Assembly (NCBI GenBank): GCA_963833985.1
Contig: CAWIAD010000002.1
Span: 2,400,001-2,464,000 of the forward strand
DNA: 64,000 nucleotides
Direction of reading: 5' to 3'
From: an uncultured Planctomycetaceae bacterium
Lineage (GTDB): Bacteria > Planctomycetota > Planctomycetia > Isosphaerales > Isosphaeraceae
In this document: positions 1 through 64,000 of the stretch, piece after piece
Layout: each line of letters opens with the position of its first letter
How positions within the stretch are numbered: position 1 is the stretch's first letter
Program-made: the position numbers and the translations under genes
Notes under the pieces: model-generated
Database searches by the model: none
What the model was told of the DNA's origin: nothing
The model's input: the letters and a program-made list of their open reading frames with translations, nothing else

Positions 1-3000
1 GGCGGTCCACGGTCAAGATCGCCCATCGGCTGGGGTGGGAGATCGCCGACCCATACCAGGACTGGGTGGAGGATACCCTTCCTGAGGCCAGAGCGCTGAC
101 TGCCCAGCGCCACTGGTCGAATACGACTCGGGGGCTGCTCAGTCTGACTCTGATAATCAGATCAGCGTCGGGGAGCCGGGCGAAGCTTGCACGCACGCTC
201 CGCACCCTGCGGCAGCAGACTTACGGTCACTGGTCCACCGTGGTTCTGGCAGACGGCGACTCGGAGCAGGAACTGTCGCAACAGCTCTCGGAGTCCGGTG
301 CCGATTTCTTGGGCGTTCTTGAAGCGGGCGACACGCTCTCCCCTGAAGCACTCTACGAGTTCGCGCGAGCCATTCTTGCCGCAGGGCCCCAACCCGATGT
401 GCTGTATTGCGACGAGGATCGCCTGGCTTCCAATGGAAGGACGCGGCGCAGTCCCATATTCAAGCCGAGCTGGTCGCCGGACACCGCGCTGGGATGCCAC
501 TACACGGGACGGCTGACTCTGGCCCGGCTCGCCCTGGTGCGTGAGGTGGGGGGATATGATCCTTCGCTCGGCGATGCCGCGGAGTGGGATCTCTTACTGC
601 GGCTCTCCGAGCGCACTGATCGCATCGTCCGCATTCCCCTCTGCCTCCTGCATCGAGGTGGGCCGGTCCGCTGCGGAGACGTCAAACTTCGCCAGCGGGT
701 GCTCCAGGCGCATCTGGAGAGGACAGGAATGCCCCAGCCTCATGCCGTGGAACAACCTAACCAGACGTTTCGCGTTGGCTGGTCAATGAGCCGTTTCCCT
801 ACGGTCAGTGTAATTATCCCCACTGTGGACAAGCCAGAATTGATCTCTCGCTGCGTCCACGATCTGCGCGAGAAGACCGACTATCCGAACCTGGAAATCA
901 TCCTCGTTGACAGCGGCAGCACCGACCCGAGAACGCGCGCGCTTTACGACCAGTGGAAGCGCTCCGGGTGGGTATCCCTGGTGGAATGGAAGCGACCTTT
1001 CAACTACTCGGCTGCCTGCAACCGGGGGGCTGCATCGGCCAGTGGCGAGCTTCTGCTCTTCTTGAATAACGATATGGAGGTCATGGAAGCCGATTGGCTG
1101 GAGGAACTGGTGCGCTGGGCGGACCGTCCCGGCGTGGGCGTGGTGGGAACGAAACTACTCTATCCGCACGGTACGATCCAGCATGCGGGGGTTGGCCTGC
1201 AAAATCTCGGTACCTTGCTGTTCGTAAACGGATCAGACGACCGCAGCACGCCGCCGCCGGACACTCTCTTCGGCACCCCGAACGCATATCGCAACGTGAG
1301 CGCTGTAATCGGCGCTTGCCAGATCGTGAAGCGCAGTCTTTTCAATCTCATCGGCGGATACGACGAGCGGTCTCTGATCGCTTGCAGCGATGTCATTCTC
1401 TGCGTCAGGGCCGCGCAGCTCGGGTACCGCTGTTGCTATACGCCCTATGCGGCCCTGGTCCATCACGAGGGGAGCACACGAGGGCACTCCAACCCCGATG
1501 AGGATCTGGGCCTGCTCGCTTCGGTACTGCGGGAGACCGGGTACGAGGAGGATCCCTACGTTCACCCGGATCTGGATTATCGCGACGTGCAACCAGGGAT
1601 CCGTCCGATCTGGCTGGAGACCTCTGGCGAACAGTTGAGGCGGCGCATCGTGGAAATGACGCCTTTCGTATTTCCTCGAGAACCGGTCGCGATCGATCCA
1701 GCCTGGTCTGCGCGGCCGATGCTACGCAGGCTGTCGACTCGCTTCCCGCTCCGGGCAGCTTCCGCCGAGAGCGTCGGCCAGAGCAGTGCGGACGCTGCCT
1801 GGTTCGTCATCGAGTTGCTCCTCCATGACGAAAGCGTCTCCCAGCGCTTTCCGCACGCACTGTCCGCGGGGGCGGACGGCCCGTTCTGCCGCTGGCTCTG
1901 CACTGAAGCGATCGCTCAGCGCGAACTGCCCGGAGCAACGGCAGAAACATTCCGACTTGTATTCGAGTCGCAACCGGGGTCACAGGTGAGCCGGTTGCTC
2001 GATTACCGGGGGTTCGAGAACTGGTCGCTACGGATCGCCCGACTACCGCATCTCATCGACCAACTCGGAGCCTGGCTGCTTCAGAACAGCAGCCAAACAG
2101 GGATGCTCCATCAACAGATCTGGTGGTTCTTGCTGGAGGCCGCAGAGAGCCCGGTCCAGAACCTAATCCGAACGTACCTGGTCTCTCCTGGTTGGCAGAA
2201 GCATTTTCCCGACGCGCTGGGACGCTCCGGCTGGAGCCGGCTCAACGACTGGCTGCGGATTCGCTATGGACTCGACGCCCGCGAATGTGACATTTCGGAG
2301 TATGTACCATCCATTGCGATGGATCGGTCGCAGGCAGGATTCGGTCCATGGCCCGCTGGGGATCTCCCGTCGCCGCCGGCCGGACTGAATATCCTGGCGC
2401 ATTTCTGCACTCCATGCGGTATCCAGGCATCGGCGGTCTCGGTGCAACGTTCGCTGGAAATGGTCGGAGTCGGAACGTCCTGTCGAGATGTGATCACTGA
2501 AGCCCGCTCCTTGAAGCTCGACCGATCGCCTTATTTGGGCCTGGAAGTCTACCCTCAGACGCTGATTCACATCCAGCCCGACGCTTTTTTTGATCGCTGC
2601 TACGAGCGGGCGGAACTGGTCCCGCGTTCCGGCATCTACAAGATCGGCATGTGGTACTGGGAATTCGCAAAAGTACCTCCCAGATGGAAGCAGGCTGTGG
2701 AGTCAATCGATGAGTTCTGGGCTCCCTCTCGCTTCGTTGCTCGAGCGATGAGAGAGACTTTTGATGTACCCGTCATCGAGCTGATGCCAGGCGTGCAGGT
2801 TGGAGAGATCGCTCCCTTTGATCGCGCTCGCCTCCGCATCCCCGGGACGCATACGTTCTTCCTCTTTATATTTGATGCCGGAAGTGTCACCGAACGGAAG
2901 AACCCTCAGGGTGTGATCGAGGCCTTCCGCCGCGCATTCCGTGCGGACGACGACGCGACGCTCGTGATCAAGGCCGGAAACTTGAAGAAGGATCCCCACA

Positions 3001-3498
3001 CAGGAGCCGTGCTGCGTGAGGCCGCTCGAGCCAGTGCGACCCTTCTTCTTGAGGAACACTTGCCGAGAAGCGAATTAAACGGCCTCATGCAAGCTTGCGA
3101 CTGCTACGTATCGCTGCATCGGTCCGAAGGGTTCGGGCTCACCATGGCCGAGGCGATGCTGCTCGGTAAACCCGTGATTGGAACGGCATACTCGGCCAAC
3201 ACGGAATTCATGGATTCGAGTAACTCGCTGCTGGTGGATTACAAGCTCGTTCCCGTCGGGCGTCAGCTCGGTCCGTACTCGGACGACCTGATCTGGGCAG
3301 AACCCTCAATTGAACAGGCCGCTGAGGCCATGCGCTGGGTTCATGAAAACCGTGACCAGGCGCGACGTCTGGGCGAGGAAGCACGCAACTCCGCCGAGGA
3401 TCGGCTTTCCCTTCGGGCTGCCGGACAGAGATTTGCGCCGCCTCGAAGAGATCAGCTCGGATCGGCTGGCCAGACCTGCGTCAGTCAGGCGTTCCTGA
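1..3498 (+). CDS. Multidomain glycosyltransferase paralogue 1 (GT2-GT2-linker-GT4), 5'-truncated by the window edge, apparent indel near 3435
   Basis: Frame is open from the window start (YQDWVEDT aligns with YQGWINET of paralogue 2). GT2 motifs YCDED, VSVIIPT, LFLNNDME, HHEGSTRG; GT4 motifs WYWE, ERKNP, YVSLHRSEGFGL..AEAM. The natural C-terminus RRLEEISSDRLARPASVRRS-stop lies in another frame ending at TGA 3498, just before ATG 3501. Confidence 0.85.
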
Positions 3499-3500
3499 CC

Positions 3501-6500
3501 ATGATTCACGAGTGGAACCGATTCATGACCTGGCGGCAGAATACGATCATCGCGGTAGTGGAGCGAATCCCGAGGAACTTCCGGAAGCTTCAGAAGGTGA
3601 TCCGGCAGAAAGGGCTGGTCAGGACGTCAAGGCAAGGCTGGGCGCGTGTGCGACGGAGACTGCAAGACGGCAGCCCTTGGTCCCTGGGTCACTGGTTGAA
3701 ACAGCACCGCCGGGCCGGCCTTGCCGAGCGGCTGCAACAGCTCTGGAGAACGGCCCGCCGTCGCACGCGAGGGTCCTCCTCGACCGATTATCAGGGCTGG
3801 ATCAACGAAACCGAGCCCACGTCCAGGGAACTTGCACGCCAGCGCCGATGGTCGCGTACGGCGAACGACCTGCCGCAATTCCTGCTGATCATCACCAAGG
3901 AAGGATGCTCGGCGGAAGACGCGTCACGCACCGAGCGGAGCCTGAGGCGGCAGACCTATGATCGCTGGATGCCAGTCTTTACTCAATCGCTGTCGACTCT
4001 GAAAGCCGAGCAAACCGTTTTCGACTCAATGAAATACAACTTTGTGGGGGTCATGCAGGCGGGAGACACACTGTCTCCAGAGGCGCTCTACGAGTTCGCC
4101 CGAGCTGCCATCGAACTTCCCCACGACCGGCCGGCAATGATCTACTGCGATGAGGACCATCTGGCAGCCGATGGCTGGACCCGATCTGAGCCGATCCTCA
4201 AGCCTGCGTGGTCATCGGAGATGCTTCTGGGATACGATTACATGGGCCGGCTGACGCTCTTTCGCCGCGACCTCATGGAACAGGCCGGGGGATTCGACCC
4301 TGAACTGGGGGAGGCCGCGCTCTGGGACCTGAAGCTGCGCGTCTCGTGCCTGTCGCAGCACATCACCAGGATCACCAGGTGCCTCTACCACAATTGTGGC
4401 GAGACGGATCCCCGGCCACTGAACCGGAGCGAGTTTCAGGGCCGGTCTGCGCTCTTGGCTCATGTCGCTCGCCAGGGCATTACGTGTAGCGAGGCGGCTC
4501 TTCAGGCCAACGGCACCTTCCGCGTTCGCTGGCCGCTCACCGAGCACCCGCTCGTCAGCGTGATCATCCCGACGGTGAATAGCCCACACCGCATCGACAA
4601 GTGCGTTCGCGGGTTGATCGAGGCGACCGGCTATCCCAACAAGGAGATCATCCTCGTCGACAATGGGAGCACATGTGCGGAAACGCTCGCACTCTACGAC
4701 CATTGGCTGACGGAAGCAGCGGTCAAGACAATCTCCTTCGATCGGCCCTTCAATTACTCCGCTGCCTGCAATGCCGGCGCCGACGCCGCCACGGGAGACT
4801 ACCTGCTTTTCCTGAATAACGATATCGAATTCCCTGAGCCCGACTGGCTGGAAGAGCTTTTGATGTGGGCGCAGCGTCCCGGCGTGGGGATTGTCGGTCC
4901 CAGGATGATCCATCCCAGCGGTCAGCTCAACCACGCGGGGATCGCCGTAACTCTAGACGTGTATCTAAACTTGTACATTGATCAGGCCGAGGCCCGATGG
5001 GGAATCTTCGGCCACGCGGACACGTACCGGAATTTCTCAGGGCTGCTCGGCGCCTGCCATTTGATGTCACGCACGACATACAACCGCCTGGGGGGCTACG
5101 ACGAGCGTTACCTACTGGTGTGCAGCGACATCGCGATCTGCCTTGAGTCCTGCCGGGCAGGCCTGCGCAACGTTTACACGCCTTATTCCTTGCTGATTCA
5201 CGACGAGAGCACGACCCGTAAGGGTCTCGGAGACCCTGCGGACGACCGGAACCTGGCTGCCGCGGAGATCCTGCGTCACGGCTATCTGGAAGATCCCTAC
5301 TTCCACCCCGCACTCGGGGCTCGTGCGGTCTCACCAAGGCTACGATCGTCCTACGAGCCCAGTTCTGTAGAGTATTTTGCATGGCTTCGAACAAAGGATA
5401 ATCCGCGCGCCGTAGACGATATCAAGCTTGATATCTTTGATGACACATCCGTGCGGCGCGTAGCGGGCACGTGGCCGGCAGGCCTCGAGTGTGCGCCGGT
5501 AACCCCTGAGCGGATCGCCGCGGATGTTGATTCGGCCGCACGTTTCATCGTTCACCTTCTGCGCGCCGACACGGATTTGCGCCGGTCGTTCCCAAACGCT
5601 CTTTCCGCCGGATCTGAGGGCGACTTTTGTCGATGGCTGTGCTCACCGGAAGGACAGTCCCGGTATGGCCTTTCCTCCGCGGCTGTGACGAGGATCCGCG
5701 CGACGTTCGAGACAATGCAGTCATCGAGAATCCGGCAACTGTACGAGATGCGCGTCGATTTGCAGCTCTGCTTTCCACTCGCTTACCTGGCTGCCGGACG
5801 CGGTCGCTTCTTCCGCTGGCTGATCACCGAGGGTCGGGAGGAAATCGACATCGGCGATGGCGAGATCTGGTGGTTCCTTCTCGAGTGCGACGAGGATCAG
5901 GCACGTGAGCTGATCCGTACGTACCTGAACTCTCCATGGTGGCAACGGTTCTTTCCCGACGCCTTGACTCTGCCTGGGTGGGGGCGTTTCACCAGATGGC
6001 TGGAGGCCCGGCACGGCGTTGCCGCAATTGAAATCAACTATCGGCGGTACTCGGGCTTGAGACCCATCGACGAGCTGCATCTTGCCTACGGGTGTCGGGG
6101 AAACTGGCGCAGGGACTTCCCGGATGCCCTGCAAGACACGACGGCCTTGAATGAGCTTCTCAACGGGATTCGGGAGCACGAGGGAGCCGCCGACCAGCAG
6201 CTCGCGGAGTGGACCCGCCAGGTCCAGAACGATCTCGATGAGTCCTCTGGCATCCGGCAGGGCATCAATGTCCTGGCATTCTTTTGTTACCCGCATGGCC
6301 TTCAGGAGTCGGCCTCATCGTACGTGCGCTGCTTGCGACTTGCGGGTACGCCAGTCTCTTGCCGCGACGTTCCCATTCTCATCAGTCCGGAGAACCGCAA
6401 GCGGGATGAATTTCTCGGCCTGGAAATCTTTGACACCACGCTCATTCACGTGCAACCCGAGTCTCACTTTTCGAATGTCTATGAACGCGCGCTGCTGGCT

Positions 6501-7386
6501 CCGCGCCCGGATACGCACCGTATCGCCGTGTGGTGGTGGGAGACCGATGCCGTGCCCGACCACTGGAGGGAGACCGCCAGGTCCGTTCACGAGCTCTGGG
6601 CCGCGTCGCGCTTCGTTACCGAAGGGCTGCGCAAGACCGTCGAGGTTCCCGTGTTTCATATGCCGCTTGGTTATGAGACCGGCCCGGTGCGGAACATTGA
6701 TCTGGCCAGCTATGGTGTTCCGGCCGGTTCGTTTGTCTTCCTCTTCATCTTCGACTTCAATAGCACCCTGGCGCAAGAATCCGCTGGGGCTGATCTCGGC
6801 CTTCAGGCAGGCGTTTCAGAACGGGGAGCAGGTCGCACTGGTCCTGAAGGTCTCACGCGGCAAGAGCTTCCCCGAGGATTTCCAGCGTCTCGAGCGGGCG
6901 GCGAAAAAGGCCGGCGTGATTCTGATCGATCAGAGGCTTCCCCGGGACGAGCTCAACGGCCTGATTGCTGCATGCGATTGCTATGTCTCGCTGCACCGGA
7001 GCGAGGGCCTGGGTCTGACACTGGCCGAGGCCATGATGCTGGGCAAGCCCGCCATCGCCACGGCTTACTCGGGAAACCTCGATTTCATGGACGAAAGCAA
7101 TTCACTGCTCGTTGGATATGAGATGATCGAGATTGAAGAGGACTCCGGTCCCTACGGGAAGGGACAGCGCTGGGCCGAGCCATCCGTCGCGGAAGCCGCG
7201 CGGGCGATGCGCTGGGTCTTCGAGCATCCCCACGAGGCGCGATTGCTCGGCGAGCGGGCCCGAGAGACGACGATCCAGCATTTCTCACCGGAGTTGTGCG
7301 GGCGCCGGATGCGAGAGCGATTGGAGCAGATTCAATGCGAGCGCCGGAAACGGGTGAGCGCACGCCTCACGCGGACCGGTGTGTGA
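3501..7386 (+). CDS. Multidomain glycosyltransferase paralogue 2 (GT2-GT2-linker-GT4), apparent indel near 6770
   Basis: Same domain order as paralogue 1 (YCDED, LFLNNDIE, HDESTTR, WWWE). After FDFNSTLA the homologous RKNPLGLISAF...YVSLHRSEGLGL continues in the 6151..7386 frame. Confidence 0.85.
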
Positions 7387-7579
7387 TCGGGGTCTCGAAA
7401 CTCGAGATTCAAGCAAACGGCGATCAAAGTGGCATTCGCGCGATCGCCGTGATGGGATCGGAAAACGTATGATGGACCACGAGAAGCTTTCGACCAGGAT
7501 TCCCGGGAAGCGATAACTTCAACATCCGTCTGAGGTTCCTGAAAACCTCTGGGCGTAAAGCAGGGTGAGCCTTGCGGCA

Positions 7580-8743
7580 ATGAAACGAGTCGGAGTCATA
7601 GAGAAATCGCTGAACCCGCTATCGCGCCAAACATGGGTGTACGTCTGGTACAAGCTGCGGGCGATTCGCTACCAGATCGCTGACCGTGTGAACGCGCGGT
7701 CGGGATGGTGGGCGCGGAGGATCCGCTGGCCTCTCGGATTGGGAATGCCTGGTCACTGGAAGGAAATCCACGTCCTGCGAGTTGGCGGAATTGGTGATGC
7801 TCTGATGAGCATGCCTGCACTTCGGTTGCTCAAGAAAGAGCGGCCCGAAGTGCGGATCGTGTACTACACGCCGCACGCCGGCGCGGTACAGGGCTTGCCG
7901 TTCCTGGATGAGGTGCGGCCGGTCGAGGATTATCCTTTGCCGTCGGCCGTCTGGTCGCTGGCCACGCCGCGGGTCGTGTTGCATCTCCGCGTCGTGAGTG
8001 GCTATCGCCACGGCTACGTCGAACTTCTCTACGAGGCGTCCATCCCTCCGCAACGGCATATCGCGCGGATTTACGGCGATCAGCTCGGTCTCGACGTGCG
8101 CGACATCCGGCCTTCGTGCGTCTTTGACTTGAATGTCATCCAGGAATACAAGGATGCATGGACGAGGTTGCCGCGCCCCTGGGTGCTCATCAATCGAAAA
8201 ACGAACAACAGTCCGAACAAGGATTGGATGGACGAGAACTGGGATCATCTCATCACCGAACTGCTGAAACGCTACACGGTCATCGAGATCGGTGCGGGGC
8301 CCGACCATGGCGTCCGGCCCCAGCATCCGCACTATGTGGACCAGATCGGCAGGCTTTCCCTGGACCGGTTCCTGGCCGTGATCGCGGCCGCGGACCTGCA
8401 TGTGGGGCCGGTCTCCGGACCACTTCACATCGCCGCGGCCGCCGGCAAGCGCTCGGTCGTCATCTACGGCGGCTACGAACATCCCGACTGCTCGAGCTAT
8501 CCGGGAGACATCAATCTGTATACGGACTTGACTTGCTCCCCCTGCTGGCTGCTCACCGAACCGTGCCCGATCGACCGCGTCTGCCTGAGGAGGATTTCGA
8601 CCAGGCACGTCGAGGAAGCGATTCAATCCCTCATCCGGGCTGGATTACCGGATACCCACGGCCAGGTCGCTGTGCCTGTACTTTCGGATGCGCAGGCAAG
8701 CGTCTCGTCCCACGACACAGGTTCCCTTACCTATGAACCATAA
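7580..8743 (+). CDS. Glycosyltransferase family 9 (heptosyltransferase-like)
   Basis: GGIGDALM N-terminal motif, NKDW, GPVSGPLHIAAA, C-terminal CSPC...CPIDRVC cysteine cluster typical of GT9. Confidence 0.85.
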   Translation: MKRVGVIEKSLNPLSRQTWVYVWYKLRAIRYQIADRVNARSGWWARRIRWPLGLGMPGHWKEIHVLRVGGIGDALMSMPALRLLKKERPEVRIVYYTPHAGAVQGLPFLDEVRPVEDYPLPSAVWSLATPRVVLHLRVVSGYRHGYVELLYEASIPPQRHIARIYGDQLGLDVRDIRPSCVFDLNVIQEYKDAWTRLPRPWVLINRKTNNSPNKDWMDENWDHLITELLKRYTVIEIGAGPDHGVRPQHPHYVDQIGRLSLDRFLAVIAAADLHVGPVSGPLHIAAAAGKRSVVIYGGYEHPDCSSYPGDINLYTDLTCSPCWLLTEPCPIDRVCLRRISTRHVEEAIQSLIRAGLPDTHGQVAVPVLSDAQASVSSHDTGSLTYEP

Positions 8744-9851
8744 TCCATCAAGCGATATCGAATTGTATTTTCCTGTAAAAGACCGGGCATTTCACTGGGT
8801 ACGCAATGGCTCGCTCTATTCTCCCGCAGCGACGCAAAGGGGGATCAAGGTCCGCGCGATGTTTCGCGAGGAGGAAATGGGCGCGGGTGTGCCTGTGTTC
8901 GATCGTTTCGAGTCTGGCTTTTACTTTCGCAAGCTCCATTCGCTCTGCGTGTCCGCCGGCATCCCCTACCTGGTAGACCTGGATGACCTGATCTGGGATT
9001 TGCCGAAGTTCTCGAACCAGTACTACGCTCCCCCGAAGTACCTGCTGGAGTTCCCAGAGCAATTGATGTCGAGAGCGGCCGGCATCACGGTTTCCACTCT
9101 CGAGCTGAAGGAACAGGTTGAACACCGGTTCCCAGGCAGCCAAGTTTTCCTTGTCGAGAACTGCCTGCCGGCCTGGACCGCACCGAAGTCGGGTGCGCTG
9201 ATCGCGAATACGGACGCCTTCAAGATGGGCGAAGGTGAGGTGAGCTGGTTCATCGACTTGCTACGGCTGATTTTCGACCGCGGCCTGTCGATTCAGCTTC
9301 TGGGGCACAACCAGAATCTCCTGGAACGTTGCGGCGATATCGTGGTTCATTCTTTGCCGATGATGGAATACAAAGATTACCTTCACAACCTCGCCGTGAC
9401 GGACTACGCCCTGGGATTGATTCCGGTCGAGCAATCAATCCACGCCGACTGCAAGTCCGCCATCAAGGCGATCGAGTTCACCGCTCAGAGGGTGCCGACG
9501 ATCGCCAGCGACATTGCTCCCTACCGGCGCTTTGCCGATCGCCACGACATGGCTGATTTCGTGCTCGTTCCAAACACCTTCGAGGCATGGAGAAACGCCC
9601 TGGAAGCCCTCATTCGGCGAATTCCCGAACCCGAACTCGAGCGTGGTCGGAAGATTAACATGATGCTCAAGGCAACCCGGGATACTCAGCTCCAGCAGTG
9701 GCTTTGCGTGCTCGACTTCCTGCGGGATCGCCAGCCAGACGGTGCAATAATGAAGGCGGTTCGCCGCAAGCTGCGGCCCTACCGCTTCGCGTACAACAAT
9801 GTGCGGCCGATCCTGCTCCCCGTCCGAAGTTTCCTGCGAGGAGGTTCATGA
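8733..9851 (+). CDS. Glycosyltransferase-like protein (GT-B fold)
   Basis: VDLDDLIW, ITVST..L, CKSAIKAIEF...TIASDIAPY motifs; ATG 8733 overlaps the upstream stop region. Confidence 0.7.
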   Translation: MNHNPSSDIELYFPVKDRAFHWVRNGSLYSPAATQRGIKVRAMFREEEMGAGVPVFDRFESGFYFRKLHSLCVSAGIPYLVDLDDLIWDLPKFSNQYYAPPKYLLEFPEQLMSRAAGITVSTLELKEQVEHRFPGSQVFLVENCLPAWTAPKSGALIANTDAFKMGEGEVSWFIDLLRLIFDRGLSIQLLGHNQNLLERCGDIVVHSLPMMEYKDYLHNLAVTDYALGLIPVEQSIHADCKSAIKAIEFTAQRVPTIASDIAPYRRFADRHDMADFVLVPNTFEAWRNALEALIRRIPEPELERGRKINMMLKATRDTQLQQWLCVLDFLRDRQPDGAIMKAVRRKLRPYRFAYNNVRPILLPVRSFLRGGS

Positions 9852-9882
9852 GCGGACGAGGGGAAATCGAGGAGTGCAGAAC

Positions 9883-10911
9883 ATGCCCAGAGTGACTGTA
9901 GTGACACCGAATTTCAATCATGCTCGTTATCTGCCACAGCGCATCGAGAGCATCCTGGGCCAGACATTTGACGACTTCGAGTTGCTGATCCTGGACAATG
10001 CCTCCACCGATCACAGCCGCGACGTTATCGAGCCGTACACGACGCACCCGCGAGTGCGTGCGGTGTATAATCCGACCAATAATGGTAGCCCGTTCAAACA
10101 ATGGAGCGTCGGGCTAACGCAGGCACGGGGAGACTACGTCTGGTTTGCGGAATCGGACGATTACGCCGAGAGAGTGCTGCTGGAGACACTCGTTGATCGG
10201 CTGGATTGTCATCCGTCCGTGGGACTTGCCGTCTGTCAATCGTTGCTCGTCGACGAGGATGGCCAAGTCCTGGGAACCAGTGGAGATCTCCTGGAAAAAC
10301 AAGATCACAGCACGCACTGGCGCAACGATTACGTCAACTCGGGCCACGACGAGTGCAGAAACTACATGTTCTGGCACAATACCATTCCGAACGCGAGCGC
10401 GGTGCTCTGGCGCCGACATACCTTGCTACAGTCCGCAGGAGTGCCTGTCGACATGGCCCTGTGCGGCGACTGGATGGCTTACATCAACATGCTCCAGGTA
10501 TCTGACATTGCTTACGTCGCGGCGCCCCTCAATCACTTCAGGCAGCACCAGGCCACAGTTCGTACGAGAGCAAAGCGCCAGGGAACCGGAACACGAGAAA
10601 CGCTGCGGGTACAACAGGCGCTCGCGAACCGCTACGGTCTGCGGAGCCTGCGTCGTGATGCCGACACGTTCGTCAGTCAATATGTTGCGGACCTTATCAA
10701 CGGCTCGCGCATGCCCCCCCATAACAAGGTGCCCCCAACCGATGCGCTCAGGCTACTCGGCTGGTTCGCACGGATTCATCCCAGGGCGTTCTCGCTGGGG
10801 CTGCGGACCCTGTCGTTGGAGCAAGCGGCGGACCTGGCTCGCCGGGCAGGGGTCCTGAAGCTAGCGCGCAAGCTCAAAGGTGCGACGACGGCCGGTGGCC
10901 GGCAGCCCTGA
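9883..10911 (+). CDS. Glycosyltransferase family 2
   Basis: VTVVTPNFNHARYL..RIESILGQT, LDNASTD, WFAESDD; GAGGAG ribosome-binding site before ATG 9883. Confidence 0.9.
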   Translation: MPRVTVVTPNFNHARYLPQRIESILGQTFDDFELLILDNASTDHSRDVIEPYTTHPRVRAVYNPTNNGSPFKQWSVGLTQARGDYVWFAESDDYAERVLLETLVDRLDCHPSVGLAVCQSLLVDEDGQVLGTSGDLLEKQDHSTHWRNDYVNSGHDECRNYMFWHNTIPNASAVLWRRHTLLQSAGVPVDMALCGDWMAYINMLQVSDIAYVAAPLNHFRQHQATVRTRAKRQGTGTRETLRVQQALANRYGLRSLRRDADTFVSQYVADLINGSRMPPHNKVPPTDALRLLGWFARIHPRAFSLGLRTLSLEQAADLARRAGVLKLARKLKGATTAGGRQP

Positions 10912-11009
10912 TCGGAGGCTGTACCCATTGCAGTTCCGCACGCCGTACGGCCGGTCAGTTCGTCCGCGGCCGGCCCGTTCCAAAACGTCCATGGCTGGCC
11001 CGTCAGGTG

Positions 11010-12413
11010 TCAGCTCTGCTGGAGCTGGTTGATCTTGTTGTACAGCGTTTTGAGGCTGATCCCCAGCTCCTTGGAGGCGGCGGGCTTGTTGCCGTTGTGC
11101 TTCTCGAGGACGGCCTGGATGTAGCTCATCTCGATGTCGCGCAGGGTGGGCGAGCCTTCGGGGATGGTGAAGTGCGGAGACGAGATGGGCGGGTGGGCGG
11201 CAGCCGCGTGCTGGGTCCGGCCGCGTGCCGGGAACTGCGTCGGCAGGTGCTCGCCGCGGATCGGGCCGTTGCCGGCGAGGATCGATGCTCGCTCGATCGC
11301 GTTGGCCAGTTCGCGAATGTTCCCCGGCCAGTCGTGAGCCGCGAGGATCTCCAGTGATTCCGGGCTCAACGAGGATTCGTGGAGCCCGCGCCTCATGGTG
11401 TAGCGCAGCAGAAGATGCCTGGCCAGCTCGGGAATGTCGGCCCGCCGGTCGCGGAGCGCGGGCAGGACGATCTCGAAGGTATTCAGGCGGAAGAAGAGGT
11501 CCTCGCGGAACTGCTCGTTCTTCACCATATCGCGGAGCTCGCGGTTGGTGGCGCAGAGGACGCGGACATCGACCCGGAACGGCTCGTTCTCCCCGACGCG
11601 GCGGATCTCGCCCGCTTCCAAAAACCGGAGCAGCTTCACCTGGACGCTCTTGTCCAGTTCTCCCACCTCGTCCAGGAAGAGAGTCCCACCGTTGGCGACC
11701 TCGAAGAGCCCCTTGCGATTGGCGTCGGCACCGGTGAAGGCCCCCTTGCGGTGGCCGAAGAGCTCGCTCTCGACGAGGTTCTCCGGCAAGGCGCCGCAGT
11801 TGACGGGAATGAAGGCGCGGCTGGCGCGATCGCTCTTCTCGTGGAGGCTGCGCGCCACCAGTTCCTTGCCCGTCCCGGTCTCGCCGAGGATCATGACCGT
11901 GGCGTCCGAAGGGGCGATCGTGTCGATCAGCCTGCGCACCTGCTGCATTGCCGGCGTCTGCCCGATCAGGAGCGGGGCACCCTCGGCCTGCTTGAGCCGG
12001 GTCTCCAGGGCGGCGGTCTTGTTCGACAGGTCCCTGCGCTCGCTGATGCGCTGTAGCAGCACCTCGAGTTCGGCCCACTTGCACGGCTTGGTGAGGTAAT
12101 CAAAGGCGCCCAGCCGCAGCGCCTGGACGGCGGTATCCACTGTGGCCTGTCCGGTAAGGATGATCACCTGGGTCTCGGGGCTGAGCTGCTTGATCTGGCC
12201 CAGCACCTCGATACCGCTGATGCCGGGCATGCGGATATCCAGCAGGGCCGCGTCATATGATCCGCGCTCCAGCGCACGCAGCGCGGCCGCACCGTCACCG
12301 CAGACGGTCACCTCGTGACCCATACGGGGCAATTCCATGTGCATCAGGTCCCGGAGGTGCGCCTCGTCATCGGCGAACAAGACCCGTAAGCCAGCCTGGC
12401 GCATCTTCTCCAT
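11010..12413 (-). CDS. Sigma54-dependent response regulator (NtrC family: receiver, AAA+, Fis HTH)
   Basis: Receiver LFADDE/LLDIRMP, Walker A GETGTGKE, GAFTGA, LFLDEVGE, WPGNIREL, C-terminal HTH. Confidence 0.95.
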   Translation of the reverse strand: MEKMRQAGLRVLFADDEAHLRDLMHMELPRMGHEVTVCGDGAAALRALERGSYDAALLDIRMPGISGIEVLGQIKQLSPETQVIILTGQATVDTAVQALRLGAFDYLTKPCKWAELEVLLQRISERRDLSNKTAALETRLKQAEGAPLLIGQTPAMQQVRRLIDTIAPSDATVMILGETGTGKELVARSLHEKSDRASRAFIPVNCGALPENLVESELFGHRKGAFTGADANRKGLFEVANGGTLFLDEVGELDKSVQVKLLRFLEAGEIRRVGENEPFRVDVRVLCATNRELRDMVKNEQFREDLFFRLNTFEIVLPALRDRRADIPELARHLLLRYTMRRGLHESSLSPESLEILAAHDWPGNIRELANAIERASILAGNGPIRGEHLPTQFPARGRTQHAAAAHPPISSPHFTIPEGSPTLRDIEMSYIQAVLEKHNGNKPAASKELGISLKTLYNKINQLQQS

Positions 12414-12464
12414 GTTCGGCTCCTTCCACAATCGCCTGCGTCAGCCCCAATGCGGGCTCTTCGA

Positions 12465-14105
12465 TCACGCGTGCATCCCGCCGGCCGCGGCCAGCTCCAT
12501 CGCCCTGCCGGGTCGATCAACCTCTGCCGCGCCCTCTGGGATCTCGGAGGGGTGAATGGGCAGGCGGACCCGGAACGTCGAGCCCTTCCCCTCTCCGGCA
12601 CTGGTCGCGTTGATCTCGCCGTGATGCTGGCTGACGATCCGATGGCAGATCGACAGCCCCAGTCCGGTGCCCTTGCCAGTGCGTCTCCGGGTGAAGAACG
12701 GCTCGAAAATGTTCTCCAGAACATCCGGCGACATCCCACAACCGTTGTCATTGAAGACCATTTCGGCCATGCCATGGTGATAGCGGCTGTCGATTTTCAG
12801 CGTACCCCCAGGTTCCATTGAATCGATCGCGTTGACCACCAGGTTCAGGACCACCTGCTTGATCTCCTGGCTGTCCACATGGGCCATGACCGCCTCTTTC
12901 GGCTGAAAGAGGATCGTCTTGCCGCGGTACTTGCCGATGTGCCGGATCATGTCCACGACGCCCTGGATCAGGCTGGCCAGGTCAGTACGCTCACGCTTGA
13001 TATCGTTGCAGCGCGAGAAGTCCAGCAGCTTCTCGGTGATGCTCTTGCACCGGAATGCTTCTTCCTGAATCATTTTTAAATAGTTGGATACCACCCCATG
13101 ATCCGAGTTCGCCGCGTTCAGAACGGCTTCCAGCCGGTTCTCGAGCGCTTCGGAGCAAAAGGCAATGGAGGCCAGGGGGTTGTTGATCTCATGCGCCACG
13201 CCGGCTGCCAGGAAACCCACTCCCGCGAGCCGCTCCGACCGGACGAGCTGGCGGCTCCGCTCCTGCACCTGCTGCTCCAGGTCGGCGTAGGTGACGCTGA
13301 TCTTCGCGGTCATATCGTTGAAGGCTTCAGCCAGGTCCTGCATCTCGTCGCCGGAGTTGAGCTCGATCTTGTAATCGAATGAGCCTCGAGCCACCCGCCT
13401 GACTCCGCGTTGCAGTAGCCGCACGGGGTAGAGCACCCAGCGGTGAAACAGCAGCATCAGCCCGCAGAGCATGCCCAGCACCATGAGCGCCGAGGTCCAC
13501 ACGATCGCCCGGCTCGTGGAGTATTGCCCCCGGGAGAGCTGCAAGACGTCATTGAAGTCGCCGAAAAGCTCCTTGGGAAGCAGCATGACCGTGTGGTTCA
13601 CGCGGTCGATCCGCTGCTTCAGATCGGTTGCCGGCTCGATGCGGGGAAGCATCTCGGGGTGCTTGGTGATGTAGTACGTGGTCCCCGGCAGCCGCGGACT
13701 GATCGCGGGCGCATCCGGCACAAGCTCCTTGAGGATCGCCGTCAGGTCGTCGTCGATCAGAAAGGCAAGGCCCAGCTCATCCAGGCCGCTGTTGGCCCGG
13801 TTGCCGCGGATCGTGTTCTGCTTGAGTGCCGCGTAGTAGGTATAGAGAGCGTCACGCGCGTCGCTCACTTTCCTGGCAAGTGCCTCGCGGCCATCGGGCG
13901 TCGTGCTCACGGGGGCGTGCAGCCGGAATACCTTGTCGATCAGATCCACAGAGGCGCCCATCTCCACCAGCTGATCGGACTGCGTCAGATAGCTCACGTG
14001 AAATGAACGCAGCCCGAAGATCGACCCGCCCATCAGGATCATCATCATCCCCACCACCACGCTGAGGCCGACGATGAGCTTGATGCGAATGGGCCAGCGA
14101 ACCAT
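12465..14105 (-). CDS. Membrane sensor histidine kinase with HAMP domain
   Basis: Two hydrophobic segments, HAMP (GDEMQDLAEAFNDM), H-box AHEINNPL, N-box NLVVNAID, DNGCG, FEPFFT, GTGLGL; adjacent to the response regulator. Confidence 0.93.
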   Translation of the reverse strand: MVRWPIRIKLIVGLSVVVGMMMILMGGSIFGLRSFHVSYLTQSDQLVEMGASVDLIDKVFRLHAPVSTTPDGREALARKVSDARDALYTYYAALKQNTIRGNRANSGLDELGLAFLIDDDLTAILKELVPDAPAISPRLPGTTYYITKHPEMLPRIEPATDLKQRIDRVNHTVMLLPKELFGDFNDVLQLSRGQYSTSRAIVWTSALMVLGMLCGLMLLFHRWVLYPVRLLQRGVRRVARGSFDYKIELNSGDEMQDLAEAFNDMTAKISVTYADLEQQVQERSRQLVRSERLAGVGFLAAGVAHEINNPLASIAFCSEALENRLEAVLNAANSDHGVVSNYLKMIQEEAFRCKSITEKLLDFSRCNDIKRERTDLASLIQGVVDMIRHIGKYRGKTILFQPKEAVMAHVDSQEIKQVVLNLVVNAIDSMEPGGTLKIDSRYHHGMAEMVFNDNGCGMSPDVLENIFEPFFTRRRTGKGTGLGLSICHRIVSQHHGEINATSAGEGKGSTFRVRLPIHPSEIPEGAAEVDRPGRAMELAAAGGMHA

Positions 14106-14312
14106 GACGACCTCCGTGTCGCTCGGGCGGGCTCGAACCTGCGGTGAAGCCCGGTGAAGGCATCGAGCCGGGCAGTGGCCCAGCTTATACCAGAAGTCGC
14201 GGCCGGGCTCAAACCGACTCTGGCCCGGTTTTGGCTCAGCAGGTTCGCAATCGTTCTTTGACAGGCATTCAGCAGGTTGACGCGATCCTGGATGACCGGG
14301 AGGCCGCTCTTT

Positions 14313-14511
14313 GTGGGACACGATTCCCCATCGAGTCACTTCTTCGATCTCCTCGTGGGCCACGATTCGGATCGTGTCACGTCTTCGATCTCCTCGTGGG
14401 ATACGATTCCGATCGTCTCACGTCTTCGATCTCCTCGTGGGATACGATTCCGATCGTGTCACGTCTTCGATCTGATGGACCAGGAATGGCACGAATGGAA
14501 TCGTACCCCAC
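14313..14511. repeat. REP-like cluster: four 41-42 bp tandem units plus one inverted copy
   Basis: Units GTGGG(a/c)(t/c)ACGATTC..ATCGTGTCACGTCTTCGATCTCCTC start at 14313, 14355, 14396, 14437; GCACGAATGGAATCGTACCCCAC ending at 14511 is the reverse complement of the unit head. Confidence 0.85.
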
Positions 14512-14589
14512 AAGGAGAGCGGCCATGCCTGGCCCTCAGCCCCGGGCAAGCGAATTGGAGTCCTGTCCAAAGAATTCTGCGGAACTGCT

Positions 14590-16065
14590 TTAGCCCGTGA
14601 TCTCCCAGGCACGCGTCAGCACCGCGAGCAGCAGCGTGATCACGAGGGCCAGCGACAAGAGCAGCCGGAACCGCCGCATGCTGCGTGCAAAGCATTGCTC
14701 CTGCTCAGGATCAAGCTGCAATCGCCGCAGAAAAGAGAGCCGGCTGGCAATGCTGCCGTGCCTCCAGGACCACGCGGCCGCGTCCATGCCGTTCTGACAG
14801 GCCACCTTGGCCAGCGCCGCGGCAAAAATCTCAATTCCCACGGGACACAGACTCTGTGGCAAGAGGCTCACAGGCTCGGAGGCGAAGGCATCCTCCTCAC
14901 CATCAAAGTGCGGAGGACACTGCGCGAACCCGCACGAGACCACCTTGCAACCGAACATGTCAGCCTGGCGCTCGAAGCGACGCGACAGGTGGCCGAATAC
15001 CAGCCAGAAAAAAAGACCGAGAATACCCAGCAGCAGCCCCGCTTCGGCGAATTCGGTGATCTGCGGTATCTCGGCAGGGGGAATCCAGGAAAAAGTCGCA
15101 AGCCATGCTCCCGGCAGCGAGACCACGCGTCCGGCCAGTGCCAGCAAGCCGATGCTCCCCAGGAAAAAGAAGCCGAAGTAGGGTAAATGGCGGTGTGCCA
15201 CGTGGCCGAGCTCGTGTCCGAAGACGGCGGCCACCTCGGCGGGAGCAAGCGATTCGATCAGCACATCGGTGAGTAAAACATAACGAAACTGGGGGAGAAC
15301 GCCCGTCACGCAGGCGTTGACCATGAGCTGGCCGGTGTCCCAGACAAGCAGGTCGTTGAAACGGAAGCCAACTCGCCGCGCAACGCGTTCCAGGCGCGTC
15401 CGGAGCGGGCCGTCGGGCAACCTCCGGGTCGGCCAGGCCAGGCGAATGAACAGCGGGGAGAGTGCGAGCACCAGGCCGCCCAGCACCGCCAGCTCAATCG
15501 GCTCAGCCGCCGGGCTCTGATGCCAGACCGGCCAGAGCCGCGGGCAGACGTCCTGCCGGACCACGAAGATCAGCACCACGGGGAGGACCAGGCCCGTGGA
15601 CTGCCGCGCCTTGAGCGCAAGGTACGTCGCTGCGCGAGGGAAGAAGCGTCTTCCGTGAAGCGCTCGCTCCGCGAGGTAGACCCCGCTCCATGTGATGAGC
15701 TGGATGGCCAGGTACGGCAACAGCACCGCGAGATCGTCAACCAGCACAAGACCTTGCAGCCGCCAGCTCCGCAGCACCAGTGCGGGCCAGCCGACGAGGT
15801 AGACGATCCAGGCGTAGATGGCCAGGCCTGCCAGCGTGAGCGCACGACTGCCCAGCAGGTAGCGGCGGAACACCCGGCTCGTCGCGTAGCCCTGGTGAGA
15901 GACCTGGGCCGCGACCCAACCTCCCAGGCCGAACGAGAGAACCGCGACCATGAGGACACCGCCGAGAGTTTCGACGAGCCGGAACGCCGCCGGAACTCCC
16001 TTGGCGTCGTCGGCCAGATCCGTTCCGAATGCGATCAGCAGGGCAATCAGCAGGGGGATCGGCAT
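14590..16065 (-). CDS. M48 family membrane zinc metallopeptidase (HtpX/Ste24-like)
   Basis: Several TM segments, NACVTG, HELGH (HExxH), ERQAD, HGSIASR. Confidence 0.9.
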   Translation of the reverse strand: MPIPLLIALLIAFGTDLADDAKGVPAAFRLVETLGGVLMVAVLSFGLGGWVAAQVSHQGYATSRVFRRYLLGSRALTLAGLAIYAWIVYLVGWPALVLRSWRLQGLVLVDDLAVLLPYLAIQLITWSGVYLAERALHGRRFFPRAATYLALKARQSTGLVLPVVLIFVVRQDVCPRLWPVWHQSPAAEPIELAVLGGLVLALSPLFIRLAWPTRRLPDGPLRTRLERVARRVGFRFNDLLVWDTGQLMVNACVTGVLPQFRYVLLTDVLIESLAPAEVAAVFGHELGHVAHRHLPYFGFFFLGSIGLLALAGRVVSLPGAWLATFSWIPPAEIPQITEFAEAGLLLGILGLFFWLVFGHLSRRFERQADMFGCKVVSCGFAQCPPHFDGEEDAFASEPVSLLPQSLCPVGIEIFAAALAKVACQNGMDAAAWSWRHGSIASRLSFLRRLQLDPEQEQCFARSMRRFRLLLSLALVITLLLAVLTRAWEITG

Positions 16066-16128
16066 GGATGGCTCGGAACGGCCGCTCCCGGTCCGGTTCA
16101 CAAAGGAGTCGCCTGGGATCCACGGCGC

Positions 16129-16823
16129 TCACGCCGCCTCGGAGGCCCCGACGACGATGATGGACACCGGGTAGGACGTCGGCTTTGACGCTCCCTTCAC
16201 CAGGAGCTCGAGCGGAACGACCACCCGCCAGGTGTTCTTCTCCTGATCGTGTATCATGGACGGATGCGGCGCCGCGGACGCGCCGGGGACGGCCAGCATG
16301 AAGAAGACGGCGGGATGGCTCGAGCCCGCGGACTCCGCGCTGCGGGTCTCGAGCTGCTTGCGGGGAAGCGCCGTCAGACTGGTGTCCTTGGCGGCCGGCA
16401 AGAGCAGCGCGTAGTCGCCGAACGGGCTCACTCCGAGATGGTCGCCGTTGACTGGCTGGTGCCCGTAGCGCATCGTGTAAACGCCCTTGGCGATCGCCTG
16501 GTCGCGATAGTCGTGTGCCTCTCGATGAAACTGGACCACGCCCAGCAACTCGCTCTCGGCCAGGAACGGAAACTGAATCACGCCCTTGCGCCTGCCGGCT
16601 TCTCGGCCGCTGGAATGGTATTCCGCAGCCAGAGGTCGGCAAACGGCTTTCCCGAGTCGTCCAGAATCCGGAAGCCATGATCGGCGAGCTGAGAACCGAT
16701 CTCCGGGGCGACTCCCGCAGGGGGGTGCTCCTTGTGAACCTCAGCCTTATAGGGTTCCTGGGCTGCCAGGGTACCTGGCAGAAGCATCAGAACCAGTGCC
16801 GGTGCCGGGATCCTGCGCATCAA
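16129..16823 (-). CDS. Secreted hypothetical protein, apparent indel near 16590
   Basis: Signal-peptide ORF 16578..16823 joins ORF 16129..16581 if one base is restored (PAGAKGVIQFPFL). Confidence 0.7.
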
Positions 16824-17050
16824 TCTTCATCCTCAGTCGTCGGTGGATCGCCTCCGGTCGCCCCCAGGCGAGCGCGAACTGGCGACCACGACACGGTTGA
16901 TCGTAACAGCGGTTGCGGTGTTCGGTAAGGGGAGGTGTGGGGCGGGTCGCAATTGGTTGACGACCGGAAGTGGTCGCGGGTCCCACGTTGCCAGAGGTAC
17001 ACCACGCGCACTTCCGGTGTTGCGATCGACGTCGTGCCATCATGGGCCGA

Positions 17051-17755
17051 TCACCGCGCGAAGTGGCCCACGAAGCTGCTGCGGCAATTGGGGTCGTTCC
17101 AGCGGGTGTTCAGACCTTCTCCCTTGAACTCGTGCCCCATCGTGTACGCGGGCAGGACGTTCACATCCCGGGAAAGAGGGGAGTAGGCGACCACCTCGTT
17201 GCCGCAGAAGTGATCGGTTTCATCGAGGGGGCGGGTGACGATGCTGGCCAGTCCCGATGCCCAGAAAGAAGCCCGCGGCGCATGGGGCATGCCGTGCGCT
17301 GCATGCGACTGGTCGGCCGCGGAGACAGGGTGGTCCTCGAGCTTCAGGCTCATCCGCGCGGTTCTCACGGCCACGAGATGGTTCAACCGCGCCCCGCCCA
17401 TTTCCTGCGCAAGCTGCACGAGGGCGTCACGCTGGGCAGGCGTGGCCTTCTCGTCCACGATCACGACGGCCGCGGCCTTTTCGGGTTGATCCTCGGAAAA
17501 CGTGGTCGTGCCCCGCACGGCGGCGGCGACGCAAAGCCCGCTCAGATCCGTGCCCTTCCATGTCCCCTGGTTCACCTTCCATGCCAGTACGGCCTGGCTC
17601 CCCGTGATGAAGACTTCCGCGTTGGAGATACAGGGACCCGTGAAGACGTCCGCGGTTCGAGCTTCCACGTAATCACCCTGCAAGTCCGCCCCTCGGACAG
17701 AGCCGACAGTGATGACCAGCAGAGTTCCACAGAGTGCGGGCAATACCGTGCGCAT
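17051..17755 (-). CDS. Secreted DUF1326-like protein
   Basis: Signal peptide followed by GDYVEARTADVFTGPC..NAE; family recognised from memory. Confidence 0.7.
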   Translation of the reverse strand: MRTVLPALCGTLLVITVGSVRGADLQGDYVEARTADVFTGPCISNAEVFITGSQAVLAWKVNQGTWKGTDLSGLCVAAAVRGTTTFSEDQPEKAAAVVIVDEKATPAQRDALVQLAQEMGGARLNHLVAVRTARMSLKLEDHPVSAADQSHAAHGMPHAPRASFWASGLASIVTRPLDETDHFCGNEVVAYSPLSRDVNVLPAYTMGHEFKGEGLNTRWNDPNCRSSFVGHFAR

Positions 17756-17840
17756 GAATGAACGCTCCCGTTCCGGTAGCTGGGCGTTTTCCTGGGACCG
17801 ACGAGGAACGTTGAATTATCGGAACGGGTGTGGTGACAAG

Positions 17841-18476
17841 TCAAGGGTCGGTGCGTGTGGAGTGAGCCCCCGCGGCCGCAGCCGGGGATGCTGGGTCAGT
17901 GCTTGGGTGTTCGGGCCGTGACGCAGTCCAGGAGGGCCGCCGCCTGGTGGTTTGCCCGCGTGGGCTTTTTCGAACGCCGTCACTGGCCTTCGTATCTTCC
18001 AGGCTCAAATCCGCCTGCTGGATCTGCCCATCGAGGTCGCGCGGCGATGCCCGCCGGTGCGCGGCTTTCAGCGTCTCGACTTTTCCGGTGTGTGGCGATT
18101 GCTCACGGCTCGGCAGGAGGGCGCCGAGCGGTGGAAGCGACCCGGGAAGGCTGGCCCGGAGCTGCTTGTACGCGTCTTCCAGCCGTGACCGCTCATCCTG
18201 GTACGCCTGGACGCTGGTCTCGAGCCGCTGGTTGGACGCCTCCAGCAGAGCCAGCCGGCGTGCGTCGTCCACGGCCCGCTCGGAGAGGTCCTGATTCTGG
18301 CTGCGCAGAGCCAGCATCTGGTCTTTGAGGCCGGCGTTCTCGGAACGGAGCGTCTGGCTCAGGCGATGGCATTCCTCAAGGTCTTGCTGGGGTGCCATGC
18401 GGCATCCGGGGCCCAGCAAGGCAAGGACCGCGAGCCACCCGGGCAGGTACCTCGGTGGACGAAAAGCAGAGGCCAT
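17841..18476 (-). CDS. Hypothetical lipoprotein with coiled coil
   Basis: Lipobox-like LALLGPGC, then a heptad-rich segment (LSQTLRSENAGLKDQMLALRSQNQDL); start codon uncertain. Confidence 0.6.
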   Translation of the reverse strand: MASAFRPPRYLPGWLAVLALLGPGCRMAPQQDLEECHRLSQTLRSENAGLKDQMLALRSQNQDLSERAVDDARRLALLEASNQRLETSVQAYQDERSRLEDAYKQLRASLPGSLPPLGALLPSREQSPHTGKVETLKAAHRRASPRDLDGQIQQADLSLEDTKASDGVRKSPRGQTTRRRPSWTASRPEHPSTDPASPAAAAGAHSTRTDP

Positions 18477-18696
18477 CCGCCGCGACTCCTTTCGCATGCG
18501 ATCGGCAAGCATGCTCAGCCATTGCCCCTGGGACCAGAAGATCGCTGGTCCCCGGGTGCCGGGACGAAACCCGTCCCCGCAAAGGCCGCGACCCGTTGCC
18601 GCCGGAAAAGCGCAACGGGTCCTTGCGGTGATTGAATGGAATGTGCCTGGCGACTCATAGCCGATCGGCCCGGGAAGATCAATCCCAGGAATCCGC

Positions 18697-20302
18697 TCAA
18701 CTACCGAACAGGCCGGCGATGCTGCGGACCAGGCCCGAGGCGACGGGAGTGTCCTGGAAGTCGTAAAGGTTGCGCATCAGGTCGATGGCGACGAACGAGG
18801 CGAACAGCAGGCACACGGTGGTGAAGCAGAGCAGGCCGACCCACAATCCACCCCATTCCGGCGTGGCCTCGCGGGAGATGACCATCGCGGGCGCCTGGGA
18901 GGCGGACGTCTGGCCCTCGTCGGACGACCAGGACGTGGCCATCTCGCTGGAAACCGCGTCCTCGAAGCCGTCGTCCTCGTCCTCGTCCTCCGCGAATGCC
19001 GAGGGGGCCATGGCTGTGGCGGCGTTCTGATCGACCTCTTCCTCGTCGATGGCGAAGACTTCCGAACCGCTGTCGCTGTCTTCCAGGTCAAAGTCGCTGG
19101 CCGCTTCAAGCTGGACCGTCTTGTCGTCAGAGGAATCGTCGTCCGAGATGGGAACGTCGACCTCGAAGTCGGTGTCGTCGAAGATGTCCTTCTCGCCCTT
19201 CTTCACGCTGGGCGGCGGAGTCGCAGCCAGCGACGGCTTGGCCTTGGACGGCGCCGCCTTGCCGCCTTGAGCCTTGGCGGGCTTGGCAGGCGCGGGCTTG
19301 GCAGGCGCGGGCTTGGCAGGCTCCGACTTGTGAGTCCTGAGCTCTTCGTCCGACAGAGGCGCCAGCTCGATGGAATCATGGTGTCCCAGGTCGAAGGCCC
19401 CGGCGCCTTGAAGGTTGATTCCCGAATCGCTGGGCCGTGAGAGGTTGATTCCCGAGATGTTCGGATCGGCCGCGGTCACGTCCGAGTCGCTGGGGCGAAG
19501 CGGGGTCGATTCGAACTCGTCGCTGGTATCCAGGGCGCTGAGACTCGAAGTCGCTCCCCGACTCCGGCTGCAAGGCCTCGACCAGGTCGCTTGAAGGATT
19601 CAGCTCAAAGTCGCTATCCGATTCGGCGGCCGGCACTTCGGCCGAGGAGCCGACCATCGGGCTGGAGCGTACGGCCGTGTCCCCGGAGGCGGAAGCGGGA
19701 GTCAGCAGGTGATGGTCCGCGGTGTCATCCTTCACAAGGGTCACGTCGGAGTCGCTGGGGGATTTGAAGTCGGGATCCGGCGATGCCAGGCGGACATCCG
19801 AGTCGCTCGAGCCCTTGATGTTGTCGGGGACCAGGCGGACGTCCGAGTCGCTGGGCAGCTTGCCGCTGGACTGCATGCCGATGATCACCGAACTGGAGCC
19901 GGTGACCGGGTTGGGCGGGACCGAAAGGTCATCGAAGAGAATGTCGTGCTCTGCCGACGATTCCATCGACGGCCGCTCGCCAGACGGCGAGGTCATGGCC
20001 GAGAGGTCCATTGTCTCGTTGGCGAGGTCGGGCTTGGCCACACCAAGCTGGAACTCGGAAAGGTCCAGGTCGTCAAGGTTCTCGCCGCCAGCCGCGGGGA
20101 CCTCCAGGTCGGAAAGACGCAGCTCGGCATCGCTGCCCAGGCCTCGGTGCCGTGCCAGCTCGTCCACATCCACGACCCGGAAACGCCACGAGCCGCCATC
20201 CAGAAATGCGCGGATCTCGCGGTGTTGCGCCTTGGATTTCAGCTCTTCCGCACTCATGCCCAGGACGCGGGCTGCTTCTTCCAATGTGTAAAACTGTGCC
20301 AT
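18697..20302 (-). CDS. N-terminal HTH, long acidic low-complexity region and C-terminal TM helix; apparent indel near 19544
   Basis: MAQFYTLEEAARVLG...IRAFLDGGSWRF is an excisionase/MerR-like HTH; SDSD repeats; ORFs 19376..20386 and 18697..19479 join through SDFELSALD; TM WVGLLCFTTVCLLFASFVAI. Confidence 0.8.
19277..19321 (-). repeat. 15-bp coding tandem repeat x3 (PAKPA)
   Basis: GCGGGCTTGGCAGGC three times on the + strand. Confidence 0.9.
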
Positions 20303-20408
20303 GGACGTGGTCCTCGCGGTCAAAGCCGGCCGCTGCCGGCCGTGGTCGTCGATTCCAGAGGTGGCGGAGACCACAAGCGACTGCACACGCCCCGCGGAGG
20401 TCTCCCGG

Positions 20409-20873
20409 TTATCGTACCATCGGCTGCGCCAGCGTCCTGACCATCGACTCGATCGCGGCCGGCTCCGGCGCCTGGTTATTGTAGTGTTCCAGCTTCAGGT
20501 CCCACTGGTACTGGCGCACGGCCTCCAGCTTTACCGAGCCCTTGGTGCTCGAAGGATCAAGACGATAGATCGCAAAAGCACGGCTCTTCGTATCAACCAG
20601 GTAGAGCCACTGCACCGATCCGGGGGGCGACGTGACCATCGCCAGCGTTCCATTCGCCTCGCCGCCGGCCAGCAACCGACCTTGCCCGGGTACCTGACGG
20701 CTGGATTCCGGACTTCGGACCGGCACGCCGACCAGTGGGCCGCTCTCGCCGACAGCCCTTGTCTGGGCCTCTGCCAGAGTTCCACGTGCACCGGCAAGCC
20801 AGGAGATGAGCACTCCCAGAATCACCCCGGGCAGTCCGTAACGGGCCATTCCTCCGCTGATTCGAACGAGCAT
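20409..20873 (-). CDS. Hypothetical membrane-anchored protein
   Basis: N-terminal hydrophobic segment; folded-looking C-terminus (LYLVDTKSRAFAIY...VRQYQWDLKLEHYN); start uncertain. Confidence 0.65.
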   Translation of the reverse strand: MLVRISGGMARYGLPGVILGVLISWLAGARGTLAEAQTRAVGESGPLVGVPVRSPESSRQVPGQGRLLAGGEANGTLAMVTSPPGSVQWLYLVDTKSRAFAIYRLDPSSTKGSVKLEAVRQYQWDLKLEHYNNQAPEPAAIESMVRTLAQPMVR

Positions 20874-21543
20874 CGAACCGCTCCTCCGTGAGTGAGAACC
20901 GACCTGGATCCCGCAGGCCAACCACATCCCAGGAGCTTCATGGCACGCTCCCAGGGTCCCGAAGCGCGGTCCCGAAGCTCCCAGCCGTAACCAGTTTATC
21001 ACACCAATTCGAGAAAGACGCGACCGACTCGCGAATGTTGTACGGCCTGGAAGGCAATCCGAGATGCCTTGTTTTGGGTACTCCTGTATTCTATGGTCCG
21101 GACCGCTCAACGCAAGTCCACCTCAGCAGGACCCGGCGCCTCGAGCCGGTTCCGTGGGATGATCTGGGGAGCCTTGATGCCGCCCGGGCCGTTTCTCGCT
21201 CCCAGCGACGCTTGCCGGTAGCGACGGGCGAGTCATTTCACATGTGAGAGTGCACCCGTCGAGGAAGACTTGCCCGGAATGGCTTCGTTCCGTCCACCCG
21301 GCATCAAACCCATCGGACGCTAACCCTTTGTCTGATTGAAGTTAAATCTCCATTTTCGGTGGCTTCGTTTTTGACATTTTCTTCTCGAGATGACCGAAGG
21401 CGGGCCGCGGTGCCGGCCATAAGTCCCGCGGGCCAGCGCGCCGCCTGAGTGCAGAGGCGTCGCGCTGGTCTGAACCATCGACCGAATTGTCAAAGTGCAT
21501 TGGCACAGTGCCGTTCTATTCAGTCTACGATCGGAACGGCGGG

Positions 21544-21690
21544 CGCTTGAAGGATCCCTCACGGTTTGCTCTCCTTGTGCCGGCGCGGTCGGATCACTTC
21601 ACCTCAGGCGTTCCATGCGTCTGCTCTTCTCGTCGTTTCACTATCAGCTGGACCTCTCCGGCGGTGGGCGTTGTGCACCCGTGACCTGCA
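21544..21690 (+). pseudogene. Copy 1 of a leader plus 5' fragment of a GT4-like glycosyltransferase
   Basis: Aligns with 25165..25312 (ATG 71 nt into both copies); reads MRLLFSSFHYQLDLSGG and then loses frame. Confidence 0.65.
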
Positions 21691-21699
21691 CGCCGCGCG

Positions 21700-22070
21700 G
21701 GAGGCCTCAGGCGCCAGCCCGACCCGCACGTTGCCGCAATTTACACATCGCCACGGCGCTGGTCCGCAAGTCCTGGCTATGGGGCGCATGGCCACGTGCG
21801 CCAGCGCCCTGGATCCGCGGCGCATGGCCACGTGTGCCTGCGCCATGGACTCTGCGGCAGATGGCCACGTGCGTGAGCACGTGGTTTTCACGGGCGCAGC
21901 CTCCAACCTCGGGCGTAAGCCCGACCCGCCCCGCGCCGCATCACGCTTATCACCCCGGCGCTGGTCCGCCAGTCCCGGCGCTAGGCGCGCATGGCAGATG
22001 GCCACGTGCGTGAGCACGTGGTTTTCACGGGCGCAGCCCCCAACCTCGGGCGTGAGCCCGACCCGCGGAC
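21700..22070. repeat. Composite repeat region with REP-like hairpins
   Basis: 74-bp direct repeat 21856..21929 / 21993..22066 (2 mismatches) ending in hairpin TCGGGC-GT(A/G)A-GCCCGA; ATGGCCACGTG at 21788, 21824, 21861, 21998; GGCGCTGGTCCGC at about 21755 and 21957. Confidence 0.8.
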
Positions 22071-22320
22071 CACGAATGGCGGAGCACGAATGGGGCCAGC
22101 CAAGGTTCACGGTGGCGTGGGAGCCGTTCGCGCGGGGTCGGTGTCCGAAGCTGCCCCTGTCCGCCTGGCTTGCCGTGGTCAAGCCGCCTGGTACTGCATC
22201 CGTTTCGGAGCCGCATGTGGATCGCCCCCACGCTGCCACGGGCACTCCGCCCGCTCGATGCTCACGACCTTGTGCGGGCGAGTATCTTGTTCGTACTGGC
22301 GCTCGCAAGCGTGAGCATTT

Positions 22321-22409
22321 GTAGGGTGCGTCAAGCGCAGCGTCGACGCACCAGTATTTCAGCCTGTTCCGCGAATTGTTGCGTCGTCGCAGCGCTCGGC
22401 ACACCCCAC
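22321..22409. repeat. REP doublet (REPIN-like), GTAG family
   Basis: GTAG-GGTGCGTC-N12-GACGCACC at 22321..22352; inverted degenerate copy (reverse complement GTGGGGTGTGCCGAGCGCTGCGACGACGCAA) ending at 22409. Confidence 0.8.
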
Positions 22410-22675
22410 CAGAACTGGTCCATCATCTTCTCCCCTTGCTCTTCGTTGTCTCTGTGGTTCCATGGTTTTTCTGTGACCAGGGTCCTCGCCCGATGCCCGG
22501 GCGACGCCGAGGCCGCATCGCGCTCGCGAGCAAATCGATAATCCCGTGCTGGTCCCACTCGCCAGGGGCTGGACCGGCTCTCTCCGCCACGCGGTCTGGC
22601 GCGTCCCGAGCTTGCTTGCAGGGTAATCGAAGGAGCCCTGTCATTCCCCCGCCCGGGAATGATACGGTTCTGTCC

Positions 22676-23359
22676 ATGCCACGAGTCTCTACACTCCATT
22701 CCTGGGATGTCGATACGAAGCAGGCCCGTGCGTTGCAGTTGGAGCTTGCCGCGTGCGTGGATGTGACGCGGCCGGTGGGTGCGGTGCACACGGTCGGCGC
22801 AGCCGACGTCTCGTACGACATCGGCGGGAAATGGCTCTACGGTGCGATCGTGGTCACGCGGGCTGGCACGAAGGAAGTCCTGGAACGGAGCAGGGCAGTT
22901 GCGGAGGCGCGGTTCCCGTACGTTCCCGGGCTTCTCAGCTTCCGCGAGGCTCCGGTGCTTCTCCAGGCCTATGAGTCGTTGCGCCAGCCGCCCGATGTCC
23001 TCTTGATCGACGGGCAGGGGATCGCGCATCCGCGCGGAATCGGACTGGCCAGCCATCTCGGACTGTGGCTGAACATTCCAGCAGTCGGCTGCGCCAAGTC
23101 GCGGCTCTGCGGTGAGCACCAGGAGCCTAGCCCGGCACGCGGCGCACACATGCCGCTCGTGCTGGAGGGACGGGAGGTCGGGGCCGTGCTGCGCACTCGC
23201 GATCGCGTCAGGCCTCTCTTCGTCTCCGCCGGCCACCTCTGCAACCTCAGCAGCGCCATCCGGATTGTACTGGAGAATGCCCCGAAGCATCGCTTGCCGA
23301 TCCCCGCTCGTCTGGCACACCAGTACGTCAACGAACTGCGCAGCGAGTCGTCGCGCTGA
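22676..23359 (+). CDS. nfi: Endonuclease V (deoxyinosine 3'-endonuclease)
   Basis: GAADVSY, FPYVPGLLSFRE, DGQGIAHPRGIGLASHLG, GCAKSRL, PLFVSAGH, RLPIPARLAH. Confidence 0.95.
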   Translation: MPRVSTLHSWDVDTKQARALQLELAACVDVTRPVGAVHTVGAADVSYDIGGKWLYGAIVVTRAGTKEVLERSRAVAEARFPYVPGLLSFREAPVLLQAYESLRQPPDVLLIDGQGIAHPRGIGLASHLGLWLNIPAVGCAKSRLCGEHQEPSPARGAHMPLVLEGREVGAVLRTRDRVRPLFVSAGHLCNLSSAIRIVLENAPKHRLPIPARLAHQYVNELRSESSR

Positions 23360-23378
23360 AGCTCGAAGCAGCGTCGAA

Positions 23379-23719
23379 TCAATCGAGCAGGTGCGGAGTG
23401 AGCGGTTTCTTTCCGGCATCTCTGTAGTGCCTGATAGCCGCGGAAGCCAGATTGCTGCCAGCATCAGGAGCAGCGGTGCTGTCGCAAGGCCCAGGAGCAA
23501 GAGGGTCGCCGGGACGATCTCCGACCAGGGCATGTGCCGTCCCCAGGCGATGAGCGACGGCAGACCCAGCGCGAACCAGCCGGCCGCCCAGCAAACGGCC
23601 ATGACCAGTAGCACATCGCGCGGCGACACGCGGCGCCCCGACTGCCGTCGCTGCCGTCCGAAGCGGGCTGAGCACACGCAAACGGAAAGGATGAGGATGA
23701 TCCATGCCGGCTGGTCCAT
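23379..23719 (-). CDS. Possible small membrane protein; 3' end unresolved
   Basis: MDQPAWIILILSV... has three hydrophobic stretches, but the frame runs on antisense through nfi, so the true end is uncertain. Confidence 0.35.
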
Positions 23720-23767
23720 CTTCAAGACCTTTCTCCGCAAAACCTCGTTTGGCGTGTGAATGGACGT

Positions 23768-24997
23768 TCAAATGATCTCTTCCGTGGCGGGGTCCCACCG
23801 CACGGTGGTGCCTCGGCGATACGAGGCGACGGCCATCTGGCAGGTGACCGCGGTGCGGAAGCCAAGCTCGAAGGGGCAGACCGTTTCGCTCCGGCTGCGC
23901 ACGCATTCGAAGAAGTTGCGCATGTGCTGATCGGTATATTCTCGGTATCCGCGGCTTTCGGATGCATCGCCGGCAATGCCTCTGGACCCTTGAGGTACCA
24001 CGCGGACGTGGTCGGTCGGCGTGTGCACAAGCGTTGCCCTGGTGCCGTAGAGATAGTCGTGGCCTTCCCCGTGGTAGTCGTTTCCAAAGGTGGAAGTGAA
24101 GGTGAAGAGAAGCTTCTGATCGTGGTTCATGGCCACCTGGAAGGTATCGGGCACCTGCATCCGCGGGGACAGAAAGTTGGCTCCGGTCATGGTGACCGCC
24201 TGCGGGATGGAGAGCCCCAGGGCGCCGAACCAGAAGCCCAGCGTGTGCACCATGTTCTCGGTGACGTTGCCACCGGAGTAATCCCAGTAGAACCGCCAGT
24301 TGATGTACCGCTGGGGATCAAATGGCAGATGTTTCGTCTCGCCCTGGAATGCCATCCAGTCGACGTGCTCGGGGTCGCAGTCGGCGGGAACGTCGCGCAG
24401 CCAGCCGCCGTGGGGAGAGTTGCGGAAGTGGTGCGTTTGCAGCAGCGTAGGCGACCCGAGCTCACCCGTGCGCGCCAGCTCGCGGACCTTGCCGATCCCT
24501 TCCCCGCTGTTCATCTGCATGCCAATCTGCACGACGCGTCCGGAGCCGTCGAACGCATTCTTCATCCGCCGGGCATGCGCCGGGTTGAAAGCCATGGTCT
24601 TTTCCTGGTAGACGTCCTTGCCTGCCTGGATCGCGGCGACAAAGTGGAGCGCGTGCAGGTGCTGGGGGGTGGCGATCAGCACGGCGTCGATCGACCGGTC
24701 ATCCAGCAGCGCCCGAAAATCCTTGAACGTGGCGACACCGGGGGCAATCTTGCGGGCCTCGCCGTGCCTCCGCGTGTAGATGTCCGCGACGGCGACCGCC
24801 TCGACGTTGGGGGCGCGCAGAGCGGCCTGAAAGATCTCCTTGCCGCGCGCACCGCAGCCGATCAGGCCGAAGCGCACGCGGTCGTTGGCGCCCAGGACTC
24901 TGCCTGCCGGGGCAGAAGAAGCCCCCGCCGTCCCCGAGGATGCGGCTGCCGCGGCACCCCCGATCACGGTTCCCAGGAAAGCTCGTCGATGGGACAT
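23768..24997 (-). CDS. Gfo/Idh/MocA oxidoreductase with Tat signal
   Basis: HRRAFLG twin-arginine motif, GLIGCGARG, IATPQHLH, DVYQEKTM, NWRFYWDYSGG. Confidence 0.92.
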   Translation of the reverse strand: MSHRRAFLGTVIGGAAAAASSGTAGASSAPAGRVLGANDRVRFGLIGCGARGKEIFQAALRAPNVEAVAVADIYTRRHGEARKIAPGVATFKDFRALLDDRSIDAVLIATPQHLHALHFVAAIQAGKDVYQEKTMAFNPAHARRMKNAFDGSGRVVQIGMQMNSGEGIGKVRELARTGELGSPTLLQTHHFRNSPHGGWLRDVPADCDPEHVDWMAFQGETKHLPFDPQRYINWRFYWDYSGGNVTENMVHTLGFWFGALGLSIPQAVTMTGANFLSPRMQVPDTFQVAMNHDQKLLFTFTSTFGNDYHGEGHDYLYGTRATLVHTPTDHVRVVPQGSRGIAGDASESRGYREYTDQHMRNFFECVRSRSETVCPFELGFRTAVTCQMAVASYRRGTTVRWDPATEEII

Positions 24998-25164
24998 GTT
25001 CGGTTCTCCGGGGAAAGTGAGCCCGGACGACGGTCGCGTCCGGACGTGATGGACCGTTGACGTCCGGAACTGATGCTGGCTGCGCCGTGAGATTCCGTCA
25101 AGTGCCGCCTCGAATAGCCAGGGAGCGCCAGGATGAACGGGTGACGAACGTCCGGAAGCGTAGC

Positions 25165-25418
25165 CGCTTGCGAGATTCCTCGCGGTTTGCTCTCCTTATG
25201 CCGGCGCGGTCTTATCACTTCACCTCAGGTGCCCCATGCGCTTGCTCTTCTCGTCGGTTCACTGTGACCTGGACCCCTCCGGCGGCGCGGCGCTGTGCAC
25301 GCGCGAGATGCTCGAGCCGCTGGCGGCGCGGGGGATGGACTGCCGGGCGCTCACGATGGGGATCATGGACCCCGAGCGCGAAACATCGCTCGACGAGTTC
25401 AGGGCTGCGACATTCTGA
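25165..25418 (+). pseudogene. Copy 2 of a leader plus 5' fragment of a GT4-like glycosyltransferase
   Basis: ORF 25236..25418 (MRLLFSSVHCDLDPSGGAALCTREMLEPLAARGMDCRALTMG) resembles a GT-B N-terminus and stops where a REP begins. Confidence 0.65.
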
Positions 25419-25419
25419 C

Positions 25420-25630
25420 GGTGCGTCGTCGCTGCGCTCGACTCACCCTCCGATTGGGCCTTCCGGGCCCGGCCGGCCCGGCGATCCTCGACCCTGGCCG
25501 CGGAACGTCCGACATCTGTAGCGTGTGTCGAGCGTAGCGCCGACACACCGATTCACGGCCCCGGCATCCGCCGCAGGGCCCGGGAACATCCGACAATTGT
25601 AGGGTGTGTCCAGCGCAGCGACGACGCACC
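25420..25630. repeat. Three REPs of the same GTAG family as 22321
   Basis: Inverted copy 25420..25451; forward copies 25518..25549 and 25599..25630, each preceded by GGAAC(g/a)TCCGACA (81-bp period). Confidence 0.82.
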
Positions 25631-25821
25631 GATCCGGTGACAGCGGGGATGGACCACCAAGCTTTGCTGGGTCGGCGATGGTCAGAAAAAGCGGATCGGG
25701 CCACAGGATTCACTTGACCTACGCCGACGCCGGATTTACCTTCAGCGCTTGTCCCGACAACGCATCTCCTGATCTGAACTCTGTGACCCGTCCGCTCGCG
25801 GCTCTCCATTCAGTGATCACG

Positions 25822-26070
25822 ATGACCGACAACGACTTGAGCTCCGCCGGCGGCTACACGTTCACTTATGATAACGAGGGCAACACGATCGGCGAGCTCC
25901 AGCTCTCGTGGGGCGACGAATGGAGGTTCGGCCCCGACGACCGCAACAACAACCCCACAATGAGCGCGGTCGAGAAGAGCTCGGGAGGCACGAAGAGGGA
26001 GCGGGAGAACTCGAAGTTGGGTGCGCCGGGCCGCCCTTACGGCGCCGACGCCTGGAGCGCCAGGACCGCA
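25822..26070 (+). pseudogene. RHS/YD-repeat protein remnant
   Basis: GGYTFTYDNEGN...GDEWRFGPDDRNN...SAVEKSSGGT resembles decayed YD repeats; no RHS core end or toxin tip recognised. Confidence 0.6.
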
Positions 26071-26249
26071 GGCTGCCGGGCCTGGAATATGGCCTCCGAC
26101 CAAGGGGACGGCAGCCCTGAGCCAGGCATAAAACTCAACAGAAAGCATGATCACGGCGTCTATCCCAGATTGCTCAGCCGTCGTCGGAGAATAGCAATGC
26201 CCCTTCAGGCCTCGGCGAGTTGCGGGGCCAGAGAGTCTAGAGAGCGGCC

Positions 26250-26882
26250 ATGTTTGGAAGTCATAAGAATTTGTTCTTCGGGTGCATCTTCGCGGCCGGG
26301 CTCCTTGTGGCCAACAAAGTCTTCGAGGGACTGCTGAGGCAACTCTTTCGCAAGCCCGCTCTAGACGAGTCGACACAGAGGCAACTGCGTCATTTCGATG
26401 AATTCCAAAAGCACATAAACACACTTACGGTAGATAATGCGAGGGCGGCCGTCCTAGCTCTGCTACGAGATGGCAAGCTCTCCTGTGTTCCCAACGAGGG
26501 ACTTTCCCATCCGGAATGTAACTGCCTGCCTGCCGCGGCGAGGCAACTGCTCAGCGCCTATCATTGTATTGATTCCAAGGACATGTGCTGGCGCGTAGCG
26601 TTGGGTCAAGGCCATTGCCGTGACCGTGTAGAAAGCCACACCGTGGTCTTATCGGACGAATACGGGGGAACATTTGTCGTCGGTCCCTTCTCCGACGAGG
26701 TCTTCGAGGTGATCGGTACCGATCGAGACACACGCCTAGAACCTTTTGCCCGAAGTATATTTCATTGCGTGCTTATCATGTACAGCGATGAGCAGGACGA
26801 GCTCACCGATGGGCGTATGACCGGGCTGGTACCAGATAACGAGGAGGTCGAGGGGGACATAAGGAGGTCGAGGGGGACATAG
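26250..26882 (+). CDS. Hypothetical protein, possible SUKH/SMI1-like immunity protein
   Basis: Visibly more AT-rich than flanking core genes; LPAAARQLLSAY and terminal FARSIFHCVL echo SUKH-fold motifs; follows the RHS remnant. Confidence 0.5.
   Translation: MFGSHKNLFFGCIFAAGLLVANKVFEGLLRQLFRKPALDESTQRQLRHFDEFQKHINTLTVDNARAAVLALLRDGKLSCVPNEGLSHPECNCLPAAARQLLSAYHCIDSKDMCWRVALGQGHCRDRVESHTVVLSDEYGGTFVVGPFSDEVFEVIGTDRDTRLEPFARSIFHCVLIMYSDEQDELTDGRMTGLVPDNEEVEGDIRRSRGT
26843..26881 (+). repeat. 19-bp direct repeat x2
   Basis: GGAGGTCGAGGGGGACATA at 26843 and 26863, overlapping the end of the upstream ORF. Confidence 0.85.
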
Positions 26883-26964
26883 TGAATTGCGACGGTAGGA
26901 TGGACAGGATGGGGCGTCGTGCTTCGTTAATCGATGATTCGCGGGTTGGCTGTCAGGTTCGAGG

Positions 26965-27215
26965 AAGAAATTGGTGTCAGGAGAAATTGGTGTCAGAGGA
27001 GAAATTGGTGTCAGGAGTAATTGGAGTCAGTTCATTTTTCTTAGAGTAATTGGTGTCAGTTCATTTTTCTTAGGGAGTAATTGGTGTCAGTTCATTTTTC
27101 TTAGGAGAAATTGGTGTCAGAGGAGAAATTGGCGAGAAATTGGTGTCAGTTCATTTTTCTTAGGAGAAATTGGTGTCGAGAAATTGGGAGAAATTGGTGT
27201 CAGTTCATTTTTCTT
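26965..27215 (+). repeat. Left array: 12 head-to-tail units with a common 5' end and variable 3' truncation
   Basis: Units start at 26965, 26981, 26999, 27015, 27044, 27075, 27105, 27123, 27134, 27164, 27178, 27188; full unit GAG(A/T)AATTGGTGTCAGTTCATTTTTCTTAG; lengths 10-31 bp. Confidence 0.95.
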
Positions 27216-27243
27216 GACGCAAGCCCGCATCTCGCCGTAACGT
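27214..27243 (+). promoter_or_regulatory. Putative sigma70 promoter giving a leaderless transposase mRNA
   Basis: TTGACG (27214) - 18 bp - TAACGT (27238); ATG 27251 lies 7 nt after the -10 with no Shine-Dalgarno; the -35 starts in the innermost repeat unit. Confidence 0.55.
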
Positions 27244-27250
27244 GGGCATC

Positions 27251-27973
27251 ATGGGACGTCTTCCTCGCGCCACCGACGACGGTCTGGTCTACCACGCGAT
27301 GAACCGCGGGAACAACCGCGCCGAGGTCTTCGTCGGCGATGGCGATCATGAGGCCTTCTTCGAGTCGCTCCGGGCTGCGAAGGACCGTTATCCCTTCGCA
27401 CTATTCGGTTATTGCCTGATGAGCAACCACTTCCACCTCCTGCTCAAGCCGAGCCCAGGGCAGTCGATCAGCCGGAACCTCCAGTCGCTCAGCGTGGCCC
27501 ACACGTGGCGATACCACAAGCGGCACCGCACCTCGGGGCACGTGTGGCAGGGCCGCTCCAAGAGCCCGGTGATCCAGGACGATGACCACCTGCTGGTCGT
27601 GCTACAGTACATCGAGGCCAACCCTGTCCGCGCCGGTATGGTCGCCGACCCGAGGGCCTACCGGTGGTCGAGCTATGGCCAGCACGGGCTGGGACTGATT
27701 GACACACTTTTGGACGGTTTCCCCGAGTGGGAGCATCTCGGCCCGTCCGAGGTGGAGCGTAGGCGGCGGTGGCGGGCAAAGTTGCGGTCGGCACAGAGGC
27801 CGGACGAACTGACGGCCGTACGTGAGTCGCTGCGGACCGGACGCCCGCTGGGCTCTCCCGCCTGGGTCGAGGGAGTCGCGACCCGATTGGGCATTGACCT
27901 GACCCCGCGCCCGCGGGGCCGGCCACGAAAGGAGCAATCGGCATCGGCCAGAAGTGCCCGAAAAATGAACTGA
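27251..27973 (+). CDS. Y1 (HUH) tyrosine transposase, RAYT/IS200-like superfamily
   Basis: YHAMNRGNNR..VF, YCLMSNHFHLL (HUH), VWQGR.KS, YIEANPVRAGMV (catalytic Tyr), YRWSSY, C-terminal PRGRPRK. Confidence 0.93.
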   Translation: MGRLPRATDDGLVYHAMNRGNNRAEVFVGDGDHEAFFESLRAAKDRYPFALFGYCLMSNHFHLLLKPSPGQSISRNLQSLSVAHTWRYHKRHRTSGHVWQGRSKSPVIQDDDHLLVVLQYIEANPVRAGMVADPRAYRWSSYGQHGLGLIDTLLDGFPEWEHLGPSEVERRRRWRAKLRSAQRPDELTAVRESLRTGRPLGSPAWVEGVATRLGIDLTPRPRGRPRKEQSASARSARKMN

Positions 27974-28420
27974 TACCGATTATCTCCGAAAAATGAACTG
28001 ACACCGATTATCTCGACACCGATTATCTCCCCCAGGGGAGCAATTCCCTGGGGCCACCAGGCCCGATTATCTCCGAAAAATGAACTGACACCGATTATCT
28101 CCGAAAAATGAACTGACACCGATTATCTCTGACACCGATTATCTCCGAAAAATGAACTGACACCGATTATCTCTGACACCGATTATCTTCCTGGGGCCAC
28201 CAGGCCCGATTATCTCCGAAAAATGAACTGACACCGATTATCTTCCCCCTGACACCGATTATCTCCGAAAAATGAACTGACACCGATTATCTCCCCTGAC
28301 ACCGATTATCTCCCGATTATCTCTGACACCGATTATCTTCCTGGGGCCACCAGGCCCGATTATCTCCGAAAAATGAACTGACACCGATTATCTTGAAAAA
28401 TGAACTGACACCGATTATCT
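27957..28420 (-). repeat. Right array: 19 units, inverted relative to the left array
   Basis: Every unit ends in CCGATTATCT on + (starts AGATAATCGG on -); full unit AGATAATCGGTGTCAGTTCATTTTTCGG; + strand unit ends at 27985, 28013, 28028, 28072, 28100, 28128, 28144, 28172, 28188, 28215, 28243, 28264, 28292, 28311, 28322, 28338, 28365, 28393, 28420. Confidence 0.95.
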
Positions 28421-28468
28421 TCCCGGTGTAATTTGCCGGGGAAGATGACATGCGTGCAACCGCCACGC

Positions 28469-28497
28469 TTGGCAATACCGCCCGGTTATGGTATGCT
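28469..28497 (+). promoter_or_regulatory. Putative sigma70 promoter of the TA operon
   Basis: TTGGCA - 17 bp - TATGCT with an extended -10 TG, 24 nt before ATG 28522. Confidence 0.55.
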
Positions 28498-28521
28498 GGA
28501 AATTGAAGGGGAATCATTTAA

Positions 28522-28803
28522 ATGACCATACATTTACCCAACGATCTGGAAAGCCGCCTCCAAGCGGTCGTCCAAAACGGCCGGTTCGCCTCCGTCGATG
28601 ACGCGATGGCCGAGGCCGCACGTCTCTTGCTCCGCGAGATCGACCAACGGCAGCAAGCACAGCCGCACGCCGAGGGGATTGATCCCGGACCCGACCCGTT
28701 CCTTGGCTCCATGCGGGATGCCGCCGACGAGCTAGACCAGATCGTTGCCGACGCCTACCGCAGACGGCGGGAAGACACATGGCGGGATGTCGCCGTTGAG
28801 TAA
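28522..28803 (+). CDS. Putative antitoxin, ribbon-helix-helix/ParD-like N-terminus
   Basis: MTIHLPNDLESRLQAVVQNGRFASVDDAMAEAARLL; small; overlaps the toxin start. Confidence 0.75.
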   Translation: MTIHLPNDLESRLQAVVQNGRFASVDDAMAEAARLLLREIDQRQQAQPHAEGIDPGPDPFLGSMRDAADELDQIVADAYRRRREDTWRDVAVE

Positions 28804-29212
28804 GGCCCTGCTCGATACCGACACCCTTTCCGAGATAAGCAAGGGCGTTAACCTCACCGTCGCCGCCAACGCCACCGCCTACCGCCGGGCCTTTGGACGC
28901 TACACGACCTCGACCGTCAGCGTCATGGAGATCGTGCGGGGATTCCAGCAAAACCAGAGCACTCGCCGCTTACAAGCCTTCGTGGCGTCGCTCGCCACGC
29001 TGGAAATCCTGCCCTTCGACCTCCCCGCCGCCGAACTGGCCGGGCGGATTGCTGGCGATTTGGAACGTGTCGGACGGCCCATCGGCGTGGCCGACCCGAT
29101 GATTGCGGCCATCGCCATGACCAACGGCTTGGAGTTGGTCACGGGAAACACCGCCCATTTCCAACGCATCCAGCAGCTCGGCTATCCGCTCACGCTGGTC
29201 AACTGGCGTTAA
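28796..29212 (+). CDS. vapC: PIN-domain toxin (VapC family)
   Basis: LLDTDTLS, SVMEIVRG, IGVADPMIAAIA, LVTGNTAHF; TTG start overlapping the antitoxin stop (alternative ATG 28787). Confidence 0.9.
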   Translation: MSKALLDTDTLSEISKGVNLTVAANATAYRRAFGRYTTSTVSVMEIVRGFQQNQSTRRLQAFVASLATLEILPFDLPAAELAGRIAGDLERVGRPIGVADPMIAAIAMTNGLELVTGNTAHFQRIQQLGYPLTLVNWR

Positions 29213-29219
29213 GCGTCCG

Positions 29220-29583
29220 CGCCCTGCTCTCCCGCTGCCACCAGATGCTCGAGGACATCCCCTCGGCCCTGAGCGCCTGCGCCGCGGGGTTGCGGCTCGA
29301 CGCCGACGATGCCGAGCTTCACTTCCGCAAGGCGATCCTCCATCGCAAGGCGGCCCAGCCCGCCGAGGCCGAAGCGTGCTGGCGGCGCATCCTGACGCTA
29401 AAGCGTGCGGAGCAGTTTTGCAGTGTGGATCAGGGCATCTACGGCCAGCTGACGCTGCGCAACCTGGCCGTGCTGGCCGAAGAGCGCGGCGACTACGCGG
29501 AAGCCCAGCGCCTGTGGGCCCAGTTCCTCGCCGAGCGCCCGGGTGATGCCCAGGCCGCATCGCGCCTTCAAGCATCCTGTTAG
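29220..29583 (+). pseudogene. C-terminal TPR fragment, probably from a TPR-glycosyltransferase
   Basis: TPR-like helices (DDAELHFRKAILHR..AEAEACWRRIL; RNLAVLAEERGDYAEA); coding-like sequence continues upstream of the Met up to the vapC stop with no RBS. Confidence 0.55.
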
Positions 29584-29799
29584 CTCGGTGCACCTGCCGC
29601 TCGCCACGTACGGACGGGCGTTCCGCGCAGTGGAGTACCGTCAAGCCCTGCGGCTGGTATCCACCGCACTGACAACCAGACTGCTGCCGCGCTGCACTGT
29701 TATCTTGGTTCCCGGGCCCGAAGGCGATAGACTGAATGGAACTGACAAACGGCGTCACCGCTTGCCACCGTTGCTTTCCAGAAAGAAAGGCCAAGTGCC

Positions 29800-30814
29800 A
29801 TGGGTATTCCCGCTCGGAGCCGCGTCGCGATCGCGTGCCAGGGAGGTGGCAGTCACACGGCTTTTTCCGCAGGCGTTCTCGAGGGCCTGTTGAGCCAGCT
29901 TCCCGAAGATGTGGAGGTGGTGGCACTCTCGGGCACGTCCGGCGGCGCCATGTGCGCGGCGCTTGCCTGGGACGGCCTGGTGCGCGGCGATGCCAGGCTG
30001 GCCGGCCAGAAGCTGAGACGATTCTGGGAGGCCATCTCGGCCCGCAAGCCGTGGGACAAGATCCTGAACCAGACGCTGCTGAACATCGTCAACCTGCGCA
30101 ACCACATGGTCCTGCCCGAGGTCAGCCCCTACCACATGCCGACCTGGGGCGAGGACCTGTTTCGTGAGATCCTCAACCAGCATTTTGATTTCGAGGAGTT
30201 GCGAAAGCTGGCGCGTCGGCCGGGAGCCCCGGCGCTGCTGATCGGTGCGGTTGAGGTGCTCACCGGCCATTTCGAGGTCTTCACCGGCCCCGAGCTCCAG
30301 GTGGAGTGCCTGCTGGCGTCGGCCGCCATCCCCGAGCTCTTCCGGGCGGTCACGGTGCCCGGGCGAGGCGTCTTCTGGGACGGCCTGTTCTCGCAGAACC
30401 CGCCGATTCACGATATGACAGACTTCAATATCAATGAGCTCTGGGTGATCCAGATCAACCCCAGTACCTGCGCGGGTGCCGACGGAGACGCACGAGATCA
30501 TCGACCGCCGCAACGAGCTGGCCGGCAACCTGTCGATGGAGCAGGAGCTGAACCTGATCGAGATCATCAACCGCTTGCTGGCCTCAGGCAAGCTGAACGA
30601 CCCGAAGTACCATCCGATCCATGTGGCGCGGATCCCGCTGGACCGGGACCTCGGCTACACCTCGAAGCTGGATCGCTGGCCGTCCTTCCTGGACGAGCTC
30701 ATGGACTACGGCAAGTCGAAGGCCCGCTGGTTCCTCAAGGAGCGGGAGGGTCGAAAACACACGCTGAATGCCCTGGGTGTTTTTTCCGCCGCCGGCGTGG
30801 CCCCGGCCTTCTAA
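29800..30814 (+). CDS. Patatin-like phospholipase/esterase, apparent indel near 30472
   Basis: ACQGGGSHTAF oxyanion motif, GTSGG nucleophile, WDGLFSQNPP; C-terminus continues in frame 30476..30814. Confidence 0.88.
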
Positions 30815-30844
30815 ATAGCTCCGCGTAATAGGGAAAGTGTGGAA

Positions 30845-30894
30845 GGAACGGCCGCCCTCGGCCGTCCTGAGCCAGCCGAGGGCGGCTGGCCCAC
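30845..30894. repeat. REP-like doublet between convergent genes
   Basis: ACGGCCGCCCTCGGCCGT followed by inverted CAGCCGAGGGCGGCTGGCCCAC (reverse complement begins GTGG). Confidence 0.65.
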
Positions 30895-30916
30895 ATTCCA
30901 AGAGGCGAGGATCTAT

Positions 30917-32704
30917 TTAGAAGTCGCTGAACCACTGGAGCTGGAACAGCGTGCCGCTTTCTCCTGCGCGGTAGCCGGTAAGGATGTTCTGAGCGGGCGA
31001 GTGATCGATGCGCAGGACCTCGAAGGTCATCCGCCAGTCGCGGGTGCCCTTGACGTACCAGTTGATGCCTCCGCCATACTCGTCGCCACCGCCGAACGGG
31101 CCGGTCACGAAGGACGTCCGGGCAAATAGCTCGAGCTTGCGGGGTGCCACGAAATACCCCGCCTGCAAGAGCCCGCCATGGTCGAAGATGGTGTGGTAGG
31201 GGGAGCGGCCGCCGGCTTCCTTGAGGCCGTCCAGCCAGCGGAAGAAGTACTCGCCCGAAATGCCGAGCCCGCGGTACTTGAGCGCGGCATCGACCGTCCA
31301 CAACTGCACCGCCGTGGAAAGCAGCCGCACGCCGGGCCCCAGTGCACCCTCGCGGAACAGGGGCGTGCCATCCGAGAGACGAAGGATGGTGTCCTCGGGA
31401 TTGGCCAGACCATACAGGCCGATGCCTTGATTGGTCTCGCGCGAGAGCGCCAGGTTGGTGCCCAGTCGCGGTGTCAGGCGCTGGTGATCTTCCAGGTCCG
31501 ACGGCCCGGGACCGAACCGGCCGTTTGGCTCCCACCAGACCGTGCCGCCGAAGGTCGCCGCTCCGCCCACTCGATCAATTCCCTGGCTGAACCGATTCAG
31601 CGAGTTGGCGAGCATTGCGACGTAGTAGAGGTTCGTGATCGGCTGTCCTTGTGCCCAGATCCCCGGGCTGATGTTGGGCCTGAAGAATGTCGTCGCCATG
31701 AGCCGGTCTGCGCCCATCGTGTACCGGAATGACTCGATCCACTCGCGTGTCCCGGGCACCAGCCAGTTGCCGACCCTGAGATCGAACGCATCGTTGAAGT
31801 GATAATTGATCCAGCCCAGGTAGACCGTGTCGTTGAGGGCTGTTGAAGAGAAGATGATGGCCGTGTACTGGAGCCGCTCGTCGAGGGCGAACCCGGAGAA
31901 CTGAATGAAGTTGCGGTTGATCTCGAACGCCTCGAAGCTGCGCACGGGCCGTCTCGCGCCGGTGCTGTCCGCCCAGGAATTCACGCTGGGGGCGAAGTTG
32001 ATGAACCGGGCCTGAGTGAACAGGTCGGCGCGCAGCTCGAAAGGCACGCGCTGAGCATCCCTGGGCCGGACCAGGACGAACTGCCCGCGCTCGTCGTCGT
32101 ACTCGCCGACGAGGAAGCGGGAGAACTCAGGACGCGAAGGCTGGGCGGGCGGCAAATCCAGGGTGGGCAGGTCGCGCGTTTCACGCGGGCCGCCGGCATT
32201 CGGGGAACTCCCATCCCCGGAGCCCGGTAACGGCTGCAACTCCAGAGGAGGGAAGAGCGGACCGCGGGGCAGGGGTTCGAGCGCGGTGGGTAGAGAATCC
32301 AGCAGGAACGTCGACGGAAGCGCCGGGTCAGGCAGGGCGGGCATCGGAGCCTTCGGTGCCGGCTCCACGCGCTCCAGCCGCCGGTTGAGCTGATCGTATC
32401 CCTTGCTCACGGACTCGAGCTGCTTCACCAGCGAGCGGTTTTCCGCGGCAAGCTGAGCGTTCTGTTGCTCCAGGCGTTCCAGGCGGTGAGCCAGCTGTTC
32501 GACGGTGGCCGCCGTGGTTGCCGCTGGAGGGCGATCGGTCGGGTTACGAAGAACCTCCGCGGGGGCCGTCTGCGCGGGCAGCGAGGCGTTCCTCAGGCAC
32601 AGAAGCACGAGATCGAGGAGCCCCACCCAGATCCAGCGTCGGAAATGCAGTGGGCCACTGCAAGCTGCACAGCGTTCACGGATCGACCATACCGGAGCGG
32701 GCAT
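30917..32704 (-). CDS. Outer-membrane beta-barrel (OprO/P porin-like) with N-terminal coiled coil
   Basis: Signal peptide, coiled coil, Pro-rich linker, amphipathic beta strands (GGLLQAGYFV, GGINWYV), terminal Phe. Confidence 0.7.
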   Translation of the reverse strand: MPAPVWSIRERCAACSGPLHFRRWIWVGLLDLVLLCLRNASLPAQTAPAEVLRNPTDRPPAATTAATVEQLAHRLERLEQQNAQLAAENRSLVKQLESVSKGYDQLNRRLERVEPAPKAPMPALPDPALPSTFLLDSLPTALEPLPRGPLFPPLELQPLPGSGDGSSPNAGGPRETRDLPTLDLPPAQPSRPEFSRFLVGEYDDERGQFVLVRPRDAQRVPFELRADLFTQARFINFAPSVNSWADSTGARRPVRSFEAFEINRNFIQFSGFALDERLQYTAIIFSSTALNDTVYLGWINYHFNDAFDLRVGNWLVPGTREWIESFRYTMGADRLMATTFFRPNISPGIWAQGQPITNLYYVAMLANSLNRFSQGIDRVGGAATFGGTVWWEPNGRFGPGPSDLEDHQRLTPRLGTNLALSRETNQGIGLYGLANPEDTILRLSDGTPLFREGALGPGVRLLSTAVQLWTVDAALKYRGLGISGEYFFRWLDGLKEAGGRSPYHTIFDHGGLLQAGYFVAPRKLELFARTSFVTGPFGGGDEYGGGINWYVKGTRDWRMTFEVLRIDHSPAQNILTGYRAGESGTLFQLQWFSDF

Positions 32705-32975
32705 CCGTTGCTCTCATGGTCCGCCGAGGGAAAGCGGGAAATTGGATTCGCGGTACGTCGCGAACGAGTTCACCTGAGGAGTTGCTTGCGGGGCGACACA
32801 CGCATGCAGCGCGCCCCGTGAGCCGAATTGCGAGTCCCGGTTCATCCACCTCGTCCTATCGGCACTTCCGGCACAGTCGGTACAGCGAAATTACCAGAAT
32901 GGTTCAAGATGCCGCGGCTTCCTGCCGCCAGGACGTGCCTGATCCATGACCCGTGCCATCCGATGAGACAGGAGA

Positions 32976-33620
32976 TCATGGTTTCGGGTGTGCCGCGATG
33001 ATCCCCAGGCCGGTCAATCCCATGAGCACCAGCTCGACGGCCAGAGCCGTCATGATGACCCCCAGGACCTTGCCCACGACCAGGAGGGCGGTCGAGCCCA
33101 GCGCGCGGACGATGTACTGGCAGTAGCGGAGACATATATAATTGAGCGCCATGATCGTGACGATCACCGCCGAGAGGAAGAGGAATGCACCAAGATCATC
33201 CCGCTGGGCGAGCAAGGAGACGATGGAGACAAGCCCTGAGACCGAGGCCATGAGCGGGATCGCGAGCGGATAGACGGCGATGTCGGGTGCAGGCTCCGCG
33301 GCCTTTCGGTCAATGCCGTTCGCGTTTTCCGGATCCGCCTGCGCTTTACCCATCACCATGTCCAGAGAGAAGAGCAGCACGAGGATCCCGCCGCCGATCT
33401 GAAAGGCGGGGACCGAGACCTTGAGGAGCCTGAGGATGGCCTCGCCGAGAGCCGCAAACAGGAGGCATACGACCAGGGCGGTCAACACCGACCGCAGCGC
33501 CACGCGCTTGATGAACTCCGGGCGGGCTCCGAGGGTGAGCGTGGCGCAAACGACGGTGACCTTGAGCGGCCCGATGGCGGCAAGCAATAGCATGATGATC
33601 TCGGAATGTTTGAATTCCAT
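32976..33620 (-). CDS. MarC family integral membrane protein
   Basis: AFQIGGGILVLL, IAVYPLAIPLMA, KVLGVIMTALAVEL. Confidence 0.88.
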   Translation of the reverse strand: MEFKHSEIIMLLLAAIGPLKVTVVCATLTLGARPEFIKRVALRSVLTALVVCLLFAALGEAILRLLKVSVPAFQIGGGILVLLFSLDMVMGKAQADPENANGIDRKAAEPAPDIAVYPLAIPLMASVSGLVSIVSLLAQRDDLGAFLFLSAVIVTIMALNYICLRYCQYIVRALGSTALLVVGKVLGVIMTALAVELVLMGLTGLGIIAAHPKP

Positions 33621-33713
33621 GGGCCGGTTTCTTTCTTTGAAACGAAGTTGAGCCTGCGGGGTCATCGCAGCGCGTTCAAAAACAAAGTTAACGGCAATGC
33701 CGCGCCCAGTTCC

Positions 33714-33734
33714 ATGACATGCATGAATTGTCAT
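33714..33734. promoter_or_regulatory. Palindromic candidate operator in an AT-rich patch upstream of the MarC gene
   Basis: ATGACA-N9-TGTCAT. Confidence 0.35.
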
Positions 33735-34576
33735 TAGATCATAGTTAAAAAATGCACGATAGCAGGTACCTGACATGGGTCTTCCCCAGTACTCGCGGTG
33801 CTCCGGTATCCCACTGGAGGGAGGCCAGTCAGAGGGGGCACAATGCGACCTGCACGGTGAGGCCGAGCGGCGCTGCCTGATTCCGGGCAATACCTGCCCG
33901 CTCGTGAAACATGGTCAATCGGCCGCCCGCGGCCGAGAAGCGAATCAGGTTGCCTTGCCGGGACCGGAATTCAGGGCGGTCGCCGCCGGATATCTTTCGA
34001 GCGGGTTTAGGGATAGGGCAGGACGGTGGTCCGGCAACGGTCCTCGCCGCGAGAAGTGGATGCGGCGGTCCCGCAGGGCGGCACGTCCTTCGCATGGAGG
34101 TCTGCATCGTCACCGTTTCGAGGGCCATCGATCAGGCCGGGTGGCTGGCCAAAAAGAATGTGGAAGTCAAGAGGCCCGTGCTTGCCTCTCAGTCGCAAGG
34201 CACGGAGCCGCATGTTGTTGCGATCATATTCAGGGCCCACGGCCGGTCCTGCGTTGCGGAGCGGGAAAGCCCGTGCTGACGCTCTGATTTGCCCACTCGC
34301 CTCACTTGTGAAGAAATATAATTGTTCGTCGCCGTTTTTTCTGAATCTTCACTTGAATCCTGGAGTGCGGCACCCTAGGCTACAGTGGCTGTGGAAAACA
34401 TTGCCGGCATATGCCGGATGTGGAGCCACGAACGATCACGTACCTGTAGAGCCGTTTCGCTACGGCACGGCTCTGCCTACTGAGCCCGCAAACGCGCGGG
34501 TTCTCCCCACCTGTTCCCCGGGTTTCAGCGATAGGTATTCACGCCGAATATCGCAACCCATCCGAAGGAGTACAGC

Positions 34577-34951
34577 ATGGCAACGAAACTCATCGACCGT
34601 GAGACGAGATCGACCAGACAGAGCACCGGCGCCGAACAGCTTCGAGTCGACCATGTCCTCGATTCGCGGCACAAGTTCGTGGCAGCCGCACCGACGTACG
34701 TCACCGTTGAGCATGAGGGCGAGGACCTCCGCCTGGCCTTGCCCAGCAATTGCCCGGAGTGCGATTTCCACGTCAAGGGCGCCGTCGGCGAGTTCCTGTT
34801 CCTGATCGGCAGCCAGCATCCGGGTCGGGACGGTGAAACCTACCGCGGTGCCGTCGTGGTGGCACGGAGGCGGAGTGACGGGGTCTACGCCACGGAGCTC
34901 TGGCACGAGACGCATCTCTCGTTCGTGATGCGAGTTGCCACGGCGTTCTGA
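34577..34951 (+). CDS. Hypothetical protein
   Basis: AAGGAG RBS before the ATG; genome-like codon usage; CxxC (CPEC). Confidence 0.65.
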   Translation: MATKLIDRETRSTRQSTGAEQLRVDHVLDSRHKFVAAAPTYVTVEHEGEDLRLALPSNCPECDFHVKGAVGEFLFLIGSQHPGRDGETYRGAVVVARRRSDGVYATELWHETHLSFVMRVATAF

Positions 34952-35253
34952 ACGCCCCACCGGCGCGGTCGTCAGGCAGCATCACAAACTTGCGCCGCCG
35001 GCTTGCGCGGCCGGCAGCAGGTCTCGGGAACCGCCCGGTGATCCGGCATTCCCAGGTCGACACTCCGTTGTGTTCGCTCTTTTCTGATCAGGACCCGCGG
35101 GTCGATTCCGCGGCAGCCTCATTGTGGACTTACCATGAGCGGCTAAGGCCTTGGCGCCCAGGCTGGCCCGGACCAGAGCCGGCCCGGCCTCAGCTCCGGC
35201 GCCGCTGTATCGCTTCAAAACTCATCAATAAACTCAGGTCAAAAGGAAAAAGG

Positions 35254-36048
35254 ATGCAAACGAGGTTTGCGGAATCAACGAGGCCGGCGCTTGTGGGGCC
35301 GGATTTCAGCCTGGTGGGCAAGAAGGCGTACGTGACCGGAGGCTCGCGGGGCATTGGCCGAGCGGTCGCCCTGGCGCTGGCGTCGGCGGGGGCTGACGTC
35401 GCGATCGGCTGCAACACCAGCAGCGACTCGGTCGAGGAAGTCTGCCAGAGCATCCGGGAGGCGGGCCGGAAGGCCGAGTTTTACCCTCACGACCTCTCCC
35501 GGCCCGAGGAAGTGACTCGCGCCTGCGGCGAGGTCCTCGAGGCCTTCGAGGGCATCGACATCCTGGTGAACAACGCGGGAATCACCCGCGACCGGTCGTT
35601 CAAGAAGATGGCCTCCACCGACTGGAACGAGGTCATCGACACGAACCTGAGCAGCGTCTTCCATGTGACCAAGCCGTTCATCGACGGCATGGCCGAGCGC
35701 GGCTGGGGACGGGTGGTGAACATTTCGAGTGTGGTCGGGGTGATCGGCAACTTCGGTCAGGCGAACTACGCGGCCGCCAAGGCGGGTATGATCGGGCTCA
35801 CCAAGACGCTGGCTCGCGAGTACGCTCGCAAAGGTGTGACGGTCAACGCGGTCGCTCCCGGGTTCATTCGCACGCGGATGGTCGACGGTATCCCCGAGAA
35901 GGCCATCGAGGCGGTGGTGGCCATGACTCCGGTGGGCCGTCTTGGAGACCCGGCCGAGATCGGCGCAGCGGTGCTTTACCTCGCTTCGCCGGCTGCCGGC
36001 TTCATCACCGGCCATGTGCTGGACATCAACGGCGGCCTGGCGATGTGA
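35254..36048 (+). CDS. SDR: acetoacetyl-CoA reductase (PhaB-like) or 3-oxoacyl-ACP reductase
   Basis: TGGSRGIG, NNAGITRD, GNFGQANYAAAKAG (YxxxK), VAPGFI. Confidence 0.88.
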   Translation: MQTRFAESTRPALVGPDFSLVGKKAYVTGGSRGIGRAVALALASAGADVAIGCNTSSDSVEEVCQSIREAGRKAEFYPHDLSRPEEVTRACGEVLEAFEGIDILVNNAGITRDRSFKKMASTDWNEVIDTNLSSVFHVTKPFIDGMAERGWGRVVNISSVVGVIGNFGQANYAAAKAGMIGLTKTLAREYARKGVTVNAVAPGFIRTRMVDGIPEKAIEAVVAMTPVGRLGDPAEIGAAVLYLASPAAGFITGHVLDINGGLAM

Positions 36049-36171
36049 CCCGGAACCGGAATCGGCCATGAGGAATTCGGAGCGCGGAGTGATAGAGTAT
36101 TCGCGTTCCGATTTCTTTTCGATCGTCCGCGTACCGTTGCCGGCCGCGGGCGGGTTCCGGAGAACAGGGTC

Positions 36172-37479
36172 GTGCAATGGCAGGCCAGGTTGCGGATATT
36201 GGCCGCGGGCAGAGCCTATCCCTGGCTCGTGGTCGTTTTGCTCTGGTTTTGCGGCTTCTTCAACTACGCGGATCGCCAGGGCGTCAACTCCGTCTTTCCA
36301 CTCCTCGAGCGCGAGTTCTCGCTCTCGGACACCCAGCTCGGAGCGCTCGGCACGGCCTTCATGATCGTCTATGCGGTCTGCTCGCCGCTGGCCGGTTACG
36401 TGGTGGATCGCACGAGGCGCCGGATTCTCATTCCCGCGGGGCTGGCCGTCTGGAGCCTGATCTGCGTGGCGACGGGCATGGCCCGGTCGTTTGGCCAGTT
36501 GCTTTTTTTTCGAGCCGCCGAGGGGCTGGGAGAATCGTTTTACTTCCCCGCGTCCGTGTCTCTCCTGGCCGATTATCACGGCAGTGCCACCCGCTCCCGT
36601 GCTCTGGGGATCCATCAGACGAGCGTCTACGTTGGCACGGCCGCCGGCGCGGCGCTGGCCGGCCGCCTGGCCCGCCACTTCGGATGGCGGTTTCCCTTCT
36701 ACGTGCTGGGGCTGGCGGGTACCGCTTATGCTCTCATGCTGGCATTCTTGCTCGTGGAACCGCTGCGGGGCCAGTCTGATGGTCCAGCGCCGCGGGCAAC
36801 TCCCGAATCAGAACCGGGGCAATCCGGCGAGGAACAGGGCGGTGCGGCGCCTCAGCCACTACTGAAGGTTGCACGCGTCCTGGCCAACCGGCCGGCCTTA
36901 CTGCTCTTGTGTGTGTTCATCGGCGCGAACTTCGTGGCTGCGGCCTTCCTGACCTGGTTGCCGACATACATCTATCGCAGCTATGCCCTGGACATCGCCG
37001 ATTCCTCGCTGACTTCCACGGCCTGGCCGCTGGCCAGCCTGGCCGGAGCCCTTTGTGGAGGCGCGCTGGCGGACCGGATGGCGCGGAGGCGACGGGGGGG
37101 ACGCATCCTGGTGCAGTCGGCCGGCCTGCTCCTGGCCGCCCCGTTCGTGTTCCTGGCCGGGCGGGCCGGAACGGTCCCCATGCTCGTCGTCTGGTTGCTG
37201 GCCGCGGGGCTGTGCAAGGGGGTCTACGATGCGAACATCTTCGCCTCGCTCTTCGACGTGGTGGAAGCCGAGGACCGGGGAACGGCGGCCGGATTGATGA
37301 ATTCAGTGGGCTGGACCGGCGGCGCGCTGGCGCCTCTGGTCGTCGGCATGGGATCGAAGCACTATGGCCTGGGCCTGGCGATCGCCTCGACGGCCGGTGT
37401 TTACCTGGCGGTCGGCCTGCTGGCCTTGCGTGTCAGTTACCTCGTGGACGATCGCGGCTTGCTTCCCCGACGGTCGTGA
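36172..37479 (+). CDS. MFS transporter
   Basis: NYADRQ, GYVVDRTRRR motif A, about 12 hydrophobic segments. Confidence 0.9.
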   Translation: MQWQARLRILAAGRAYPWLVVVLLWFCGFFNYADRQGVNSVFPLLEREFSLSDTQLGALGTAFMIVYAVCSPLAGYVVDRTRRRILIPAGLAVWSLICVATGMARSFGQLLFFRAAEGLGESFYFPASVSLLADYHGSATRSRALGIHQTSVYVGTAAGAALAGRLARHFGWRFPFYVLGLAGTAYALMLAFLLVEPLRGQSDGPAPRATPESEPGQSGEEQGGAAPQPLLKVARVLANRPALLLLCVFIGANFVAAAFLTWLPTYIYRSYALDIADSSLTSTAWPLASLAGALCGGALADRMARRRRGGRILVQSAGLLLAAPFVFLAGRAGTVPMLVVWLLAAGLCKGVYDANIFASLFDVVEAEDRGTAAGLMNSVGWTGGALAPLVVGMGSKHYGLGLAIASTAGVYLAVGLLALRVSYLVDDRGLLPRRS

Positions 37480-37486
37480 TCTCGGC

Positions 37487-39182
37487 ATGGAGAAGACGAA
37501 GTTGGACACTGTGAGCGTCTCCACGAACGCCCCGCGCCACCACGGAAGCGGCTATCACTGGATTCGCGGGGGCGACCTCAATGCGTTCTTCGGCCTGATG
37601 ATTGACAACGTCGGCGGCATGATCCTGATGACGAGCCTGCTGGTCGGCTTCGGCCTGCCTCATCATTTCGTGCTGGGCCGGATGATCCCGGGCACGGCGG
37701 TCGGCGTGCTCGTGGGCGATCTTATCTTCACGGGTATGGCGTTCCGTCTGGCGCGGCGGAGCGGACGGCACGACGTCACGGCGATGCCGCTGGGGCTCGA
37801 TACGCCCAGCACGTTCGGCTCCGTGATCCTGATCATCGGCCCGTCGTTCCGCGCTGCGCTGGGACGCGGCCTGGCGGCGGAGGCGGCGGCCCAGCACGCC
37901 TGGTTCCTGGGAATGACCATGCTGCTGGCCTCCGGCATTTTCAAGCTGGCCTGCGCCCCGATGAGCGGACGCTTGCGTGCGCTGGTGCCGCGTGCCGGGC
38001 TGCTCGGCTCGCTGGCGTCGATCGCCCTGGCGATCATCAGCTTTCTCCCCCTGCTCGACATCGCGGCCTTCCCGGTGGCCGGCTTCGTCTCGCTGGCGAT
38101 CATCCTGGCGACCTTGACGGCGCGGTGGCGGCTTCCCGGGGGCGTTCCCGGCGGCGCTCATGGCTGTGTCGCTGGGGTGCCTGGTCTATTACGCGATGCA
38201 CCTGGCCGGCCTGGGGCCCGGCGCCGGCGGCTCGGGCCCGGCACCAGAGTCGCTCTCCCGGTTCGCCCTGCCTTTGCCCCTGTCCCGCTGGTGGCCCTGG
38301 CTTGGAGAGTCGTGGCCCGAAATTGTGAGTTACCTGCCCGTGGCGCTGCCGCTGGCCCTGGCGACCGTCGTGGGCGGGATCGACTGCACGGAAAGCGCCG
38401 CGGCCGCCGGCGACGATTACCCGACCGGCCAGATCATCGCCGCCGAGGGAGTGGCCACGCTGGTCGGCGGCCTCTTCGGCGGCATCATCCAGTCGACGCC
38501 CTACATCGGCCATCCCGCCTACAAGGCCATGGGCGCCAGGGCCGGCTACACGCTGGCCACCGCGGTCTTCATTGGCACGGCAGGTGTCTTCGGCTATTTC
38601 GACTGGATCTTCTTCCTGGTTCCCCGGGCCGTCGTTTTTCCGATCCTCATCTTCATTGGCCTGGAGATCACGGCCCAGTCCTTTCACGCGACCCCCGTGC
38701 GGCACTATGCGGCGGTTGCCCTGGCGTGCGTTCCCGCACTGGCCTACCTCGCCCAGATCAATCTCAACCAGGTACTCCCGGAGCTGACCAGGCCCTATGC
38801 CGAGCTTTCACCGATGACCCAGCACTGGATCGCCACGGTGACCATGCTTTCGGGAGGGTTCATCATCACGTCGCTGCTCTGGGGAACCTTGCTGGCGGAG
38901 ATGATCGACGGCAGGGTCAAGCGGGCAGCCGGGACGCTGCTGCTGGCGGCTGCATGCTCCTGGTTTGGCATCATTCATTCGCCCCTGCCGTCGAGCCCGG
39001 TGACATCCCCGGCCGCGGTTCTCCGCCAGCTGCGCGAGCAGGGACGGGCGGCAGCCGCCAGCGAGCAGACGCCGTATCACTGGGGCGCGGCGTACGCCGC
39101 CATGGCCATCACGCTGCTGGTGGTCGGAAAAATCAGCACGCGACCGGCGGCCGGCCAGCAAGAACCCCGCGGCGCCACCTGA
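37487..39182 (+). CDS. Nucleobase/ascorbate-type permease, apparent indel near 38153
   Basis: GDLNAFFGLMIDN, VTAMPLGLDTPS, YIGHPAYKAMGARAGY; the two halves join at GGVPGALMAV. Confidence 0.8.
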
Positions 39183-39512
39183 TTCGCCGGCACTCTGATA
39201 TCGAACCCGACGTTCCGGCCCTGGAGCCGGCAGGACCAAGCTAGACGCCGCCGGAGTAAGACCTTAGTCTATTCATGGTCGAGCCAGGACGTGTCTCCAG
39301 GCCGGACCCCGCTCGCAACGGAACCGCGGGTCGGATTCATGTCTCGGACGTCCGGCACGGTGTCGAGCGGCTCTATGACTTGCATGTGTGGATTGGCTGT
39401 GGGTTGACCTGGGATCGTTTCGCGCTTAAATTGGCCAATATCCGGAACCGTGCTGTGGCAGTGGGTGTCCTGTAGTAGTCCGTTGCGTCGGTACCTTCTC
39501 GATGGGCTCGTC

Positions 39513-41281
39513 ATGCACAGTGGTATCGGTGTCAGTCCTGGGGTGGTAGTGGGTGTGGCCTACCGGGTCGAATCGGTGCTCGGCATGGCCGAAGCGAAGA
39601 CCCTGGAGAGTCCGGCCCTGGTGGATGCCGAGATGGCGCGCTTTGACCGGGCCGTGGAGGAGGCCGAGTCCGAGCTCGAGGGCCTGGTGCAGCGGGTTGC
39701 GCAGGAACTCGGCCCCTCGGCAGCGGAGATCTTCCAGACCCACCTTCAGATCCTGGGGGATCCCGGTCTGCTTTCCAGGGTCCATTCGCACATCGAGCAG
39801 CAGCACCTCACGGCGCTTTCCGCGCTCCACCTGGTGATGAATAGTTACGCGGCCCAGTTCGCCCGCATCGAACAGGACTATTTCCGTGAGCGGCTTACCG
39901 ATCTGCGTGACGTGATCTCGCGGATCGGCTCGCACCTGACTCGCCAGAAGGAGCCCAGCAGCAACGGGGCCACCGAGTCCCACGACGGCGAGGAGCCGGT
40001 GATCCTGGTGGCCCACGAGATCCTTCCCAGCCAGGCGATGAGCCTGGGAGATCTGCCGATCGCCGGAATCGTCACGGAGGTCGGCGGCAGCACCAGCCAC
40101 GCGGCCATCCTGCGCGAAGCCGCGGCATTCCGGCCGTCTCGGGGGTCGAGGGGATCATGAACGACGTGGCCAGCGGCGACACGATGGTCGTCGATGGCCG
40201 CGAGGGCCACGTCCTGGTCCGCCCGGACCAGGAAGCGACCATGGCGTACCGCAAGGTTCAGCGCGAGTTCTTCCATCTCAAGGATAGCCTCGTCTCCAAC
40301 CGCGACGAGCCGGCCCGCAGCCTCGACGGCACACGTGCCGAGTTGCTGGCGAACATCAATAATTTGGCCGACGCCCATGCCGCGGGCGCCGTGGGTGCTT
40401 CGGGAGTGGGCCTGTTCCGGACCGAGTATCTTTTCCTGACCCACCATGACGTCCCGGGCGAGGAAGAACAGTACGAGTATTACCGGCAGATCGTGCTCAA
40501 CTCCCCCGACCAAACCGTCACGATCCGCACGCTCGACCTGGGAGGAGACAAGACGGTTCCCTACCTGGGACGCCGGAGCGAGCCGAATCCGTTCATGGGC
40601 TGGCGCTCGATCCGCATTTTCTTCGAGAACCCGAAACTGCTCACCACCCAGATCCGTGCCATTCTCCGCGCGGGGCGGCACGGCAAGGTCTCCATGCTCT
40701 TCCCCATGGTCACCACCCTGGAAGAGCTACGCAAGATCAACAAGATGGTCAAGGATACACGTGATAACCTCCGCCGCGAGGGGGTGCCGTACGCCGACGA
40801 CGTGAAGACGGGGGTCATGGTTGAGGTTCCCGCGGCCGCCTTCTGCATCGAGGCGCTGCTGCGCGAGACAGACTTCATCTCGATCGGCTCCAATGACCTG
40901 ATCCAGTACCTGGTGGCGGCCGACCGCGATAACCCCAAGGTGGCCCACCTCTGCGAGCCGTTGAGCCCGGCCATCTTCCGGGTCTTGCAGATGGTGCTCG
41001 ATGCATGCGGACGCACGGGAACTCCCGTGACGCTGTGCGGAGAGATGGCCGGCCAGCCACGATCGGCGCTGGTGCTCTTCGGCATGGGGCTGAGGCGTTT
41101 CAGCATGAGCCCGGCCTTCGTTCCCACGATCAAGAACCTGCTCGCTGGGGTCACCACGGCGCAGGCCGAGCGATTCTCCCACCACGTGCTCCAGCTGTCG
41201 ACCAGTGATGAGATCCGGGCCTATCTCACGGCCAGACTGCGGGAGATTTCCAGCACCCTGGAAATCCTCGATTCGGTCTGA
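39513..41281 (+). CDS. ptsI: Phosphoenolpyruvate-protein phosphotransferase (PTS enzyme I), apparent indel near 40112
   Basis: GIGVSPG, TSHAAIL phospho-His, GLFRTE, RTLDLGGDK, EPNPFMGWRSIR, SIGSNDLIQY, CGEMAG. Confidence 0.92.
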
Positions 41282-41610
41282 CCCTGCCACGCCGGGGCCG
41301 GCCGATGCGCGGGGACCAGCATGTTGCCCCGCGATCCTCGGCTTGATAGGCTGTACGCCCTCAGGGGCCTGACTCCGCCATGCCGCGCCGGAGGCCGTGC
41401 GGTTGCACTGAGGGCGGCAAGCGCCGGCGCGGGGGCTTGCATCGGGTATAGCTCCCGCCACTCGCGTCGTGCTTTCGTTCCACGATCTGGGAATCCAATC
41501 CGAGAGAGTTTCTCAGCTTTGAGAAGGCCGGTCTTCGCGGGCCTCATCTCGTTTTTCAGAAACCGTTCGGCTGTATCCGATTACGTCCGTTTGACCTGGC
41601 GTTGTGGAAG

Positions 41611-41625
41611 TGGCACTCGGTTTGC
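41611..41625 (+). promoter_or_regulatory. Sigma54 (-24/-12) promoter of the Rieske/cytochrome b operon
   Basis: TGGCAC-TCGGT-TTGC, an exact match to TGGCAC-N5-TTGC, intergenic, about 85 nt before ATG 41709. Confidence 0.75.
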
Positions 41626-41708
41626 GACTATTTGTCTTTTCGCTTCCACGAGATGAAGTCAGGCAACTCACCGCCCCGTTGAGACGGCGGCACCCAGGAA
41701 TCCAAGCC

Positions 41709-42961
41709 ATGGCAAAACGTCCCAGTGTTCAAGAAATTCTGGAGGCGGCACGAAAGGGCGGCGCGGCCAGTCCCGCGGCCGCACCCGAACCTGTGGCGGA
41801 GCCAGCATCTGTCGAGGAAGCAGTGGAACTGGCGCCCGCCGCGGCCGACGAGGTGGCTGCGGTGGAGCCTGCGCCGCGGCGCCGGCGGCTCCGCCCGCGC
41901 ACGTGCCGACACCGGCCACGCTGGGTCGGCCATTGACGCTCAAGGAGAAGCTGGCCGCGGCCCGCGCGGGCGGCGCGGTCCAGCCGGCCGCCTCGGCCTC
42001 GGCCCCGGCCGTGGCGGCCCCGGCTGTGACGGAGGATGCCGCACCCGCGGCCCCCGCAGTGAAGCCGGCCGTCCCGCCGCCGGCCAGCCCGCTGGGCCGA
42101 CCGATGACGCTCCAGGAGAAGCTGGCCGCGGCGCGCGGCGCCGCGGCTGCACCGGCCGCCGGAACCGCTCCGGCCGCCAGGCCGGCCGCGGCCAAGGCCG
42201 CCGCTCCGGCCGCCAGGGCCGGGGCCGCACGCGTCCTGCCCCCGCTCGAGAAGATCACGGACCCGCGCGACCTGGCCGAGGCCCTGCGCCAGGCAGGAGC
42301 CAGGAAGGCCAAGGAAGCAAGCGCCAAGTCTGCCGAGGCCGCTCCGGCGAAGCCCGCCGCCAAGGCGGCTCCGGCTCCGGCCAAGCCGCAGTCGGTCCTG
42401 CCGAAGCCCAGCAAGACCGCCGCGACCGCACCGGCCGCCGGCCAGACCGATCGCCGCGGTTTCCTGATCGCCGGCCTCTTCGTCTCCTGGGCCGCCGTCG
42501 GCTGGACGGCGTTCACGGCCGGCTGCGTCGCGTTCACCGGCATGATGGGCCGGTTCATGTTCCCCAACGTGCTGGCCGAACCGCCCAGCACGCTCAAGGT
42601 CGGTGAGCCGTCCAGCTACGACCCGAACGACGTGAACGAGCGCTTCAAGGCGGAAGCCGGCTTCTGGATCGTGCGCTCGAATCGCTACAGCGGGCAGGAT
42701 ATCATCTACGCCTTGCAGTCGGTCTGCACGCACCTGGGGTGCCCCCCCAACTGGCTGGCCAACGAGCAGAAGTTCAAGTGTCCCTGCCATGGCAGCGGTT
42801 TCTACATCACCGGCATCAACTTCGAAGGTCCGGCCCCGCGCCCGCTGGAGCGGTTCAAGGTCACCCTCGCCGACGACGGGCAGATCGTGGTGGACAAGAG
42901 CCAGAAATTCCAGCAAGAGCTGGGTCAGTGGTCGGACCCGGACAGCTTCATCGCCGTCTGA
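41709..42961 (+). CDS. Rieske iron-sulfur subunit with long Ala/Pro-rich N-terminal extension, apparent indel near 41872
   Basis: CTHLGC and CPCHGS boxes; internal Tat-like DRRGFL plus TM helix; N-terminal ORF MAKRPSVQEIL joins frame 41903..42961. Confidence 0.9.
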
Positions 42962-43068
42962 TCGGCCCATCGAAGTGCTCCCGAGGCGCACCGGCGCCCC
43001 TGGACTCAGCAACTGTAGGCAGTTTGACGAGGCCCCGGTTTCTATCCGAATAAGGCAACGAGAGCCCC

Positions 43069-43842
43069 ATGCCCATCCTGGACAAGATCACCGAGACCCA
43101 GCTCTGGAAGAGTGTCTTCCGGCATCCCATGCCCACCGACCGGCGGAACCGGGTGGTGGTGATGCTGACCAACTTCTTCCTCCACCTCCACCCCGTGAGC
43201 GTCCGCAAGCAGGGCATCGCGCTGAGCTACACCTGGTGCATGGGCGGGACGACGTTCTTCCTGTTCATCGTCGAGGTCGTGACCGGCGTGCTGCTCATGT
43301 TCTATTACCGGCCGACCCTGGAACACGCTTACAACGACATCCTTGCCCTGCGCGACGTGACCACCCTGGGCATCCTCCGCGAGCTGCATCGCTGGGGCGC
43401 CCACGCCATGGTGATCGCGGTGTGGCTGCACATGTACCGGGTGTTCCTGACCGGCAGCTACAAGCCCCCGCGCGAGTTCAACTGGGTGGTCGGCGTGCTT
43501 TTGCTGGTGCTCACGCTGCTGCTGTCGTTCACCGGCTACCTGCTTCCCTGGGATCAACTGGCGATCTGGGCCATCACCGTGGGCTCCAACATGGCGCGGG
43601 CCACTCCCGGCGTGGGCGTCGAGGGCCCAGGAGCATCGATGCTTTCGCTCAACGGCGTGAAGCTGATCACTTCCGGCTCGGATGCGAAATTCGCCCTGCT
43701 GGGCGGACGAGCCGTGGGTGAGATGACGCTCAACCGGTTTTACGTGCTGCACTGCGTGGCGATTCCGCTGGCCGTCTCGCTACTGATCATGATTCACTTC
43801 TGGCGGGTGCGCAAGGACGGCGGCATCAGCGGCCCCCTCTGA
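43069..43842 (+). CDS. Cytochrome b6-type subunit (split cytochrome b, N-terminal part)
   Basis: [40 protein letters not shown]...IHF: four heme b histidines. Confidence 0.95.
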
Positions 43843-43943
43843 TGATGTGCGCGCGGCGTTCGCTACTGCAACGTGGGCAAGCAAGACTGTCTGCTCCAGT
43901 TCGGCCCTGGCGATTCCCCGGAAACCTCGGTCTGTAGGTGCTC

Positions 43944-45536
43944 ATGCGTCAAGACTTAAACGATAGCGTGATGGCCGGCCTGGCGTGGTATTACCTGCTG
44001 GCGGCCATGCTGAACGCGGCCGCGGCCGCCTACGTCGCGTACATGGAACTGGTCTCGGAGGGCGCCTCGCGCGTGGGGCTGGCGCCGCGCACCCGGCGGC
44101 TGCCCGACTGGCTGGCGATCGCGTTCTTCGGCCTCTACGGGCTGGCGATCCTGGCCATCCTGGGCCGGCAGGTGCTCCCCGGCGCGATCGATGTGGCGTA
44201 TTGCCTGTGTGCCCTGGCGAACTCCTTGGTGGCCATCGCCGCCGGCGCCGACGCGGCCCACTTCGCGGAATTGCGCGAGGTGGTCTCCGGCCACGGCAAC
44301 GCCGCCCCGGCGGCCACGCCCACGCTCGACGACCATCTGCCGGCGGTCGGGCTGGGTGGGCCCATCAACCGCACCTTGTGGACCCTCATCTGGGCGATCA
44401 TCGGGCTCGTCTTTCAGGCCATGGGCCTGTGCTACCTCTTCGGCGGCAAGATCATCCTCCCGCCCTTCGTCCGCGACGCCATTGATTACGTCTCCGGCCC
44501 GACCACCTTCTTCGTCGGAGCCACCATCGGCTTCGCCGCGTTGATCGCCTATCGCCGCTTCTTCGCCAACGGGCTCGTCGCGTGGTCGATCGTGAACCTG
44601 TTCCTGCTCTTCTTCGGGCTGAGCATGAGCGACTACGACTTCCGCGACATCGTCACCAAGCCCGATAACGTGCCGATCGTCGGCCTCATCGTGCTGGTGG
44701 GCTTCTTCACCTGGCTGGCCCTGCGTCGCGCCGTGATCAACGACTCCCGGATGGCCCAGGGTCTGCCCAACCTCGAGGAACTGGAGCCGGACAAGACCCT
44801 CACCTGGCCGGACCTGGTCTACACCGAGCTGATCGCCATGGTGGCGCAAACCATCTTCCTGGTGGTCTGGGGCATCGCCCTGCAAGCCCCGCTCGAGCAG
44901 CCCGCCAGCTCCACCGTGGCGCCCAACCCGTCGAAGGCGCCCTGGTACTTCCTGGGTCTCCAGGAGATGCTCGTGTATTTCGATCCTTGGATGGCCGGCG
45001 TGGTGCTTCCCAGCATGATCATCGTCGGGCTCATGGCAATCCCCTACATCGACACGAACAAGCAAGGCAACGGCTATTACACGATCGTGCAGCGGAAGTT
45101 TGCCTACCTCACGTTCCAGTACGGCTTCCTGGTGCTCTGGGTGGTGCTGATCCTGCTGGGGACCTTCCTGCGCGGCCCCAACTGGAACTTTTTCGGACCC
45201 TATGAGTACTGGGACCTCCACAAGCTGATTCCGCTGAACAACGTGAATCTCTCGGAGATCGTCTGGATCCAGCTTATGGGCACCACCAAGCCGTCATGGA
45301 TCCTGGTCCGCGAGGCTCCCGGGCTGCTGCTCTGCCTGCTCTACTTCACCGTATTGCCGGAGCTGATGCGCCGGCTCTTCTTCAAGAAATATGCCGAGCA
45401 GGCGGGCCTGCTGCGGTACATGACGCTGGCGATCCTGCTGCTGTTCATGGCCAGCCTGCCGATCAAGATGGTGTTCCGCTGGACCATCAACCTGAAATAC
45501 CTGGTGGCCATTCCCGAGTACTTTTTCAATATCTAG
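43944..45536 (+). CDS. Cytochrome b subunit IV-like protein with extra N-terminal TM domain
   Basis: TWPDLVY, APLEQPA, PNPSKAPWYFLGLQE, IPYID, FLRGPNW. Confidence 0.85.
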   Translation: MRQDLNDSVMAGLAWYYLLAAMLNAAAAAYVAYMELVSEGASRVGLAPRTRRLPDWLAIAFFGLYGLAILAILGRQVLPGAIDVAYCLCALANSLVAIAAGADAAHFAELREVVSGHGNAAPAATPTLDDHLPAVGLGGPINRTLWTLIWAIIGLVFQAMGLCYLFGGKIILPPFVRDAIDYVSGPTTFFVGATIGFAALIAYRRFFANGLVAWSIVNLFLLFFGLSMSDYDFRDIVTKPDNVPIVGLIVLVGFFTWLALRRAVINDSRMAQGLPNLEELEPDKTLTWPDLVYTELIAMVAQTIFLVVWGIALQAPLEQPASSTVAPNPSKAPWYFLGLQEMLVYFDPWMAGVVLPSMIIVGLMAIPYIDTNKQGNGYYTIVQRKFAYLTFQYGFLVLWVVLILLGTFLRGPNWNFFGPYEYWDLHKLIPLNNVNLSEIVWIQLMGTTKPSWILVREAPGLLLCLLYFTVLPELMRRLFFKKYAEQAGLLRYMTLAILLLFMASLPIKMVFRWTINLKYLVAIPEYFFNI

Positions 45537-45638
45537 AATAGCTCGGGTGGTGTGCGTTCCGCCGCGCGACCCGCCCGCCGTACTCGAAGCCGTCCACGGC
45601 GTCGAGCGCGATTCCCGTTCGACATAGGACCGACGAAC

Positions 45639-48600
45639 ATGGCTGCATCCGAGGAAACCTACCGACGCCAGCCCACGCTGCACATCATCTTCGCGGTCAC
45701 GTCGATCGCGATGACGCTGTCCATCGTGTGGATGATCATGGCCGACCACCTCCGGCCCTGGAAGCAGGTCCAGCGCGAATTCCAGGTCGTGGAGCGTGAG
45801 AAGCTCAAGGCCGTCGAGCAGGAGACGCTCAAGAAACGGGCCGGCGCCGTCCAGAGCCAGATCGAAGCGCTGGACCGCCAGATCAGCCAGGCCGAGCAGG
45901 GGGCGGCGCAGCGCGCGGCCGACCTGAGCCGGCTCGACAAAGAGCTCAAGACCATTCAGGCGCGGACCGAGAAGCTGGACACGGAACGGCGCTTCAAGAA
46001 GGCCGAGCTGGACAGTCTCCGCAGCCTCTACGACGGCATGATCGAGCGGGGAGAAGAACGGCAGGCGAAGAACTATCTGAACACGACCGTCGCCAACGCC
46101 GAGAAGCAGCTTGGCGAGCTCTCGCGGAAACTCGAGGCGTCGCAGGCGGACCTGAAGATCAAAGAAGATGAACGGGAGCGGTTGCTGGGCTACGTGGACA
46201 ACCTGGTCAAGGACCGTGAGAAGCTGACCCGGGAGGCGGACCGGGTGAAGCGCTTGATCGACCAGAAAGAGGCCCAGTATTTCGGCCTCCTGGCCTGGCT
46301 CCGGGGCCTGCCCGGCATCGACATGGCGGCCCCGCCGACCAAGATCCAGCAGATCAGCCTTCCCGATCTGACCATCAACTACAACTTCAAGGAGGTTCCC
46401 CGGTACGACCGCTGCACCACCTGCCACCAGGGCATCGACCGCGTGGGTTACGACAAGGACGCCCACGGCAAGCCGATGCCCAAGGTGTTCGCGTCGCACC
46501 CCATGGTGAACACGGGTACGACCACGGTGGACATCAAGGGTCGCGTGGTCACCGCCGGGCTCTACCTCGACCCCAACGGTCCCCACCCCATCAACGCCTT
46601 CGGGTGCACCATCTGCCATGGCGGGCAAGGCTCAGGCACGGACTTCACGTTCGCCTCGCACACACCGGCCGATCTGAAGGAACAGGATCGATGGCGCGAG
46701 GAATACGGCTGGCAGCAAATTCACCACTGGGACTACCCGATGCTGCCGGACCGGTTCATCGAGTCGAGCTGCGTGAAGTGCCATCACCAGATCACGGATA
46801 TACCCCAGGCCAAGAAGCTCCAGGCAGGCTACCAGCGGATCGTGCAGTACGGCTGCACGGGCTGCCACACCATCGGCGGAGAGGGCTCCTTCGGCCCCGA
46901 CCTGACCGACGAGCGCACGGTGGGGCCGAACCTCAGCCACATCGCTTCCAAGCTCACCAGGGACTGGGTGGTAAAGTGGATCAAGGACCCGCACGCGTTC
47001 CGGCCCGATTCGCGCATGCCCCGTTTCTACGGGGTGACCAACAACGATGCCCCGGACGACCTGCCCAAGAGTCACGCCGAGATCCAGGCGATCACGCACT
47101 ACCTGTTCTCGCGGAGCACCCCGCCAGAGGATTTCCAGGCCCCGCCCGCACAGATGGACGCCAAGAAGGGCAAGGAGCTGTTCCTCCAGAAGGGATGCAT
47201 GGCCTGTCATCAGCACCGGCCCTACGACGCCAGCTCCGTGCAGATCGCCGATCGGGGCGCACTCAATCCCGCTTACAAGCCCGATCCGGCGGCGATGTAT
47301 GACCCCAAGAATTTCCCGGAATCGGCGCGGCCGTATGCCCAGGCGGATTACGGCCCGAACCTGGGGAACATCGCGGCCAAGTTCCACATGCAGTCCGACA
47401 AGGGGCTGAAGTGGCTTTCCAACTGGATCCAGAACCCCGAGAAGTACCATCCCAAGAGCCTGATGCCGAAGCTCCAGCTCACCTTCCAGGACGCCGCCGA
47501 CATTGCTTCGTGGCTGATCACGGTGCCCGGCGAGTGGCCCGTGACGGTGGACGTGCCGCCCGTCGCGGACCAGAGCGTCAGCTCGGCCCTCAATGACCTG
47601 GTGAAGCTTTACGTGACCAAGGGCGGCTACAAGAACCGGGACGGTAAAACGGTTTCCGTGGCGCTGAGCGAGGTGGATCCGTTCGTCGCCAAGCTGGGCA
47701 CGGAAGAGAAGTTGTACTTCCTGGGAGAGAAGACGATCTCGCGTCTTGGCTGCTTCGGCTGCCACTCGATCCCCGGGTTCGAGAACGCCAAGCCGATCGG
47801 CACACCGCTCAACGACTGGGGCATCAAGAACCCCGCCCGGCTCGACTTCGGCCACATCCACGAATACCTCGAAGCCCAGGTCGAGAGTCCCGAAGGCGAT
47901 CGCGACGGGACCGCGCCCTTCTTCCAGGAGCAGCTCGAGCACGAGTCGCGGATGGGCTTCCTGTACCAGAAGCTGCACCGCCCGCGCAGCTATGACTTCC
48001 TCAAGGACAAGGAAAAGTACAAGACCTGGGACGACCGCCTGCGCATGCCGCAGTTTGCCTGGGCCAATGATCCGGCCGCCGTCGAGGAGGTGATGACGTT
48101 CATCCTGGGCCTGACAGGCGAGAAGATCAGCAGCAAGTATCTGGCGAAGGCGAACTACAACGAGGTGCAGACCGCCCTGGCCAAGGGGGGCCGGGTGATC
48201 AACCGGTATAACTGCACGGGCTGCCACGTGCTGGAGATGCCCAGGTACACCGTCCCCGAGGGGATGAAGGTGGCCGAGGCCTTCACCAACCTGAAGGCGA
48301 ACTTGCGGTCGTCGTACTCGGCACGGAACAACGATTTCCTTGCCCAGCTGTACCCCGGATTGACCTACGATCCGTCGAAGAAGCTGGACAGCGACGCCAT
48401 TGAATCGGAGCTCGGCCTCCAGCCCGACGAGGGCAAGCCGGTGACGGTCGAGGGAATGCCGATCGGCGTCTTTGAGAATGAGCTCACGGTGCAACTCTGG
48501 AAACCGGCCACGGTACGCGGCTACACCTTCAACGTCGGCGACAATGTCACGCTTGACCAGACCAAGGTGCAGAAGACGCCGGCGGTGGGTGGCGACTTCG

Positions 48601-49340
48601 CCTGGCTGTATGCGATCACGGCCCAGGAGCGCGCCGGCACCAGCTTCGAGTCGTTCTGGAACCGGCTGCCGCCCCCGCTGGTGCGCGAGGGGAACAAGGT
48701 GCAGACTCCCTGGTTCGCTCTCTTCCTGCGCGACCCATACGCCATTCGCCCGGCGGCCCAGCTGCGCATGCCGCGATTCCATTACGGCAAGGTGATAGGC
48801 GTGCCCTCGCGAGAGACCGAGGAGCTGGCCGATTACTTCGCGGCCCGCGACGGCGCCGAGTTCCCCTACCAGACGATTCCCCAGCAGCAGGTCGGGTACG
48901 TCGCCGAGCGCGACCAGACGCATCCCAACTACCTGAATGCCGGCTGGTCGATGATCGCGAACCGGGGCTCGCCGTGCATCCAGTGCCATGCGATCGGCCA
49001 GTTCAAGCCGACAGGCGGCGAGCAGGTCGTCAACGGTCCCGACCTGCGGCAGGTCGCAACCCGGTTCCGTCCCGGCTTCCTGGAGACCTGGATCGCCAAC
49101 CCGAAGCGTCTGGTGCCTTACACGGCAATGCCCCAGAACGTGGTGCCCCATGGCGCACCGCAACTGCCGGTGCCCAAGACCTTCGAGAATCAACCGATCG
49201 AGATGGTCCGGGCGATTCGCGATACCCTGCTGAACTACACGAACGTGGTCGAGCAGCAACTGGCTGCCGCCAAACCCGCGGTGGAGCAACCCGCCCCGGC
49301 TGCCGCGACACCCCCCAAGCCCACCGGGTCGGGCGAGTGA
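45639..49340 (+). CDS. Membrane-anchored octaheme cytochrome c with coiled-coil stalk
   Basis: Eight CxxCH motifs (CTTCH, CTICH, CVKCH, CTGCH, CMACH, CFGCH, CTGCH, CIQCH); N-terminal TM and long coiled coil. Confidence 0.93.
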   Translation: MAASEETYRRQPTLHIIFAVTSIAMTLSIVWMIMADHLRPWKQVQREFQVVEREKLKAVEQETLKKRAGAVQSQIEALDRQISQAEQGAAQRAADLSRLDKELKTIQARTEKLDTERRFKKAELDSLRSLYDGMIERGEERQAKNYLNTTVANAEKQLGELSRKLEASQADLKIKEDERERLLGYVDNLVKDREKLTREADRVKRLIDQKEAQYFGLLAWLRGLPGIDMAAPPTKIQQISLPDLTINYNFKEVPRYDRCTTCHQGIDRVGYDKDAHGKPMPKVFASHPMVNTGTTTVDIKGRVVTAGLYLDPNGPHPINAFGCTICHGGQGSGTDFTFASHTPADLKEQDRWREEYGWQQIHHWDYPMLPDRFIESSCVKCHHQITDIPQAKKLQAGYQRIVQYGCTGCHTIGGEGSFGPDLTDERTVGPNLSHIASKLTRDWVVKWIKDPHAFRPDSRMPRFYGVTNNDAPDDLPKSHAEIQAITHYLFSRSTPPEDFQAPPAQMDAKKGKELFLQKGCMACHQHRPYDASSVQIADRGALNPAYKPDPAAMYDPKNFPESARPYAQADYGPNLGNIAAKFHMQSDKGLKWLSNWIQNPEKYHPKSLMPKLQLTFQDAADIASWLITVPGEWPVTVDVPPVADQSVSSALNDLVKLYVTKGGYKNRDGKTVSVALSEVDPFVAKLGTEEKLYFLGEKTISRLGCFGCHSIPGFENAKPIGTPLNDWGIKNPARLDFGHIHEYLEAQVESPEGDRDGTAPFFQEQLEHESRMGFLYQKLHRPRSYDFLKDKEKYKTWDDRLRMPQFAWANDPAAVEEVMTFILGLTGEKISSKYLAKANYNEVQTALAKGGRVINRYNCTGCHVLEMPRYTVPEGMKVAEAFTNLKANLRSSYSARNNDFLAQLYPGLTYDPSKKLDSDAIESELGLQPDEGKPVTVEGMPIGVFENELTVQLWKPATVRGYTFNVGDNVTLDQTKVQKTPAVGGDFAWLYAITAQERAGTSFESFWNRLPPPLVREGNKVQTPWFALFLRDPYAIRPAAQLRMPRFHYGKVIGVPSRETEELADYFAARDGAEFPYQTIPQQQVGYVAERDQTHPNYLNAGWSMIANRGSPCIQCHAIGQFKPTGGEQVVNGPDLRQVATRFRPGFLETWIANPKRLVPYTAMPQNVVPHGAPQLPVPKTFENQPIEMVRAIRDTLLNYTNVVEQQLAAAKPAVEQPAPAAATPPKPTGSGE

Positions 49341-49532
49341 GCCCACACCGTCCATGGACCTCCGCCGCCGGCTTGCCCCTGGGCATGGCCCCCGGCGGGA
49401 GCCCATGGCTTCCCGCCTCAAAAACTGAGATGCTCTCGTAGAGCGGCAAGAGCGGCGGATCGCCCAAGGCTCGGTCCGTTCCGCCCAGGTGCCAGATGGT
49501 CAGAACAGCCTGAAATTCGTAGGAGAAACGCA

Positions 49533-50470
49533 ATGAACACACGCTGGATGCACAAGCCGGCGACCCTCGCATTGTCCCTGGGAGCCGCGCTGGCTGCGGC
49601 CGTCTTTGGCTGCGGAGGTCAGGGGACGGAGCATGGCGACGCCGTGGTTGTGCCTGATTCGACAGTGACCACCTCGAGCAGCAAGGCCCCGGCGGCGGGA
49701 GCCCCGGCCACATCGGGCGCCTCCGCGCCGGCCGCGGCCACCAGCACGGCGGCCGCGCCGGTCCGGGCGGAAGGGTTTGGCACCCTGAAGGGCCAGGTGA
49801 CCTTCGCCGGCGATCCTCCGGCGCAGAAGGTCCTCTTCGAGAAGGGCAAGGCGGCCAAGGACCCCGAGGTCTGTGCCAAGGACGCGCCCTCATGTCCGAG
49901 CGCCTGGTGGTCGATGGCGGCACCAAGGGCGTGAAGAACGTGCTGGTTTACTTGCCCCGGCCGACGAGCGTGAGCGATGAGGCCAAGAAGGCCGTCGAGA
50001 AGGTCGCCGTGGTCTTCGACCAGACCAAGTGCATCTTCGAGCCCCACGTGCTGGGCGTGCTGGCGAACGCGACGATCACCCTGAAGTCGAGCGATCCGGT
50101 GAACCACAACATCAACGCCAAGCTGAAGGCCTCCACGGCTTTCAACCAGCTTCTGGCCCCGCAGGGTACGACAAAGTTCACCCCCACCGACCCGGAGCGG
50201 ACGCCCGCGGAGGTAACCTGCGATATTCACCCGTGGATGAAGGCCTGGTGGATGGTCTTCAATCATCCGTACTTTGCCGTGACCGACGACAAGGGCTATT
50301 TCGAGATCAAGAACGCGCCGGCCGGAACCCAGAAGGTCGTGGTCTGGCAGGAGGCCGTGGACAAGAACGGCTTCGTGACCGCTCCGTCGGGTGAGGACGT
50401 GGTCGTCAAGGCCAACGACACCGTGGTCAAGGATTTCAAGGTCGAACCGTCCCGGCTGCGGGCGGAGTAA
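49533..50470 (+). CDS. Lipoprotein with cupredoxin-like motif, apparent indel near 49889
   Basis: AGGAG RBS, lipobox VFGC, DPVNHN...CDIHPWM; the halves join at CAKDAPLMSERL. Confidence 0.78.
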
Positions 50471-50520
50471 GTTTTTTCCGCGGCTCGCGGGCGGAATCGC
50501 CCGCGGGCCGGAACAAGCCG

Positions 50521-50567
50521 GGCCACCTCTCGAAACCCGCCAGGTTTCCGTGGTGGCCTCTTTTTTC
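50521..50567 (+). terminator. Possible intrinsic terminator or structured spacer
   Basis: GGCCACC...GGTGGCC stem with inner GAAACC/GGTTTC pairing, followed by TCTTTTTT. Confidence 0.4.
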
Positions 50568-50577
50568 CACTCCGAGG

Positions 50578-51423
50578 ATGACCATGCGACCGAGCTTCCG
50601 CCCCGGTACGATCACCGCTCTGGGTCTGGCGCTGCTGTCGATGGGGCCACGGCCCACGTGGGCCGCGAATCCACCGGCCGGCGCCCTGGCTGCCTGTACC
50701 AGCGCCCAGGCTGCGTATGGCACGATCAAGGGCCGGCTGGTCTGGGGCGGCAGCGAGGTTCCCGCACCGCGCGTCATGGTCGAGCAGGGGCGGGCCACCA
50801 AGGATCCGGAAGTCTGCGCCCGCAATGGTGCCATCATCGACCAGGAGCTTGTGGTCGATCCCGCGACCAGGGGAGTGGCCAACGGCTTTGCCTATCTCAT
50901 CCGCCCCCAGGGTGCCAACCCGGATGCGGTGAAAGCCCTGCTGGAACGGAAGCCGAAGGTCGAGCTCGACCAGAAGGGCTGCCAGTTCACGCCGTTCGCC
51001 CTGGCTCTCCACCAGGATCAGGCGCTGCTGGTCAAGTCCAGCGACCCGGTCAACCACAACGTCCGGTACGCGGCGTTCACCAACTCACCGTTCAATCAGA
51101 TCCTCAGCCCCAACGGGCAGGCGGAACTGAAGCTTGTCGCCGAGCGCCGGCCGATTGTCGTCGCCTGCGACATTCATCCCTGGATGAAGGCCTATCTCAT
51201 GGTCTTCGATCACTCCTTCTTCGCCGTGACCGGGACCGACGGCAGCTTCGAGATCGCCGGGGTGCCCGCGGGCGAGCAGCACCTCGTGCTCTGGCAAGGC
51301 AAAGTCGGCTACGTGGGCTATCGTGATCCCGCGAAGAAGACGCAGGGAATGCCCGTCACGGTCCGCGCGGGAGAAGTGACCGACGTGGGACCGATCAAGC
51401 TCGAGCTCGGCCTGTCGAAGTAA
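50578..51423 (+). CDS. Secreted paralogue of the upstream cupredoxin-motif protein
   Basis: Signal peptide; KDPEVCA, DQKGC.F.P, KSSDPVNHN, CDIHPWMKA, FAVT shared with the upstream gene. Confidence 0.82.
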   Translation: MTMRPSFRPGTITALGLALLSMGPRPTWAANPPAGALAACTSAQAAYGTIKGRLVWGGSEVPAPRVMVEQGRATKDPEVCARNGAIIDQELVVDPATRGVANGFAYLIRPQGANPDAVKALLERKPKVELDQKGCQFTPFALALHQDQALLVKSSDPVNHNVRYAAFTNSPFNQILSPNGQAELKLVAERRPIVVACDIHPWMKAYLMVFDHSFFAVTGTDGSFEIAGVPAGEQHLVLWQGKVGYVGYRDPAKKTQGMPVTVRAGEVTDVGPIKLELGLSK

Positions 51424-51520
51424 CGGATGAGGAACTGAACCCCCGTCCTTGCAGGCTGCGTGCTGGGGATACCGATTTCTCGCGCAGCTCTCCTCTCCTG
51501 AACCCGGATCACCGCGCTCC

Positions 51521-51685
51521 ATGTATCGCTTCGGTCGCCTGCTGCAACTCCTGGGTATGATCGTCCTCCCCTTCGGGATCGCTTCCGAATTGATGGGTAA
51601 GGTGGGATTGGGCCAGTCGCTGCTGATCGCGGCCGCGGGGACCCTCATCTTCTACATCGGCTACGTGATCCAGACCAGATCCTGA
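51521..51685 (+). CDS. Small two-TM membrane protein
   Basis: MYRFGRLLQLLGMIVLPFGI...LLIAAAGTLIFYIGYVIQ. Confidence 0.7.
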   Translation: MYRFGRLLQLLGMIVLPFGIASELMGKVGLGQSLLIAAAGTLIFYIGYVIQTRS

Positions 51686-52062
51686 CGGTCCGCAACTTCA
51701 GAGAGCAGCGGACCAGGGTTGGGTTGGCATCGTCCCAGGACGTCCTACGGCGTCTACGGTTCGGCGCACGCAAGGCCCTGCTAGCCGGTCGGCGCGCCGT
51801 GGCCATTGTGGGACGATGCCGCTTCGTTCGCCGTTCTGCCGCGCGTAAACGCAGGCGTGCTTTCCTGTTCCGATCGGATGGCCGGGCTCGGCAAGGTGTC
51901 GAACGGGTTTGCCGGCCTGGGGCCGCCCGCCCGCGTCGTCGCCCGGACCGCCACGGTATCCCCGGCGCTCGGAGGAGAGGCTTTCCCGCCCGAGGAAACC
52001 AGACCCTCGGTCCCGGCCCGCCCGAAACATCGCTTGAAGTGAGGGCGAGAATGCACAATCCG

Positions 52063-52078
52063 TTGGCAAGCGCGATGC
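52063..52078 (+). promoter_or_regulatory. Weaker sigma54 promoter candidate for the MoxR/vWA operon
   Basis: TTGGCAAGCGCGATGC fits GG-N10-GC, about 100 nt before ATG 52180. Confidence 0.4.
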
Positions 52079-52179
52079 GGAGCCTCCTTTCATCGTAACC
52101 TCTATTTGGCTGGAGACGGCAACTCGGAGCGACTTGGTACTGGATTTGCCGTTGCATGCTGGGGGTGATCTGGTGTCCA

Positions 52180-55100
52180 ATGAATTTCGATACGCGCCGC
52201 GCATCATTTCCCCAACGATCATCGCAGCTTCTCCCGCTCCCGAGGGAAGGATCATTCAGGGAAGGGACCGCCAGCTCCTCCGCCATCGACCGAACTCGGC
52301 TCCAGGAATGGAGATCAACCAGGTTGACGCGATCTTCTAGTTTCCAGGTCGGTATTCTGTGCTCGGGCCCGTCGTTCCAGGTCCAGCGATCGTCGGGTGT
52401 GAGCCGCAGCCGTCGCGGCGGTCTGGTGGCGTCGGCCGCAGTCACAGCGCTCTTGATGGGGCTGTACATCGCGGCGCCCAGGCCGGCATGCGGTCAGGGA
52501 CCCGGCCACAGCGCTTTCGAAGTTTTACCCCGACTCCAGCGAGAAGGCCGAAACGCTGCTGCGCAACGCGGGCAGCCACGCAAGCGACGGCCAGTGGTCC
52601 GAGGCCATCGAGATCTATCAGCGGATCATCGAACAGTACGGCGACAAGGTGGCCAAGCTTCCCAGGGAGAAGGACGCTCAGAAAGAGAAAGTTGAGGACC
52701 CTTCGGCTGACGAGTTCCTGCTCTTTGTCGACCTGCGGGCTTACTGCCACCGGGCCATCGCCAAGCTGCCTCCCGCGGCGCGGGCCATCTACCGCAACCG
52801 CATGGACGGCCTGGCCGAGCGCTGGTTTCAGGAAGGGGCCCGCCAGCGCGATCCGGCCTTGTTGCGGCGGGTCGTGGAACTGACGTTTTGCAGTTCCTGG
52901 GGTGACGAGGTGCTCGAGTTACTGGGCGACCTGGCATTCCAGGATGGGCGGTTTGGCGAGGCGCTGGCAATGTACCGGCCGCTTGTCCCGGACCGCCCCG
53001 AGGACACGTCTTCCCTGGTCCATCCCGACCCCAGCGTGGATCTGCCCCGGATTGCGGCCAAGAAGCTGCTGTGCCGGGCGGCGACCGGCGAGAAGCTGGA
53101 CGCCGACGCCGAGCTGGACGCCTACCGCAAGCGCTACCCGCAAGCCGCCGGCGAGCTGACCGGCCGGAAGGGTGCCTACGCAAGGATCCTCCAGGAATCG
53201 CTGCGGCTCGACCACCTGTTTCCCCCCGCCCAGCCTGATAGCCGCTGGCCCACCTTCGCCGGCGCCTTCTGCGCAGCCGGGTGGTCAACGAACCGATCGA
53301 CGTCGGCTCGCTCCAGTGGAAGGTGGCACTGGAGCGGATCATGCCGGGACGGCCGACCTATCCCTACGGATTTCCGCGGAATGTGCCCTCCAACCAGACG
53401 CTGCCGCCGGACCGGCTGCTTGGTTACCACCCGATCGTCCTGGGAGACCAGGTCATCGTGTGCGACGGGTCGCGCGTGCTGGCGTACAACCTGAGCGATC
53501 GGCCGGGCAACCGTGACAGCGGCCTGGCGCTGGCCATCGAACCGGCGTGGAAGCATGATCCCGAGACCGCGGCGCCGCAGGCCTATCGGACCAATTCCGG
53601 CATCCCCCGTTACACGCTCACCGCGGTGGGCAATCGCATTTACGCCCGCATGGGTGCGGCGACGCCTTCACCGTTTGGCGGCGGCCGGGGAGCCTCGTTC
53701 AGCTCCAGCTTCATCATCGCCTTGGACTGGAGTGCCCAGGGCAAGCTCATCTGGATGCAGCGGTCGAGCGACCTGGTCCTGCCCAATCGCGCCGCCGACC
53801 GGATGAACCGGTCGGTGAACTTCGAGGGGACGCCGGTGGCCGACAGCCGCAACGTCTTCGTCGCGGTGACCGATCGCCGTGAGCAGACGGCGACGTACGT
53901 GGCCTGTTTCGACGCAGACACCGGCACGGTGCGCTGGGTGCGGTACCTCGGCGCGGCAACCACCGAGGTGGACAACTTCATGGGCGGTATGGGCGGGATG
54001 GGATTCGCCGCCCCGATGGCCAGCGACTACGGCCACCGGCTGCTCTCGCTCGACGGCCCGTTTCTCTATTACCAGACCAACCTGGGTGCCGTGGTGGCGC
54101 TCGAGGCCGAGACCGGGGTTGTTCGCTGGGTGGCCAATTACCCGCGTCAGGATCAGGGCCGTTTCGGCGGCAGCGACCGCGACCTGAACCCGGCGGTCGT
54201 GCACGACGGTCTGGTGATCGTGGCGCCCAGTGATGCCGCGGCCATCTACGCGTTCGCCGCCGACACCGGCCGGCTGGTCTGGAAGACCGACCCGATTGCC
54301 GAGGAGATCAAGCTGACGCACCTCCTGGGGGTGGCCAAGGGACGGCTGGTGGCCACCGGCGATCGCGTTCTGCTCTTCGACGTCAAGACGGGCAAGCTGG
54401 CGGCCACCTGGCCCGACTCGGGCAAGTTCGAGGGTTACGGCCGCGGCCTGCTGGCGGGAAGTCGGATCTACTGGCCCACCCGGGACCGGATCGAAATTCT
54501 CGATCAGGGTTCAGGGCAGCGGGCCGAGCCGCCCATCAAGCTGATGGAGATCTACCGCACGCCCGGGGGCAACCTGGTTGCCGGCGACGGCTACCTGATC
54601 GTGGCACAACCCGACGCGCTGGTCGTCTTCTGCCAGAACAGCCGGCTGATCGAGCGCTATCGCGACGAGATCGCGCACAACCCGGAGCATGCCGCGACTC
54701 ATTACCGTCTGGCGCGGGCCGCGGAGGCCGTGGGCCGCGAACAGCTCGCGCTCGATTCGTACGCTCAGGCCAGCGAGCGGGCGCGACCCTCGGAGACCAT
54801 CGACGGCGTACCCCTGGCGGAGGCTGCTCAGGACCATCGCTTCCGCCTGCTCTTGCGGGTGGCGTCGGCGGCACGCCAGGGGAAGAAATATGCCGAGGCG
54901 ATCCGGGGACTGGAGACGGCCGGGCGGATCGCCCGTTCCGATGGCGACCGGCTGCGCGCCCGGCTGCTGCTGGCCGAGACCGAGGTGCAGGACGAACGGC
55001 CCGGGCGAGCCATCGGCATCCTCGAGCGGGTGCTCGCGGATGACCGGCTGCGGGTCCTGACCGTGAGCAGCGAGGACGGCCACCGCGCCATCCGCGCGGA

Positions 55101-56871
55101 CCTGCTGATTGCCGATCGGCTGGGGGAGCTGGTCCGCGACCGTGGGCGGGCGATCTACGCCGCCTCGGACCACACCGCACGCACGCTCTATGAACGGGGA
55201 CAGCGCGAGCAGGATCCGCGGCTGCTCGAGGAAGTCAGCCGGATCTTCCCGGCTGCGGAGGTGGTTCCGGAGGCCTTGCTGGAGCTGGGACGGCTGCACC
55301 AGAAGGCCGGGCGGCCGGCGGCCGCCACCGTGGCGTACAAGCGGCTGCTCGCCTCCAGCGGGGTCTCGGACATGGCGCGTGCCCGGGCGCTCTGGAAGCT
55401 GGCCCATGTCTACGAGGAGGAAAACTACCTGGTCTCGGCGCGCGACGCCTACGTGCAGCTTCAGAGCCGCTACGGCCGTATCAAGCTGCCGGAACTGGGC
55501 GGCGAGGTGGCGCTGGGGGAGCGGGTCTCGGCCGAGCTGGCCCGTGGTTCGCTGGCGCAGATCGCGGTGGACCGCCCCCGGGCGGCCATTCCACTCCCTC
55601 TGGGACGACGCTGGCACGTCCCTCAGCACGCCGCCCGCAATCTGCGGATCCTGAGCGCCTGCGGCACTCCTCCCGGCCTGCAATCCAGCCGCGCCTTCCT
55701 GGTGGAGGGACCGACGCTCACGCCGCTGGATCCCGCGACGGGCTCCCCCCGCTGGACCGTGGAGCTGGGGGCGCCCGCGGTCTGGGTGGGCTACCTGTCG
55801 GACAAGGTGGTGGCTGCCTCGGCGTTGCGGCTGGTCGGGCTTGACCCGGCCAGCGGGGCCGAGCAGTGGTCGTTCGCAGCCGCGGCGCCGGTCCGTGCCC
55901 GCCGCCTTCCCGACCCCTTCGCCCGCGCCGAGCAGGCGCCCGCGGAAGAGTCCAGGGCCCAGTTCCACGATTTCCACGCGGTCAACGGCCGGCTCTTCTG
56001 CCTGCGCGGTGACGAGGAGCTGATCGCCATCGACGCTGACCGCGGTGCGGTGGACTGGTCATTCACCTCCCGCGACGGGGCCATCAACCCCAGGCTCTGG
56101 ATCGGTAGCGAGCGCGTGCTCCTCCAGGTGCAGAACCCCAACCGCCTGCTGGTGCTCGAGACCGAGACCGGCCGGCAGGTGGCGCGCACCCCTCTGGCCG
56201 ACGGCGATGCGCTGGAAAGCGCACCGGTGCCGATTGGCGAGGACCATGTTCTGCTGGTGCCGGATCGCCGCACCGTCAAGAAATACGACCTCGAGCGCGG
56301 CGCGTTCGTCTGGAATTATCGCGAGAGCACGGAGATGCCGGTGAACGGGCCGCCCCGGGTCCTGGTCGACGCCGAGCGCGTGCTGGTCCTGCACGACGGC
56401 CGCGTGCTCATTCGCCTGGACCCCCAGAGCGGAGCCCGGCGCTGGGCGACCGTGCTGGGCATCGAGGACCTGAGCAACCGCCCCGAGGCGATCGCCTGGG
56501 ATGATCGTCGGGTCTACTGTGCCAGCCAGCAAACCCTGCGGGCGCTTTCCCTGGACGACGGCACGTCGCTGTGGATGCGCCACCTCTCGGGACCGGAGAA
56601 CGCGCTCTGGTCGCTGGCCCTGTCCGATCGCTGCGTGATCGCTTATCCCAGCCTCTCGAATCTTTCCGAGGGCGAGACCGAAAGCATGCCGGTCGTCGTC
56701 CGGCGGCAAGAGACCGGCGCCCTGGTGCAACGGTTCGTCTTTCCCGCGACGATCGCCGATGTGAATGTGAAACTGGACTCCCGTGGAGTGCTCGTGGCGA
56801 CGTATCGCGGCCTCTGGGCGCTGGGCGGTCGGGACGGCGGTGGTGAGACGAAGCCCTCCCCTCTTCCCTGA
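52180..56871 (+). CDS. Large exported PQQ-like beta-propeller/TPR protein (BamB-like repeats), apparent indels near 52515 and 53265
   Basis: Signal-like ...ALLMGLYIAAPRPACGQ; repeated A.D..TG...W blades; TPR helices; three consecutive frames join; start uncertain. Confidence 0.78.
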
Positions 56872-56990
56872 AGGTGCGCTGCGATAGGCTCAACCTTGAA
56901 GTTGATTGATCTGGTCCGCCGGTCCGTGCTGCTGCGCAGGTTCGTGCTACCCGCGCGGGCCGTCAGCCGCCCCTTGATGGAGAAACCCGC

Positions 56991-58076
56991 GTGAGCGACA
57001 TTCCAGAAGAAGCCCCGGTTCCGCTCGAGGGCGACGACCTTGCCTCCGTGGAGCGCCTCAAGGAGGCGTTCGGGCTGCTCAAGTCCGAGATGAGCAAGGT
57101 GATCGTCGGCCAGCACGCCGTGCTCGAGGAACTGCTGATCGCCATCTTCGCACGCGGGCATTGCCTGCTGATCGGCGTGCCGGGGCTGGCCAAGACCCTC
57201 ATGATCCACACCCTGGCCGATGCGCTGAACCTGACGTACAACCGCATCCAGTTCACGCCCGACCTGATGCCCTCGGACATCACCGGCACCGAGGTCATCC
57301 AGGAGGACAAGGCGACCGGTCTGCGACAGTTCAAGTTCCTCCGCGGGCCGGTGTTCGCCAACATCGTGCTGGCCGACGAGGTGAACCGGACGCCGCCGAA
57401 GACGCAGGCCGCGCTGCTGGAGGCCATGCAAGAACGGCAGGTGACCGTGGGCGGCGAGCGGCACCGTCTGCCAGACCCCTTCTTCGTGCTGGCCACCCAG
57501 AACCCGATCGAGCAGGAAGGGACCTACCCGCTTCCCGAGGCCCAGCTCGACCGGTTCATGCTCAACATCCTGGTCGACTACCCCTCGGAGGAAGAGGAGC
57601 TGGACATCGTCCGGCTGACGACGTCGATCCATCGTCCAGTGGTGACCAAGGTGCTCTCGGGCAACGACATCCTCAACTTGCAGGAGATCGTCCGCAAGGT
57701 GCCCGTGGCCGACCATGCGGCGCGCTACGCCGTCCGCCTGACGCGCAGCACGCGCAGGGACAAGGAGGACGCTCCTGCCTTCGTGCGTGATTTCGTGAGC
57801 TGGGGCGCGGGACCGCGCGCCAGCCAGTACCTGATCCTGGCGGCCAAGGCCCGGGCCGTGCTGCACGGCAACTATCATGTCTCGATCGAGGACATCCGCG
57901 CCGTGGCCGGTCCGGTATTGCGGCACCGGATCATCACCAACTTCAACGCCGAGGCCGAGGGACTGAAGCCCGACGACATCGTCGCGCGGCTGATCAAGAC
58001 GCTTCCGATCGATGACCACGAGGCCGAGCAAGGTGGAAAACTCCCAAAACTATTTAGATCCGCAAACGCTGGCTAG
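56991..58076 (+). CDS. moxR: MoxR family AAA+ ATPase
   Basis: GVPGLAKT, RIQFTPDLMPSDITG, LADEVNRTPPKTQAALLEAMQE, ATQNPIEQEGTYPLPEAQLDRF. Confidence 0.96.
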   Translation: MSDIPEEAPVPLEGDDLASVERLKEAFGLLKSEMSKVIVGQHAVLEELLIAIFARGHCLLIGVPGLAKTLMIHTLADALNLTYNRIQFTPDLMPSDITGTEVIQEDKATGLRQFKFLRGPVFANIVLADEVNRTPPKTQAALLEAMQERQVTVGGERHRLPDPFFVLATQNPIEQEGTYPLPEAQLDRFMLNILVDYPSEEEELDIVRLTTSIHRPVVTKVLSGNDILNLQEIVRKVPVADHAARYAVRLTRSTRRDKEDAPAFVRDFVSWGAGPRASQYLILAAKARAVLHGNYHVSIEDIRAVAGPVLRHRIITNFNAEAEGLKPDDIVARLIKTLPIDDHEAEQGGKLPKLFRSANAG

Positions 58077-58932
58077 TCTCGAGGGACTCGACCTGCAAGC
58101 GCGGCTTGTGGTCGAGGGCTACGTGGCAGGCATGCACCCCAGCCCCTACCACGGCTTCTCCGTCGAGTTCGCCGAGCACCGCGAGTACGTGCCCGGCGAC
58201 GACATCCGCCACGTCGACTGGAAAGTCTGGTCCAAGACGGACAAGCTCTACCTCAAGCAGTACGAGGAAGAGACCAACCTGCTGCTCTACCTGCTGCTGG
58301 ATACCAGCGAGTCGATGTCGTATGCATCGGGCCAGAACGTCTCCAAGCTGAGGTACTCGCAGTTCGTGATCGCCGCGCTGGCGTACCTGGTCATCCAGCA
58401 GCAAGATTCTGTGGGCCTGGGCCTGTTCGACGACTCGGTCCGCCGCTTCCTCCGGCCGGCCAGCCAGCCCTCGCACTTGAAGGAGCTGCTGCACGTCCTG
58501 GACGCCACGCCGGCCCGCGAGAAGTCCGACCTGGGCGCCGTGCTGCACGACCTGGCGGAGCGGTTCAAGAAGCGCGGGGTCGTCGCCATCTTCTCGGACT
58601 TCTTCGACGATCCCGGCCGGATCCTTGCCGGGCTCAAGCACTTTCGCCACCGCCGGCACGAGGTCATCGTGTTCCACGTGCTCGACCCGGCGGAGCTCGA
58701 ATTCCCGTTCCGGGAAACCACGCTGTTCAAGGGCCTGGAAGGCATGCCCGAGGTGCTCACCGAGCCGCACGCGCTGCGCAGGGCTTACCAGGAGGAGCTG
58801 AGCACCTTCCTCGAGGAGCTCAAGAAAGGCTGCCGCATGATCGACATCGACTACGTTCCCCTGCGCACCGACCAGAGCCTGGAAGGCCCGCTCTCCAGTT
58901 ATCTGGCTTCCAGGTCGGCGCGCGCTCTCTAG
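58012..58932 (+). CDS. DUF58 domain protein
   Basis: G.SVEFAEHREYVPGDDIRHVDWK, KQYEEE, LDTSESM, FSDF; alternative GTG start at 58033. Confidence 0.93.
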   Translation: MTTRPSKVENSQNYLDPQTLASLEGLDLQARLVVEGYVAGMHPSPYHGFSVEFAEHREYVPGDDIRHVDWKVWSKTDKLYLKQYEEETNLLLYLLLDTSESMSYASGQNVSKLRYSQFVIAALAYLVIQQQDSVGLGLFDDSVRRFLRPASQPSHLKELLHVLDATPAREKSDLGAVLHDLAERFKKRGVVAIFSDFFDDPGRILAGLKHFRHRRHEVIVFHVLDPAELEFPFRETTLFKGLEGMPEVLTEPHALRRAYQEELSTFLEELKKGCRMIDIDYVPLRTDQSLEGPLSSYLASRSARAL

Positions 58933-59052
58933 GTTTCGAGACGACACAACAATTTCACGAGGGTTAGGGACCTGCGGGCCGGAGCGCATTGCGGCCCGTG
59001 GAATCGCTGACCCTGCTCAAGGCCTCATCGGGTGTACCTGGACTCACGCCTC

Positions 59053-61263
59053 ATGCTTCCGCACGTGTCATTACCGCTGCTCTGGGCGCTCGAGTTCGCC
59101 AACCCCGGCCTGCTGGCCGGCGTGGCGGCCGCGTCGATCCCGATCATCATCCACCTGCTGAACCGCCGCAAGTTCCGCGAGATGTCGTGGGCGGCCATGC
59201 AGTTCCTGATGGCGGCGATCCGCAAGAACCAGCGCCGGGTGCGGATCGAACAGTGGCTGCTGCTGGCCCTGCGCACGCTGCTCATCCTGCTCATCGTCGC
59301 GGCCATGGCCAAGCCCTTTCTGGAGAGCTTCGGCAACGTGATCGCCGGCCGGCGGACGCACCGGGTGCTGGTGCTCGACGGGTCCCTGAGCATGGGCTAC
59401 AGCAACGGCGATTCCAGCCGCTTCGACCAGGCCAAGGCGGTTGCGACGCAGCTTGTCAAGGACTCGCGGCAGGGCGATTCGATCAGCCTGATCGTCATGA
59501 GCGAGCCCCCGCGGGTCGTCATCGGCGACCCGTCGCCGAACCTTGCCGAGGTGCAGAAGGAAGTCGCGGAGCTCACGTTGACGCACGGGGCGACCGACCT
59601 CCAGGCAACGTTCGAGGCCATCGATCGCGTCCTCGATGTCTCGAGCATCGACCAGAAAGAGATCATCTTCCTGTCCGACCTGCAAAACACGAGCTGGCGC
59701 CGGCCGGCGTCGAGCGGCAAGGACGGCCTGGAGCGGGTGCTGGCGAAGATCGAGGCGCGGCGGCCGCGCTCGGTGGTCATCGATCTGGGCAAGACGGGCA
59801 GCGAGAACAGGGCGGTCACCGGCCTGGCCATCGACGTCCCCGTGGTCACGGCCGGAGCGACACCCCTGGTCCGCGGGACCCTGCGCAATTTCGGTCCGTC
59901 GCGGGCGGAGAGCGTGCTCATCCGCCTGGTGATGGACGGCCGGGTGAGCGCGGAGCAGTCCGTCGAGCTGCCCGTCGGCGAGGATGTGCCGGTGATCTTC
60001 AACCAGACCTTCGGTTCGCCCGGCGATCACACGCTTGAATTGACGATGGACAATGATCCGCTTCCCCTGGACGATCGGCGCTGGCTGGTCGTGCCGGTGC
60101 GCGAGTCGATCTCGGTGCTCCTGGTGGACGGCCACTTCCGCTCCGAGCCATTCCAGGCCGAGACCGACTACCTCGCCCAGGCGCTGGCGCCGACGGAGGG
60201 TTCGCCCGGCCAACCGGGGATGATCCGCTCCGACGTGGTGACCGAATCGCGACTCTCGGGACGCGACCTGGCGGCCTACGACGTGGTGGCCCTGTGCAAC
60301 GTGGCCCAGTTCAGCCAGGCCGAGGTCACCGCGCTGACGGACTATCTCAAGCAGGGCGGAGGACTCATCGTCTTCGGCGGCGACCAGGTCATCACTGATA
60401 ATTACAACCGGCTGCTCTACGCCGACGGCAAGGGCATCTTGCCGGCCGCGCTGGGGCCGGCCGTGGGGGACGCCGCCCGCAAGCAAGCCGGCTTCGCCTT
60501 CAACCCGCTGGGATACCGGCACCCGCTCTTGACCGAGTTCCGGGGCCAGCGCGACCCGGTCCTGGCGGGCCTCACGCAGGCGGTGGTGTGGCAGTATCAC
60601 AAGCTGGTGCTGCCGCCGGAGAGCCCCGCCCAGGTCGCCCTCCGCTTCGACACCGGAGACCCGGCGGTGATCGAGGCGCCCGTCGCGCACGGCAAGGTGA
60701 TCGTCGTGGCCACCTCGGCCGACGCGGGCTGGACGAGCTGGCCCCTGCACAACAGCTACCCGCCGATCATGCAGCAGATGGTGCTCCAGGCCGCCTCGGG
60801 CCGGCTCGCCGAGCGGAACATCCGGGTTGGCCAGCCCTTCGATCAGACCTACGGGGCCACCGGCGCGCTGGCCAGCGCGACGGTGCTTAACCCCAAGGGC
60901 CAGAGTTTGCCGGCCCGGCTCAAGGCCGCCGGAAATACCAGCCAGCTCCATTTCGAGCAGACGGAGCTCTCCGGCACGTACCAGGTGCGGATCGGGGCGC
61001 CCCTGGCCGTGGAGAATAGCTTCGCCGCCAACCCCGACCCCGCCGAGAGCGACCTGGCCAAGCTGGACCGCGCGGGGCTCGAGCAGAGGCTTCCCGGCTG
61101 GAACTTCGTGCACATGGCCAACTGGCGTGAGCTCAGCCAGAACGCCGCGTCCGTGGGCCGGCGCGGGGAGCTGCACCGTCCCTTGCTCTACGGAGCGCTC
61201 GTGGTCTTGCTGCTGGAATCGTTCCTGGCCTGGAAGTTCGGACATCACAGTACCTCTGGATAA
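59053..61263 (+). CDS. BatA-type N-terminal double-TM plus vWA domain protein
   Basis: PIIIHLLNRRK...WAAMQFL, MIDAS-like DGSLSM, LSDLQ, C-terminal TM. Confidence 0.9.
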   Translation: MLPHVSLPLLWALEFANPGLLAGVAAASIPIIIHLLNRRKFREMSWAAMQFLMAAIRKNQRRVRIEQWLLLALRTLLILLIVAAMAKPFLESFGNVIAGRRTHRVLVLDGSLSMGYSNGDSSRFDQAKAVATQLVKDSRQGDSISLIVMSEPPRVVIGDPSPNLAEVQKEVAELTLTHGATDLQATFEAIDRVLDVSSIDQKEIIFLSDLQNTSWRRPASSGKDGLERVLAKIEARRPRSVVIDLGKTGSENRAVTGLAIDVPVVTAGATPLVRGTLRNFGPSRAESVLIRLVMDGRVSAEQSVELPVGEDVPVIFNQTFGSPGDHTLELTMDNDPLPLDDRRWLVVPVRESISVLLVDGHFRSEPFQAETDYLAQALAPTEGSPGQPGMIRSDVVTESRLSGRDLAAYDVVALCNVAQFSQAEVTALTDYLKQGGGLIVFGGDQVITDNYNRLLYADGKGILPAALGPAVGDAARKQAGFAFNPLGYRHPLLTEFRGQRDPVLAGLTQAVVWQYHKLVLPPESPAQVALRFDTGDPAVIEAPVAHGKVIVVATSADAGWTSWPLHNSYPPIMQQMVLQAASGRLAERNIRVGQPFDQTYGATGALASATVLNPKGQSLPARLKAAGNTSQLHFEQTELSGTYQVRIGAPLAVENSFAANPDPAESDLAKLDRAGLEQRLPGWNFVHMANWRELSQNAASVGRRGELHRPLLYGALVVLLLESFLAWKFGHHSTSG

Positions 61264-61275
61264 GGCAGGTTCCCG

Positions 61276-63744
61276 GTGAGGGAGTGGATCTATCAGAAGC
61301 TGGCGGACGCCCTGAGCGTGCCGCCTCCCCAGGCCGGTGAGGCGATCTCGCCGCAACTGCGGTTCGAGCAGCCCTGGCCGCAGTGGCTGCTGCTGGCCGT
61401 CGTGCTTGGCGGCTCGGCGCTGTTCCTCGGCGTCTATCGCCGCGAGGGCAGGGCCTCGGCGGCCATGAAGTATTTCCTGGCCTCCATCCGCATCGGCCTG
61501 CTGCTGCTCCTGGTGCTGATGATCTCCGAGGCGGTGCTCTCGGTGGAACGCACCGGCTTGCCCTACCTGACGATCTTGATCGACGACTCGGCGAGCCAGC
61601 AGATCGCCGACCAGTACGAGCGCACCGAGACCCGCGCGGCGCTCCAGGCGCTGGCGCGTCAGGCGTCGGCTCCATCGGCGGCGAGCACTGCTGCCGGCAA
61701 CACGGGCACAGCAGCCGGCGCCGCTCTGGCCGCCAGCGACGTGCCCAGGATCGAGATCTCCAAGGGGCTGCTCATGAAGGACAAGGCCCACCTGCTCCAG
61801 GAGCTCCAGAAGCAGCACAAGGTCCGTCTTTACCTGGTGTCCAATTCCGCGCGGCTGCTCGCCGAGGTGGACCGCCCTGGCGACATTCCGGAGGCCCTGG
61901 AAAAGCTGCGGGCCGTCCAGGGAAGCGGTAGCCAGACCCGCCTGGGTGACAGCACGCGGCAGGTGCTCACCGAGCTGCGCGGCGCACCGCCGTCGGCGAT
62001 CGTGCTCCTCTCCGACGGCCAGACCACCGAGGGGGAAGGGCTGGCCAAGGCTGCCGAGATGGCGGCGCGGAAGGGGGTTCCCATGTTCATCGTGGGCATG
62101 GGCAGCGCCGAGCCGGCACGCGACCTGGAGCTCACCGAGCTGCTCGTCGACGACGTGGTCTTCGTGGATGACGCGGTTCGCTTCCAGGCCAAGCTGCTGC
62201 GCGCGGCTTCCAGGGGCAGAGCGTCACAGTCCGGCTGCTCGAGAAGGACCCGGCGAGCCCCGACCCCAGGGCCGCGCGAGCTGGCCCAGGTGCAGGTGGA
62301 AGCGCCCGCCGACGGCCAGCCGAGACGCGTGGAGCTGGTGCACCGTCCCAGGACCACCGGCGAGCGCACGTTCGTGCTGGAGGTGGAGCCGAAGCCGCGC
62401 GAGCTTCAGGTCGAGAACAACCGGATCGAGCGGGCCGTCACCGTGCGCAAGGAAAAGCTCAAGGTGCTGCTGGTGGAGAGCGAGCCGAGGTATGAGTTCC
62501 GGTATCTGAAGAACTACCTCGAGCGCGAGGAGACGATCGACCTCTCGGTCGTGCTGCTCTCCTCGGATCCCGAGTACAGCGAGCAGGACCGATCGGCCCT
62601 GCCCACCTTCCCCGCCGCCAAGGATGAGCTTTTCGCCTTCGACGTGGTGATCGTGGGCGATGCCGATCCGGGCTTCCTGAGCCATTCGCAGATGCAGAAC
62701 CTCTCCGAGTTCGTGACCGACAAGGGAGGGGGCATCCTGTTCGTGGCCGGCGAAACGTTCAACCCGCTCGGTTACCGCGGCACGCCGCTGGAATTGCTGC
62801 TGCCGATCGAGCTGGCCGATGCCCGCAACCCCACGGCGGTGGGCAATGCGCTCAGCGCGTACCGGCCGGAGCTCACCGTCGAGGGACGCTCGAGCCCGAT
62901 CTTCCGCTTTGGCGACAGCGAGGCGGCCAGCGCACTGATCTGGCAAAACCTGCCCATGCTGTACTGGTACTTCGAGGCGCCCCGCAAGAAGCCCGCGGCC
63001 CTGGTGCTGGCGGAGCACCCCACCGCCATGGGGAGCGAGGGCAAGCTGCCTCTGGATCTCTACCAGTTCGCGGGCGCCGGCAAGGCCATGTTCCATGCCT
63101 TCGACGACACCTGGCGCTGGCGGTTCCGCTCCGGCGACCGCTACTTCGGCCGGTTCTGGGTCCAGGCCATCCGTTTCCTGGCGCGCTCGAAGCTGGTTGG
63201 CCAGCGGCAGGCGGAGATCCAGACCGACCGCGTGAAGTACGAGCGCGGGCAGCCCATCCGGCTGCGGGTGCGTTTCCCCAACCCCGGCCTCGCGCCCGCC
63301 ACGGGGTCGGTCACGGTACAGATCGAGCGCAACGGGTCCAGCCCGCGGAAGCTGACGCTCAACCAGTTGACGGGCCTCCGCAATGTCTTCGAGGGGGCGC
63401 TGCCGCAGGCGACCGAGGGGGAGTACGAGGTGCGGCTCTTGCCTCCGCCCATCCTTGACGGCCCGATTCCCACCGCGAGCTTCCGAGTCGAGGCGCCGGC
63501 CAGCGAGCTGGAGCGGGTGCAGATGAACGAGGCCGAGATGGTCCGGGCCGCGGCCGCCACCGGGGGCAAGTTCTACACGCCCCTTGCCGCCGATTCCCTG
63601 TTACAGGACCTGCCCAGGCCGTCCAAGGTCCCGCTCGATACCGACCCGCCGATCCCGCTCTGGAACACGTATCCGGTGCTGGGCCTGTTCCTGGCCCTGA
63701 TCACCCTGGAGTGGGTTCTCCGGAAACGCAAGCAGATGGTATGA
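61276..63744 (+). CDS. vWA domain membrane protein (compensating indels near 62198 and 62272)
   Basis: IDDSASQ, LLSDGQTT, PRYEFRYLKN, TWRWR, LEWVLRKR; segment 62198-62272 reads better in another frame (ARGFQGQSVTVRLLEKDP). Confidence 0.88.
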   Translation: MREWIYQKLADALSVPPPQAGEAISPQLRFEQPWPQWLLLAVVLGGSALFLGVYRREGRASAAMKYFLASIRIGLLLLLVLMISEAVLSVERTGLPYLTILIDDSASQQIADQYERTETRAALQALARQASAPSAASTAAGNTGTAAGAALAASDVPRIEISKGLLMKDKAHLLQELQKQHKVRLYLVSNSARLLAEVDRPGDIPEALEKLRAVQGSGSQTRLGDSTRQVLTELRGAPPSAIVLLSDGQTTEGEGLAKAAEMAARKGVPMFIVGMGSAEPARDLELTELLVDDVVFVDDAVRFQAKLLRAASRGRASQSGCSRRTRRAPTPGPRELAQVQVEAPADGQPRRVELVHRPRTTGERTFVLEVEPKPRELQVENNRIERAVTVRKEKLKVLLVESEPRYEFRYLKNYLEREETIDLSVVLLSSDPEYSEQDRSALPTFPAAKDELFAFDVVIVGDADPGFLSHSQMQNLSEFVTDKGGGILFVAGETFNPLGYRGTPLELLLPIELADARNPTAVGNALSAYRPELTVEGRSSPIFRFGDSEAASALIWQNLPMLYWYFEAPRKKPAALVLAEHPTAMGSEGKLPLDLYQFAGAGKAMFHAFDDTWRWRFRSGDRYFGRFWVQAIRFLARSKLVGQRQAEIQTDRVKYERGQPIRLRVRFPNPGLAPATGSVTVQIERNGSSPRKLTLNQLTGLRNVFEGALPQATEGEYEVRLLPPPILDGPIPTASFRVEAPASELERVQMNEAEMVRAAAATGGKFYTPLAADSLLQDLPRPSKVPLDTDPPIPLWNTYPVLGLFLALITLEWVLRKRKQMV

Positions 63745-63879
63745 TCGTTGCTCACTTGGTAGGTGACCTCAGATGATTGCCGAACCGCCGTCCGGACAGA
63801 TCGAATCGAGCCACGCGTTTCCGCCCGGGACTCACCGGGTGGGGGCCCACCACACTCTTACTTGGGCCGGGAGGGGTCG

Positions 63880-64000
63880 ATGAGCGTACGCCTGCTGGAG
63901 TCTCGAATCGCCGCCCTCCGCGGACAGGTCCGGAGGCTGCTCGTCTTTCACGGCGTGAGCTGGCTGGTCACCGCAGTGGTGCCGCTGGTGATCCTCGCCG
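63880..64000 (+). CDS. Start of a membrane protein, truncated by the window edge
   Basis: GGAGG RBS; MSVRLLESRIAALRGQVRRLLVFHGVSWLV... open to the end. Confidence 0.7.
   Translation, partial: MSVRLLESRIAALRGQVRRLLVFHGVSWLVTAVVPLVILA

Follow-up and report, generated by a model that had tools for sequence, protein, structure and literature searches.

The gene and its two arrays

Why should a small nuclease gene lie between two arrays built from truncated copies of its own ends? The question is raised by a locus of an uncultured Planctomycetaceae bacterium (Isosphaeraceae; assembly GCA_963833985.1), lying in a 64,000-nt stretch of contig CAWIAD010000002.1 (positions 2,400,001-2,464,000) that is referred to here as the window. 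An earlier note, made from the letters of the window, had described one intact HUH/Y1 gene with 12 units on its left and 19 on its right, and a parse of the window returns exactly these numbers. The left array (26966..27218, plus strand) consists of 12 copies of the left end, all anchored at the head and truncated on the 3' side, each 10-31 nt long with the head AGAAATTGG or AGTAATTGG; the innermost copy, which begins at 27189, is intact. Its 18-nt TIR core, GGTGTCAGTTCATTTTTC, occupies 27196..27213 (plus strand), with the head/core junction between 27197 and 27198. At the right end, on the minus strand, the innermost unit (27960..27985) has its head at 27985-27976, followed by a core, GGTATCAG, that departs from GGTGTCAGTTCATTTTTC by a G>A change. 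A further 18 head-anchored, truncated copies lie beyond it (27986..28420, minus strand), bringing the right array to 19 units (27960-28420) of 11-44 nt with the head AGATAATCGG. Heads in the window arrays are 9-10 nt long. The right array is partly block-duplicated (the 82 nt of 28163-28244 recur exactly as 28313-28394), so that its 19 units do not represent 19 independent events.

As had been claimed, left and right arrays lie in inverted orientation and share one core: with up to two mismatches allowed, GGTGTCAGTTCATTTTTC is found 14 times in the window, every time inside the arrays (the mean for shuffled sequence is 0.01, and none of 100 shuffles reaches 14). Read toward the gene, all 11 outer pieces of the left array and all 18 of the right start at the head; their stops, 0-18 nt into the core, fall at 4 distinct offsets on the left and 5 on the right. 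The variable stops of the earlier note therefore stand as described. Its common starting base stands in the sense that all 29 outer units begin at the head, but the start is fixed only to within 0-3 mostly purine junction letters. Similarly, the heads are side-specific in that left and right differ in the window, but they also vary between copies of one and the same end. The description of the units as non-palindromic and lacking GTAG agrees with the folding of two single units (0 kcal/mol) and with a parse that contains no GTAG-tagged hairpin. Neighbouring left units 4-6 have variants in common, and in three units of the right array the head is followed by group II intron sequence in place of the core.

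The gene (27251..27973, plus strand) is intact, as the note had it, and specifies a 240-aa HUH nuclease of the TIRYT (TnpA-Y1 subclass 2.1) type. The protein matches Y1_Tnp with E 3e-14 and has the motifs NHFH at residues 59-62, WQ, Y120, N124 (in YIEANP) and WSS. The final codons and the stop sit within the right TIR. A search of PDB sequences with the protein found no relative; the predicted structure (mean pLDDT 89.7) has E. coli RAYT 4er8 as its top Foldseek match (E 2.2e-8). The score for NF047646 (RAYT), 74.1, is under the cut-off of 80, and that for NF033573 (IS200), 18 bits, lies below the cut-off of 55. A helical C-terminal extension reaches to about residue 213 with high pLDDT and is followed by RPRGRPRK, a tail that we take to be AT-hook-like. 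Inspection by eye of 27214..27250 (plus strand) finds TTGACG and TAACGT separated by 17 nt, the probable promoter of a leaderless message; a promoter scan did not pick up this pair. The closest homologues of the protein occur in Isosphaeraceae and in other planctomycetes.

A member of the TIRtron family

Whether such a family had already been described was left open in the earlier note. It has been: TIRtrons, or TIRYTs, were named in 2013 by Di Nocera, De Gregorio and Rocco (PMC3733652), and subclass 2.1 of Quentin et al. (2018; PMC6006769), which according to these authors probably corresponds to TIRYT/TIRtron, is the RAYT group 1 of Bertels et al. (2017; PMC5581495). On its sequence features, the element of the window is a TIRtron, and probably also a representative of subclass 2.1. 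In common with TIRtrons it has a Y1 gene between inverted repeats that are unrelated to REPs (PMC3733652); in common with subclass 2.1 it has the motifs NH[YF]H, WQ, Y---NP and SS and a length of 240 aa, as against a subclass median of 238 (PMC6006769). GGTGTCAG fits the TIRtron motif GGGGWSAS, which is present in many TIRs and is not demanded of every TIR (PMC3733652), at 7 of 8 letters; the relatives have GGGGTCAG. In the TIRtron papers, as far as the available sections go, the C-terminal extension is HTH-like in many members, whereas here a short helical extension is followed by RPRGRPRK, and a Pfam search of the 240-aa protein gave no match to an HTH family. Among the Y1 groups, subclass 2.1 ranks second in size and is found in 14.9% of strains (PMC6006769); the duplication rate of RAYT group 1 is the highest of the RAYT groups bar the IS200-like group 6 (PMC5581495); and TIR dimers, as well as TIR clusters elsewhere in the genome, are known for TIRYTs (PMC3733652).

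RAYT (TnpA-REP; Ton-Hoang et al. 2012, PMC3333891) has its fold and catalytic motifs in common with this protein. The likeness does not extend to the repeats: those of RAYT/REPtrons are palindromic REPs with a 5' GT[AG]G tag, whereas the window units are truncated end copies with neither hairpin nor GTAG tag. Unlike a RAYT gene, moreover, a TIRYT gene appears to move with its ends. The TnpA proteins of IS200/IS605 elements (IS608, ISDra2) share the HUH-Y1 core fold, and no target duplication is seen here; but they have Y---Q, about 150 aa, subterminal hairpins and no TIRs, in place of the Y---NP, 240 aa and TIRs of this element, whose two strands, unlike those of IS200/IS605, appear to have equivalent 5' ends and which has no adjacent tnpB. 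The element is neither an IS200/IS605 member nor a REP-flanked RAYT/REPtron.

How much of this is new? The TIRYT family, TIR clusters, the duplication rate, the homing of introns into IS inverted repeats and the priming of endonuclease-less introns are all on record (PMC3733652, PMC5581495, PMC4615759, PMC6698660). The available sections of the TIRYT literature (PMC3733652, PMC6006769) contain no 5'-anchored truncated arrays, swappable head, intron targeting or mechanism; Figure 9 or the supplements of PMC3733652 may show part of this. The word "tandem" is absent from the available text of PMC6006769, and the supplement of that paper gave no match to three taxon terms. In a literature search of open-licence PMC and bioRxiv, neither the polarity nor the swappable head nor the head-bracketed intron pieces were found described.

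Arrays across the family

Fixed-5' arrays in the flanks of homologues, which the earlier note had suggested looking for, are family-wide. The sample comprised 85 ends of homologues at at least 50% identity; 24 ends lacking the core by pattern, several of them with a variant core by eye, were set aside, and 27 of the 61 ends having a core carry arrays of at least two units. When these 61 ends and three more from the window's own genome were parsed without anchoring, 157 pieces (a few of them by chance) were recovered at 34 of the 64 ends. Relative to the core, 131 of these pieces start at -14..-7, 122 of them at -12..-9, and 16 start at 0 or later; the stops range from -2 to 192. Among the 15 arrays with at least three pieces, 14 have a smaller spread at the 5' side than at the 3' side (median SD 1.8 vs 11.3). 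One remnant in the own genome has units that continue for 157-179 nt after the core start, into the gene and beyond. A like architecture, with unrelated heads of 8-13 nt, is seen by eye in distant homologues from other phyla. A pattern scan of metagenomes yielded 4 loci only.

What fixes the start? Positions -7..-1 upstream of the core are conserved, and positions -8..-12 are 69-84% purine, a bias that fades further out. Within one genome the same heads are found at more than one locus, which argues that they travel with the element. The second full copy in the own genome (96.4% identical in nucleotides, 94.6% in amino acids) nevertheless has another left head, and has it throughout the array of 22 units; at one locus in a relative (L100) the head matches the last bases of an insert sitting in a TIR at another (L113), an insert that is presumably IS4-like. 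From the comparison of ends we infer swappable heads, local rebuilding of the arrays and a start that is probably set mainly by distance from the core. That the heads might be target duplications was also considered, and rejected: there is no complementarity between left and right heads, and the same heads recur at different loci.

Extra letters at the junctions are strongly purine-biased in seven own-genome arrays (G25 A20 C9 T4). The excess fades in the wider set, with 71 of 114 extra letters being purines (62%) and no extra letters at 75 of 137 junctions, so that non-templated purine addition is retained as an optional feature. G runs may be sequencing errors.

Other Y1 genes of the same genome have arrays as well. 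Another Y1 family, of 350 aa, is represented by about 13 long copies (85-100% identical in amino acids; C2:6223724, C2:5033419, C2:195262, C1:3168098 and about ten more; C1 and C2 prefix own-genome coordinates) with head-anchored arrays at the left end only. Each copy has its own A/G-rich head, and its right end has a different type of repeat. By length and motifs this family appears to be subclass 2.3-like; the available part of PMC6006769 reports that no repeats were found for subclass 2.3. Two 455-aa Y1 copies (C2:551448 and C2:2519136), 99% identical to each other, have left heads in common and unrelated right heads, one of which has been amplified to an array. The right array of the second copy of the window's element (C2:3099736-3099870) includes an insert of 122 nt, in which an internal piece of the gene end is accompanied by sequence without another match in the genome.

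Group II intron fossils between heads

The most informative units are those in which the core has been replaced. Between two right-head copies (28019-28028 and 28063-28072) lie 34 nt, 28029..28062 on the plus strand, that match the domain VI region, at the 3' end, of a group II intron: 31 of 34 letters are identical to the intron end at C2:1024972-1025005. The assignment is by identity to that copy, which scores 36.6 bits where the Rfam gathering score is 40, and an Rfam search of window positions 25000-30000 gave no match. On the inward strand the piece reads as the reverse complement of the intron, starting from its last base, and the second head and intact end then follow. A shorter copy of 16 nt lies in a more outward unit (28190..28205, plus strand), and is itself duplicated (28340..28355, plus strand) within the 82-nt block.

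A full-length related intron is available for comparison. It runs from C2:4727546 to 4725505, is inserted exactly at the head/core junction of a TIR doublet, in the outward-reading strand, and has an RF00029 match of 42.4 bits at C2:4725505. Its protein of 449 aa, a group II RT/maturase, has RVT_1, a weak GIIM match (E 0.032, below cut-off) and a TIGR04416 match above cut-off; in this one protein no HNH match to an endonuclease domain was found at E up to 0.1. In 11 of 15 introns the EBS1 hexamer that the 5' exon would predict is found, and it varies as the target does; the misses are L093, which is cut off, L170 and L171, which are one letter off, and L185, a mismatch. With a stricter EBS1 pattern the count is 3 of 11 only.

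In 121 family genomes a pattern of head plus intron end has 76 matches, spread over 41 of the genomes, as against 6 for the reversed control. Of these matches 64 were inspected, the other 12 being mostly chance-like text. The 53 structures in relatives, sorted by eye, include 12 plainly truncated introns, besides 23 introns that are long or complete, 10 palindromes of the head-DVI kind and 8 chance matches. Three of the 12 truncated pieces stop where their head appears a second time with an intact core behind it (58 nt at L199, about 108 nt at L167 and about 340 nt at L185), five are joined at or near the head of another TIR family (L119, L149, L190, L193, L195), and four have no recognisable head at the end, as is true also of a piece in the own genome (C2:3039629). 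These intron fossils between duplicated heads are new here, and constitute the most informative part of the finding.

The cDNA of a group II intron begins at the intron's 3' end. The pieces accordingly fit a strand that was primed at the head start, ran inward, stopped at random and was joined to a fixed 5' end; they may instead have been copied from a fully invaded end elsewhere. There is precedent for the target in RmInt2, which homes into the inverted repeats of ISRm17 (PMC4615759), and for the need of an outside primer in RmInt1, which, like other endonuclease-less introns, primes on nascent strands (PMC6698660). Here too introns home to the inverted repeats of a transposon; unlike the case of RmInt2 and ISRm17, however, the host element encodes an HUH nuclease, and duplicated 10-nt heads bracket truncated copies of the intron (the word "truncated" is absent from the available text of PMC4615759). 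Such bracketed copies point to a fixed place of priming and resealing rather than to nascent lagging strands. Where introns do bear an endonuclease, the cut lies about 9 nt inside the 3' exon (PMC6698660, available sections), a distance that matches the head length and is counted here in favour of a nick at the head start.

Several further intron structures deserve mention. Tiny arrangements of head, domain VI hairpin and head, often with two different heads and no core, are found at L156, L158, L166, L173, L179, L188 and L196. Another intron family, with 12 Rfam matches (C1:1996122, C1:777880 and ten similar), and an ORF-less intron (C2:1024209) are located mostly in or beside a GTGG-tagged REP-like repeat with 95 motif copies, so that the introns of this genome target several repeat families of the REP/TIR type. 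The lineage of TIRYT-targeting introns also homes, with the EBS1 GGACGC, to another inverted-repeat family, with the core GGACGCAGCTAG, at L147, L157, L170 and L184. At the left end of L013 the intron 3' end abuts the head start in inward orientation, unlike every other case.

How might the arrays be built?

The earlier note proposed repeated nicking at one site, with re-joining of end-derived strands. The polarity seen across the family, the rarity with which simulated slippage yields the pattern and the intron pieces between duplicated heads speak indirectly for that proposal; its outline is not new, nick, extension and re-joining having already been proposed in print for the amplification of BIMEs by RAYT (PMC3333891). 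The version we would adopt, by a small preference over all other accounts combined, is that a nick about 10 nt outside the core, inward extension of its 3'-OH and resealing to a tyrosine-held 5' end build the arrays. The protein would bind the conserved core AATTGG-TGTCAGTTCATTTTTC and nick the inward-reading strand about 9-13 nt outside the head/core junction, at a place set mostly by distance, with Tyr120 becoming linked to the 5' end of the head. A host polymerase would then extend the freed 3'-OH inward by strand displacement over 10 to a few hundred nt, at times with a few extra letters. Finally the 3'-OH, free or re-cut, would attack the phosphotyrosine and leave a head-anchored truncated copy just outside its template. 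This is essentially the RAYT model of Fig. 7B in PMC3333891 (nick, polymerase extension, attack on Tyr-5'P), from which it would differ in that there a second cut supplies the 3'-OH. Should reverse splicing have placed an endonuclease-less group II intron in the opposite strand at the head/core junction, the 3'-OH of the nick would prime its reverse transcription; resealing of the aborted cDNA to the head would generate head, intron tail, head and core in succession, as at 28029-28062. A foreign 3'-OH joined to the tyrosine-held head would leave element ends abutting truncated unrelated genes without target duplication.

The scheme has its difficulties. Described Y1 enzymes choose their cut by a hairpin and guide bases; that the tested units are unfolded and no conserved cut sequence is visible counts against a nick of the Y1 type. 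The ten palindromes of the head-DVI-head or fold-back kind are not simply explained, and the truncated intron pieces that end at no recognisable head, four in relatives and one in the own genome, also count against the scheme. Offsets 0, 4 and 6, at which 1-2 nt agree with the start of the head, account for many of the 3' stops, a pattern that would suit realignment of a primer as well. In that case the nuclease would only bind: a fork would stall at protein-bound TIRs, and the nascent strand would slip and restart about 10 nt outside the core. Nascent strands do serve endonuclease-less introns as primers (PMC6698660), the 75 clean junctions among 137 and the occurrence of block duplications are in keeping with slippage, and a toy simulation of slippage at 3-nt microhomology gives the window pattern in 15 and 12 of 300 runs, that is, in 4-5% of runs per array (at 5-nt microhomology, in none of 300). 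The corresponding toy nick model gives it in 300 of 300 runs but was built to succeed, and an earlier version of the simulation, in which chance flank matches were counted, did not separate the models (0.57 observed, 0.56 for slippage, 0.81 for the nick). What makes realignment unlikely in our estimation is that it requires a fixed restart point without conserved sequence, and that it poorly explains both intron pieces at the heads of other TIR families (those five loci listed above) and units of more than 150 nt rejoined at one start.

One might dispense with polymerase extension from the nick. Single-strand end pieces, cut at the head start and at loose inner sites, would be reinserted beside another end in the manner of BIME excision and integration. 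In vitro a dinucleotide suffices as the RAYT cut site, and the enzyme recombines its substrates to give tandem copies (PMC3333891), and gene-less TIR doublets with arrays of their own do exist (L095, L108, L109, L111). The stops, however, have no common dinucleotide by eye, the intron pieces would need a fully invaded copy elsewhere as their source, and the variants common to neighbouring left units 4-6 favour local copying; such cutting and pasting is decidedly improbable. Could the arrays, conversely, be by-products of a parasite, with all of the units made by the group II intron reverse transcriptase or from primase-started fragments? Introns do home to the head/core junction, and the extra letters are purine-rich in the own genome; we nonetheless give this very little credence, in view of the three of ten array-bearing genomes (G138, G141 and G142) that have no RVT_1 match, evidence that weighs lightly since those genomes may be incomplete or may have lost the enzyme. 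There is, lastly, the prospect that the assembly is at fault. A search of reads for the source organism located none (the best run had 0.10 of the words of the stretch; contigs of four runs that aligned to it were derived from relatives and spanned neither array), and the lengths of G runs could be long-read errors. An artefact is hardly credible all the same: independent assemblies have a like architecture at 27 of the 61 related ends counted above and in distant phyla, and the units are aperiodic, have private variants and include a meaningful intron insert. That the window arrays are a real feature is confirmed.

If nick, extension and resealing do build the arrays, these would predict the cut site, strand and polarity for TIRYT, which short oligonucleotides could test, and would constitute a genomic record fitting the nick-extend-reseal model of BIME amplification. 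If the intron link holds as well, endonuclease-less group II introns would have a new priming route, and the enzyme would be a small nuclease-ligase joining arbitrary 3' ends to a defined 5' end. The fullest form of the idea is offered tentatively, being in our judgment rather doubtful: TIRYTs as hairpin-independent HUH nucleases that nick by a ruler of about 10 nt outside each TIR and ligate any nearby 3'-OH to the held 5' end, with endonuclease-less group II introns, their EBS1 set exactly opposite, borrowing the nick as primer for reverse transcription and the resealing as ligase, in replacement of the missing En domain.

Copies, ends and neighbourhood

Besides its second full copy, the own genome has two fragments of the element, and one relative (G009) has 7 protein matches. 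The flanks of the copies are unrelated, often truncated genes. For 18 two-ended copies (own genome and fetched loci) neither an empty site nor a target duplication was found, the longest shared flank word being 3-6 nt, so that movement as a unit is deduced from copy number only. An inverted end match of at least 12 nt is present in 45 of 66 intact homologues (2 of 66 for the direct control). Core variants cluster on the tree, with 4 changes against a shuffled mean of 9.6 (32 of 67 rows labelled).

Immediately to the left of the element, 26842..26965 (plus strand) is, by eye, probably what remains of the left end of a second TIRYT-type element, truncated by the left array: a 20-nt sequence is present in two direct copies ending in GGGGGACATA, and a start, MGRRASLIDD, lies at 26909. 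The segments 25606-26882 and 28522-29583 look like a variable island. They include a fragment that is RHS-like by eye and has paralogues at four other places, an orphan ORF of 210 aa, a ParD-like/VapC pair and a TPR fragment, the last of which is met again close to the TIRYT copies of several relatives. The outermost right head contributes its first letters to an inverted repeat at 28416-28447, which might be a terminator, a target hairpin or a fold-back product. TIRYT ends are themselves invaded: inserts that we suppose to be IS4-like elements lie in or at the ends at L113 and L038, the former with an 11-bp duplication of the core.

Follow-up and report, generated by a model that had tools for sequence, protein, structure and literature searches.

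The right-hand repeat array of this locus raises the question of why three of its units leave the common template and continue with a second, hairpin-forming sequence, and where that sequence came from. In the present study, we analysed a window of 64,000 nucleotides (C2:2400001-2464000 of the assembly, G000), in which a transposase gene was located between two inverted arrays. The features on which the analysis rests are listed below in window coordinates.

27242..27973, + strand: Y1 (HUH) tyrosine transposase gene, RAYT/TIRYT-like (ORF and Pfam Y1_Tnp, E 3e-14)
27958..28420, - strand: right array of 19 head-first units, variably truncated (array parsing)
26966..27215, + strand: left array of 12 units in the opposite orientation to the right array, free of intron tail (repeat parsing)
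28030..28062, + strand: long insert, very probably the terminal 33 nt of a group II intron, comprising the upper stem of domain VI with its GCAA loop, the branch A and the 3' end
28030..28053, + strand: hairpin of the initial annotation, assigned to the domain VI upper stem-loop (covariance model match, folding)
28063..28072, + strand: head CCGATTATCT 3' of the long insert, occupying the intron's 3'-exon position (junction matches L003 and L141)
28190..28205, + strand: second copy, last 16 nt of the assigned intron tail, followed by a head at 28206-28215
28340..28355, + strand: third copy, last 16 nt of the assigned intron tail, followed by a head at 28356-28365
28163..28244, + strand: 82-bp block with copy 2, identical to 28313-28394 (repeat family D3)
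28313..28394, + strand: 82-bp block with copy 3 (repeat family D3)

The heads of the right array read AGATAATCGG on the minus strand (n = 19). Array parsing confirmed the three odd units described in the initial annotation, at 28029-28072 (44 nt), 28189-28215 (27 nt) and 28339-28365 (27 nt); in each, the head was followed by GCCTGGTGGCCCCAGG in place of TGTCAG, and the longest unit ran through the hairpin. This hairpin consisted of a 10-bp stem and a GCAA loop (+ strand, 28030-28053), and its stability was modestly above that of shuffled sequences (z -2.3; 8 of 200 shuffles were equally good). The 18-mer occurred exactly three times in the window, where 0.17 occurrences would be expected even with up to 3 mismatches allowed, and the 16-mer had no further exact copy in the 10.16-Mb assembly. 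The insert was not a constant sub-repeat, being found in 3 of the 106 units parsed in 9 arrays that were chosen by eye. Both short copies were located within the identical 82-bp blocks 28163-28244 and 28313-28394 and are thus non-independent events. This duplication ruled out three independent captures, and all three tails probably trace to one event. The domains I-V, 5' exon and RT that a functional group II intron would have were absent at 28029-28365. No sequencing run contained more than 0.09 of the array words, the 4 of 24 runs examined in detail gave no piece spanning the array, and no RNA run was listed as carrying array words. Two other features of the neighbourhood were recorded. A small ORF and a PIN-domain gene (toxin-antitoxin-like) were located just outside the repeat, both at window 28522-29212 and at L003:6626-7387, and further direct or inverted REP-like repeats of 37-138 bp were found at window 21527-22410 and 25148-25636.

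To identify the insert, we searched for counterparts, as the initial annotation had proposed, and found them as intron ends elsewhere. The best match in the rest of the assembly was C2:1024971-1025004 (30 of 34 bases), where an ORF-less remnant of a group II intron terminates; the 120 controls (60 dinucleotide shuffles and 60 hairpin-keeping sequences) reached at most 27. Among 52 distinct intact D5-D6 ends, seven were 2 edits from the 33-nt insert (31/33) and three were 3 edits away, in a set whose closest members were mostly collected by likeness to the insert and which is biased accordingly. To avoid this bias, a covariance model and a sequence profile were built from introns chosen by RT similarity alone, 19 sequences entering the covariance model (covariation in 7 of 15 pairs). 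Within the window, the top match of the covariance model was the insert (19.7 bits, E 0.0076); genome-wide, the insert was not among the 5 matches at E<=1. The sequence-only profile (nhmmer) placed it at rank 8 (E 3.6). Rfam RF00029 gave no match to the 33-nt insert, which is without D5, and an Rfam scan of 26500-29000 returned nothing relevant. Since the profile scores were weak, the identity of the insert rests on the direct matches and on the junction register: on the + strand, the insert stops at the intron's last base, and the head then fills the place of the 3' exon. The same junction of intron and head was observed in L003, L141, L042, L103 and L142. Taken together, these results indicated that the insert is very probably a group II intron tail, and the proposal of a foreign sequence joined to the common head was thus borne out. 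Another genomic match, C2:5457370, lay in coding-like sequence with no D5 and was rejected as chance. In addition, a second multicopy group II intron family was noticed at 12 sites in the assembly (e.g., C1:640-722 and C2:1015394-1015476), with near-identical RF00029 scores.

The insert resembles the group II intron 3' end (RF00029) in sequence, GNRA stem-loop, branch A and terminal bases. 5'-truncated introns have been described (PMC7923331), and the insert is like these in having lost all of the upstream intron; it differs from them in that it is only 33 or 16 nt long, lacks domain V, is bordered on the left by an array head instead of its 5' exon and has been amplified as a unit.

The transposase scored 74.1 bits against NCBIfam NF047646 (cut-off 80), and its translation contained NHFHLLL and YIEANP (HUH and Tyr). 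Flanking inverted ends were present, and their core GGTGTCAG fitted GGGGWSAS at 7 of 8 positions. TIRtrons carry a Y1 transposase gene between inverted terminal repeats whose core is of the GGGGWSAS type (PMC3733652; 10.1101/279083). The window element is like these TIRtrons/TIRYT (PMC3733652), which probably correspond to TnpA-Y1 subclass 2.1 (10.1101/279083), in both gene and inverted repeat core. It differs in that its ends have been enlarged to arrays of truncated units and no C-terminal HTH was detected; in the text consulted, the cited descriptions mention neither such arrays nor introns within the ends. A search for a C-terminal HTH (Bac_DnaA_C, HTH_23/28) detected none and yielded only a weak AT-hook (E 0.068), and we therefore classified the element as TIRtron-like instead of assigning it to subclass 2.1.

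We then asked how an intron 3' end relates to the ends of such elements. In the same genome, L003 contained an RT-encoding intron of 2,016 nt, inserted at GTGAACTGACA^CCAATTTCC (also given as GAACTGACA^CCAAT), with TGTCAG in its EBS1 loop; its RT matched Pfam RVT_1 and scored above the cut-off of TIGR04416, and the intron matched Rfam RF00029. In another genome (G009), a sister element with a RAYT 89% identical to that of the window (L141) had its right end interrupted by a full-length intron, at GAAAAATGAACTGACA^CCAATTATCC. For a wider test, we used a target-blind set of 58 loci, in which 40 distinct 5' exons were readable and kin were counted though not independent. The motif [CG]T[CG][AT]CC, which corresponds to the published TIR motif (GGGGWSAS) read in reverse, was fitted at >=5/6 positions by 29 of these 40 exons, compared with 3.2% of random sites, and five target-blind 5' exons ended in CTGACA. 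Of 27 introns parsed for EBS1 (5 further loci were dropped), three had no readable loop, and EBS1/IBS1 pairing was complete (6/6) in 18 of the other 24, compared with a mean of 7.2 and a maximum of 13 in 5000 shuffled pairings. At 44 loci of related transposases, an intron was found in the gene-adjoining end in two cases (L141 and L086) and in an end 0.5 kb off in one (L142), and nearby orphan tails were found in two (the window and L061). In the intron-bearing or tail-bearing ends at these loci, the intron 3' end pointed toward the outer head. These results demonstrated that the ends of Y1-transposase (TIRtron-like) elements are homing sites of this intron clade. Named records with the same intron clade were mostly from Planctomycetota.

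Other introns are known to use repeated mobile-element targets: RmInt1 homes to ISRm2011-2 (PMC4496777), and group II introns are reported at attC sites (PMC7923331). The clade described here is alike in this respect and differs in that its target is the core of a TIRtron-like terminal repeat and its EBS1 varies with the repeat variant. As side observations, the innermost right unit of the window (27970-27975) reads CTGATA where the other units read CTGACA, a change that would disrupt binding of the intron at this site, and a short intron 5' stub was found at GTGACA^TTGCG in L006. This locus, together with L004 (C1:2430.7 kb) and L005 (C1:2448 kb), consists of gene-less facing arrays of the window repeat (L006 at C2:2303.4 kb).

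The growth of the arrays was examined in the same 106 units. In 90 of them, the unit reproduced the element's own end from its head up to some point, followed by <=8 extra bases, mostly purines, and some units extended <=189 nt into the transposase gene. The remaining 16 comprised the three intron tails, mostly parse breaks at variants, and two units with long unassigned stretches. Ordinary units are thus head-first truncated copies of the inward sequence. Because such units copy whatever lies inward of the head, an intron-invaded end would give a head followed by an intron tail. As in ordinary units, each tail had an earlier head as its left neighbour instead of a 5' exon. Heads joined to an orphan tail also occurred at L129/L139, L127/L138, L122/L136, L061/L143 and L125/L137, but among 401 class genomes only two showed the strict head-gap-tail pattern. 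At no locus was a full intron seen to be accompanied, on its outer side, by a truncated tail of its own. A first pattern scan of GTDB gave 0 loci; a looser pattern gave 16 GTDB loci and 9 metagenome loci, none with the insert's D6 variant. The pattern matches L098, L105 and L112 were without D6 and were rejected as chance. In the mostly open-access literature searched, no report of truncated-unit arrays was found.

Several further observations concern these arrays. The unit joints carry 0-8 extra bases, mostly G/A, that are absent from the element end (window 26966-27188 and 27986-28420; L002, L005 and L068). In the right array of the sister element L002 (3741-3815 and 3959-4016), long units contain alleles of the window type that its own gene end lacks, as well as a 74-nt stretch that occurs nowhere else in the genome; these units may represent older states or copying in trans. 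The left-end array L003:2660-3390 contains three copies of the 5' 130 nt of the transposase gene, without a full gene, in units of <=189 nt. Double intron tails arranged as palindromes (head, tail, D6 loop, tail, head), which form REP-like hairpins and whose two heads usually differ, were found at C2 about 6249890-6249960 and in L024, L092, L094, L095, L114, L116 and L119.

A possible mechanism is offered by the BIME amplification model, in which a nick is followed by 3'-OH extension, and attack on the Tyr-5'P end adds a unit (PMC3333891). Unit addition of the kind proposed there for REPtron/BIME by TnpA-REP fits the head-first units of the window, which differ from that system in having no GTAG-footed REP hairpin, a variable unit length and extra purines at the joints. 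By this analogy, the Y1 transposase would nick the head of the element, and the 3'-OH would be extended inward over a variable distance, a step that we infer; the extended end would then be rejoined to the tyrosine-linked head, as drawn in Fig. 7B of PMC3333891. Head-first copying likely read an intron-invaded element end once, placing a head plus domain VI tail in the array, and array turnover then likely shortened and duplicated the tail. We consider it probable that the domain VI tail entered the array once through the array's own copying and was subsequently duplicated.

Two routes of entry were considered. Neither the assembly nor 120 family genomes yielded an exact source intron, and no intact intron combining the insert's D6 variant with this head was found in the 61, 121 and 401 genomes searched. 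The insert's D6 variant (GGGCCACC) preceded a CCRAT exon in none of 12 ends, one of which is probably a double-tail arm, compared with 18 of 35 ends for other variants, both sets being partly pattern-picked. The absence of this variant at this head favours a template switch from an end of another element family. The closest relatives of the insert (L001 and L150-L153) had EBS1 GGACAC, GGACAT or GGACGT and TGTCC exons, and their 3' exon was often CCGGAACTC, which shares CCG with the window head; that end family also occurs empty in G000. In view of the GGACAY-type EBS1, the TGTCC exons, the shared CCG and the frequency of head-only units, we slightly favour entry by template switching, with the shared CC(G) as the crossing point, to an end of the TGTCC^CC family that carried an intron. 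Entry in cis, from an intron once seated in the element's own right end and later deleted, is nearly as probable; the nearest D6 end with a CCAAT exon (L034) is 4 edits away.

The main alternative source of the joint is abortive retrohoming or RT template switching, in which the RNP or RT joins a short cDNA of the intron-RNA 3' end to a free 3'-OH of a head, no DNA end with an intron serving as template, and the array then duplicates the product. Template switching of RTs onto RNA 3' ends is known. The join begins exactly at the intron's last base, head-only units (11 of 50 in three arrays) could serve as primers, and the palindromic double tails resemble snap-back products; 5'-truncated introns are likewise on record (PMC7923331). 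However, the left neighbour of the tails is a head and not the 5' exon GAACTGACA expected from abortive homing, the EBS1 of the closest subtype mismatches CTGACA, and the usual difference between the two heads of a double tail argues against pure fold-back. We therefore regard this route as unlikely compared with the array's own copying.

The initial annotation had suggested that the array records foreign sequence in a spacer-like way, possibly a former target or another element copy. The latter is close to the best reading, whereas a former target did not find support. As a functional memory storing pieces of former targets or invaders, the array would be expected to place foreign DNA at a constant head, as is seen here; the 74-nt stretch of L002, unique in its genome, and the tails in L137, L138 and L143, whose neighbouring heads belong to other end families, could be read in the same way. 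On the other hand, the 31 units of the window hold only one foreign piece, in three related copies, and it is the one sequence expected at the head after intron invasion. Its counterpart is the 3' end of an intron, matched in the register of the splice junction, and does not come from phages or plasmids: searches of viral contigs and phages gave 0 matches each, and the one plasmid match (E 0.6), located in a coding region, was rejected as a source. Unit lengths were irregular, and no effector besides the transposase was found among 7 ORFs scanned. The likeness to CRISPR acquisition is thus confined to foreign DNA beside a constant repeat; the array has no regular spacer length and a single source, which is not phage- or plasmid-derived, and the ORFs scanned contained no Cas genes. 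A functional memory is accordingly very improbable, and the odd units are likely a parasite scar, not a CRISPR-like target record. Equally remote is a chance GC-rich hairpin, terminator or assembly artefact resembling an intron end: the genome-wide profile scores were weak and the runs examined gave no reads spanning the array, but the matches to intron ends exceeded all controls, the junction register was exact and analogous units occurred in other genomes.

Collectively, these findings have several implications. The insert provides no evidence for a new adaptive memory system. The tail serves as a natural tracer of array growth, indicating that copying starts at the 10-bp head and needs no inner repeat, and the copying step may switch templates between ends. 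In the literature searched (again mostly open access), no intron clade tracking TIRtron-type ends was found, so that a clade homing to such ends with EBS1 varying in step appears to be an undescribed intron-transposon pairing. A speculative and rather unlikely extension is an arms race, in which the intron clade retunes EBS1 to the ends, the transposase builds decoys and excises invaders, domain VI scars are left behind and copying across families makes the arrays recorders of mobile elements. If this were true, the arrays would be a natural recorder of mobile-element encounters through end-to-end template jumps. The tail and the intron clade offer direct assay handles for this class of transposases.
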